NCBI GenBank assembly: GCA_964016885.1
Contig: OZ024741.1
Location: 252,402,001 to 252,466,000, forward strand
From: Eledone cirrhosa
Lineage: Eukaryota
DNA length: 64,000 nt
Reading direction: 5' to 3'
Shown here in pieces: positions 1-64,000 of this stretch. Under the pieces are notes generated by a model. The model ran no database searches and was not told the DNA's origin. It saw only the letters and a program-made list of their open reading frames with translations. Both the position numbers and the translations under genes were made by a program. Positions within the stretch are counted from its first letter, which is position 1. Every line of letters begins with the position of its first letter.

Positions 1-869
1 ATTTAGAGAATATAAATAATAGGATGAATATATGTTGTTATAGATATTTCAGATGATATCATTCATATGGTAAATGAAATAATTTATGCATTTGAAGTGG
101 ATTTGCTAAAAAAATGAAAAAATATATATAATAGAAATGTTAACATTTCTACTTTGATGTCTTAATATACTGCTCATGATTACAATTCAAAGTATTCATG
201 GGAGATAATTACTTTTATAGAATGTAGTTATTCTAATTATCTCCCTTAATGTATCATATTTTATATAGATTCTCCAGAAATTGTGGGTTGTAATAATGGA
301 TTTAACACTAAAAATAAATCTTGGGTGATTAAAGATAAACATTTAAACAGTTTCACATTTCCATTTTTAAACTAAGATTCAAAGAAATGTAGATAAATAT
401 TAAATAACAATTTATGGTGTATGATATTGTGTGATAATACATTAAGAGATGTTAGATAATACATTAAGAGAAAGAACTATGAATGTAATATTGTGATAGG
501 GTACAGTGTCTCGATATCACAACATATCTACGAGAATTGATATATGTTAATGTGATATTGTGTCAGAGTATCACATCGTATATGAAGAGATGTATCTTAA
601 TATCTACCAATGTGATATTGTTATTGGTACAGAAGGTCTAGATATCACATTATATATCAAGAGATGTAGCATAATATTTGTCAGTCGGATATTGTGTGAT
701 AATGTAAAGTATATCTGGATATCACAATGTATATTAAATCATTTAATCTGTCATTTAAGAAATAAGTTAATTTTATATATTAATAAAATTTCAAATTTTA
801 AAAATTATCAGATTTACAAAACAGGATTATTTCTTATTTAATTTCAAGTGAGATAATATGAAAACTTAC

Positions 870-897
870 CAAACGTGGGAAATATAAGACATCCAAA
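870..897 (-). other. Putative 28-nt 5'UTR micro-exon of the off-window gene (unit 0)
   Basis: TTTTCTCATTCAG|TTTGGATGTCTTATATTTCCCACGTTTG|GTAAGT. Confidence 0.7.
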
Positions 898-1124
898 CTG
901 AATGAGAAAACGTTTTTAAGTTGAACATTTCAAGTCATCCAATTTTGATAACAGAAGAATCTATCAGTTGCCCCCTGTATCCAATAGTAACAGACCTGGT
1001 CATTAATATATGGGTCCCTTCCATCAGATGTGACCCTAAAATATTTTGAAATATATCAACAATGTATGAAAGGACAGAGAAATAGTTTTTATAGAAATAC
1101 ATTTGTAAAGAATTTCTCTACCAT

Positions 1125-1300
1125 GCCTTATCATCATCATCAACAATGTTATCCTCCATTTTCCTCCCTAACATGGATTGGATGAATTGTCGCATAGTGA
1201 AACAAGTCAGATCAGATGACTGTATCTTGTTCATATAAACGGTTTTCTGGTTTGTTTCTATGGCTTGATGCCCTTCCCAACTACAATTATAGTGTGGACT
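1125..1300 (-). mobile_element. Decayed SINE tail (also ~10410-10590 and ~21290-21470)
   Basis: (CAT)n tail followed by ...GATGCCCTTCCCAAC..., resembling the younger SINE family. Confidence 0.5.
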
Positions 1301-1352
1301 GGGATAAGGGAGGTGCAAATCTGTAGAAAAAGGTGGAATGCTTCACATATAT

Positions 1353-1397
<45 letters not shown>

Positions 1398-3135
1398 TAA
1401 TAATAGTAATAAGTACAAAGACCAAAATTCAGACAGGTCACAATAAGGGTTATATATATATATATATGTATATGTACATATAGGAAGTATGTGAGAATAA
1501 TATTGATATTGAAATGTTATTTAACTGTCTTCATCTAGATAGATTTCTCATTGATATAATCACGATGAAAATAAATATAATCTGTACTACAGAATCAACT
1601 GTAAATAGACATTCTGTGCTATAGATGAAACTATAAATATACAGTCTGCATGCTGTACGAAGCTATAAATATTGTGAGAAAGTCTTTATATAAAAAGAGT
1701 TTGCAAATATATTTATATATTTATATATGTGTGTGTGAGTGTAAAATTGAAAACCTACTTTAGTTTATTGCAAATCTTCACAATCATCAATCCATTGGTA
1801 AAGATATTGTAAACGTTTGAATTAACAAACCTGTTTTTAACTGTTTTCAACTAAATCCCGACAGTAAAAAAAAATCATCAGAAAGAAACAAAAAGATACA
1901 AAATCTGTTTGTCAGAGTTAAAATCTGTGTTGTAAAGAGAACTGAAATTCCAGGAAGCAAGTCTGACATGTGTGAACAGATATAATGGTTTTCTATTCAT
2001 TATATATATAATCCATGTCAAAAATGACCGTATATCCTATCAAAATATCTGCTACTATTCTCAATAAGCAACAATGCTTCTAACAGAAGTTTATCATTAT
2101 TATTATGACTGCTATTATTATTTTTATTTTGCCTCATTATTGCTTTTCTGAACACCTTGTGCTCCTTGAGTATGAGCAGTGTAGGATTTGTTTCTATTAT
2201 ACTGATAGTAATTTTCATAATATCTGTGCAGTGCCTAGTAGTGCTATCTTTTGTATGCTAGATATATTTATAAATCATGACGTTTGGGCTATGTATTAGT
2301 CTGTGTCATTTTTTATCATTCCTAGAGCATCTATTATTATAGGGATTGTTTCTGTTTTCATTTTCCACAATCGAGTTATTATTATTATCATTATTATTAT
2401 TATTTCCAGAATGACTAATCCACATACATATTAGAGAATCAATATCCACTGACATAGACATATATGTTGTCTTTAATAATACTCTTATATATACATTTCA
2501 GACCATAAATTTCTCTCAGACTTTGTCATACAACAATGTCTGACATCATCACGATATCTGCTGCTCTGTAATTATAGATTCATTAAGATGTCTTCCTATA
2601 TTTTGTTAAGATATTTCTACAATGTTCTGAAAACATCAATTAATGATTATGACATGATACAATATATATATAAAATATTACTTTAGAATTATTTCTGCTA
2701 TATATATATAATGATAATGTGATTAGATTGTTTATAGTAAATATAGAAGTGAAATAATATAAATTAGGAAAAATGGAGTAAAGGCAGGATGTTGTGAAGA
2801 CAAAATGGAGTTTTACTATCATATATGTTGTTTAGTTAGACAAGCTACACACATAATTTTAACTACCAAACAATAGAGTAAAATAAAATAATAAAATAAT
2901 ATTTATTAACTACATTAATATATAAATAGTGTATTTCTAACACTGAATTGAGAAAAATGTAATAATAGGTTAGTATTTTATACTAATATGTATGTTATAT
3001 GTGGAACATCAGTTGATGGTATTTCTCAGTGATAGAAATGGTCTTTTATAAATCTCTTTTAATAATTTCTTACATGTAATATTTTCACATTATATCAAAG
3101 ATGAAATCTGTGAATAAAACAAGATGTACACTTAC

Positions 3136-3480
3136 CTCCATTGTCTCATCCATAATCTATGTCTGTGTATGATACTCTGTGTTAGTATGTGGTAGAGTGT
3201 GATAGTGTCTCTATGGTAGTAGTAGAGAGAGGGATCACAAGATGTAACTGCTGCTGCTGCTGTTATTGTTGTTGTTGTTATTGCTGTTATTGTTACTGGT
3301 GCAGTTCTTATTGTTGTTATTTCTGTGGCCGTTGCTGTTGTTACAGATACTGTTGTTATTGCTGCTGCTGTTGTTACTGTTGTTTTTGTTTTTGTTATTA
3401 CTGCTGCTGTTTCCCTGCTGCAGCAGTCTACTACACACACACAATATTACTACACTCCAATGATGTGTCATAAGAGAGCT
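3136..3480 (-). other. Putative leader exon 1 of the unit-0 gene (triplet-rich 5'UTR; 5' end uncertain)
   Basis: Perfect donor ATGGAG|GTAAGT at 3136/3135, preceded by conserved unique sequence and an AAC/AGC/AAT tract. No convincing acceptor immediately upstream. Confidence 0.55.
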
Positions 3481-3635
3481 GTATAGTCTGTGTAGTGTAT
3501 AGTCTATATACGAGTTCTAGATTCATCATGTACAGTGTAACAATGGTGTGTAGTATATATTTATATGTGGAATTTAGATATATTTTGTGTTGTACAAATA
3601 TATGATGTTTTGAATTACATGGAATATCACTCAAC
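3455..3635 (-). promoter_or_regulatory. Candidate per-gene promoter block (repeated upstream of each leader exon)
   Basis: A ~180-bp unique block, well conserved in all 7 units, lies between variable simple repeats. On the minus strand TATATAG (3510-3504) sits ~30 nt before CAGCTCTCTTATGACACATCAT. The support is positional only. Confidence 0.35.
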
Positions 3636-3700
3636 GTTCTGTTCCTTATATATATACACAACAGAATATGGAGTAATATTCATGTAATTTAACACACAAT

Positions 3701-3762
<62 letters not shown>

Positions 3763-4160
3763 CTTGTCTAGCCCATTCAAGAAGAGGACATAAAAATGAT
3801 GATATATATCTATATATATATATATATATATATCAGAATGGAGGCTGTAAAAACCAGTTAGATCATTACTCACCAGAGTACTCGATAATTGTGATAGAGT
3901 GTGTAATATGAAAAATTTCTGGACCCAGACGGCTGAGTTCCAGTCGTTTCAACAGCTGGATCCAAACAGAATTTGGCTCTTGCTGTGTAAATGGCAGGAG
4001 CTCAGCCATCGGTGTCATGATTTTTTTTATATATATATATCATCATTTTTACATCCACTTTTCTATGCTTGCATGAGCTGAGCAGTAATATATGTATATA
4101 TATATATATATAAGGTGGGGGTGCATAAGTACATACACACATAAATATATGTATATACAC

Positions 4161-4213
<53 letters not shown>

Positions 4214-4468
4214 TGAAGCATGGTATGTACCTGTTATAATATCCAGATTGACAGTACAATGGTCATATCAGTATATGTGTAGGGGTACCTGTGTGCATGT
4301 ATGTGTGTGTTTATGTATATGTTTATGGGTGTCTATGTATCTATAGTATATGTCTGTGAAAATGTCTTCATAGAATGCTCCAGAATGCTAAGATCCCGAC
4401 TCAATGGTCCACAGACTTTCTTTCTATCTCTTTCTCACAATTTCTGTTCCTCTGGTAGAAATGTGGTT

Positions 4469-4492
4469 TTATTTTTTAACTCTTGTTGGTAA
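4469..4492 (-). CDS. Putative terminal coding exon of gene A (LPTRVKK*)
   Basis: Strong acceptor TGTTGTTTTCTCTGTTTCAG| followed by TTA CCA ACA AGA GTT AAA AAA TAA in phase 0, matching the large-exon donor. Conserved in every unit. Confidence 0.6.
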   Translation of the reverse strand, partial: LPTRVKK

Positions 4493-4869
4493 CTGAAACA
4501 GAGAAAACAACATATAGCATCCAACAAATCATTGAATATTACATTTTATGTCTGACGTACAATGTCTGACAGAGAATATATCTAGTCAATAAATGGCATG
4601 TTTTAGGATTGGTTGAAAGGACTCTTCAGTTACGAGATGACAACCTCTCTAGTGTTAGTACCATAGAGAACACACCCAATATATTCTGTGAGGTGGTTGG
4701 TAATAGGAAGGGCATCTGGCCTTACTAGCCATGGCATAAATGTCTTGAGAGGACACTTCAATAGTGTCATGGACAATCCCAGATTCTCACTTTTAACTAG
4801 ACTATACAGTTGTCAGTGTATGTAGCTCTCTCTTCTGACTCATCTGAAGTTGCAAAGTAAGGGTCTACA

Positions 4870-5410
4870 GATTTTAAAAACATAGTCTTACACTCACTGA
4901 TCACTAGAGATATTTTAAGAAACAACCCTACATTCAACCTACACTAGATATTATATAAAATAGTCTTAAACTCAAGCTCCAAATGAAATATTTTAAGAAA
5001 TAGTCTTACACTTCATATCGATGAAAGATGTTTTAAGAAATAGAGTTACGCCATAATCACTACAATTATGTTAAGAAACAGCACTACACTCCACCTTTTG
5101 TAGATATTTTATGCAATAGTCTTGCACTCAACATCCACTTGAAATATATTAAAGAAAATTCTTACATTCCATCTTCTCTACAGATATTTCAAGGAATAAT
5201 TTCACACTCCCTATCTATTACAGATATTTTAACAAATAGTCTTCATCACGTGAGATATTCTAAATTTTTACACTCCATCATCATGAGAGATATTTTAAGA
5301 AACAACACTACACTCCACCTTCACTACATTTAGTTTAACAAATAGTCTTAACCCACCTCCCTACCTCTCAACTGATATTGTAAGAAATAGTTTTATACAA
5401 TTATTTTAAG
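4870..5410. repeat. Degenerate ~37-40 bp minisatellite (AGATATTTTAAGAAATAGTCTTACACTCCA-like), recurring in each large-exon 3' intron
   Basis: More than a dozen diverged copies here. Related arrays at ~14690-15300, 25570-26000, 34970-35520, 44930-45260, 53790-54120 and 62890-63220. Confidence 0.75.
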
Positions 5411-5454
5411 AAACATCATTACACTCTAGATTCACAAAAAGTCTGTCTGAAGCA

Positions 5455-5705
5455 AGAAGGCTTGCCAAGGTGGTGCATATCGCAGTTTGATGGCGTGATG
5501 TGACAGAGTACAAGACTCTCCCTTGAACAGGACACCAGTGCGTCACAGGGTTAATCCCGCAGCTGTTGTTGGTACTCATTTTCAGAGTATACTGCAGCAA
5601 CATGAAATGGTGTGTTTTGCTTAAGAACACAACACACAACCCGGCCCAGGAATCAACCCCACAACATTATGATTGTTAGTACAACGCCCTTACCACTAGG
5701 CCACA
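5455..5705 (-). mobile_element. Old tRNA-derived SINE duplicated with the unit (also ~16540-16775 and ~35545-35793; truncated near 26010-26085)
   Basis: Minus-strand head GTGGCCTAGTGGTAAGGGCG...GGTTGATTCC and core TTCTTAAGCAAAACAC. Confidence 0.65.
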
Positions 5706-5988
5706 GACATCCACTTCAGCTTCACTAGATATATATTGATAAATACTCTTTCCCTCTCTATTCACTAAGATATAAACTTTCACTCCATCTTAACTAGAGG
5801 TATTCTAAACAATATTCTGACACATCACTTCAGGGGAGAACAAACAACTGAAACATTGAAAGTTGTTTACAAGTGTTAGGACATCACTATACATTACAAA
5901 CTTCCAATAGTGGTATTGAGTTGTGATACATATGATACATATAACAATAGATTTGGTGGTGATATATAATATAGAAAATGTAACTTAC

Positions 5989-8421
5989 CAATATTGTATT
6001 TGGTGGACTCTTCTCCAGGGTACCTGTGTCTATCCATTCACTCTGGGATTCATACTGGGGGTAAAAGTCTCCCTGACATTCTATATACTGGATGTTTCTA
6101 TAATTCAAATCTGTAGAATACCTCACTGGGGTACCAGGAACACTGCTGTTGCTGCTCTGACATGGTAAAGGTTGATCAATTCTGTTACATATAGCTGACC
6201 GATCAACACCTCTCCTAGTGGCCTTTGTAGATTGAGACTGACCACTGCTACATTTCAAAATACACAGTGTGATGGACACTACAATGACCACAGCCACTAT
6301 TACAGCTGCTACTATAATTATAATTAATATTGGTATATCAAATATTTTGTTCTTCTCTAACTGGACAGTGGTCATCTGTGGTGATGATGTCTTGTTAGTG
6401 ACCTTTAATGATAAAGACACAGTAGTTGTGGCTGACATCACTGGGGAACCAGAATCCTTGACCACAAGTACCAGTTGATATGAGCCAGCTTCATTGAGAT
6501 GAGGTGGACGTGAGAAAGACATTTGACCAGTAAAAGAGTTCAGTGTAAACAACTGTTTATTATTACCATCAAGTATTCCATATTTGAGGAAGGCATTTAA
6601 ATGACTGTCTCTATCAGTGGCTTTAATCACAGTGATGGCATTGGTACTTTGTGGATGGTAGTGGACATTGATATGGAATGGGTCAGTTGTAGGGTAGATA
6701 AAATATGGACTATTGTCATTTCTGTCTAAAACCTCAATAACAACATTGGCTGTATTATTCAATGAGGGTTGACCATTGTCTTTGACAAATACTTCAAATT
6801 TATACATGTCTTCTTCTTCTCTATCTAATGGTATGTTACTGGTAATAAAACCATAGTCACTCACCTTAAATGGTATATTATTTCTGTCTTTACTTAATAT
6901 TGAGTAAGTTAGTTGACCAGCCCTTCCTAGGTCTAGGTCAGTGGCATTAATAAAACCTATAGGAAAGTTAGCTTTACCATTCTCATAAGTAAGGAAGTGG
7001 AATTTATCTTTGGTAAATTGTGGTTTCACATCATTCACATCCATTACTTCAATAGAAATCTTTCTCTCTGTCTTTAAAGGAGGACTTCCATTGTCTTCAC
7101 ATACGAGTTTCATGCTAAAATGGTCAGATGTTTCTCTGTCAAGTGATTTCTTCAAAGTAATTTTATATTCCTTTGATTCTAAATGTGAGAGGACAACTTT
7201 ATCATGTTTTAAATTACAAGTCACCTCTCCATTCTCTCCTACATCATTGTCCACTACATTGACATAAGCTATATAACTGCCCACTTTAGTTCCTTCATAA
7301 ATTGCTGCTGTATCCTTCTTTAGTTCAGACACAAAATTCATATCAATTTCTGGAGCATGGTTCTTTTCATTAAGAACATTTACCCGAACAATAGCAAAGG
7401 AATTTAGTGGAGGAGTCCCACCATCTTTGGCCTCTACATATAACTTGAGAATTTTCTTTTTCTGAGATGTAAAGTGTTTTTTGACAAACAGTTCACCTGT
7501 TTGATGTTCTATTTTAAAGTAGCCTCTTGTGCGTCCTGGAGTTTTTGAACTGATATAGAAAGTAACTTGACCATTCTGTCCAGAATCTGGGTCTTTGGCT
7601 GACAATGTCAATATAGGAATATCATTAGCATGTGTATTTTTGATGGAAATATTGTAGATATGTTTTGAAAAAACTGGTGAGTTATCATTAACATCAATTA
7701 TTGTTATATGAACATGTAAAATTCCTTGTTTTGGAGGTTGTCCTCCATCTTTAGCTATCACTTCTAGATTATAACTATCCTTTAGTTCCCTATCTAGTTT
7801 GTCTCCCAGAACAATTCCTATTTTAGCTCCACCTGTGATAGTTTTCCTAACAGACAATATAAATGGTTCATTGAATTTTTTCTTCAATTTATATGTAACT
7901 TCAGAGTTCTCCATTCCGATATCTTTGTCAATTGCTTCTGGTATTAATCTTTCTGCTCCTTCACCATCATCCTCATCAAATGTTAATTTCAAATTCTCTT
8001 GGGGATATTCTGGGCTGTGATCATTGATGTCTTGTATAATGACTTTAACTTTTATAATTTTCAAAAATGTCTTCCTTTTATGTACAGCAACTTTGATGTA
8101 CCTAAAACAATCTGATTCATATGTACACAGTTCCTCAGCATCAAGTGTTTGTGTAGTGTACAGTTTACCATCTTTTGTGACATTAAATAAGTGTGAAGAA
8201 TCTGATCTTTGTCGCTGTATTTGGTTATATGTGATGAAGTTATTTTCTACAAGCGAGGCACTATTTTCCATCTGTGTGTCAGCAGCAATATCCCCAACAA
8301 ATGTAAAGGGACTACTTTCTTCTTCTACATGGTAGCTCAGATCAACACAGACACAACTGTGTAGTAATAGACTGAGGACATTGGCAAGTAAGTATGTATT
8401 CCACACACAATCTACTTCCAT
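5989..8421 (-). CDS. Protocadherin A, large coding exon (811 codons: signal peptide, EC1-EC6, TM, cytoplasmic part)
   Basis: Cadherin motifs DINDHSP, LDRE, AKDGG, DVNDNSP, DVNDVKP, DRNDNSP; EC1 LDAEELC-x5-C; hydrophobic TM IPILIIIIVAAVIVAVVIVVSITLCIL. ATG is at 8421-8419 (the ORF track starts at the preceding GTG). Acceptor TTTCAG| at 8455/8454. Donor TTG|GTAAGT at 5989/5988, after which the paralogs diverge. Confidence 0.96.
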
Positions 8422-9399
8422 CACAGAATATTAAATCATATCTTCTGTTTTTATCTGAAATTACAGGAGAACATATAAAATTACTATTGAAATAAATCAT
8501 TGAAGTTTGAAATTATAATAAGAAATCCTTGTTAAAGTTCATGAAAAATGCAAAGTTAAAATTTAACAGTAGTATAATATATGTAATAACATCTAAATTT
8601 TAATGCTTAATATAGACATAAAATAAAAATATTAATGGTGCATGTATGTATATATGCATGCATGTATGTATATATGCATGCATATATGTATTATGCATGC
8701 GTTTATGTATGTATGAATGAATGTATGTATGCATGTATGTATGCAAATATGTATGTATGTAAGTATAGAAAACACATGCCTAGAATGGAAATATGGATAT
8801 TAAATTATGTTGACATATACTAAACATAGACATTCTGCTTGATATTAAATTTAGGGGAGAAGTAAAACTTTATGAACAAACTCAAAGTAGTTGAGAATAA
8901 ACTGATAAAAACTATTCTAGGTGTGTTGAACATTCTCATAAAAGTTGAGTTAATGTCCGTTAATATAATATTTAGAGAAGATAAATAAGATGAATATATA
9001 TTGTTATAGATATTTCAGATGATGTAATTTATATGGTAAATGAAATACTTCATGCATTTGAAGTGAATTTGCTAAAAAAAACAATGAATATATGTATTAG
9101 AAACTTTAATCATCTTTACTTTGATACTTTAATATACTGCAAATTATCATAATACAATATATTCATGGGAGATAATTACGTTTATAATGTGTAGTCATTG
9201 TAATTATCTCCCTTAATCTAACGTTGCATTCTAATCTTTCATTTTTTTTATATTGATTCACCTGAAATTTTAGGTTGTAAATAATGAATTTAACACCATA
9301 AATAAAGATTGGGTGATTAAAGATAAACATCTAAGTTTCACATTTCCATTCTTAAAACTAAGATTCAAAGAAACGTAGACAATATTAAATAACGATTTA

Positions 9400-9965
9400 T
9401 GGTGTGTGACATTGTGTGATAAATTACAGTGTGCCTGGATTGTACATAATATATTAAGAGAAAGAACATCTCTGTGAATGTAATATTGTGATAGGGTACA
9501 GTGTATCACAACATATCTAAGAGAATTAACATATTTCAATTTGATATTGTATGATAGTCCGAATATCACATCGTATATGAATAGATGTAATTTAATATCT
9601 ACCAATGTTATATTGTTATTGGTACAGAAGGTCTAAATATCACATTATATATCAAGAGATGTAACATAATATGTATCAATGTAAAGTATGTCCGAATATC
9701 ATATCGTATATGAAAACATGTAACTTAATATATATCAATGTGATATTGTTATTGGTACAGATGGTCTAAATAACACAATATATGTGAAGAGATAGGACAT
9801 ATTTATCAATGATATATTGTGTGTTAATGTACAGTGTATCTGAATATCACATCATATGTGAAGAGATGTAACATAATATATGTCAATGTGATATTGTACA
9901 GTATATCTGGATATCACAACATATATTAAAGGAAAGAACATAATATATGTGAGAGTGATGATATA
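9400..9965. repeat. Degenerate ~75 bp minisatellite (ATGTGATATTGTGTGATAATGTACAG...GGATATCACA), recurring in the micro-exon/large-exon intron
   Basis: Copy number varies between units (~410-740, 20510-20900, 29810-30130, 48950-49270, 57840-58230). Confidence 0.7.
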
Positions 9966-10137
9966 TTGTATGTCTCTATTGATACTCTTCTACGTTAAGT
10001 TAAAATCTTTTAATCTGTCATTTAAGAAATAAGTTAATTTGATATATTAATAAAATTTCAAATTTTAAAAATTATCCAGATTTACAAAACTTGATGAATT
10101 CTTATTTAATTTCAAGTGAGATAATATGAAAACTTAC

Positions 10138-10165
10138 CAAAAGTGGGAAATATAAGACATCCAAA
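10138..10165 (-). other. Putative 28-nt 5'UTR micro-exon of gene A
   Basis: TTTTTTCATTCAG|TTTGGATGTCTTATATTTCCCACTTTTG|GTAAGT. Confidence 0.7.
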
Positions 10166-10627
10166 CTGAATGAAAAAAACGTTTTTAAGTTGAACATTTC
10201 AAGTCATCCCATTTTGAGAACAACAGAAGAATCTATTAGTTGTCCCCTGTATCCAATAGTAACAGACCTGGTCATTAATATATGGGTCCCTTCCATCAGA
10301 TGTAACCCTAAATTATTTCAAAATATATCAACAATATATAATTACTGTAAAGAAAGGAGAGAGAAATAGTTTTTTTATAGAAATACATTTGTAAAGAATT
10401 TCTCTACCATGCCTTATCATCATCATCAACAATGTTATCCTCCATTTTCCTCCCTAACATGGATTGGATGAATTGTCCTGTGTGAGACAAGTCAGATCAG
10501 ATGACTGTATCTTGTTCATATAAACGTTTTTCTGGCTTGGTTTCTATGGCTTGATGCCCTTCCCAACCACATTTACAGTGTGGACTAGGGTAGGGGAGGT
10601 GCAAATCTGTATAAAAAGGTGGAATGC

Positions 10628-10674
<47 letters not shown>

Positions 10675-10679
10675 GCCAT

Positions 10680-11016
10680 GGAGGCACATGGCTTAGTGGT
10701 TAGAGCATTGGCCTTGCAATCGAAAGGTTCTGAGTTCAATTCTCAGACCGGGTGATGTGTTGTTTCCTTGAGCAAGACACTTTATTTCACATTGCTCCAG
10801 TTTACTCAGCTGTAGAAATGAAATAATAGGGACTGGGGTTCCTATCATTCCACTGCAAAGTGGTCATGGATGTGCCATGGCAAAAAAGCATCCACCACTC
10901 ACTGTAAATGAGGTTGGTGTTAGGAAGAGCATCCAGCTGTAGAAATCAAGCCAGAATCAGTTCCCGTCCTACCCTTGCAAGCAGGGAAAAGCGGACGTAA
11001 AATGAAATGATGATGA

Positions 11017-11020
<4 letters not shown>
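10680..11020 (+). mobile_element. tRNA-derived SINE, near full length
   Basis: A box TGGCTTAGTGG, B box GAGTTCAATTC, CORE-like CCTTGAGCAAGACACTT and (TGA)n tail. Inserted in a (TA)n tract and absent from units 0 and B. Confidence 0.85.
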
Positions 11021-11057
<37 letters not shown>

Positions 11058-12815
11058 TAATAGTAGTAATAAGTACAAAGACCAAAATTCAGACAGGTCA
11101 CAATAAGGGTTATATATATATATATTTATATGTACATATAGCAAGTATGTGAGAATAATATTGATATTGAAATGTTATTTAGTTGTCTTCATCTAGATAG
11201 ATTTCTCATTGATATAATCACAATGAAAATAAATATAATCTGTACTACAGAATCAACTGTAAATAGACATTCTGTGCTATAGATGAAACTATAAATATAC
11301 AGTACGTATGCTGTACGAAGCTATACGTAATGTGAGAAAGTATTTATATAAAAAGAGTTTGCATATTTTATCATCATCATAATCATCACCGTTTTACATC
11401 CATTCTTCCACGCTAGCATGGGTTAGAAAATTGAAAACCTACTTCAGTTTATTGCAAATTTTCACAATCATCAATCCACTAGTAAAGATATTGTAAACGT
11501 TTGAATTAACAAACCTGTTTTTAACTATTTTCAACTAAATCCTGATAGTAAAAAAATCATCAGAAAGAAACAAAAAGATACAAATCTGTTTGACAGAGTT
11601 AAAATCTGTGTTGTAAAGAGAACTGAAATTTTAGTAAACAAGTCTGACATGTGTGAACAGATATAATGGTTTTCTATTCATTATATATATAATCCATGTC
11701 AAAAATAACCATATATCCTATCAACATATCTGCTACTATTCTCAATAAATAACAATGTTTCTAACAGAAGTTTATCATTATTATTATTACTGCTATTATT
11801 ATTTTTATTTTGCATCATTTTTGCTTTTCTGAACACCTTGTGCTCCTTGGGTATGAGCAGTATAGGATTTGGTGATGTTATTTCTATTATATTGATAGTA
11901 ATTTTCATAATATCTGTGCAGTGCCTAGTAGTGCTATCTTATGTATGCTAGATATATTTATAAGTCATGAGGTTTGGGCTATGTATTTGTCTGTGTGATT
12001 TTTTATCATTCCTAGAGCATCTATTATTATAGGGATTGTTTCTGTTTTCATTTTCCACAATCAAGTTATTATTATTATTATCATTATTATTATTTCCAGA
12101 ATGACTAATCCACACACATATTAGAGAATCAATATCCACTTATATAGATATATATGTTGTTGTCTTTAATAATACACTTATATATACATTTCAGACCATA
12201 AATTTCTCTCAGACTTTGTCATACAACAATGTCTGACATCAGCACGATATCTGCTGCTCTGTAATTATAGATTCATTAAGATGTCTTCCTATATTTTGTT
12301 AAGATATTTCTACAATGTTCTGAAAACATCAATTAATGATTATGACATGATACAATATATATATAAAATATTACTTTAGAAATATTTCTGCTATATATAA
12401 AGATAATGTGATTAGAATGTCTATAGAAACTATAGAAGTGAGATAATATAAATTAGGAAAAATGGAGTAAAGGCAGGATGTTGTGAAGACAAAATGGAGA
12501 TTTACTGTCATATATGTTGTTTAGTTAGACAAGCTACACACATAATTTTAACTACCAAACAATAGAGTAAAATAAAATAATATATATCAACTGCATTAAT
12601 ATATAAGTAGTGTATTTCTAACACTGAGTTGAGAAAATGTAATAATAAGTTAGCATTTTATAGTAATATGTATGTTATATGTGGAACATCAGTTGATGGT
12701 ATTTCTCAGAGATAGAAATGGTCTTTTATAAATCTCTTTTGATAATTTCTTACATGTAATATTTTCACATTATATCAAATATGAAATCTGTGAATAAGAC
12801 AAGATGTACACTTAC

Positions 12816-13293
12816 CTCCATTGTCTCATCGATAATCTATGTCTGTGTATGATACTCTGTGTTAGTGTGTGGTAGAGTGTGATAGTGTCTCTATGGTAGT
12901 AGTAGAGAGAGGGATCACAAGATGTAACTTCTACTACTATTGCTGCTGTTGTTGTTTCTGTTGTTATTGCTGCTGTTGTTATTGCTAGTGTTGGCGGTGC
13001 TGGTGTTGTTACTGATGCAGTTGGTACTGCTGCTGCTGTTATTGCTACTGTTGTTTTTCTGCTGCTGCTGTTATTATTGTTGCTGTTGATTCTCCTCTGC
13101 TGTTACTGCTGCTGTTGTTTCTGCTGCTGTTGTTATTGTTGTTGTTGCTGCTGCTGTTCTTATTGCTGTGTTGTTACTGTTGTTGTTATTGTTATTACTG
13201 CTGCTGTTTCCCTGCTGCAGCAGTCTACTACACACACACAATATTACTACACATATTCGACAGTATACTCCAATGATGTGTCATAAGAGAGCT
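12816..13293 (-). other. Putative leader exon 1 of gene A
   Basis: Donor GAG|GTAAGT at 12816/12815. Same layout as unit 0. Confidence 0.55.
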
Positions 13294-13671
13294 GTATAGT
13301 CTGTGTAGTGTATAGTCTATATATGAGTTATAGTTTTATCATGTACAGTGTAACAATGGTGTGTAGTATATATTTATATGTGAAATTTAGATATATATAT
13401 GTGTTGTACAAATATATGATGTTTTGAATTACATGGAATATCACTCAACGTTCTGTTCCTTATATATATACACAACAGAATATGGAGTAATATTCATGTA
13501 ATTTAACACACACACACACATATATATATATATGGATAGATTTATGTGTACATGTATTTATGTACCCCCAAACACATTTATATATATACATAAATATATA
13601 ATTATCATGATCATGTATATATAAATTCCTGTTGAGCACATTCAAGCAGGGAGAAGAGGACAGAAAAATGA

Positions 13672-13735
<64 letters not shown>

Positions 13736-14276
13736 ATGGAGGCTGAAAAAACCAGTTAGACCATTACTCACCAGAGTACTCGATACTTGTGTTACCAGAG
13801 TGGGTAATATAAAACATTTCTGGACTCAGATGATTGAACTCCTGCTCTTTCAACAGTGGGATCCAAACAGAATTTGGCTCTTGCTGTTGAAATGGCAGGA
13901 GCTCAGCCATTGGTGTCACAATTTTTTTCATATATATATATATATCATCGGTTTTACATCCACTTTTCAATGCTTGCATGAGTTAGGAAGGAATATATGT
14001 GTGTATATATATATATATAGCCTTAAAGCATGGTATGTACCTGTTATAATATCCAGATTGACAGTACAATAATCATATCAGTTTATGTGTAGGGGTATCT
14101 GTGTGCATGTATGTGTGTGTTTATGTATATGTTTATGTGTGTCTATGTATGTATAGTATATGTCTGTGAAAATGTCTTCGTAGAATGCTCCAGAATGATA
14201 AGATCCTGACACAATGGTGCACAGACTTTCTCTTTCTTTTTGTTACAATTTCTGTTCCTCTGGTAGAAATGTGGTT

Positions 14277-14300
14277 TTATTTTTTAACTCTTGTTGGTAA
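14277..14300 (-). CDS. Putative terminal coding exon of gene B (LPTRVKK*)
   Basis: Same acceptor and 24-nt coding segment as in A. Confidence 0.6.
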   Translation of the reverse strand, partial: LPTRVKK

Positions 14301-15307
14301 CTGAAACAGAGAAAACAACATATAGCATCCAACAAATCATTGAATATTACATTTTATGTCTGTCGTACAATGTCTGACAGAGAATATATTTAGTCAATAA
14401 ATGGCATGTTTTAGGATTGGTTGAGAGGACTCGTCAGTCACGAGATGACAACCTCTCTAGTGTTAGTACCATAGAGAACACACCCAATATATCCTGTGAG
14501 GTGGTTGGTAATAGGAAGGGCATGTGGCTGTACAAGCCATGGCATAAATGTCTTGAGAGAACTCTTCAATTGTGTCATGGACAATCCCAGATTCTCACTT
14601 TAAGCTAGACTATACACTTGTCAGTGTATGTGGCTCTCCCTTCTGACTCATCTGAATTTGCAAAATAAGGGCCTACTCTCTCACTACATATCTCTATTAC
14701 AGACATTTTGAAATAGCCTTACACTCCACCTCAATTACAGATTTTAAAAACATAGCCCTACACTCACTGATCATCACTAGAGTTATTTTAAGAAATAACC
14801 CTACGTTCTACCTACACTAGATATTTTATAAACTAGTCTTAAACTCAACCTCGAAATGAAATATTATAAGAAATAATCTTACACTTCATATCGATTACAG
14901 ATATTTTTTAGAAATAGACTTACACCATAATCACTACAATTATGTTAAGAAACAACACTACACCTTTTGTAGATATTTTATTAAATAGTCTGACACTCAA
15001 CATCCACTTGAAATACATTAAGGAAAAGTCTTACATTCCATCATCTCTACAGATATTTCCAGGAATAGTTTTACACTCTCTATCTATTACAGATATTTTA
15101 ACAGATAGTCTTCAACTTCAACATCACATTAGATATTCTAATAGTCTTACACTTCATCATCATGAGAGATATTTTAAGAAACAACACTACACTCCACATT
15201 CACTACATTTAGTTTAACAAATAGTCTTTAACCCCCTCACCACCTCTCAACCAATATTGTAAGAAATAGTTTTATACAATTACTTTAATAAAAATCATTA
15301 CACTCTA

Positions 15308-16510
15308 AAACAAGCCAGATATCAACCTAGAAGGGGCACCATTGAGCAGATCCTAGCTATGGAACAAATCATTGAGAAATCAATAGAATTCAACAACCCT
15401 GTGCACATCACCTTCATTGATTTCACAAAAGCTTTTGACAATGTGAAACTACCCAGCTTGTGGCAACTCTTAAGCAAGACCTCAATTAACAAAAAATACA
15501 TCAATCTATTGTAAGAAACTTATACGAACTCAACAGCATATATCAAAACAGACTTGGGAACTATATGCTTGTATAGACATCATGAAGGGAGTTGAGCAGG
15601 GGGATGTACTATCAGCACTTCATTTCTGTATTTATAGCTGCACTTATTTACCAAACTGAAGAAGAATGCTCCTCTGGCTATCAAATAGGAGGTAAAGTCT
15701 TATCAAATCTTAGCTATGCAGACGATCTAGCCATCATGAGTTACTCTAGAACTGATCTGCAAAACTTTCTGAATGTACTGGCCAAACATTCACTGGAGGC
15801 TGGCTTGCACATCAATATCTCCAAAACAAAATGTATGACAACTGATAAAAACAATGCCAATCTCCAGCTCACAATCTACAACCAGCAAATTGCTCAAGTT
15901 ATGGAGTTTGTATATCTCGGTCACAAACTATCATCAAACAACAATGGAATGGTTGCTGCACAATATTGAATCATTATAGGTTGAGCAGCTTTCAACAAGA
16001 ACAAGGAAGTACTAACATCAAAACGAGTGTCCTACCATTTGAAGATCTTTGATACTTACATCCAGTTGTGTTATATGGTCTTGACTGTGTTAATTGGTCG
16101 ACAAGGTAACTTCAAAAGCTCTCTACATTCCAGAACCACATCATGAGACTTATGACTGGCATGAGACTTATGACTGGCAAGCGGCTCAGCGACCGTATCT
16201 GTATCACTGAGCTGCTCAACATTACCAAACTTAGACCAATTACATTAAGTTTCAAATCAAGAGTGCTCAAACTATACGGCCATATAAAAAGATCAACTCG
16301 TGGTGTGAGTAGGTTATGCCTGGAAGGAAGGTTGGCTGGTAAAAGAAGCAGAGGCCGGCAGCCAAAACAATGGCTTGACAATGTCAATTCATGGACTGGA
16401 CTTGATATTTGCTCTTTGAACTGTGCTGCTGGTGATCGAACATTGTGGAGAGATATCACATGTTAATGCATCGTCTGCAACTGGTGGAGTGTAGCGTCAC
16501 AAGAAATTAG
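15308..16510 (+). mobile_element. 5'-truncated, degenerate RTE-type LINE (reverse transcriptase + C-terminus)
   Basis: Frames read ...RGTIEQI...FIDFTKAFDNV..., LSYADDL, FVYLG and LEGRLAGKRSRGRQPKQWLD, with frameshifts and stops. Absent from the other units. Flanked by the direct repeat ACTCTA (15302-15307, 16511-16516). Confidence 0.88.
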
Positions 16511-17079
16511 ACTCTAGATTCATTAAAGTCTGTCTCAAGCCAGAAAGCTCACCAAGGTGGTGTATATTGCAGTTAGATGGTGTGATGTGACAGAGTACAA
16601 GTCTCTCCATTGGACAGGATGCCAGTCCATCGCAGGGTTAATCCTCTAGTTGTTGTTGGTTCTGGAGCAACATGAAATGGTGAGTTTTGCTTAAGAACAC
16701 AACACACAACTCAGCCCAGGAATCAAATCCATGACATTATGATAGTGAGTCCAACACCCTAACCACTAGGTCACAGGTCTCCACTTCAGCTTCACTAGAA
16801 ATATATTAATAAATATTCTTTCACTTTCAGTTCACTATGAGATAAACTTTCACTCCATCTTCACTAGAGGTATTCTAAAAAATATTCTGACACATCACTT
16901 CAGGGGAGAACAAACAACAAAACCTGAAACACTGAAAGTTGTAACAAGTGTTAGGACATCAATAAACATTACGAACTTCCAATAGTGGTATTGAGTTGTG
17001 ATGATAATAATACATGTAACAATAGATTTGGTGGTGATATATAAATCTGATGAATACATAATGTGTAAATATAACTTAC

Positions 17080-19512
17080 CAATATTGTATTTGGTGGACT
17101 CTTTTCCAGGGTACCTGTGTCTATCCATTCACTCTGGGATTCATACTGGGGGTAAAAGTCTCCCTGACATTCTATATACTGGATGTTTCTATAATTCAAA
17201 TCTGTAGAATACCTCACTGGGGTACCAGGAACACTGCTGTTGCTGCTCTGACATGGTAAAGGTTGATCAATTCTGTTACATATAGCTGACCGATCAACAC
17301 CTCTCCTAGTGGCCTTTGTAGATTGAGACTGACCACTGCTACATTTCAAAATACACAGTGTGATGGACACTACAATGACCACAGCCACTATTACAGCTGC
17401 TACTATAATTATAATTAATATTGGTATATCAAATATTTTCTTCTTCTCTAACTGGACAGTGGTCATCTGTGGTGCTGTTGTCTTGTTGGTAACCTTTAAT
17501 GATAAAGACACAGTAGTTGTGGCTGACATCACTGGGGTACCAGAATCCTTGACCACAAGTACCAGTTGATATGAGCCAACTTCATTGAGATGAGGTGGAC
17601 GTGAGAAAGACATTTGACCAGTAAAAGAGTTCAGTGTAAACAACTGTTTATTATTACCATCAAGTATTCCATATTTGAGGAAGGCATTTAAATGACTGTC
17701 TCTATCAGTGGCTTTAATCACAGTGATGGCATTGGTACTTTGTGGATGGTAATGGACATTGATATGGAATGGGTCAGTTGTAGGGTAGATAAAATATGGA
17801 CTATTGTCATTTCTGTCTAAAACCTCAATAACAACATTGGCTGTATTATTCAATGAGGGTTGACCATTGTCTTTGACGAATACTTCAAATTTATACATGT
17901 CTTCTTCTTCTCTATCTAATGGTATGTTGCTGGTAATAAAACCATAGTCACTCACCTTAAATGGTATATTATTTCTGTCTTTACTTAATATTGAGTAAGT
18001 TAGTTGACCAGCCCTTCCTAGGTCTGGGTCAGTGGCATTAATAAAACCTATAGGAAAGTTAGCATTTCCATTCTCATAAGTAAGGAAGTGGAATTTATCT
18101 TTGGTAAATTGTGGTTTCACATCATTTACATCCATTACTGCAATAGAAATCTTTCTCTCTGTCTTTAAAGGAGGGCTTCCATTATCTTCACATACAATTT
18201 TTATATTAAAATGGTCCAATATTTCTCTATCAAGTGATTTCTTCAAAGTAATTTTATATTCCTTAGATTCTAAATGTGAGAGTACAACTTTATCATGTTT
18301 TAAATTACAAGTCACCTCTCCATTCTCTCCTACATCATTGTCCACCACATTGATATAAGCTATATAACTGCCCACTTTAGTTCCTTCATAAATTGCTGCT
18401 GTATCTTTCTTTAGTTCAGACACAAAATTCATATCAATTTCTGGGGCATGGTTCTTTTCATTAAGAACATTCACCCGAACAATGGCTAAGGAATTTAATG
18501 GAGGATTCCCACCATCTTTGGCCTCTACATATAACTTGAGAATATTCTTTTTTTGTGATGTAAAGTGTTTTTTTACAAACAATTCTCCTGTCTGGTGGTT
18601 TATTTTAAAGTAGCCTCTTGTGCGCCCTGGCGTTTTTGAACTGATATAGTAAGTAACTTGACCATTTTGTCCAGAATCTGGGTCTTTGGCTGACAATGTC
18701 ACAATGGGAATATCATTAGCATGTGTATTTTTTATGGAAATATTGTAGATATGTTTTGCAAAAACTGGTGAGTTATCATTAACATCAATTATTGTTATAT
18801 GAACATGTAATATTCCTTGTTTCGGAGGTTGCCCACCATCTTTAGCTATTACTTCTAGATTATAACTATCTTTTATTTCCCTATCTAGTTTGTCTCCCAG
18901 AATAATTCCTATTTTAGCACCACCTGTGATAGTTTTCCTAACAGACAATATAAATGGTTCATTGAATCTTTTCTTTAATTTATATGTAATTTCTGAGTTC
19001 TCCATTCCAATATCGTTGTCAATGGCATCTGGTATCAAACCTTCAGCACCTTCACCATCACGTTCCCCAAATATTAATTCCATCTTTTTCTGTGGAAACT
19101 CTGGGCTGTGATCATTGATGTCTTGTATAATGACTTTAACTTTTATGATTTTCAAAAATGTCTTCCGTTTATGTACAGCAACTTTGATGTATCTAAAACA
19201 ATCTGATTCATATGTACACAGTTCCTCAGCATCAAGTGTTTGTGTAGTGTACAGTTTACCATCTTTCGTGACATTAAATAAGTGAGAAGAATCTGTTCTT
19301 TGTTGCTGTATTTGGTGATATGTGATGAAGTTATTTTCTACAAGTGAGGCACTATTCTCCATCTGTGTGTCAGCAGCAATATCCCCAACAAATGTAAAGG
19401 GACTACTTTCTTCTTCTACATGGTAGCTCAGATCAACACAGACACAACTGTGTAATAATAGACTGAGGACATTGGCAAGTAAGTATGTATTCCACACACA
19501 GTCTACTTCCAT
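17080..19512 (-). CDS. Protocadherin B, large coding exon (811 codons)
   Basis: Intact paralog of A. Exon starts at 19545 after TTTCAG. Donor TTG|GTAAGT at 17080/17079. Confidence 0.96.
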
Positions 19513-19849
19513 CACAGAATATTAAATCATATCTTCTGTTTTTATCTGAAATTACAGGAGAAAATATAAAATTTCTATTGGAATATTTCAGAGAATGTTT
19601 TATATTTTAGTAAGAAATATACACATAGTTTTCTAATTTCAAGTAATTAGCTCAAATCAATTAGATATAGCTGGCTTCCTATGAAAAGTTTTTGGATAAG
19701 AAATTACAGGAGAAAATATAAAATTACTATTGAAATAATTTACTGAAGTTCATGAAAAATGCAAAGCAAAAATTTAACAGTAATATAATATATGTAATAA
19801 CATCTAAAGTTTAATGCTTAATATAGACATAAAATAAAAATATTAATGG

Positions 19850-19930
19850 TGTATGTATGTATGTATGTATGTATGTATGTATGTATGTATGTATGTATGT
19901 ATGTATGTATGTATGTATGTATGCATGTAT
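19850..19930. repeat. (TATG)n microsatellite
   Basis: Read directly from the sequence. A degenerate counterpart lies at 8640-8765. Confidence 0.95.
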
Positions 19931-21051
19931 GTGTGAATGAATGCTTGATATTATTTTTACGATAAAATCAAAACTTTAGGAACAAACTCAAGGTAGTTGA
20001 GAATAAACTGATAACCATTCTAGTGTTATCAAAATTCTCATAACAGTTGAGTTAATGAATATGTGTATGCGTGTGTGTCTGTTAATATAATATTTAGAGA
20101 AGATAAATAAGATGAATATGTGTTATAGATATTTCAGATGATGTAATATATATGGTAAATGAAATACTTCATGCATTTGAAGTTAATTTGCTAAAAAACA
20201 ATGAATATATGTATTAGAAACTTTAATCATCCTTACTTTCATACTTTAATATACTGCAAATTACAATAATACAATATATTCATGGGAGATAATTACGTTT
20301 ATAATGTGTAGTCATTGTAATTATCTCCCTTAATCTAACGTTGCATTCTAATCTTTCATTTTTTTTATATTGATTCACCTGAAATTTTAGGTTGTAAATA
20401 ATGAATTTAACACCATAAATAAAGATTGGGTGATTAAAGATAAACATCTAAGTTTCACATTTCCATTCTTAAAACTAAGATTCAAAGAAACGTAGATAAT
20501 ATTAAATAGCGATTTATGGTGTGTGACATTGTGTGATAAGTTACAGTGTGCCTGGATTGTACATAATATATTAAGAGAAAGAACATCTCTGTGAATGTAA
20601 TATTGTGATAGGGTACAGTGTGTCTCGATATCACAACATATCTAAGAGAATTAACATATTTCAATTTGATATTGTGTGAAAGTCCAAATATCACATCGTA
20701 TATGAAGAGATGTAACTTAATATCTACCAATGTGATATTGCTATTGGTACAGAAGGTCTAAATATCATATTATATATCATGAGATGTAACATATTTGTCA
20801 GTGGGATATTGTGTGATAATGTACAGTCTATCTAGATATCACATCATATGTGAAGTGATGTAACAATATATGTCAATGTGATATTGTGTGATAATGTACA
20901 ACTTCTACGTTAAGTTAAAATAATTTAATCTGTCATTTAAGAAATAAGTTAATTTGATATATTAATAAAATTTCAAATTTTAAAAATTATCAGATTTACA
21001 AAACAGGATTATTTCTTATTTAATTTCAAGTGAGATAATATGAAAACTTAC

Positions 21052-21079
21052 CAAAAGTGGGAAATATAAGACATCCAAA
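21052..21079 (-). other. Putative 28-nt 5'UTR micro-exon of gene B
   Basis: Same acceptor/donor pair. Confidence 0.7.
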
Positions 21080-23256
21080 CTGAATGAGAAAATGCTTTTA
21101 AGTTGAACATTTCAAGTCATCCCATTTTGATAATAACAGAAGACTGTCAGTTCCATCAGATGGGTCCTTTCCATCAGATGTGACCCTAAATTATTTCAAA
21201 ATATATTACCAATATATAATTACTGTAAAGAAAGGAGAGAGAAATAGTTTTTTTATAGAAATACATTTGTAAAGAATTTCTCTACCATGCCTTATCATCA
21301 TCATCATCATCAACAATGTTATTCTCCATTTTCCTCCCTAACATGGATTGGATGAATTGTCCTGTGTGAGACAAGTCAAATCAGATGACTGTATCTTGTT
21401 CATACAAACGGTTTTCTGGTTTGTTTCTATGGCTTGTTGCCCTTCCCAACCACATTTACAGTGTGGACTAGAGACTAGGGTAGGGGAGATGCAGCTCTGT
21501 ATAAAAATGTTGAATACTTCACATATATACACACATATATATATATGCATAGACAGTAGTAATAATAAATACAAAGACCAAAATTCGGACAGGTCAAAAT
21601 AAGGGTTATATATATATATATATATTTATATGTACATATAGCAAGTATGTGAGAATAATATTGATATTGAAATGTTATTTAGTTGTCTTCCTCTAGATCG
21701 ATTTCTCATTGATATAATCACAATGAAAATAAATATAATCTGTACTACAGAATCAACTGTAAATAAACATTCTGTGCTATAGATGAAACTATAAATATAC
21801 AGTACGTATGCTGTACGAAGTTATACATAATGTGAGAAAGTATTTACATAAAAAGAGTTTGCATATTTTATCATCATCATAATCATCACCGTTTTACATC
21901 CATTCTTCCACGCTAGCATGGGTTAGAAACTTGAAAACCTACTTCAGTTTATTGCAAATTTTCACAATCATCAATCCACTAGTAAAGATATTGTAAACCT
22001 TTGAATTAACAAACCTGTTTTTAACTATTTTCAACTAAATCCTGACAGTAAAAAAATCATCAGAAAGAAACAAAAAGATACAAAATCCGTTTGACAGAGT
22101 TAAAATCTGTGTTGTAAAGAGAACTGAGATTTTAGTAAACAAGTCTGACATGTGTGAACAGATATAATGGTTTTCTATTCATTATATATATAATCCATGT
22201 CAAAAATAACCGTATATCCTATCAAAATATCTGCTACTATTCTCAATAAATAACAATGTTTCTAACAGAAGTTTATCATTATTATTATTACTGCCATTAT
22301 TATTTTTATTTTGCTTCATTATTGCTTTTCTGAACACCTTGTGCTCCTTGGGTATGAGCAGTGTAGGATTTGCTGATGTTATTTCTATTATATTGATAAT
22401 AATTTTCATAATATCTGTGCAGTGCCTAGTAGTGCTATCTTTTGTATGCTAGATATATTTATAAGTCATGAGGTTTGGGCTATGTATTTGTCTGTGTGAT
22501 TTTTTATCATTCCCACAGCATCTATTATTATAGGGATTGTTTCTGTTTTCATTTTCCACAATCGAGTTATTATTATCATTATTATTATTTCCAGAATGAC
22601 TAATCCACATACATATTAGAGAATCAATATCCACTGACATAGACATATATGTTGTCTTTAATAATACACTTATATATACATTTCAGACCATAAATTTCTC
22701 TCAGACTTTGTCATACAACAATGTCTGACATCAGCACGATATCTGCTGCTCTGTAATTATAGATTCATTAAGATATCTTCCTATATTTAATGATGACATG
22801 ATACAATATATATATAAAATATTACTTTAGAATTATTTCTGCTATATATATATAATGATAATGTGATTAGATTGTTTATAGTAAATATAGAAGTGAAATA
22901 ATATAAATTAGGAAAAATGGAGTAAAGGCAGGATGTTGTGAAGACAAAATGGAGATTTACTGTCATATATGTTGTTTAGTTAGACAAGCTACACACATAA
23001 TTTTAACTACCAAACAATAGAGTAAAATAAAATAATATTTATTAACTACATTAATATATAAGTAGTGTATTTCTAACACTGAATTGAGAAAAATGTAATA
23101 ATAGGTTAGTATTTTATAATACTTCAACATCAGTTGATGGTAATTCTCAGTGATAGAAATAGTCTTTTATAAATCTCTTGATAATTTCTTACATGTAATA
23201 CTTTCACACATTATATCAAAGATGAAATATGTGAATAAAACAAGATGTACACTTAC

Positions 23257-23605
23257 CTCCATTGTCTCGTCCATAATCTATGTCTGTGTATGATACTCTG
23301 TGTTAGTGTGTGGTAGAGTGTGATAGTGTCTCTGTGGTAGTAGTAGAGAGAGGGATCACAAGATGTAACTACTATTATTGCTGCTGCTGTTGTTGTTATT
23401 GCTGTTTTTGTTACTGGTGCAGTTCTTATTGTTGTTGTTGCTATTTCTGTGGCCGTTGCTGTTGTTATTGCTGCTGCTGCTGTTGTTACTGTTGTTGTTT
23501 TTGTTATTACTGCTGCTGTTTCCCTGCTGCAGCAGTCTACTACACACACACAATATTACTACACATATTCTACAGTATACTCCAATGATGTGTCATAAGA
23601 GAGAT
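23257..23605 (-). other. Putative leader exon 1 of gene B
   Basis: Donor at 23257/23256. Confidence 0.55.
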
Positions 23606-23787
23606 GTATAGTCTGTGTAGTGTATAGTCTATATATGAGTTCTAGTTTTATCATGTACAATGTAACAATGGTGTGTAGTATATATTTTTATATGTGGAAT
23701 TTAAATATATTGGGTGTTGTACAAATATATGATGTTTTGAATTACATGGAATATCACTCCATGTTCTGTTCCTTATATATATATATA

Positions 23788-24083
23788 TCATCATCATTCA
23801 TCATTTCATTTCACGTCCGCTTTTGCCTGCTTGCAAGGGTGGAGCAGGAACTGATTCTGGCTTGGTTTCTACAGCTGGATGCCCTTCCTAACACCAACCT
23901 CATTTACAGTGAGTGTTGGGTGCTTTTTTACCAGGGCACCTCCACGACCATTTTGCAGTAAACTGGAGCAATGTAAAATAAAGTGTCTTGCTCAAGGAAA
24001 CAACACATCACCAGGTCTGAGAATTGAACTCACAACCTTTCGATTGCAAGGCCAATGCTCTAACCACTAAGCCATGTTCCTCC
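23788..24083 (-). mobile_element. tRNA-derived SINE, same family as 10680-11020
   Basis: The reverse complement matches head, core and tail. Inserted in (TA)n and specific to this unit. Confidence 0.85.
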
Positions 24084-24189
24084 ATCATATATACACACAT
24101 ACACACACACACACACACACAGAGAGAGACAGAATATGGAGTGATATTCGTGTAATTTAATGCACACTCACACATATATATATATATAA

Positions 24190-24390
24190 ATTAGGTAACA
24201 CGGTAAAAACCTCGCAGTCCACACAGTAAACGTGGTTGGTGTTAGGAAGGGCATCCAGCCGTAGAAAGCCCACCAGACAGTCCTATACGAGCAAGACAAC
24301 CAATCTTGACTGAAGTGGGAAAACTCTCGTCCAAACCTATGGAAGCGTGGAAGATGGACGTTAAACGATGATGATGATGATGATGATAAT
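24190..24390 (+). mobile_element. 5'-truncated SINE/LINE tail
   Basis: Shares GTTGGTGTTAGGAAGGGCATCCAGC with the SINE family and ends GGACGTTAAAC(GAT)n. Confidence 0.65.
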
Positions 24391-24797
24391 GATAATAAAT
24401 TCATGTTTACATGTATTTATGTAGATCCCACACACATTCATGAACATATACATAAATATATAATTATCATGATTATATATATATAAACTCCTGTCTATCC
24501 CATTGAAGCATGGAGAAGTGGACATAAAAATGATGATTTATATCGGAATGGAGGTGGTAGAAACCAGTTAGACCATTATTCACCAGAGTACTTGATACTT
24601 GTGGTACCAGAGTGGGTAATATGAACAATTTTGCTACCCCAACGGCTGAGCTCTAGCCATTTCAACAGCTGGATCCAAACAGAATTCAGCACTTGCTGTT
24701 GAAATGGCAGGAGCTCAGCCATTGGTGTCACGATTTTTTTCATATATATATCATCGGTTTCACAACCCCGTTTGTATGCTTGCACGAGTTTAGCAGT

Positions 24798-24831
<34 letters not shown>

Positions 24832-25162
24832 AGGGTGGGTGTATATAAATACATATATACATAAATTTATTCATATATATATATATATATATACATATAG
24901 CCTAAAAGCATGGTATGTACCTGTTATAATATCCAGATTGACAGTACAATAATCATATCAGTATATGTGTAGGGGTACTTGTGTGCATGTATGTGTGTGT
25001 TTATGTATATGTTTATGTGTGTCTATGTATGTATAGTATATGTCTGTGAAATTGTCTTCTTACAATGCTCCAGAATGATAAGATCCTGACACAATGGTGC
25101 ACAGACTATCTCTTTCACTTTCTCTTTGTTACAATTTCTGTTCCTCTGGTAGAAATGTGGTT

Positions 25163-25186
25163 TTATTTTTTAACTCTTGTTGGTAA
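25163..25186 (-). CDS. Putative terminal coding exon of gene C (LPTRVKK*)
   Basis: Same acceptor and coding segment. Confidence 0.6.
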   Translation of the reverse strand, partial: LPTRVKK

Positions 25187-26336
25187 CTGAAACAGAGAAA
25201 ACAACATATAGCATCCAACAAATCATTGAATATTACATTTTATGTCTGACGTACAATGTCTGACAGAGAATATATCTAGTCAATATATGGCATGTTTTAG
25301 GATTGGTTGAAAGGACTCGTCAGTCACGAGATGACAACCTCTCTAGTGTTAGTACCATAGAGAACACACCCAATATATCCTGTGAGGTGGTTGGTAATAG
25401 GAAGGGCATCTGGCTGTACAAGTCATGGCATAAATGTCTGGAGAGGACACTTCCATTGTGTCATGGACAATCCCAGATTCTGATTTTTACCTAGAATATA
25501 CACTTATCAGTATATGTGACTCTCTCTTCTGATTCATCTGAAGTTGCAAAGTATGAGCCTAATCTCTCTATTACAGACATTTTAAGAAATAACCGTACAT
25601 TCTACCTACACTAGATATTTTATAAAATATTCTTAAATTCAACCTCCAAATAAAATATTTTAAGAAACAGTCTTACACTTCATATCGATGACAGACGTTT
25701 TAAGAATTAGACTTACACCATAATCACTACAATTATGTTAAAAAACAACACTACATTCCACCTTTGGTAGATATTTTAGGAAATAGTCTGACACTCAACA
25801 TCCACTTGAAATATATTGAGGAAAAGTCTTACATACCATAATCTCTACAGATATTTCACATAATAGTTTTACGCTCCCTATCTATTACAGATATTTTAAC
25901 ACATAGTCTTCAACTACACTTTAGATATTCTAATAGTCTTACACTCCATCATCATCAGAGATATTTTAAAAAACAACACTACACCCTACTTTCACTACAT
26001 TTAGTTTATGGGTTAAGCCCCCAACAGTTCACGGCATTCATTTTCAGTTGACTACACTGGTGCAACGTGAAATGGTGTGTTTTTCACTTTCAATTAACTA
26101 AAAGAAAAACATTCACTCCAACTTCACTATTCTAAAAAATATTCAGGCACATCACTTCAGGTGAGAACGAACAAACAACTGAAACATTGAAAGTTGTTAC
26201 AAGTGTTAGGACATCACTATACAATACAAACTTCCAATGGTGGTTTTAAGTGATGATGATCATGATACATGTAACAATAGATTTGGTGGTGATAGATAAA
26301 AGTTGTTGGATATATAATATATGAAATATAACTTAC

Positions 26337-28766
26337 CAATATTGTATTTGGAGGACTCTTCTCCAGGGTACCTGTGTCTATCCATTCACTCTGGGATTCA
26401 TACTGGGGGTAAATATCTCCCTGACATTCTATATACTGGATGTTTCTATTATTCAAATCTGTAGAATACCTCACTGGGGTACCAGGAACACTGCTGTTGC
26501 TGCTCTGACATGGTAAAGGTTGATCAATTCTGTTACATATAGCTGACCGATCAACACCCCTCCTAGTGGCCTTTGTAGATTGAGACTGACCACTGCTACA
26601 TTTCAAAATACACAGTGTGATGGACACTACAATGACTACAGCCACTATTACAGCTGCTACTATAATTATAATTAATATTGGTATATCAAATATTTTGTTC
26701 TTTAACTGGACAGTGGTCATCTGTGGTGCTGTTGTCTTATTGGTGACCTTTAATGATAAAGACACAGTAGTTGTGGCTGACATCACTGGGGTACCAGAAT
26801 CCTTGACCGCAAGTACCAGTTGATATGAGCCAACTTCATTGAGATGAGGTGGACGTGAGAAAGACATTTGACCAGTAAAAGAGTTCAGTGTAAACAACTG
26901 TTTATTATTACCATCAAGTATTCCATATTTGAGGAAGGCATTTAAATGACTGTCTCTATCAGTGGCTTTAATCACAGTGATGGCATTGGTACTTTGTGGA
27001 TGGTAGTGGACATTGATATGGAATGGGTCAGTTGTAGGGTAGATAAAATATGGACTATTGTCATTTCTGTCTAAAACCTCAATAACAACATTGGCTGTAT
27101 TATTCAATGATGGTTGACCATTGTCTTTGACGAATACTTCAAATTTATACATGTCTTCTTCTTCTCTATCTAATGGTATGTTACTGGTAATAAAACCATA
27201 GTCACTCACCTTAAATGGTATATTATTTCTGTCTTTACTTAATACTGAGTAAGTCAGTTGACCAGCACTTCTTAGGTCTGGGTCAGTGGCATTAATAAAA
27301 CCTATAGGAAAGTTAGCTTTACCATTCTCATAAGTAAGGAAGTGGAATTTATCTTTGGTAAATTGTGGTTTCACATCATTTACATCCATTACTTCAATAG
27401 AAATCTTTCTCTCTGTCTTTAAAGGAGGACTTCCATTATCTTCACATACAAGTTTCATGCTAAAATGGTCCGATGTTTCTCTGTCAAGTGATTTCTTCAA
27501 AATAATTTTATATTCTTTGGATTCTAAATGTGCAAGGACAACTTTATCATGTTTTAAATTACAAGTCACCTCTCCATTCTCTCCTACATCATTGTCCACC
27601 ACATTGATATAAGCTATATAACTGCCCACTTCAGTTCCTTCATAAATTGCTGCTGTGTCCTCCTTTAGTTCAGACACAAAATTTATCCTAATTTCTGGAG
27701 CATGGTTCTCTTCATTAAGTATATTGACTCGTACCATTGCAAAGGAATTTAATGAGGGATTCCCACCATCTTTTGCCTCTACATATAACTTGAGAATATT
27801 CTTTTTTTGTGATGTAAAGTGTTTTTTTACAAACAATTCTCCTATCTGATGATTTATTTTAAAATAGCCTCTTGTGCGTCCTGGAGTTTTTGAACTGATA
27901 TAGTAAGTAACTTGACCATTCTGTCCAGAATCTGGGTCTTTCGCTGACAATGTCACAATAGGAATATCATTAGCCTGTGTATTTTTGATGGAAATATTGT
28001 AGATATGTTTTGAAAAAACTGGTGAGTTATCATTAACATCAATTATTGTTATATGAACATGTAAAATTCCTTGTTTTGGAGGTTGTCCACCATCTTTAGC
28101 TATCACTTCTAAATTATAACTATCCTTTAGTTCCCTATCTAGTTTGTCTCCCAGAACAATTCCTATTTTAGCTCCACCTGTGATAGTTTTCCTCACAGAT
28201 AATATAAATGGTTCATTGAATTTTTTCTTCATTTTATATGTAATTTCTGAGTTTTCCATTCTGATATCTTTGTCAATGGCTTCTGGTATTAATCTTTCTG
28301 CTCCTTCCCGGTCTTCTTCATTGAATAAAATTTTCACTTCAGTTTTAGGAAACTCTGGGCTGTGATCATTGATGTCTTGTATAATGACTTTAACTTTTAT
28401 GATTTTCAAAAATGTCTTCCTTTTATGTACAGCAACTTTGATGTATCTAAAACAATCTGATTCATATGTACACAGTTCCTCAGCATCAAGTGTTTGTGCA
28501 GTGTACAGTTTACCATCTTTTGTGACATTAAACAGGTGTGAATCTTCTGTCCATTGCTGTTGTATTTGGTTATATGTGATGAAGTTATTTTCTACAAGTG
28601 AGGCACTATTCTCCATCTGTGTGTCAGCAGCAATATCCCCAACAAATGTAAAGGGACTACTTTCTTCTTCTACATGGTAGCTCAGATCAACACAAACACA
28701 ACTGTGTAATAATAGACTGAGGACATTGGCAAGTAAGTATGTATTCCACACACAGTCTACTTCCAT
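26337..28766 (-). CDS. Protocadherin C, large coding exon (810 codons)
   Basis: Intact paralog with a one-codon deletion before the TM (QLKNKIF). Exon starts at 28799. Donor at 26337/26336. Confidence 0.96.
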
Positions 28767-28984
28767 CACAGAATATTAAAGCATATCTTCTAGTTTTATC
28801 TGAAATTACAGAAAAAAAAAAAAATTTTTTTTCGAGATAATTCACTGAATGTTTGTGTTTATATAAACAACCCCTTGTTAAAATACATTAAAAGATGCAA
28901 AGTGAAAATTTAACCATAGTATAATGTATGTAATAATGCTTAATATAGACATAAAATAGATCATATATCTGAAATATTAATGGT

Positions 28985-29170
28985 AGGTAAGCTATGCCAA
29001 CCAGACTCAAGCAGGTGTGAAACTTAAATGCACAATGTGTGGTATGGCATCTAAGTCACATCCTGGTTTGATATGCCATCTAAGGCGGCATCAGCAGCTA
29101 CAACTCCAATAACATAAATTTGGAATTGACTATATGAGCCATACTCAGACATGAGTAGGCTTTCCACTAT
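28985..29170 (+). mobile_element. LINE 3'-end remnant with C2H2 finger (copies near 38730, 48130 and, partly deleted, 57000)
   Basis: 29029-29112 reads CTMCGMASKSHPGLICHLRRHQQLQLQ*. Downstream GCCATACTCAGACATGAGTAGGC resembles the tail hairpin of 40788-41396. Absent in units A and B. Confidence 0.6.
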
Positions 29171-30282
29171 ATATGTCTGTATGTATGTCTCTGTATATAT
29201 GTAATCATTTATGGAATAACAGTTAAGGAGAGAGACGATCTGTTTGATATGATTAAAAGAATATAATCTATCATGACAAAAAACTTCATGAACAAACTCA
29301 AGGTAGTTGAGAACATAAGGATTAACACTATTTGATGTGATAACAATTTTCATAAATTATTAGTCAATGTTTACTGTATATGTGTGTATGGGTAGTGTAT
29401 AATTTTGTGAAGGTATATAAGATGAATATATGTTGTGATAGGTAATTCAGATGATACAATTTATATGATAAATGAAATACTTAAAGCATTTGAAGAGGAT
29501 TAGTTTTTTTAATAAAATATATATAATATGAACTTTAAGCATTTCTTTTTCCATCCGGTAAATTATTATGATCAATATATTCATGGGAGATAACTATGGT
29601 TATAGTGTGTAGTTATTCTAATTATCTCCCTTAATTTAACGTATATTTCTAATCTATCATCTTTTATAGATCCGTCAGAAATTGTGGGTTGTAATAATGA
29701 ATTTAACACTATAAATAAACCTTGGCTGTTTAAAGATAAATAATGAAACAGTTTTAGATTTCCATTTTTAAAATCAGATTCAAAGAAACGAAGATGAATA
29801 CTAAATAACGATGTAAGTGTGTGTGGTATTGTGTGATAAGTTACAGTATGTCTGGTATTACATCATATATTAAGAGAAAGAACATCTCTTAATGTGATAT
29901 TGTGAGTACAGTATGTCTGGATATCACAACATATGTTAAGAGATGCTACATAATATATGTGATATTGTTATAGATACAGTATATCTGGATATTTCATTAT
30001 ATATTAAGAGATATAAAATAATATATATCAATGTGATATTGTGTGATAATGTACAGTATGTCTAGATATTACAACATATATTAAGAGAAAGAACATAATA
30101 AAGGTGAGAGTGATGATATGTTGTATGTCTGTATTGATACTCTTCTACGTTAAAAACAATTGTCATTTAATAAATAAATTAATTTTATATATTAATAAAA
30201 TTTCAAATTTACCAAATATTCCAGATTTACAAAACAGGATTATTTCTTATTTTATTTCAAGTGAGATAATATGAAAACTTAC

Positions 30283-30309
30283 CAAAAGTGGGAAATATAA
30301 GACATCAAA
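30283..30309 (-). other. Putative 27-nt 5'UTR micro-exon of gene C
   Basis: Same splice sites. One-base deletion (TTTGATG), which argues against a coding role. Confidence 0.7.
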
Positions 30310-31710
30310 CTGAATGAGAAAACTTTCTTGAGTTGAACATTTCAAGTCATCCCATTTTGATAACAACAGAAGAATCTGTCAGTTGTCTCCTGTATCCAAT
30401 AGTAACAGACCTGGTCATCAATATATTGGTCCTTTCCATCAAATGTGACCCTAAAATATACCAAAATATAACAACACTATTGAATTAGAGTAAAGAAAAG
30501 AGAATGAAATAGTTTTAACAGAAATATCTCTACATCTCTCCCTGTCCCTCTTTCTCCGTCTCTCTCTTTCTACACACACACACACATATATATATATACA
30601 CATACATACATACATACATACATACATACATCCATCCAAACATACATACATATGTGTGTGAGTCCCAGGTTCAATTGGGAGTAACCAGAATAAGTAAGGT
30701 ACTCAATACTCAATGTTTAATATGTTTAAGATAGAAATGCCTTCTACAGGACTATAACTGTTTCATATATATAAATTTACAAATGTTAAAAGTCAAAATA
30801 TGTGTATATATAATTTATATATAACACTCTAAACTGTAAATATAAAAATTCTAGCTAATTCATGGTAACAATGGACATTTAACTCCTAATTAGGTCACAG
30901 AGGTGCCATAATGATATACAGCCCATCCCTCCTCAGCTCTGATTCCTTCCAGAGTAAGAGAGAGAGAGAAAAGGAGTAAGAGATATATATATGAAGAATC
31001 TATCATAGTACTGGACTTGAATATTATTTAGTGACCTCAAAAGTATAAAAGCTAAAGATGATCTTTGCAGGATTTAAACACAGGGACGAGATATCCATAA
31101 GAAATATTGCAAGTTATTCTATCCAATACTTTAGCATCTCTGCCAATTCAGCAGGGATTTAATTCAGATCCCAGAGAGCCAAGACAAATAAGACAAAATA
31201 TTCTATTTGATATTCAAACAGCACTGCTATGTATTTCCCTAAAACTGAAATGTACTACACTGTACTAGATAATAAATTATGAATAATGAGAAAACAATAT
31301 ATATATCTTGTAAAGACAAAATGGAGATTTACTGTCAGCAATGTTGTTTAGTTACACAAGCTACACATACAATTTTAACTACCAAACAATATAAAGTATG
31401 AAGTAAAAGATGTGATGAAAGTTATATCAAAATTGTAAGATCAATGTCGTTTCACAATTATCAGAGAAAAACAAAAAATACGAATCAGTTTGTCAGAGTT
31501 ATAATCCGTGTTGATAAGGGAATTGAACTTTCAGTAAACAACTCAGACAAGTTGTGTGAACAGATATAATGGCTTTCTATTCATTATATATATAATCCAT
31601 CTAAAAAATAACGGTATATCCTTCAATATGTCTGATAATATTCTCAATATACAACAATATATCTAACAGATGTTTATCAATATCATCATTATTATTATTA
31701 TTATTATTAT

Positions 31711-32224
31711 AGTTGCATTTATCTTGCTTTATGTTCATAAGAGTTATCACCAAGTCACAACCAGTGACCTCAAGAGACAACAAGGTCGCCATGTTCAAGA
31801 ATGAACATACATACACACGCATGCATCTTTAGGTGTTTAGACTTGTGATGTACTTATATTGACAGAATCCTCCTTAGTATATGGGCAGTTCCCATTAGTA
31901 CTATCTTTTGTATTTCTCCTATACGCGGGTTTCCTGGGATTTGCAATAAGTAATAATTATACCCCTTAGGTATCATTCCTAGAGCACCTACAACCATTGG
32001 TATTGTTTTAGTTCTCAATTTCCACATTTTTCCAATTTCTATCTCCAGGTCCTTATACTTGCTCAATTTTTCAAATGTTTTTATAGTTAGATTCTTGTAT
32101 ATTGGAACGGACATATCAATTAGCAGGCATACCCTCTTTTTAAAGTCCTTCAGTATTATATCAGGTCTATTTTTCGGTCTGTTTGGATGCTAAAGTTCCA
32201 CAAGATTGAGATGTGACCTTTTTC
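31711..32224 (-). mobile_element. 3' fragment of a non-LTR retrotransposon with restriction-like endonuclease (R4/Dong-like)
   Basis: Translation RPDIILKD...CLLIDMSVP...EKLSKYKDLEIEI...PMVVGALG...GTAHILRRIL fits the PD-D RLE domain. Flanked on both sides by (TTA)n. Present only in this unit. Confidence 0.8.
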
Positions 32225-32255
<31 letters not shown>

Positions 32256-32972
32256 GAATGACTAATACACACATATATTAGAGAATCAATATCCACTTAA
32301 ATGGACATATATGTCGTTGTCTTTAATAATACACCAATATATACATTTTAGACAATAAATTTCTCTCAGAATTTGTCATACAACAATGTCTGACATCAGC
32401 ATGATATCTGCTGCTCTGTAATTATAGATTCATTAAGATGTCTTCCTATATTTTGTTAAGATATTTCTACAATGTTCTGAAAACATCATTTAAGATATGA
32501 CACAATATATATATAAAATATTACTTTAGAAATATTTCTGCTATATATATATAAAGATAATGTGATTAGAATGTCTATAGAAAGTATAGACGTGAAATAA
32601 TATACTTTAGCAAACATGGTGTAAAGGCAGGATGTTGTGAAGACAAAATGGAGATTTACTGTCATATATGTTGTTTAGTTAGACAAGCTACACACATAAT
32701 TTTAACTACCAAACAATAGCATAAAATAAAATAATATTTATTAACTGCATTAATATATAAGAAGTATATTTCTAACACTGAATTGAGAAAAATGTAATAA
32801 TAGGTTAGTATTTTATAGTAATATGTATCTTATATGTGGAACATCAGTTGATGGTATTTCTCAGTGATAGAAATGGTCTTTTATAAATCTCTTTTAATAA
32901 TTTCTTACATGTTATATTTTCACACATTATATTAAAGATGAACTATGTGAATAAAACAAGATGTACACTTAC

Positions 32973-33469
32973 CTCCATTGTCTCATCCATAATCTATGTC
33001 TGTGTATGATACTCTGTGTTAGTGTGTCTGTGGTAGTAGTAGAGAGAGGGATCACAAGATGTAACTACTACTACTACTGTTGTTGTTACTGCTATTGTTG
33101 TTGTTACTGTTGGTATTGTTGTTGTTATTGCTTCTGTTGTTACTGGTGCAGTTGTTACTGCTGCTGTTATTGCTACTGTTGTTTTTTTTTCTGCTGCTCT
33201 TATTATTATTAATGTTGTTACTGCTGCTGTGTTACTGCTGCTGTTGTTACAGATACTGTTGTTACTGCTGTTGTTACATATACTGTTGTTGCTGCTGCTG
33301 TTCTTATTGCTGCTGTTTTTACTGTTGTTGTTATTGTTATTACTGCTGCTGTTTCCCTGCTGCAGCAGTCTACTACACACACACAATATTACTACACATA
33401 TTCTACAGTATACTCCAATGATGTGTCGAGCACTGTACACAATAATTTCATTATTATTATAAGAGAGCT
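32973..33469 (-). other. Putative leader exon 1 of gene C
   Basis: Donor at 32973/32972. Confidence 0.55.
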
Positions 33470-34564
33470 GTATAGTCTGTGTAGTGTATAGTCTATATAT
33501 GAGTTCTAGATTCATCATGTACAGTGTAACAATGGTGTGTAGTATACATTTTTACATGTGGAATTTAGATATATTTTGTGTTGTACAAATATATGATGTT
33601 TTGAATTACATGGAATATCACTCCACGTTCTGTTCCTTATATATAACAAAATATGGAGTGATATTCATGTAATCTAATACACACACACTCACACATATAT
33701 ATGAACAAATTTATGTGTATATGTATTTAAGTACATCACACACACATTTATATATATATCATGATTATATATATATATATAAACTCCTGTCTTTCTCATT
33801 CAAGCATGGAGAAGAGGATGTGAAAATGATGATATATATATACATATATATATCAGAATGGAGGTGGTAAAAACCAGTTAGACAATTACTCACCAGATAT
33901 CTATATATGTATATATATATATATATATCAGTTAGATCATAACTCACCAGATTACTCGACACTTGTACCAGTGTGGGTAATATGAAAAGTTTAAGGACTT
34001 GGACGGCTGAGCTCAAGCTGTTTTGGCAGCTGGGTCTGAACAGAATTCAGCTCTTGCTGTTGAAATGGCAGGAGTTCAACCATCGGGGTCGCACATTTTT
34101 TACATCCACTTTTCTATGCTTGCATGAGTTGGGCAGGAATATACATATATATATATATATATATCAGCTCTTGCTGTTGAAATGGCAGGAGCTCAGCCAT
34201 TGGTGTCACAATTTTTTTCATATATATATATCATCGGTTTTACATCCACTTTTCAATGCTCGCATGAGTTAGGAAGGAATGCATGTGTGTATATATATAT
34301 ATATAGCCTTAAAACATGGTATGTACCCGTTATAATATCCAGATTGACAGTACAATAATCATATCAGTTTATGTGTAGGGGTACCTGTGTGCATGTATGT
34401 GTGTGTTTATGTATATGTTTATGTGTGTCTATGTATCTATAGTATATGTCTGTGAAAATGTCTTCATAGAATGCCCCAGAATGATAAGATCCTGACACAA
34501 TGGTGCACAGACTTTCTCTCTTTCTCTTTGTTACAATTTCTGTTCCTCTGGTAGAAATGTGGTT

Positions 34565-34588
34565 TTATTTTTTAACTCTTGTTGGTAA
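34565..34588 (-). CDS. Putative terminal coding exon of gene D (LPTRVKK*)
   Basis: Same acceptor and coding segment. Confidence 0.6.
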   Translation of the reverse strand, partial: LPTRVKK

Positions 34589-36074
34589 CTGAAACAGAGA
34601 AAACAACATATAGCATCCAACAAATCATTGAATATTACATTTTATGTCTGACGTACAATGTCTGACAGAATATATTTAGTCAATAAATGGCATGTTTTAG
34701 GATTGGTTGAAAGGACTCTTCAGTCACAAGATGACAACCTCTCTAGTGTTAGTACCATAGAGAACACACCCAATATATCCTGTGAGGTGGTTGGTAATAG
34801 GAAGGGCATGTGGCCTTACAAGCCATGGCATAAATGTCTTGAGCGAACTCTTCAATTGTGTCATGGACAATCCCAGATTCTCACTTTAAGCTAGACTATA
34901 CAGTTGTCAGTGTATGTGGCTCTCTCTTCTGACTCATCTGAAGTTGCAAAATATGGGCCTATTCTCTCACTACAGACATTTTGAAATAGCCTTACACTCC
35001 ACCTCAATTACAGATTTTAAAACCATAGTCTTACACTCACTGATGATCACTAGAGTTATTTTAAGACACAACCCTACATTCTACCTACACTAGATATTTT
35101 ATAAACTAGTCTTAAACTCAACCTCGAAATGAAATATTATAAGAAATAATCTTACACTTCATATCGATTACAGATATTTTAAGAATTAAACTTACACCAT
35201 AATCACTACAATTATGTTAAAAAACAACACTACATTCCACCTTTGTAGATATCTTATGAAATAGTCTGACAAAGAAAATTCTTACATTCCATCTTCTATA
35301 CAGATATTTCAAGAAATAATTTTACACTCCCTATCTTTTACAGATATTTTAACAAATAGTCTTCAAATTCTAATAGTCTTATATTTTAAGAAACAATACT
35401 ACACTTTACCTTCACTACATTTAATTTAACAAATAGTCTTAAACACCGTCCCCACCTCTCAAAAGATATTGTAAGAAATAGTTTTATTCAATTATTTTAA
35501 GAAGCATCATTACACTCTAAATTCACTAAAGTCTGTCTCAAGTCAGAAGGCTTACGAAGGTGGTTCATATTGCAGTTTCATGGCGTGATGTGACAGAGTA
35601 CAAGACACTCTCTTGGACAAGACACCTGTCCATCACAGTGGTAATCCCCCAGCTGTTGTAGGTACTCATTTTCAGCTGAGTATACTGCAGCAACATGAAA
35701 TGGTGTGTTTTGTTTAAGAACATAACAGGCAACCCAGGCCAGGAATCAAACCCATGATATTATGATTGTTAGCCCAATACCCTTACCACTAGGCCTCCAC
35801 TTCAATAGAAATACATTAATAAATATTCTTTCCCTTGCAATTCACTAAAAGATAACATTCACTCCATCTTAACTAGAGGTATTCTAAACAATATTCTCAC
35901 ACATCACTTCAGGTGAGAACAAACAACTGAAACATTGAAAGTTGTTTACAAGTGTTAGGACATCACTATACATTACAAACTTCCAATAGTGGTTTTGAGT
36001 TGTGATACATATAACAATAGATTTGGTGGTGATATATAAAACTGATGAATACATAATGTGTAAATATAACTTAC

Positions 36075-38507
36075 CAATATTGTATTTGGTGGACTCTTCT
36101 CCAGGGTACCTGTGTCTATCCATTCACTCTGGGATTCATACTGGGGGTAAAAATCTCTCTGACATTCTATATACTGGATGTTTCTATTATTCAAATCTGT
36201 AGAATACCTCACTGGGGTACCAGGAACACTGCTGTTGTTGCTCTGACATGGTAAAGGTTGATCAATTCTGTTACATATAGCTGACCGATCAACACCTCTC
36301 CTAGTGGCCTTTGTAGATTGAGACTGACCACTGCTACATTTCAAAATACACAGTGTAATGGACACTACAATGACTACAGCCACTATTACAGCTGCTACTA
36401 TAATTATAATTAATATTGGTATATCAAATAGTTTGTTCTTCTCTAACTGAACAGTGGTCATCTGTGGTGATGATGTCTTGTTAGTGACCTTTAATGATAA
36501 AGACACAGTAGTTGTGGCTGACATCACTGGGGTACCAGAATCCTTGACCACAAGTACCAGTTGATATGAGCCAACTTCATTGAGATGAGGTGGACGTGAG
36601 AAAGACATTTGACCAGTAAAAGAGTTCAGTGTAAACAACTGTTTATTATTACCATCAAGTATTCCATATTTGAGGAAGGCATTTAAATGACTGTCTCTAT
36701 CAGTGGCTTTAATCACAGTGATGGCATTGGTACTTTGTGGATGGTAGTGGACATTGATATGGAATGGGTCAGTTGTAGGGTAGATAAAATATGGACTATT
36801 GTCATTTCTGTCTAAAACCTCAATAACAACATTGGCTGTATTATTCAATGATGGTTGACCATTGTCTTTGACAAATACTTCAAATTTATACATGTCTTCT
36901 TCTTCTCTATCTAATGGTATGTTACTGGTAATAAAACCATAGTCACTCACCTTAAATGGTATATTATTTCTGTCTTTACTAAATATTGAGTAAGTTAGTT
37001 GACCAGCCCTTCCTAGGTCAGGGTCAGTGGCATTTATAAAACCTATAGGAAAGTTAGCTTTACCATTCTCATAAGTAAGGAAGTGGAATTTGTCTTTGGT
37101 AAATTGTGGCTTCACATCATTCACATCCATTACTTCAATAGAAATCTTTCTCTCTGCCTTTAAAGGAGGACTTCCATTGTCTTCACATACGAGTTTCATG
37201 CTAAAATGGTCCAATGTTTCTCTGTCAAGTGATTTCTTCAAAGTAATTTTATATTCCTTTGATTCTAAATGTGAGAGGACAACTTTATCATGTTTTAAAT
37301 TACAAGTTACCTCTCCATTCTCTCCTACATCATTGTCCACTACATTGACATAAGCTATATAACTGCCCACTTCAGTTCCTTCATAAATTGTTGCTGTATC
37401 CTTCTTTAGTTCAGACACAAAATTTATCCTAATTTCTGGAGCATGGTTCTCTTCATTAAGTATATTGACTCGTACCATTGCTAAGGAATTTAATGAGGGA
37501 TTCCCACCATCTCTTGCCTCTACATATAATTTGAGAATATTCTTTGTTTGTGATGTAAAATGTTTTTTTACAAATAATTCTCCTGTTTGATGGTCTATTT
37601 TAAAGTAACTACCAGTGCGCCCTGGAGTTTTTGAACTGATATAATAAGTAACTTGACCATTCTGTCCAGAATCTGGGTCTTTGGCTGACAATGTTACAAT
37701 AGGAATATCATTAGCATATGTATTTTTGATGGAAATATTGTAGATATGTTTTGAAAAAACTGGTGAGTTATCATTAACATCAATTATTGTTATATGAACA
37801 TGTAAAATTCCTTGTTTTGGAGGTTGTCCTCCATCTTTAGCTATCACTTCTAGATTGTAACTATCTTTTAGTTCCCTATCTAACTTCTCTCCCAGAATAA
37901 TTCCTATTTTAGCTCCCCCCGTGATAGTTTTCCTAACAGACAATATAAATGGTTCATTGAATTTTTTCTTCAATTTGTATGTAATTTCTGAGTTCTCTAT
38001 TCCAATATCTTTATCAAAGGCATCTGGTATTAACTCTTCAGCACCTTCACCATCTCGCTCATCAAATGTAAATTCTACCTTTTTCTGTGGAAACTCAGGG
38101 CTATGGTCATTGATGTCTTGTATAATGACTTTAACTTTTATGATTTTCAAAAATGTCTTCCTTTTATGTACAGCAACTTTGATGTATCTAAAACAATCTG
38201 ACTCATATGTACATAGTTCCTCAGCATCAAGTGTTTGTGCAGTGTACAGTTTACCATCTTTTGTGACATTAAACAGGTGTGAATCTTCTGTCCATTGCTG
38301 TTGTATTTGGTTATATGTGATGAAGTTATTTTCTACAAGTGAGGCACTATTCTCCATCTGTGTGTCAGCAGCAATATCCCCAACAAATATAAAGGGACTA
38401 CTTTCTTCTTCTACATGGTAGCTCAGATCAACACAGACACAACTGTGTAATAATAGACTGAGGACATTGGCAAGTAAGTATGTATTCCACAAACAGTCTA
38501 CTTCCAT
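36075..38507 (-). CDS. Protocadherin D, large coding exon (811 codons)
   Basis: Intact paralog. Exon starts at 38540. Donor at 36075/36074. Confidence 0.96.
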
Positions 38508-39467
38508 CACAGAATATTAAATCATATCTTCTGTCTTTATCTGAAATTACAGGAAAAAATATAAATTTTCTTTCAAGATAATTGACTGAATGTTTGTGTT
38601 TATATTAACAACCCCTTGTTAAAATACATTAAAAGATGCAAAGTAAAAATTTAACCATAGGATAATGTATGTAATAATGCTTAATATAGACATAAAATAG
38701 ATCAGATATCTGAAATATTAATGGTAGATAAACCATGCCAACGAGACTCAAGCAGGTGTGAAACTTAAATGCACAATGTGTGGTATGGTATCTAAGTCAC
38801 ATCCTGGTTTGATATGCCATCTAAGGCGGCATCAGCAGCTGCAACTCCAATAACATAAGTTTGGAATTGACTATATGAGCCATACCCAGATATGAGTATG
38901 CTTTCCACTATATATGTCTGTATGTATGTCTCTGTATATATGTATGTAATCATGTATGGAATAACAGTTAAGGGGAGAGACGATCTGTTTGATATGATTG
39001 AAAGAATATAGTCATGACAAAAAACTTCATGAACAACTCAAAGTAGTTGAGAACATAAGGATTAACACTATTTGATGTGATGACAATTTTCATAAATTAT
39101 TAGTCAATGTTTACTGTATATGTGTGTATGGGTAAGTATATAATTTTATGAAGGTATATAAGATGAATATATGTTGTGATAGGTAATTCAGATGATACAA
39201 TTTATATGATAAATGAAATACTTCAAGCATTTGCAATGGATTAGTTTGTTTTTTTTCAATAAAATAACATGAAATTCGAGCAGTTCTTTTCCCATACTTA
39301 TTCATGGGAGATAACTATGTTTATAGTGTGTAGTTACCCTAATTATCTCCCTTAATCTAACATAGCTTTCTAATCTATCATCTTTTATATAGATTTGCCT
39401 GAAATTGTGGGTTGTAATAATGAATTTAACACTATAAATAAACCTTTGCTGTTTAAAGGTAAATAAT

Positions 39468-39655
39468 TGTTTCTACGTTAGGCACAAGGCCAGCAATAAC
39501 CCAGTGTATTACTGGTACTTTATTTTATCGACCCCGTAAGGATGAAAGGCAAAGTTAACCTCGGCGGGATTTGAACTCAGAATGGCAAGGGCCGTAACTC
39601 TATGCGTCAAAGCATGGCGTCCGACCCTCTACCAATACTGCCAATCCACCGCCCT
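39468..39655 (-). mobile_element. SINE (Nin/Deu-like central domain), copy 1
   Basis: Minus strand shows a TGGCAGTATTGG A-box-like motif, a GAGTTCAAATCC B box and GCCTTTCATCCTTACGGGGTCGATAAA. Flanked by a ~16-bp imperfect duplication TTTAA(A/T)GGTAAATAAT. Absent from sister units. Confidence 0.8.
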
Positions 39656-39948
39656 TTTAATGGTAAATAATGAAACAGTTTCAGATTTCCATTTTTCACT
39701 CAGATTCAAAGAAACGAAGATGAATACTAAATAACGATGTAAGTGTGTGTGGTATTGTGTGATAAATTACAGTATGTCTGGTATTACATCATATATTAAG
39801 AGAAAGAACATCTCTTAATGTGATATTGTGAGTACATTATGTCTGGATATCACAACATATGTTAAGAGATGCAACATAATATATGTGATATTGTTATAGG
39901 TACAGTATATCTGGATATTTCATTATATATTAAGAGATATAAAATAAT

Positions 39949-40135
39949 TGTTTCTACTTTAGGCACAAGGCCAGCAATTACCCAGTGCATTACTGCTACT
40001 TTATTTTATCGACCCCGTAAGGATGAAAGGCAAAGTCAACCTCGGCGGGATTTGAACTCTGATCGTAAAGGGACGTAACTATGCTGGAAAGCATGGCGTC
40101 CGACCCTCTACTGATACTGCCAATCCAATGGCCGC
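39949..40135 (-). mobile_element. SINE (Nin/Deu-like central domain), copy 2
   Basis: Close relative of copy 1. Target TAAGAGATATAAAATAAT is duplicated, with stutter copies on the right side. Confidence 0.8.
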
Positions 40136-40440
40136 TGAGATATAAGAGATATAAAAGAGATATAAGAGATATAAAATAATATATGTGAATGTGATATTGT
40201 GTGATAATGTACAGTATGTCTAGATATTACAACATATATTAAGAGAAAGAACATAATAAAGGTGAGAGTGATGATATGTTGTATGTCTGTATTGATACTC
40301 TTCTACGTTAAAAATAATTGTCAATTAAGAAATAAATTAATTTTATATATTAATAAAATTTCAAATTTACCAAATTATCCAGATTTACAAAACATGATTA
40401 TTTCTTATTTAATTTCAAGTGAGATAATATGAAAACTTAC

Positions 40441-40467
40441 CAAAAGTGGGAAATATAAGACATCAAA
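40441..40467 (-). other. Putative 27-nt 5'UTR micro-exon of gene D
   Basis: Same splice sites. Confidence 0.7.
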
Positions 40468-40787
40468 CTGAATGAGAAAACTTTCTTAAGTTGAACATTT
40501 CAAGTCATCCCATTTTCATAACAACAGTTGTCCCCTGTATCCATTAGTAACAGACCTTGTCATCAATATATGGGTCCATTCCATCAAATGTGACGCTAAA
40601 ATATACCAAAATATAACAACAATATTGAATTAAAGTAAAGAAACAAGGATGAAATAGTTTTAACAGAAAAATCTCTCCATCTCTCCCTGTCTCTCTTTCT
40701 CTCTTTCTACACACACACGTACATATATATATATCATTTCATCATCATTTCATATATGTGTATATATATATATATACATACATATAT

Positions 40788-41396
40788 GGTGGTGGCTGCC
40801 AACTCGTTTTCGAGTACGGCCACTACTTTATATCCATGTAGGAGAACCCCTACCGATGCGCTAAAGGAGTGTGACTTTTTAGTCCAGCCAGCGACTTGAA
40901 AACTCTGGTACAAACACTACACTTGTGACAATTATTGACACAGTGCTTGGCCCATGGTACCATGTGACGACAAGAGCAGAGAGATCTCCAGATATAAAGC
41001 AATGTCTGTGCCGTGAAGCTTTTATAGTGAGCAAAGGCACTGCACAAAGCCAGTCCCACTCTCTTAACCAAGATGATATTTACCAAAAAGAAGAACAAGT
41101 CAACATCATTGGATACCATCAGGGTTGCAGGTGTTATATCAGGGTTTTCCTTCTTCTAGAATTCTGCCTTGACAAAGGCTAAGGGGTCATCTCTCCCGGT
41201 GAATTTGGATGGCCATTGACTCTTAAGAGCTCCTTTGCCCTTTGACAGGTTTTGTTTTTAGTCCTGCAGGATGTCCAAAGTCACCCTCCTCACCAAGAAA
41301 CCTTGGTGGGGGTTGCCAGTTTAGTCGCCAACGACCCGACCATGGGACAGGTTGTACTGGGATACATGTTACCAGTAGCAGCAACTGGTGACCTGA
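40788..41396 (-). mobile_element. Short non-autonomous RTE-like element (C2H2-bearing 3' end joined to a probable 5' UTR)
   Basis: GC-richer insert in a (TA)n tract, specific to this unit. Minus strand encodes HKCSVCTRVFKSLAGLKSH, followed by the hairpin GGCCGTACTCGAAAACGAGTTGGCAGCC. No RT sequence. Confidence 0.6.
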
Positions 41397-42838
41397 CATA
41401 CATATATACATACATATGTGTGTGAGTCCCAGGTTCAATTGGGAGTAACCAGAATAAGTAAGGTACTCAATACTCAATGTTTAATATGTTTAATATAGAA
41501 ATGGCTTCTACAGGACTATAATTGTTTCATATATATAAATTTACAAATGTTAAAAGTCAAAATATGTGTATATACAATTTATATATTACACTCTAAACTG
41601 TAAATATAAAAATTCTAGCTAATTCATGGTAACAATGGACATTTAACTCCTAATTAGGTCACAGAGGTGCCATAATGATATACAGCCCATCCCTCCTCAG
41701 CTCTGATTCCTTCCAGAGTAAGAGAGAGAGAGCAAAGGAGTAAGAGATATATATGAAGAATCTATCATAGTACTGGACTTGAATATTATTTAGTGACCTC
41801 AAAAATATAAAAGCTAAAGATGATCTTTGCAGGATTTAAACACAGGGACCAGATATCCATAAGAAATATTGCAAATTATTTTATCCAATACTTCAGCATC
41901 TCTGCCAATTCAGCAGGGATTTAATTCAGAGCCCAGAGAGCCAAGGCAAATAAGACAAAACATTCTATTTGATATTCAAACAGCACTCTGGCATCAGCAC
42001 AATATCTGCTGTTCTGTAATTATAGATTCATTAAGATGTCTTTCTATATTTCTACAATGTTCTGAAAACATCATTTAATAATGACATGATACAATATATA
42101 TAAAATATTACTTTAGAAATATTTCTGCTATATATATATATAATGATAAAATTAAAATGTACTACACTGTACTAGATCATAAATTATGAATAATAAGAAA
42201 ACAATATATAAATCTTGTAAAGACAAAATGGAGATTTACTGTCAGCAATGTTGTTTAGTTATACAAGCTACACCTTCAATTTTAAATACCAAACAATATA
42301 AAGTATGAAGTAAAAGATGTGATGAAAGTTATATCAAAATTGTAAGATAAAAAAAAAGAAATACGAATCAGTTATAATCCATGTTGTAGAGGGAATTGAA
42401 CTTTCAGTAAACAACTCAGACAAGTTGTGTGAACAGATATAATGGCTTTCTATTCATTATATATATAATCTATCTCAAAAATAATGGTATATCCTTCAAT
42501 ATGTCTGATACTATTCTCAATATACAACAATGTTTCTAACAGAAGTTTATCAACATCATCATCATTATTATTATTATTATTATTTCCAGAATGACTAATC
42601 CACACACATATTAGAGAATCAATATCCACTTATATAGACATATATGTTGTTGTCTTTAATAATACTCTTATATATACATTTCAGACAATAAATTTCTTTC
42701 AGAATTTGTTATACAACAATGTCTGACATAGCACAATATCTGCTTCTCTGTAATTATAGATTCATTAAGATGTCTTCCTATATTTAATGATGACATGATA
42801 CAATATATATATAAAATATTACTTTAGAAATATTTCTG

Positions 42839-42873
<35 letters not shown>

Positions 42874-43276
42874 GATAATGTTATTAGAATGTCTATAGAA
42901 AGTATAGACGTGAAATAATATCATTTAGCAAAAATGGAGTAAAGGCAGGATGTTGTGAAGACAAAATGGAGATTTACTGTCAGAAATGTTGTTTAGCTAG
43001 ACAAGCTACACACATAACAATAGCATAAAATAAAATAATATTTATTAACTGCATTAATATATCAGAAGACTATTTCTAACACTGAACTGAGAAAAATGTA
43101 ATAATAAGTTAGTATTTTATAATAATATGTATGTTATATGTGGAACAGCAGTTGGTGGTATTTCTCAGTGATAGAAATAGTCTTTTATAAATCTCTTTTA
43201 ATAATTTCTTACATGTTATATTTTCACACATTATATTAAAGATGAAATCTGTGAATAAAACAAGATGTACACTTAC

Positions 43277-43589
43277 CTCCATTGTCTCATCCATAATCTA
43301 TGTCTGTGTATGATACTCTGTGTTAGTGTGTCTGTGGTAGTAGTAGAGAGAGGGATCACAAGATATAACTACTACTGCTGCTGTTGTAATTGCTACTGTT
43401 GTATTGTTGCTGTTGGAATTGTTGTTGTTATTGCTGCTGCTGTTGTTGCTGTTCTTTCTGCTGCTGTTGTTACTGTTGTTGTTTTTGTTATTACTGCTGC
43501 TGTTTCCCTGCTGCAGCAGTCTACTACACACACACAATATTACTACACATATTCTACAGTATACTCCAATGATGTGTCATAAGAGAGCT
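43277..43589 (-). other. Putative leader exon 1 of gene D
   Basis: Donor at 43277/43276. Confidence 0.55.
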
Positions 43590-43744
43590 GTATAGTCTGT
43601 GTAGTGTATAGTCTATATATGAGTTCTAGTTTTATCATGTACAGTGTAACAATGGTGTGTAGTATATATTTTTATATGTGGAATTTAAATATATTGGGTG
43701 TTGTACAAATATATGATGTTTTGAATTACATGGAATATCACATG

Positions 43745-43823
43745 GAATATACATATATACATATATTCATACTTACATATGTATGTAAATTTATCCATAT
43801 ATGTGTGTATGCATGCATATATA

Positions 43824-43885
<62 letters not shown>

Positions 43886-44060
43886 CACATATATAGATAC
43901 AGACACACGCACACATATATGTATATATATATATACACACACACATATATACACATACATATATACATATACATATATATATATATATATATATACACAT
44001 ATGCACACAAATATGTATGCGTGTGTGTGCGCATGTGTCTATTTGTGTGTAAATGTATCT
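43745..44060. repeat. Long compound (TA)/(CA)/(TG) microsatellite; similar tracts occur throughout the window
   Basis: Read directly from the sequence. It is the source of the Y/I-rich spurious ORFs. Confidence 0.95.
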
Positions 44061-44183
44061 ATAGTATATGTCTGTGAAAATGTCTTCATGGAATAGTCCA
44101 GATAGTTAAGAACCTGACAATATTCCACTGTCTCACCCCCACCCCCCTCTCACAATGTCTGTTTGTCTGGTGGAAATATGGTT

Positions 44184-44207
44184 TTATTTTTTAATTCTTG
44201 TTGGTAA
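44184..44207 (-). CDS. Putative terminal coding exon of gene E (LPTRIKK*)
   Basis: Acceptor GTTGTTTTCTCTGTTCCAG| retained although the preceding intron is of a different type from A-D. Confidence 0.6.
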   Translation of the reverse strand, partial: LPTRIKK

Positions 44208-45489
44208 CTGGAACAGAGAAAACAACATATAGAAGTTGACAAAATATTACATTACAGACACATCAAACATATGTCTGATCAATGTCTGAGGGAATATGAT
44301 AGACAATATTTTTGACCAATGAATGACAAACATAAAATATTTGGTCTATGTATGACAGGCAATATATCTGATCAATGTGTAACAATGAAAATATCTGGCC
44401 AATATATGATTTTCATATCTCACCAATATATATGAAAGAAAATATGTTTGACCAATGTATGACAGACAATATGTTTGACTAAATTATGAATTATAACATA
44501 TCTGATAAATGAATGACAGATAATAACCAACGTATGACATATCTAAGTTAGAATACTAAATGGTGAGGATCTACATAATTTTGTCAAATATTTCAGATCA
44601 TTGAATATATTATAATGAGGATTATGGGACTGTTCAGGAAAAATCATCAAAACTTAAAATTATCTCTGACTTTTACAATCCCCATTATTTTTTCCTAAAC
44701 AATATGAACATCTCTATATTCATCAGATCATCAAAATATTGCTTAATCATGGTAACACACCTTAGAATGTCCGACAGGACAATAAACTTTGAACATTCTC
44801 AGGTAGTGCCAGATAGCTGCAGATTTGTCAATGAGCGCAACTCATTTCTGACTCGTCTGGATATGAGCCTATCCCAATCTCCTCTGTTAGTATTGCCTGC
44901 TACATATACCAAGGAAAATGTCTTCCACTTGACCTCCACTACAGAAATAGTCTTACACACCATCTTCACAAGAAATGTGTTAGGAAATACCTATACAGTC
45001 CAGTCTATCTACATATTTTTCCAGGAATATTATTTCAGTACATCTTCCCTAGAAAGTTGATAAAAATAAACCATTCAGTCCAGTCTAACTACAGACTTTT
45101 CCAGAAATAGTTTTGCACCCTATCTTCACTATAACTATTTTCTGAATCAATCTTCCACTCCATTTCCACAAGAAATAGTCTAACACTAGAAATATTTTAA
45201 GAATTATTCTTTCACTCTCATTCGTGACAAATATTTTTTTAAATAGCCTTAAACCCAAATGAAAGACACAGAAATAAAACAATGAAGATTTTTACATAAC
45301 TAGGGTCTCACATTACCTTTTGAACTTTAATTAGTGGTATTGGGAGGTGGTGGGAATGAAGATGATGATGATGACGTGGAGCAGGAGGAAGAGACATTTA
45401 AAACAGGGGAAAATGGTGATTATGAATGAATATATTTAGTGGTGATATATAAAAGTTGATGGATATATAATATTTGAAATATAACTTAC

Positions 45490-47922
45490 CAATATTGTAT
45501 TTGGTGGACTCTTCTCCAACGTCCCTGTGTCTATCCATTCACTCTGGGATTCATACTGGGGGTAAAAATCTCCCTGACATTCTATATACTGGATGTTTCT
45601 ATAATTCAAATCTGTAGAATACCTCACTGGGGTACCAGGAACACTGCTGTTGCTGCTCTGACATGGTAAAGGTTGATCAATTCTGTTACATATAGCTGAC
45701 CGATCAACACCTCTCCTAGTGGCCTTTGTAGATTGAGACTGACCACTGCTACATTTAAAAATACACAGTGTGATGGACACTACAATGACCACAGCCACTA
45801 TTACAGCTGCTACTATAATTATAATTAATATGGGTATATCAAATATTTTGTTCTTCTCTAGCTGGACAGTGGTCATCTGTGGTGATGATGTCTTGTTAGT
45901 GACCTTTAATGATAAAGACACAGTAGTTGTGGCTGACATCACTGGGGTACCAGAATCCTTGACCACAAGTACCAGTTGATATGAGCCAGCTTCATTAAGA
46001 TGAGGTGGACGTGAGAAAGACATTTGACCAGTAAAAGAGTTCAGTGTAAACAACTGTTTATTATTACCATCAAGTATTCCATATTTGAGGAAGGCATTTA
46101 AATGGCTGTCTCTATCAGTGGCTTTAATCACAGTGATGGCATTGGTACTTTGTGGATGGTAGTGGACATTAATATGGAATGGGTCAGTTGTAGGGTAGAT
46201 AAAATATGGACTATTGTCATTTCTGTCTAAAACCTCAATAACAACATTGGCTGTATTATTCAATGATGGTTGACCATTGTCTTTGACAAATATTACAAAT
46301 TTATACATGTCTTCTTCTTCTCTATCTAATGGTATGTTGCTGGTAATAAAACCATAGTCACTCACCTTAAATGGTATATTATTTCTGTCTTTACTTAATA
46401 CTGAGTAAGTTAGTTGACCAGCACTTCCTAGGTCTGGGTCAGTGGCATTAATAAAACCTATAGGAAAGTTAGCTTTACCATTCTCATAAGTAAGGAAGTG
46501 GAATTTATCTTTGGTAAATTGTGGTTTCACATCATTCACATCCATTACTTCAATAGAAATCTTTCTCTCTGCCTTTAAAGGAGGACTTCCATTGTCTTCA
46601 CATACGAGTTTCATGCTAAAATGGTCCGATGTTTCTCTGTCAAGTGATTTCTTCAAAGTAATTTTATATTCCTTAGATTCTAAATGTGAGAGTACAACTT
46701 GATCATGTTTTAAATTACAAGTCACCTCTCCATTCTCCCCTACATCATTGTCCACTACATTGACATAAGCTATATAACTGCCCACTTCAGTTCCTTCATA
46801 AATTGATGCTGTATCCTTCTTTGGTTCAGACACAAAATTTATTCCAATTTTAGGAGCATGGTTCTCTTCATTAATGATATTAACCCGAACAATGGCAAAG
46901 GAATTTAATGGAGGATTCCCTCCATCTTTGGCTTCTACATACAACTTGAGAATATTCTTTTTTTGTGATGTAAAATGTTTTTTTACAAATAATTCTCCTG
47001 TTTGATGGTTTATTTTAAAGTAACTACCAGTGCGCCCTGGAGTTTTTGAACTGATATAGTAAGTAACTTGACCATTCTGTCCAGAATCTGGATCTTTGGC
47101 TGACAATGTCCCAATAGGAATATCATTAGCCTGTGTATTTTTGATGGAAATATTGTAAATATGCTTTGAAAAAACTGGTGAGTTATCATTAACATCAATT
47201 ATTGTTATATGAACAGGTAAAATTCCTTGTTTTGGAGGTTGTCCTCCATCTTTAGCTATCACTTCTAGATTATAACTATCTTTTAGTTCCCTGTCTAGTT
47301 TGTCTCCCAGAACAATTCCTATTTTAGCTCCACCTGTGATAGTTTTCCTAACAGATAATATAAATGGTTCATTGAATTTTTTCTTCAATTTATATGTAAC
47401 TTCAGAGTTCTCCATTCCAATATCTTTATCAATGGCATCTGGTATTAATCTTTCTGCTCCTTCACTATCACGCTCATAAAATGTGATATTCATTTTTTTC
47501 TGTGGAAACTCTGGGCTGTGATCATTGATGTCTTCTATAATGACTTTAACTTTTATAATTTTCAGAAATGTCTTCCTTTTATGTACAGCAACTTTGATGT
47601 ATCTAAAACAATCTGACTCATATGTACACAGTTCCTCAGCATCAAGTGTTTGTGTAGTGTACAGTTTACCATCTTTTGTGACATTAAATAAGTGTGACTC
47701 TTCTGTCCATTGCTGTTGCATTTGGTTATATGTGATGAAGTTATTTTCTACAAGCGAGGCACTATTCTCCATCTGTGTGTCAGCAGCAATATCCCCAACA
47801 AATGTAAAGGGACTACTTTCTTCTTCTACATGGTAGCTCAGATCAACACAGACACAACTGTGTAGTAATAGACTGAGGATATTGACAAGTAAGTATGTAT
47901 TCCACACACAGTCTACTTCCAT
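45490..47922 (-). CDS. Protocadherin E, large coding exon (811 codons)
   Basis: Intact paralog. Exon starts at 47955. Donor at 45490/45489. Confidence 0.96.
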
Positions 47923-49393
47923 CACAGAATATTAAATCATATCTTCTGTTTTTATCTGAAATTACAGGAAAAAAATTATGTTTTCTTTTGAGATTATAGT
48001 AACAAGCCCTTGTTAAAATTCATTAAAAAATGCTAAGTAAAAATTTAACCGTAGTATAATATATGTAATAATGCTTAATATAGATCTAATATAGACCTAA
48101 GAAAGATCATCTGAAATATTAATGGTAGATAAACCATGCTAACAAGACTCAAGCAGGTGTGAAACTTAAATGCACAATGTGTGGTATGGCATCTAAGTCA
48201 CATCCTGGTTTGATATGCCATCTAAGGCGGCATCAGCAGCTGCAACTCCAATAACATAATTTTGGAATTGACTATATGAGCCATACTCAGACATGAGTAG
48301 GCTCTCCACTCTGTATGTCTGTATATATGTATGTAATCATGTATGGAATTACAGTTAAGGGGGGGGGGGGGGGCGATCTGCTTGACATGATTGAAAGAAT
48401 ATAGTCTGTCATGACAAAGAACTTCATGCACAAACTGAAAGTAGTTGAGAATATACTGTATAACACCATTTTTCTGTGATGAAAACGTTCATAAATTATT
48501 AGTCAATGTTTACTGTATATGTGTGTATGGGTAAGTATATAATTTTGTGAAGGTATATAAGATGAATACATCTTGTGATAGGTAATTTAGAGGATACAAT
48601 TTATATGATAAATGGAATACTTCAAGCATTTGTAGTGGATTAGTTGTTTTTTTTAAAATAAAATATATATATGAACTTCGATCTTTTCTTTTTCAATATA
48701 TTCATATCCGGTAAATTCATGGGAGATAACTATATGTATAGTGTGTAGATATTCTAATTATCTCCCTTAATCTACGTAGCTTGCTAATCTATCATCTTTT
48801 ATATACATTCGCCAGAAATTGTGGGTTGTAATAATGAATTTAACACTATAAATAAACCTTGGCTGTTTAAAGATAAATAATGAAACAGTTTCAGATTTCC
48901 ATTTTTAACTCAGATTCAAAGAAACGAAGATGAATACTAAATAACGATGTAAGTGTGTGTGGTATTGTGTGATAAATTACAGTATGTCTGGTATTACATC
49001 ATATATTAAGAGAAAGAACATCTCTTAATGTGATATTGTGAGTACAGTATGTCTGGATATCACAACATATGTTAAGAGATGCTACATAATATATATCAAT
49101 ATGATATTGTTATAGGTACTGTATGTCTGGATATCACATTATATATCAAGAGATGTAACATAGTATATGTCAATGTGATATTTTGTTATAATGTATAGTA
49201 TATCTAGATATCACAACATATATTAAAGGAAAGAACATAATATATGTGAGAGTGCCGATATGTTGTTGGTCTGTATTGATACTCTTCTACATTAAGTTAT
49301 AATCATTTAATCTGGCATTTAAGAAATTAATTAATTTTATATATTAATAAAATTTCAAATTTTAAAAGTTATCCAGATGATATGAAAACTTAC

Positions 49394-49421
49394 CAAAAGT
49401 GGGAAATATAAGACATCCAAA
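49394..49421 (-). other. Putative 28-nt 5'UTR micro-exon of gene E
   Basis: Same splice sites. An adjacent intronic deletion stops just short of the donor. Confidence 0.7.
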
Positions 49422-51361
49422 CTGAATGAGAAAACTTTTTTAAGTTGAACATTTCAAGTCATCTTATTTTGATAACAACAGAAGAATCTATCAGTTGTCC
49501 CCTGTATACAATAGTAATAGACCTTCCATCAAATGTGACCCTAAAATATACAAAAATATAACAACAATATTGAATTAGAGTAAAGAAAAGAGAATGAAAT
49601 AGCTTTTACAGGAATATCTCTCCATCTCTCCCCCTCTCTCTCTCTCTCTCTTTATATATATATATATATACACATATATATATATATACATATGTGTGTG
49701 AGTCCCAGGTTCAATTGGGAGTAACCAGAATAAGTAAGGTACTCAATACTCAATGTTTAATATGTTTAAGATAGAAATGCCTTCTACAGGACTATAACTG
49801 TTTCATATATACAAATTTACAAATGTTAAAAGTCAAAATATGTGTATATATAATTTATATATTACACTCTAAACTGTAAATATAAAAATTCTAGCTAATT
49901 CATGGTAACAATGGACATTTAACTCCTAATTAGGTCACAGAGGTGCCATAATGATATACAGCCCATCCCTCCACAGCTCTGATTTCTTCCAGAGTAAGAG
50001 AGAGAGAGAAAAGGAGTAAGAGATATATATATGAAGAATCTATCATAGTACTGGACTTTAATATTATTTAGTGACCTCAAAAGTATAAAAGCTAAAGATG
50101 ATCTTTGCAGGATTTGAACACAGGGACGAGATATCCATAAGAAATATTACAAGTTATTCTATCCAATACTTCAGCATCTCTGCCAATTCAGCAGGGATTT
50201 AATTCAGAGCCCAGAGAGCCAAGACAAATAAGACAAAATATTCTATTTGATATTCAAACAGCACTGCTATGTATTTCCCTAAAACTAAAATGTACTATAC
50301 TGTACTAGATCATAAATTATGAATAATGAGAAATCAATATATATATCTTGTAAAGACAAAATGGAGATTTACTGTCAGCAATGTTGTTTAGTTATACAAG
50401 CTACACATACAATTTTAACTACCAAACAATATAAAGTATGAAGTAAAAGATGTGATGAAAGTTATATCAAAATTGTAAGCTCAATGTCGTTCCACAATCA
50501 TCAGAGAAAAACAAAAAATACGAATCAGTTATAATCCATGTTGTAGAGGGAATTGAACTTTCAGTAAACAACTCAGACAAGTTGTGTGAACAGATATAAT
50601 GGCTTTCTATGCATTATATATATAATCCATCTAAAAAATAACGGTATATCCTTCAATATGCTAGAATTCTCAATAAACAACAATGTTTCTAACAGAAATT
50701 TATCAATATCATCATTATTATTGTTATCATTATTATTATTTTCAAAATGACTAATCCACATACATATTAGAGAATCAATATCCACTGACAGACATATATG
50801 TTGTCTTTAATAATACTCTTATATATACATTTCAGACCATAAATTTCTCTCAGACTTTGTCATACAACAATGTCTGACATCAGCACGATATCTGCTGCTC
50901 TGTAATTATAGATTCATTAAGATGTCTTCCTATATTTTGTTAAGATATTTATACAATGTTCTGAAAACATCATTTAATGATGACATGATACAATATATAT
51001 ATAAAATATTACTTTAGAAATATTTCTGCTATATATATATATATATATGCTGCTATATATATATGCTAGTGGAAAGTGGACATTAAACGAGGATGATGAT
51101 GATGGATGATAATATATATATAATGATAATGTGATTGAATTGCCTATAGAAACTTTAGAAGTAAAATAATATAATTTAGCAAACATCGAGTAAAGGCAAG
51201 ATGTTGTGAAGACAAAATGGAGATTTATCATCAGAAATGTTGTTTATGGAGAGAAGCTACACACATAATTTTAACTAATGTTATATTTTCACACATTATA
51301 TCAAATTTTCACACATTATATCAAATATGAAATATGTGAATAAAACAAGATGTATACTTAC

Positions 51362-51846
51362 CTCCATTGTCTCATCCATAATCTATGTCTGTGTATGATA
51401 CTCTGTGTTAGTGTGTGGTAGAGTGTGATAGTGTCTCTATGGTAGTAGTAGAGAGAGGGATCACAAGATGTAACTACTACTACTACTGTTGTTACTGCTA
51501 TTGTCGTTATTGTTGCTGTTGGTATTGTTGTTGTTATTGCTGCTGTTGTTACTGATTCAGTTGTTACTGCTGCTGTTATTGCTGCTGCTGTTGTTTTTCT
51601 GCTGCTCTTATTATTATTAATGTTGTTATTGCTACTATTGTTACTGCTGCTGTTGTTACAGATACTGTTGTTGCCGCTGTTGTTACAGATACTGTTGTTT
51701 CTGCTGCTGTTATTATTGCTGTGTTGTTACTGTTGTTGTTATTGTTATTACTACTGCTGTTTCCCTGCTGCAGCAGTCTACTACACACACACAATATTAC
51801 TACACATATTCTACAGTATACTCCAATGATGTGTCATAAGAGAGAT
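51362..51846 (-). other. Putative leader exon 1 of gene E
   Basis: Donor at 51362/51361. Confidence 0.55.
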
Positions 51847-52008
51847 GTATAGTCTGTGTAGTGTATAGTCTATATATGAGTTCTAGTTTTATCATGTACA
51901 GTGTAACAATGGTGTGTAGTATATATTTATATGTGGAATTTAGATATATTTTGTGTTGTACAAATATATGATGTTTTGAATTACATGGAATATCACTCCA
52001 TGTTATGT

Positions 52009-52051
<43 letters not shown>

Positions 52052-52524
52052 AAATTTAAGCCCATATGTGTGTACGTATGCATATATATATATATGTGTG
52101 TATGTATATACATATATAGATACACACACACATATACATATACATCAATATATGTATATATATATATATGCATAATTTCACATATATATGCATACATTTA
52201 CATGCATAGAGAAATATATACATATATATCATCATCATCATCATCTTCGTTTAACGTCTATTTTCCATGCTAGCATGGGTTATATATATATATACATATT
52301 CACACTCAAACATATACGTATATACATACACATGCATATAAATATATATGTGTGTGTGTGTGTGTGCATGTGTCTATTTGTGTGTATATGTATCTATAGT
52401 ATATGTCTGTGAAAATGTCTTCATGGAATAGTACAGATAGTTAAGAACCTGACACAATATTCCACAGTCTCACCCCGGCCCCTCTCTCTGTCACAATGTC
52501 TGTTTGTCTGGTGGAAATGTGGTT

Positions 52525-52548
52525 TCATTTTTTAATTCTTGTTGGTAA
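52525..52548 (-). CDS. Putative terminal exon of gene F, distal copy (LPTRIKK*TGA)
   Basis: Acceptor GTTGTTTTCCCTGTTCCAG|. The stop changed TAA>TGA and is still a stop. Confidence 0.5.
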   Translation of the reverse strand, partial: LPTRIKK

Positions 52549-52728
52549 CTGGAACAGGGAAAACAACATATAGAAGTTGACAAAATATTACATTTCAGAC
52601 ACATCAAACATATGACTAACCAATGTAATATGTCTGAAGGAATATGATAGACAATATGTCTGACAAATATATGAGAGACAGTCTTGAATATACTATATAT
52701 GACAAACACTATAACTAGAGATATGGCT

Positions 52729-52752
52729 TTATTTTTTAACTCTTGTTGGTAA
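52729..52752 (-). CDS. Putative terminal exon of gene F, proximal copy (LPTRVKK*TAA)
   Basis: Acceptor GTTGTTTTCTCTGTTCTAG|. Confidence 0.5.
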   Translation of the reverse strand, partial: LPTRVKK

Positions 52753-54349
52753 CTAGAACAGAGAAAACAACATATATATATCAAGAAATCGTTGAATAAA
52801 ACATTTTATGTGTAACTGGTTGGGAGGACTCCTCAGTCATTTGATGGGATATCTTGTATTTGTGCTATAGAGAAAGCACCCAGAACAATCTGGAAGTTGT
52901 TTAGTGATAGGAAGGGCATCAGCTATTAAAAGCCATGGTATAAATATTTTAGAAGAAAACATCTGTTCTGTCATGTGTATGGCAACATCTTTAGCATTGG
53001 TGACATGATAAAATACACCCAGTACACTCTGTAAAATGGTTTGTTATGGGAAGGGTATCCAGCCATAATAATCTTATCAAGCCAATGATCAAGAGGTCTC
53101 CTCAGTTGTGCCAAAGACATAACGTGTATGATCATGATGAATGTATGACAGATAATATGTCTGAGCAATGAATGACAAACATAAAATATTTGGTCAATGT
53201 AGGAGAGGCAATATATCTGATCAATGTGTAACAATGAAAATATCTGGCCAATATATGATTTTCATATCTCACCAATATATATGAAAGAAAATATGTTTGT
53301 CCAATGTATGACAGACATATGTTTGACTAAATTATGAATTATAACATATCTGATAAATGAATGACAGATAATAACCAACGTATGACATATCTAAATTAGA
53401 ATACTAAACAGTGACGACCTACATATTTTTGTCAAATATTTGAGATCATTTAATATATTATAATGAGGATTATGGGACTGTTCAGGAAAATCATCAAAAC
53501 TTAAAGTTATCTCTGACTTTTACAATCCCCATTATTTCTTCCTAAACAATATGAACATCTCTATATTCATCAGATCATCAAAATATTGCTTAATCATGGT
53601 AACACACCTTAGAATGTCTGACAGCTCAAAGCAATTGGTAGATCAAAGCAATTGATTGGTCAGATTCTGCCAGTTAGCTGCAGACTTGTCAATGAGCGCA
53701 ACTCATTTCTGACTCATCTGGATATGAGCCTATCCCAATCTCCTCTGTTAGTATTGCCTGCTACATATACCAAGGAAAATGTCTTCCACTTGACCTCCAT
53801 TACAGAAATAGTCTTACACTCCATCTTCACAAGAAATGTGTTAAGAAATACCTATACAGTCCAGTCTATCTACATATTTTTCCAGAAATATTATTACAGT
53901 ACATCTTCCCTAGAAAGTTGATAAAAATAAACCATTCAGTCCAGTCTAACTACAGATTTTTCCAGAAATAGTTTTGCACCCTAACTTCACTATAACTATT
54001 TTCTAAATCAATCTTCCACTCCATTTCCACAAGAAATAATCCAACACTAGAAATATTTTAAGAATTATTCTTTCACTCTCATTCGCGACAAATATTTGTA
54101 AAATAGCTTTAAACCCAAATGAAAGACACGGAAATAAAACAATGAAGGTTGTTACCTAATTAGTGTCTCACAACACCTTATGAACTTTAATTAGTGGTAT
54201 TGGGAGGTGGTGGGAATGAAGATGATGATGATGAGGTGGAGCAGGAAGAAGAGACATTTAAAACAGGGGAAAATGGTGATTATGAATGAATATATTTAGT
54301 GGTGATATATAAAAGTTGATGGATATATAATATATGAAATATAACTTAC

Positions 54350-56782
54350 CAATATTGTATTTGGTGGACTCTTCTCAAGGGTACCTGTGTCTATCCATTC
54401 ACTCTGGGATTCATACTGGGGGTAGAAATCTCCCTGACATTCTATATACTGGATGTTTCTATAATTCAAATCTGTAGAATACCTCACTGGGGTACCAGGA
54501 ACACTGCTGTTGCTGCTCTGACATGGTAAAGGTTGATCAATTCTGTTACATATAGCTGACCGATCAACACCTCTCCTAGTGGCCTTTGTAGATTGAGACT
54601 GACCACTGCTACATTTCAAAATACACAGTGTGATGGACACTACAATGACCACAGCCACTATTACAGCTGCTACTATAATTATAATTAATATTGGTATATC
54701 AAATATTTTGTTCTTCTCTAACTGGACAGTGGTCATCTGTGGTGATGATGTCTTGTTAGTGACCTTTAATGATAAAGACACAGTAGTTGTGGCTGACATC
54801 ACTGGGGTACCAGAATCCTTGACCACAAGTACCAGTTGATATGAGCCAGCTTCATTGAGATGAGGTGGACGAGAGAAAGACATTTGACCAGTAAAAGAGT
54901 TCAGTGTAAACAACTGTTTATTATTACCATCAAGTATTCCATATTTGAGGAAGGCATTTAAATGACTGTCTCTATCAGTGGCTTTAATCACAGTGATGGC
55001 ATTGGTACTTTGTGGATGGTAGTGGACATTGATATGGAATGGGTCAGTTGTAGGGTAGATAAAATATGGACTATTGTCATTTCTGTCTAAAACCTGAATA
55101 ACAACATTGGCTGTATTATTCAATGATGGTTGACCATTGTCTTTGACAAATACTTCAAATTTATACATGTCTTCTTCTTCTCTATCTAATGGTATGTTGC
55201 TGGTAATAAAACCATAGTCACTCACCTTAAATGGTATATTATTTCTGTCTTTACTTAATATTGAGTAAGTTAGTTGACCAGCCCTTCCTAGGTCTGGGTC
55301 AGTGGCATTAATAAAACCTATAGGAAAGTTAGCTTTACCATTCTCATAAGTAAGGAAGTGGAAATTATCTTTGGTAAATTGTGGTTTCACATCATTCACA
55401 TCCATTACTTCAATAGAAATCTTTCTCTCTGTCTTTAAAGGAGGACTTCCATTATCTTCACATACAAGTTTTATACTAAAATGGTCCAATGTTTCTCTGT
55501 CAAGTGATTTCTTCAAAGTAATTTTATATTCCTTTGATTCTAAATGTGAGAGGACAACTTTATCATGTTTTAAATTACAAGTCACCTCTCCATTCTCTCC
55601 TACATCATTGTCCACTACATTGACATAAGCTATATAACTGCCCACTTCAGTTCCTTCATAAATTGATGCTGTGTCCTTCTTTAGTTCAGACACAAAATTT
55701 ATCCTAATTTCTGGGGCATGGTTCTTTTCATTAAGAATATTCACCCGTACAATGGCAAAGGAATTTAGTGGTGGAGTCCCACCATCTTTGGCCTCTACAT
55801 ATAACTTCAGAATATTCTTTTTTTGGGATGTAAAATGTTTTCTCACGAACAATTCTCCTGTCTGGTGGTTTATTTTAAAGTAGCCTCTTGTGCGCCCTGG
55901 AGTTTTTGAACTGATATAATAAGTAACTTGACTATTCTGTCCTGAATCTGGGTCTTTAGCTGACAATGTTACAATGGGAATATCATTAGTCTGTGTATTT
56001 TTGATGGAAATATTGTAGATATGTTTTGCAAAAACTGGTGAGTTATCATTAACATCAATTATTGTTATATGAACATGTAAAATTCCTTGTTTTGGAGGTT
56101 GCCCTCCATCTTTAGCTATCACTTCTAGATTATAACTATCTTTTAGTTCCCTATCTAGTTTGTCTCCCAGAATAATTCCTATTTTAGCTCCACCTGTGAT
56201 AGTTTTCCTAACAGACAATATAAATGGTTCATTGAATTTTTTCTTTAATTTATATGTAACTTCAGAGTTCTCCATTCCAATATCGTTGTCAATGGCATCT
56301 GGTATCAAACCTTCAGCACCTTCACCATCACGTTCCCCAAATATTAATTCCATCTTTTTCTGTGGAAACTCTGGGCTGTGATCATTGATGTCTTGTATAA
56401 TGACTTTAACTTTTATGATCTTCAAAAATGTCTTCTGTTTATGTACAGCAACTTTGATGTATCTAAAACAATCTGACTCATATGTACACAGTTCCTCAGC
56501 ATCAAATGTTTGTGCAGTGTACAGTTTACCATCTTTTGTGACATTAAACAGGTGTGAATCTTCTGTCCATTGCTGTTGTATTTGGTTATATGTGATGAAG
56601 TTATTTTCTACAAGCGAGGCACTATTTTCCATCTGTGTGTCAGCAGCAATATCCCCAATAAATGTAAAGGGACTATTTTCCTCTTCTACATGGTAGCTCA
56701 GATCAACACAGACACAACTGTGAAGTAATAGACTGAGGACATTGGCAAGTAAGTATCTATTCCACACACAGTCTACTTCCAT
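54350..56782 (-). CDS. Protocadherin F, large coding exon (811 codons)
   Basis: Intact paralog. Exon starts at 56812 (3-nt deletion in the UTR part). Donor at 54350/54349. Confidence 0.96.
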
Positions 56783-58396
56783 CACAGAATATTAAATCAT
56801 ATCTAGTTTTATCTGAAATTATAGGAAAATATATAAATTTTCTTTTGAGATAATTCACTGAATGTTTGTGTTTATATTAACAACCTCTTATTAAATTACA
56901 TAAAAAATGGAAAGTAAAAGTTTAACCGTAGTATAATATATGTAATAATGCTTAATATAGATATAAAATAGATCATATATCTGAAATATTAATGGTAGGT
57001 AATCTATGCCAACGAGACTCAAGCAGGTCACTTCCTGGTTAGATGAGCCATCTAAGGCGGCATCAGCAACCGCAACTCCAATAACAAAAGTTTGGAATTG
57101 TCTATATGTCTTGTCCTTTTCAATCTAAGAAGTGACCATACTCAGACATGAGTAGGCTTTCCACTATTGTATGTCTGTATGTATGTCTCTGTATATATGT
57201 ATGTAATCATGTATGGAATGACAGTTAAGGGGTGAGACGATCTGTTTGATATGATTGAAAGAATATAATCTATCATGACAAAAACTTCATGAACAAACTC
57301 AAAGTAGTTGAGAATATACTGTATAACACTATTTTGATGTGATGTCAATTTTCATAAATTATTAGTCAATGTTTACTGTATGTGTGTGTATGGGTAAGTA
57401 TATAATTTTGTGAAGGTATATAAGATGAATATATGTTGTGATAGGTAATTCAGATGATACAATTTATATGATAAATGAAATACTTCAAGCATTTGTAGTG
57501 GATTAGTTGTTTTTTTTAATAAAATATATATATGAACTTGAATCATTTCTTTTTCCATATATTCATATCCAGTAAATTATTACGATTCAATATATTCATG
57601 GGAGATAACTATATTTATAGAGTGTAGTTATTCTAATTATCTCCCTTAATCTAACATGGGTTTCTAATCTATCATCTTTTATATAGATCCGCCAGAAATT
57701 GTGGGTTGTAATAATGAATTTAACACTATAAATAGACCTTGGGTGTTTAAAGATAAATAATTAAACAGTTTCAGATCTCCTTTTTTAAAACTAAGATTCA
57801 AAGAAATGAAGATGAATACTAAATAACGATGTATGTGTGTGTGTGTGGTATTGTGTGATAAATTACAGTATGTCTGGTATTACATCATATATTAAGAGAA
57901 AGAACATCTCTTAATGTGATATGGTGAGTACAGTATGCCTGGATATCACGGCATATGTTAAGAGAAGCTATATAATATATATCAATGTGATATTGGTATA
58001 GGTACAATATGTCTGGATATCACACTTATATATAGAGAGAAATAACATAGTATATATCAATGTGATATTGTGTGATAATGTACAGCATGTCAGAATTTCA
58101 CATCATATGTGAAGAGATGTAACATAATATATGTCAATGTGATATATGATAATGTACACAGTATGTCTAGATATCACAACATATATTAATGGAAAGAACA
58201 TAATATATGTGATGTGATAATATGTTGTATGTCTCTATTGATACTATTCTACAGTAATTTAAAATCATTTAAACTGGCATTTAAGAAATAAATTAATTTT
58301 ATATATCAATAAAATTTCAAATTTATCAAATTATCCAGATTTACAAAACATGATTATTTCTTATTTAATTTCAAGTGAGATAATATGAAAACTTAC

Positions 58397-58423
58397 CAAA
58401 AGTAGGAAATATAAGACATCAAA
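58397..58423 (-). other. Putative 27-nt 5'UTR micro-exon of gene F
   Basis: Same splice sites. Confidence 0.7.
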
Positions 58424-60423
58424 CTGAATGAGAAAACTTTCTTAAGTTGAACATTTCAAGTCATCCCATTTTGAGAACAACAGAAGAATCTATCAGTTGT
58501 CCTCTGTATCCAATAGTAACAGACCTGGTCCTCAATATATGGGTCCCTTCCATCAGATGTGACCCTAAAATATACCAAAATATAACAACACTATTGAATT
58601 AGAGTAAATAAAAGAGAATGAAATAGTTTTAACAGAAATATCTCTCCATCTCTCCCTGTCCCTCTTTCTCCCTGTCTCTCTCTTTCTACACACACATACA
58701 CACACACATATATATATATATATATACACATATATACATACATATGTGTGTGAGTCCCAGGTTCAATTGGGAGTAACCGGAATAAGTAAGGTACTCAATA
58801 CATTAGTAAAGAGTAAACATCATGTTTAATATGTTTAATATAGAAATGCCTTCTACAGGACTATAACTGTTTCATATATACAAATTTACAAATGTTAAAA
58901 GTCAAAATATGTGTATATATAATTTATATATTACACTCTAAACTATAAATATAAAAATTCTAGCTAATTCATGGTAACAATGGACATTTAACTCCTAATT
59001 AGGTCACAGAGGTGCCATAATGATATACAGCCCATCCCTCCCCAGCTCCGATTCCTTCCAGAGTAAGAGAGAGAGAGAAAAGGAGTAATAGAGATATATA
59101 TGAAGAATCTATCATAGTACTGGACTTTAATATTATTTAGTGACCTCAAAAGTATAAAAGCTAAAGATGATCTTTGCAGGATTTGAACACAGGGACGAGA
59201 TATCCATAAGAAATATTGCAAGTTCTTCTATCCAATACTTCAGCATCTCTGCCAATTCAGCAGGGATTTAATTCAGAGCCCAGAGAGCCAAGACAAATAA
59301 GACAAAATATTCTATTTGATATTCAAACAGCACTGCTATGTATTTCCCTAAAACTAAAATGTACTATACTGTACTAGATCATAAATTATGAATAATGAGA
59401 AATCAATATATATATCTTGTAAAGACAAAATGGAGATTTACTGTCAGCAATGTTGTTTAGTTACACAAGCTACACATACAATTTTAACTACCAAACAATA
59501 TAAAGTATGAAGTAAAAGATGTGATGAAAGTTATATCAAAATTGTAAGCTCAATGTCGTTCCACAATCATCAGAGAAAAACAAAAAATACGAATCAGTTA
59601 TAATCCATGTTGTAGAGGGAATTGAACTTTCAGTAAACAACTCAGACAAGTTGTGTGAACAGATATAATGGCTTTCTATTCATTATATATATAATCCATC
59701 TAAAAAAATAACGGTATATCCTTCAATATGCTAGAATTCTCAATAAACAACAATGTTTCTAACAGAAATTTATCAATATCATCATTATTATTGTTATCAT
59801 TATTATTATTTTCAAAATGACTAATCCACATACATATTAGAGAATCAATATCCACTGACAGACATATATGTTGTCTTTAATAATACTCTTATATATACAT
59901 TTCAGACCATAAATTTCTCTCAGACTTTGTCATACAACAATGTCTGACATCAGCACGATATCTGCTGCTCTGTAATTATAGATTCATTAAGATGTCTTCC
60001 TATATTTTGTTAAGATATTTATACAATGTTCTGAAAACATCATTTAATGATGACATGATACAATATATATATAAAATATTACTTTAGAAATATTTCTGCT
60101 ATATATATATGCTGCTATATATATATGCTAGTGGAAAGTGGACATTAAACGAGGATGATGATGATGGATGATGATATATATATAATGATAATGTGATTGA
60201 ATTGCCTATAGAAACTTTAGAAGTAAAATAATATAATTTAGCAAACATCGAGTAAAGGCAAGATGTTGTGAAGACAAAATGGAGATTTATCATCAGAAAT
60301 GTTGTTTATGGAGAGAAGCTACACACATAATTTTAACTAATGTTATATTTTCACACATTATATCAAATTTTCACACATTATATCAAATATGAAATATGTG
60401 AATAAAACAAGATGTATACTTAC

Positions 60424-60893
60424 CTCCATTGTCTCATCCATAATCTATGTCTGTGTATGATACTCTGTGTTAGTGTGTGGTAGAGTGTGATAGTGTCTCT
60501 ATGGTAGTAGTAGAGAGAGGGATCACAAGATGTAACTACTACTACTGCTGTTGTTACTGCTTTTGTCGTTATTGGTGCTGTTGGTATTGTTGTTGTTATT
60601 GCTGCTGTTGTTACTGATTCAGTTGTTATTCCTGCTGTTGTTTTTCTGCTGTTCTTATTATTATTAATGTTGTTATTGCTACTATTGTTACTGCTGCTGT
60701 TGTTACAGATACTGTTGTTACTGCTGCTGTTGTTACAGATACTGTTGTTGCTGCTGCTGTTATTATTGCTGTGTTGTTACTGTTGTTATTGTTATTACTG
60801 CTGCTGTTTCCCTGCTGCAGCAGTCTACTACACACACACAATATTACTACACATATTCTACAGTATACTCCAATGATGTGTCATAAGAGAGCT
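60424..60893 (-). other. Putative leader exon 1 of gene F
   Basis: Donor at 60424/60423. Confidence 0.55.
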
Positions 60894-61055
60894 GTATAGT
60901 CTGTGTAGTGTATAGTCTATATATGAGTTCTAGTTTTATCATGTACAGTGTAACAATGGTGTGTAGTATATATTTATATGTGAAATTTAGATATATTTTG
61001 TGTTGTACAAATATATGATGTTTTGAATTACATGGAATATCACTCCATGTTCTGT

Positions 61056-61120
<65 letters not shown>

Positions 61121-61612
61121 GTGTGTGTAAATTTAAGCCCATATGTGTGTACGTATGCATATATATATATATGTGTGTATGTAAATACATATATAGATAC
61201 ACACACACATATACATATACATCAATATATGTATATATGTATATGCATAATTCCACATATATATGCATACATTTACATGCATATGTATGGAGAAATATAT
61301 ACATATATATCATCATCATCATCTTCGTTTAACGTCTATTTTCCATGCTACCATGGGTTATATATATATATATATATATATACATATTCATACTCAAACA
61401 TATACGTATATACATACACATGCATACAAATATATATGTGTGTGTGTGTGTGTGCATGTGTCTATTTGTGTGTATATGTATCTATAGTATATGTCTGTGA
61501 AAATGTCTTCATGGAATAGTACAGATAGTTAAGAACCTGACACAATATTCCACAGTCTCACCCCGGCCCCTCTCTCTGTCACAATGTCTGTTTGTCTGGT
61601 GGAAATGTGGTT

Positions 61613-61636
61613 TCATTTTTTAATTCTTGTTGGTAA
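61613..61636 (-). CDS. Putative terminal exon of gene G, distal copy (LPTRIKK*TGA)
   Basis: Equivalent of 52525-52548. Confidence 0.5.
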   Translation of the reverse strand, partial: LPTRIKK

Positions 61637-61816
61637 CTGGAACAGAGAAAACAACATATAGAAGTTGACAAAATATTACATTTCAGACACATCAAACATA
61701 TGACTAACCAATGTAATATGTCTGAAGGAATATGATAGACAATATGTCTGACAAATATATGAGAGACAGTCTTGAATATACTATATATGACAAACACTAT
61801 AACTAGAGATATGGCT

Positions 61817-61840
61817 TTATTTTTTAACTCTTGTTGGTAA
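61817..61840 (-). CDS. Putative terminal exon of gene G, proximal copy (LPTRVKK*TAA)
   Basis: Equivalent of 52729-52752. Confidence 0.5.
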   Translation of the reverse strand, partial: LPTRVKK

Positions 61841-63448
61841 CTAGAACAGAGAAAACAACATATATATATCAAGAAATCGTTGAATAAAACATTTTATGTG
61901 TAACTGGTTGGGAGGACTCCTCAGTCATTTGATGGGAACCTATCTTGTATTTGTGCTATAGAGAAAGCACCCAGAACAATCTGGAAGTTGTTTGGTGATA
62001 GGAAGGGCTGTTAAAAGCCATGGTATAAATATTTTAGAAGAAAACATCTGTTCTGTCATGTGTATGATAACATCTTTAGCATTGGTGACATGACAAAATA
62101 CACACAGAACACTCTGTAAAATGGTTGGTTATGGGAAGGGTATCCAGCCATAATAATCTTATCAAGCCAATGATCAAGAGGTCTCCTCAGTTGTGCCAAA
62201 GACATAACGTGTATGATCATGATGAATGTATGACAGATAATATGTCTGAGCAATGAATGACAAACATAAAATATTTGGTCAATGTAGGAGAGGCAATATA
62301 TCTGATCAATGTGTAACAATGAAAATATCTGGCCAATATATGATTTTCATATCTCACCAATATATATGAAAGAAAATATGTTTGTCCAATGTATGACAGA
62401 CATATGTTTGACTAAATTATGAATTATAACATATCTGATAAATGAATGACAGATAATAACCAACGTATGACATATCTAAGTTAGAATACTAAATGGTGAG
62501 GATCTACATATTTTTGTCAAATATTTGAGATCATTGAATATATTATAAAGTGGATTATGGGATTGGAACTTGACCTCTGTTCAGGAAAATCATCAAAACT
62601 TAAAATTATCTCTGACTTTTACAATCACCATTATTTCTTCCTAAACAATATGAACATCTCTATATTCATCAGATCATCAAAGTATTGCTTAATCATGGTA
62701 ACACACCTTAGAATGTCTGACAGCTCAAAGCAATTGGTAGATCAAAGCAATTGATTGGTCAGATTCTGCCAGTTAGCTGCAGACTTGTCAATGAGCGCAA
62801 CTCATTTCTGACTCATCTGGATATGAGCCTATCCCAATCTCCTCTGTTAGTATTGCCTGCTACATATACCAAGGAAAATGTCTTCCACTTGACCTCCATT
62901 ACAGAAATAGTCTTACACTCCATCTTCACAAGATATGTGTTAAGAAATACCTATACAGTCCAGTCTATCTACATATTTTTCCAGAAATATTATTACAGTA
63001 CATCTTCCCTAGAAAGTTGATAAAAATAAACCATTCAGTCTAGTCTAACTACAGATTTTTCCAGAAATAGTTTTGCACCCTAACTTCACTATAACTATTT
63101 TCTAAATCAATCTTCCACTCCATTTCCACAAGAAATAATCCAACACTAGAAATATTTTAAGAATTATTCTTTCACTCTCATTCGCGACAAATATTTGTAA
63201 AATAGCTTTAAACCCAAATGAAAGACACGGAAATAAAACAATGAAGGTTGTTACCTAATTAGTGTCTCACAACACCTTATGAACTTTAATTAGTGGTATT
63301 GGGAGGTGGTGGGAATGAAGATGATGATGATGAGGTGGAGCAGGAAGAAGAGACATTTAAAACAGGGGAAAATGGTGATTATGAATGAATATATTTAGTG
63401 GTGATATATAAAAGTTGATGGATATATAATATATGAAATATAACTTAC

Positions 63449-64000
63449 CAATATTGTATTTGGTGGACTCTTCTCAAGGGTACCTGTGTCTATCCATTCA
63501 CTCTGGGATTCATACTGGGGGTAGAAATCTCCCTGACATTCTATATACTGGATGTTTCTATAATTCAAATCTGTAGAATACCTCACTGGGGTACCAGGAA
63601 CACTGCTGTTGCTGCTCTGACATGGTAAAGGTTGATCAATTCTGTTACATATAGCTGACCGATCAACACCTCTCCTAGTGGCCTTTGTAGATTGAGATTG
63701 ACCACTGCTACATTTAAAAATACACAGTGTGATGGACACTACAATGACCACAGCCACTATTACAGCTGCTACTATAATTATAATTAATATTGGTATATCA
63801 AATATTTTGTTCTTCTCTAACTGGACAGTGGTCATCTGTGGTGATGATGTCTTGTTAGTGACCTTTAGTGATAAAGACACAGTAGTTGTGGCTGACATCA
63901 CTGGGGTACCAGAATCCTTGACCACAAGTACCAGTTGATATGAGCCAGCTTCATTGAGATAAGGTGAACGTGAGAAAGACATTTGACCAGTAAAAGAGTT
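63449..64000 (-). CDS. Protocadherin G, 3' part of large exon (end of EC6, TM, cytoplasmic), truncated by window edge
   Basis: Translation matches the C-terminal part of A-F. Same donor at 63449/63448. Confidence 0.93.

Follow-up and report, generated by a model that had tools for sequence, protein, structure and literature searches.

How does one short stretch at the beginning of the second extracellular cadherin repeat (EC2) remain different among tandem protocadherin genes whose other coding sequence has become nearly alike, and is it selection that keeps it so? The question arises from a 64-kb stretch of Eledone cirrhosa DNA (the window), for which the original prediction had claimed diversifying selection on an isoform-identity surface at this position, by comparison with the clustered protocadherins (Pcdhs) of vertebrates. 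Regional gene conversion in vertebrate clustered Pcdhs was reportedly described by Noonan in 2004 and Wu in 2005. Their specificity has been placed in the EC2:EC3 and EC1:EC4 contacts of an antiparallel dimer (PMC5106212, PMC5001838, PMC8901172), and Etlioglu et al. 2016 (PMC4978886) describe dS as highest in EC2/EC3 and lowest in EC5/EC6, together with regional conversion. For cephalopods, gene conversion among protocadherins has been suggested in general terms (Albertin et al. 2022, PMC9068888; Styfhals et al. 2019, PMC6339937), a protocadherin burst has been dated to 8-14 Ma from Jukes-Cantor distances (Jiang et al. 2022, PMC9795677), and the accessible part of PMC9068888 makes no functional claim for the expansion. 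The present analysis bears on whether the cephalopod protocadherin expansion amounts to a vertebrate-like self/non-self code, for which candidate residues can now be named.

Results

The window carries six complete open reading frames (828-849 codons) on the minus strand and the 3' part of a seventh, all belonging to an array of 16 close tandem paralogs and two edge genes (g01 and g02) within 226 kb of this genome, where at least 150 matches were found in all, the majority on a single contig. Spacing is ~9-12 kb for 16 of the 18 same-strand ORFs, and the reading frame is open in all 18. The gene products yielded one Cadherin_2 and five Cadherin domains in Pfam, protocadherins were their top PDB sequence matches (residues 29-670 aligned), and an AlphaFold model of EC1-4 (pLDDT 87) agreed in fold with Pcdh EC1-4 structures; together with the signal peptide, single transmembrane (TM) helix and tail that can be read off the sequence, this is the layout of a six-EC protocadherin. 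The nearest database proteins are protocadherins of Octopus vulgaris and Argonauta hians (80-81% identity), and this kinship and the tandem layout agree with a coleoid clustered protocadherin sub-array. Vertebrate proteins are only ~30% identical, which argues against descent from the vertebrate alpha/beta/gamma cluster. Because a donor-like GTAAG directly follows the codon equivalent to 811 in 18/18 genes, the ORF ends past that codon are probably intron read-through (the ORF of gene A spans 5887-8421, minus strand), and the large coding exons are given here up to the putative splice site:

5989..8421, minus strand: large coding exon of gene A (g07), comprising signal peptide, six cadherin repeats, TM helix and tail to codon 811
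17080..19512, minus strand: large coding exon of gene B (g08)
26337..28766, minus strand: large coding exon of gene C (g09)
36075..38507, minus strand: large coding exon of gene D (g10)
45490..47922, minus strand: large coding exon of gene E (g11)
54350..56782, minus strand: large coding exon of gene F (g12)
63449..64000, minus strand: 3' part of the seventh paralog (g13), EC2 type C, with its start beyond the end of the window

Some further features of the locus were recorded. Downstream of the ATGs, at a distance of ~4750-6000 nt (for gene A, near 2400-3700), lies a non-coding-looking block that can be aligned across as many as 14 of 15 units with 73-92% identity and may represent downstream exons or the promoter of the next gene. 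The edge genes g01 and g02 (G000:C2:252324281-252351132) are far from the other 16 in EC1-EC3, with EC1 identity down to 55%, and near-identical to them from EC4 to the tail, with B-like and A-like patch types; O. vulgaris (P0134), O. sinensis and Argonauta (P0004) have edge genes of a comparable kind. Two public gene models, P0126 and P0139, fuse 2-6 adjacent protocadherins of the subfamily into one protein (1571 and 4660 aa), and the database protein P0001 (1102 aa) also looks mis-modelled.

The segment predicted to be hypervariable (7915-8013, minus strand) corresponds to codons 137-169 of gene A. In the EC1-4 model, codons 139-158 (the patch) take in the EC2 A' strand (143-149), the AB loop and the start of the B strand (157-160). 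All five peptide versions that had been reported for the six genes were present as listed, and genes B and F agree over 139-158 even in DNA. Among the six genes, the 20 codons from 139 hold 23 extra amino-acid states, the highest value of any such interval, and column shuffles reached 23 in 0/10,000 trials (maximum 15 when the whole gene was shuffled and 19 for EC1-4 only), which bears out the claim of a hypervariable EC2 start. The EC2 cassettes of the six genes are:

7948..8007, minus strand: gene A, codons 139-158, type A
19039..19098, minus strand: gene B, type B, DNA identical to the gene F cassette
28293..28352, minus strand: gene C, type C, also in g13, g14 and O. vulgaris P0129
38034..38093, minus strand: gene D, type D, also in g04, g06, O. 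vulgaris and O. sinensis
47449..47508, minus strand: gene E, type E, retaining the ancestral sequon N145-I-T147
56309..56368, minus strand: gene F, type B

Over the 16 genes we counted 11 distinct sequences at 141-158 and seven types at 149-158, and the net charge of residues 141-158 ranged from -6 to 0. Variable islands also lie at 68-75, 196-199, 287-306 and 349-361, but none is as strong as the patch. Exons are 88-99% identical between paralogs (gene A against genes B-F, 90-93% over EC1-4), whereas the non-coding flanks are ~65-98% identical where they can be aligned at all. Because intergenic non-coding DNA is far more diverged than the exon, the sequences indicate that the gene copies are old, that the exon has been homogenised, and that the patch is an island that escaped.

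Substitution rates showed in what respect the patch stands out. For the six genes, pS was 0.54 and pN 0.21 in the patch, compared with a pS of 0.04-0.055 in EC5, EC6, TM and tail and 0.08 in the signal peptide, in keeping with the original description of these parts as almost invariant even at silent sites. The values for 16 genes were similar (patch pS 0.50 and pN 0.21; EC5-6 pS 0.045, about a tenfold difference in silent depth), as were those of three arrays of this genome with 16, 32 and 30 genes (patch pS 0.50, 0.51 and 0.65; EC5-6 0.03-0.05), and patch pN was ~10-30 times EC5-6 pN in the 16-gene array. Codon tree lengths in the three arrays, in changes per codon, were 5.2, 8.5 and 14.1 for the patch and 0.3-0.7 for EC5-6 (0.3-0.5 in the 16-gene array). 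The elevated dN/dS expected of diversifying selection was not observed, an outcome that the original prediction had itself named as refuting it: maximum-likelihood omega was 0.17-0.26 (about 0.2) in the patch and 0.09-0.32 in other domains, and allowing a class with omega > 1 brought M2a no gain over M1a in 3/3 arrays (2dL ~0; 33 codons, low power). The site models were run in a custom implementation on fixed region trees, and the M1a fit of the 16-gene array may be a local optimum. GC3 across regions (0.16-0.35) showed no clear conversion-bias pattern. In these arrays EC2/EC3 escape conversion while EC5/EC6 are homogenised, as in vertebrate clustered Pcdhs, and what distinguishes the patch, judging from these sequence comparisons, is the depth and age of its variants and not fast adaptive replacement. 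Since variant age is raised and replacement rate is not, dN/dS is the wrong test for the patch.

Four-gamete incompatibility was 0.44 at distances below 30 nt, then 0.71, and 0.80 above 100 nt, so that linkage decays within ~100 nt, and the 11 pairs of same-type patches differ at 0-5 of 60 nt, compared with 5-8.5% in the remainder of EC1-4. The alignments indicate that copies of the patch pass from one paralog to another in the form of a ~60-nt cassette.

We compared the 16-gene array with arrays h (32 genes) and k (30 genes) of the same genome and with the orthologous arrays of O. vulgaris (10 sequences) and Argonauta (6). Seven low-complexity ORFs and two edge genes among the 41 of array h, g01 and g02 among the 18 of the present array, O. 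vulgaris P0127 and P0134 (g01/g02-like) and P0138 (a fragment), Argonauta P0004, and O. bimaculoides P0001 (no segment above 60% identity) were left out, and O. sinensis, with 4 of 8 pieces, entered the type and sequon counts only. In 5/5 arrays the most variable 20-residue interval (of 755) begins at nearly the same place (139, 140, 141, 139 and 143), while the three arrays of this genome share only 65-67% identity in EC5-6. Divergence of equivalent segments within arrays is 0.29-0.50 in EC2 and 0.00-0.15 in EC3-EC6; between species, equivalent EC3-EC6 segments diverge by 0.03-0.20, and between arrays the EC2 patch segment is the most divergent (0.63 vs 0.30-0.61 for equivalent segments). Arrays h and k, 67% identical in EC5-6, have three identical 10-residue patch types, which point either to great age or to convergence.

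For these common types, recent conversion between the two arrays was considered and ruled out by the saturation of their silent sites. Two peculiarities of the arrays were also seen. In array k (G000:C2:239945001-240235000), 8 of 30 genes have one long EC2-EC3 haplotype (~codons 145-325) that moves as a block, and the 141-158 sequence is unique in 29 of 30 genes. In array h (G000:C2:239450000-239491000), low-complexity repeat tracts yield spurious ORFs of 600-1500 codons, one with a mobile-element-like stretch.

The age of the patch types was assessed against other octopods, at the protein level only. Four of the seven 10-residue types are identical in O. vulgaris, covering 10/16 genes of this array and 8/9 of O. 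vulgaris, and one recurs without change in a single Argonauta gene out of 6. Compared with O. vulgaris, residues 141-164 have 12 shared-polymorphic columns and 0 fixed, and EC5-tail has 0 shared-polymorphic columns and 48 fixed. The EC5-tail tree accordingly gives each species one clade (support 100/99), while species monophyly is rejected for the patch tree (AU p = 0.028 and 0.022, 24 columns), in which type C clusters with O. vulgaris P0129 at 99/97 through common states at 142, 144, 149, 151 and 153. The patch types thus likely predate the species, although some of the cross-species identity could be convergent. The same comparison reversed one earlier claim, namely that gene E had gained a glycosylation sequon: N145-x-T/S147 is found in 8/9 O. 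vulgaris, 6/6 Argonauta and 4/4 O. sinensis genes and in 6/16 of the present paralogs. Because nearly all outgroup genes carry it, the N145 sequon reads as ancestral, kept by E and absent from A-D and F.

Several neighbouring islands vary as pairs. The gene A members of these pairs are:

8197..8220, minus strand: EC1 cassette (codons 68-75), of which the array has three types, each going without exception with a matching type at EC4 357-360
7342..7353, minus strand: EC4 A-strand cassette, codons 357-360, partner of EC1 68-75
7828..7836, minus strand: EC2 DE-loop cassette, codons 196-198; residue 198 is G or R
7534..7563, minus strand: EC3 C-strand/CD-loop cassette, codons 287-296; residue 293 is K or E and is the partner of 198

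EC1 68-75 and EC4 358/360, ~870 nt apart, match in 16/16 genes here (chance 7e-7 for that pair, picked from 1691 examined), 8/8 in O. vulgaris and 6/6 in Argonauta, and the intervening sites are independent of the EC1 type. The basic EC1 type goes with the acidic EC4 type, and the acidic, Trp-bearing EC1 types go with Lys-Gly or Glu-Arg. Residues 198 and 293 match in 16/16 genes here, 8/9 in O. vulgaris and 6/6 in Argonauta, as R-E or G-K. In array k, all of the top 20 of 1018 pairs join EC1 111-119 to EC4 369-377, and the independent EC1-EC4 pair there, 117-377, shows a charge swap (22 genes, with the 8-gene block set aside). In array h, 173 matches 293 in 32/32 genes; EC1-EC4 covariation was absent there (best 0.09) because neither repeat varies much. 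Within one calcium-rigid chain EC1 and EC4 cannot reach each other, but in the antiparallel dimers of vertebrate protocadherins they are in contact. The paired cassettes (EC1-EC4 and EC2-EC3) have the geometry that an antiparallel homophilic dimer predicts, and covariation of this kind was seen in three arrays of this genome and in two other species. In the EC1 cassette, a 6-nt in-frame deletion (equivalent of window 8191-8196) was also noted in g06, g14, g15 and g16, and it is present in short-read contigs of runs X1 and X4.

The patch itself had no convincing distant covarying partner (best adjusted MI: 16-gene array 0.63, array h 0.50); such covariation as array k has comes solely from the 8-gene block, and the region corresponding to the vertebrate partner (336-344) does not track patch type. 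Its position does overlap with vertebrate interfaces. By alignment, 156-159 correspond to pcdh10 T122-P125, residues placed at the base of the EC2:EC3 interface, in the contact of EC2 A/B with the EC3 G strand (PMC7082078); 147 corresponds to gammaB 111, a specificity residue (PMC5106212; numbering via gammaB4, possibly off by one); and 159 corresponds to gammaB3 123, of the coevolving interface pair 123-300 (10.1101/493106; PMC5001838). The present array has no variation at residues 159 and 161, the equivalents of members of the vertebrate interface pairs 123-300 and 125-253, and for 141-146, among the most variable positions, no vertebrate interface evidence was found in the literature used. 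As for the neighbouring cassettes, 360 aligns with pcdh10 Ser342, a variable EC1:EC4 contact (PMC7082078), and the array k pair corresponds to a vertebrate contact in which the EC1 beta6-beta7 loop meets the EC4 loop that follows beta1a (PMC5001838).

Discussion

Our results suggest that the patch is probably an old cassette common to octopod species, likely kept, as a predicted part of a homophilic recognition surface, by selection that removes the conversions erasing it. Short-tract gene conversion would be the copying process. Conversion in EC5-tail would be harmless and spread, conversion across the patch would be tolerated if a new combination results and purged if two isoforms become alike, and conversion in a paired cassette would be purged when complementarity breaks. 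The surface would be that of an antiparallel EC1-4 dimer, with a possible role in neuronal self-recognition. In such a dimer the patch would be placed at the two-fold axis, close to the EC2-EC3 linker, and its contact may be with a second copy of itself or with an EC3 surface that does not vary, either of which would account for the missing distant partner. Of the original interpretation, conversion-type homogenisation in the rest of the exon and selection on a probable isoform-identity surface were upheld by the cross-species types, the hot spot in 5/5 arrays and the overlap with vertebrate interface positions, while diversifying selection as measured by dN/dS was not.

Four other explanations were weighed against this reading. 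Neutral escape, in which a tolerant surface stretch diverged by chance and its mismatches then blocked conversion, with no selection for diversity, would fit the joint rise of pS and pN with ordinary omega, the lack of a covarying partner, and the patch's divergence between arrays, which exceeds that of all equivalent segments and marks it as tolerant; we consider it rather unlikely, since the patch does get copied among paralogs (0-5/60 nt within a type, 11 pairs), a chance island would be unexpected at the same codons in 5/5 arrays, and the equivalents in EC3-EC6 are for the most part homogenised inside a species (0.00-0.15) despite their divergence from one species to another (0.03-0.20). 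Nor could neutrality produce the perfect linkage over ~870 nt of unlinked sites in three species, although this linkage concerns the neighbouring cassettes and not the patch. It is quite unlikely that something other than homophilic trans specificity keeps the patch diverse, be it heterophilic partners, a switch through a glycan at N145, an external ligand or a pathogen. The patch covaries with no partner encoded in the same molecule, the sequon is present in 6/16 genes and absent in 10, and charge spans -6 to 0, all of which such a role could explain; against it, the EC1-EC4 and EC2-EC3 matches of the neighbouring cassettes are nested, as homodimers would have them, the patch coincides in part with interface residues of EC2 A/B in vertebrates (PMC7082078, PMC5106212), and pathogen pressure should raise omega, which is not raised.

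Ongoing diversifying selection with rapid replacement, the types common to several species then being convergent, appears very improbable to us. The high patch pN, the weakness of 33-codon site models with silent sites near saturation, and the saturated types common to arrays h and k leave some room for it, but omega is 0.17-0.26 with M2a no better than M1a in 3/3 arrays, and the clustering of type C with P0129 at 99/97 through five common states would take many convergent steps. Extremely improbable is an assembly artefact, with patch variants and mosaics produced by errors or chimeric joins of near-identical repeats. Exons 88-99% identical could favour such joins, and no short-read contig spans the whole examined stretch, long-range combinations included. 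However, the short-read contig X1/4 agrees with all 100 nt of 28278-28377, the type C patch region (0 differences), the letters for R151 account for 83/146 of the depth in run X1, compared with R151 in 9/16 genes, the same types and pairings are found in independent O. vulgaris and Argonauta assemblies, and 18/18 reading frames are open.

Starting from the preferred reading, an old cassette kept by selection, a more specific proposal can be made, which we put forward tentatively and regard as somewhat less than an even bet: octopod neuronal identity tags may be combinatorial via gene conversion, with a seven-state EC2 A'/AB/B patch at the dimer axis, a three-state EC1/EC4 pair and a two-state EC2-DE/EC3-CD pair, partners being matched and combinations kept unique by selection. 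Such selection would lead to the observed placement of all 16 genes in different cells of the 7 x 3 grid of patch type and EC1/EC4 type. Of the 11 gene pairs in this array with a common EC2 type, 0 also share the EC1 type (3.4 expected, P = 0.008, post hoc); this result was not repeated in O. vulgaris (2/6 pairs, P = 0.72) or Argonauta (1/3, P = 0.80), and a three-module uniqueness test was not significant in any of the three species (P = 0.14, 0.63 and 0.43). If the combinatorial proposal is true, the specificity code of an unstudied receptor family would be readable from the genome. The array supplies natural gene pairs, B and F with the same patch, and A and B, as well as C, D and F, with the same EC1/EC4 pair but a different patch, so that with the residues now named the self/non-self question becomes directly testable. 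In vertebrates, five interface residues are enough to separate isoforms that are 92% identical (PMC8901172), an identity that resembles that of A against B-F over EC1-4. The results also imply arrays older than the species that carry them, and paralog-distance dates of a recent burst are then likely too young; conversion would bias the 8-14 Ma date (PMC9795677) in that direction.

Conversion that spares EC2/EC3 in vertebrates and conversion in cephalopods were known, and the cassette-level, trans-species and interface patterns appear to be new. Our literature search, which covered a minority of the subscription journals, found no cephalopod paper on these patterns and no binding study of cephalopod protocadherins. 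The head-to-tail, full-gene tandem copies are as described for coleoid protocadherin sub-arrays (PMC9068888, PMC6339937, PMC9795677), whose reports, in their accessible parts, treat conversion per whole gene and contain no pattern by domain or cassette, no trans-species types and no interface covariation (the term EC2 is absent from PMC6339937), whereas the present data show a cassette-level pattern, trans-species types and interface covariation. The comparison with vertebrate clustered Pcdhs that motivated the original prediction is apt for the sparing of EC2/EC3 from conversion and not for descent, the genes being cephalopod protocadherins. Both systems encode six EC repeats in a single large exon with deep EC2/EC3 and shallow EC5/EC6 divergence; the expansions are independent, however, the octopod copies are full genes, and the vertebrate mechanism of stochastic promoter choice and splicing of variable exons to shared constant exons is described as missing from cephalopods (PMC9068888). 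Moreover, whole EC2-EC3 domains go unconverted in vertebrates, whereas diversity here consists of 10-60 nt islands shuffled among genes. The delta-2 protocadherins (pcdh8, 10, 17, 18 and 19) include the best sequence match among solved structures (6vg1) and are among the top fold matches. They are single, dispersed genes, ~30% identical and without tandem homogenisation, yet their variable interface sites (EC2 A/B base, EC2 DE loop, EC3 CD loop and EC4 Ser342; PMC7082078) align with the octopod cassettes.
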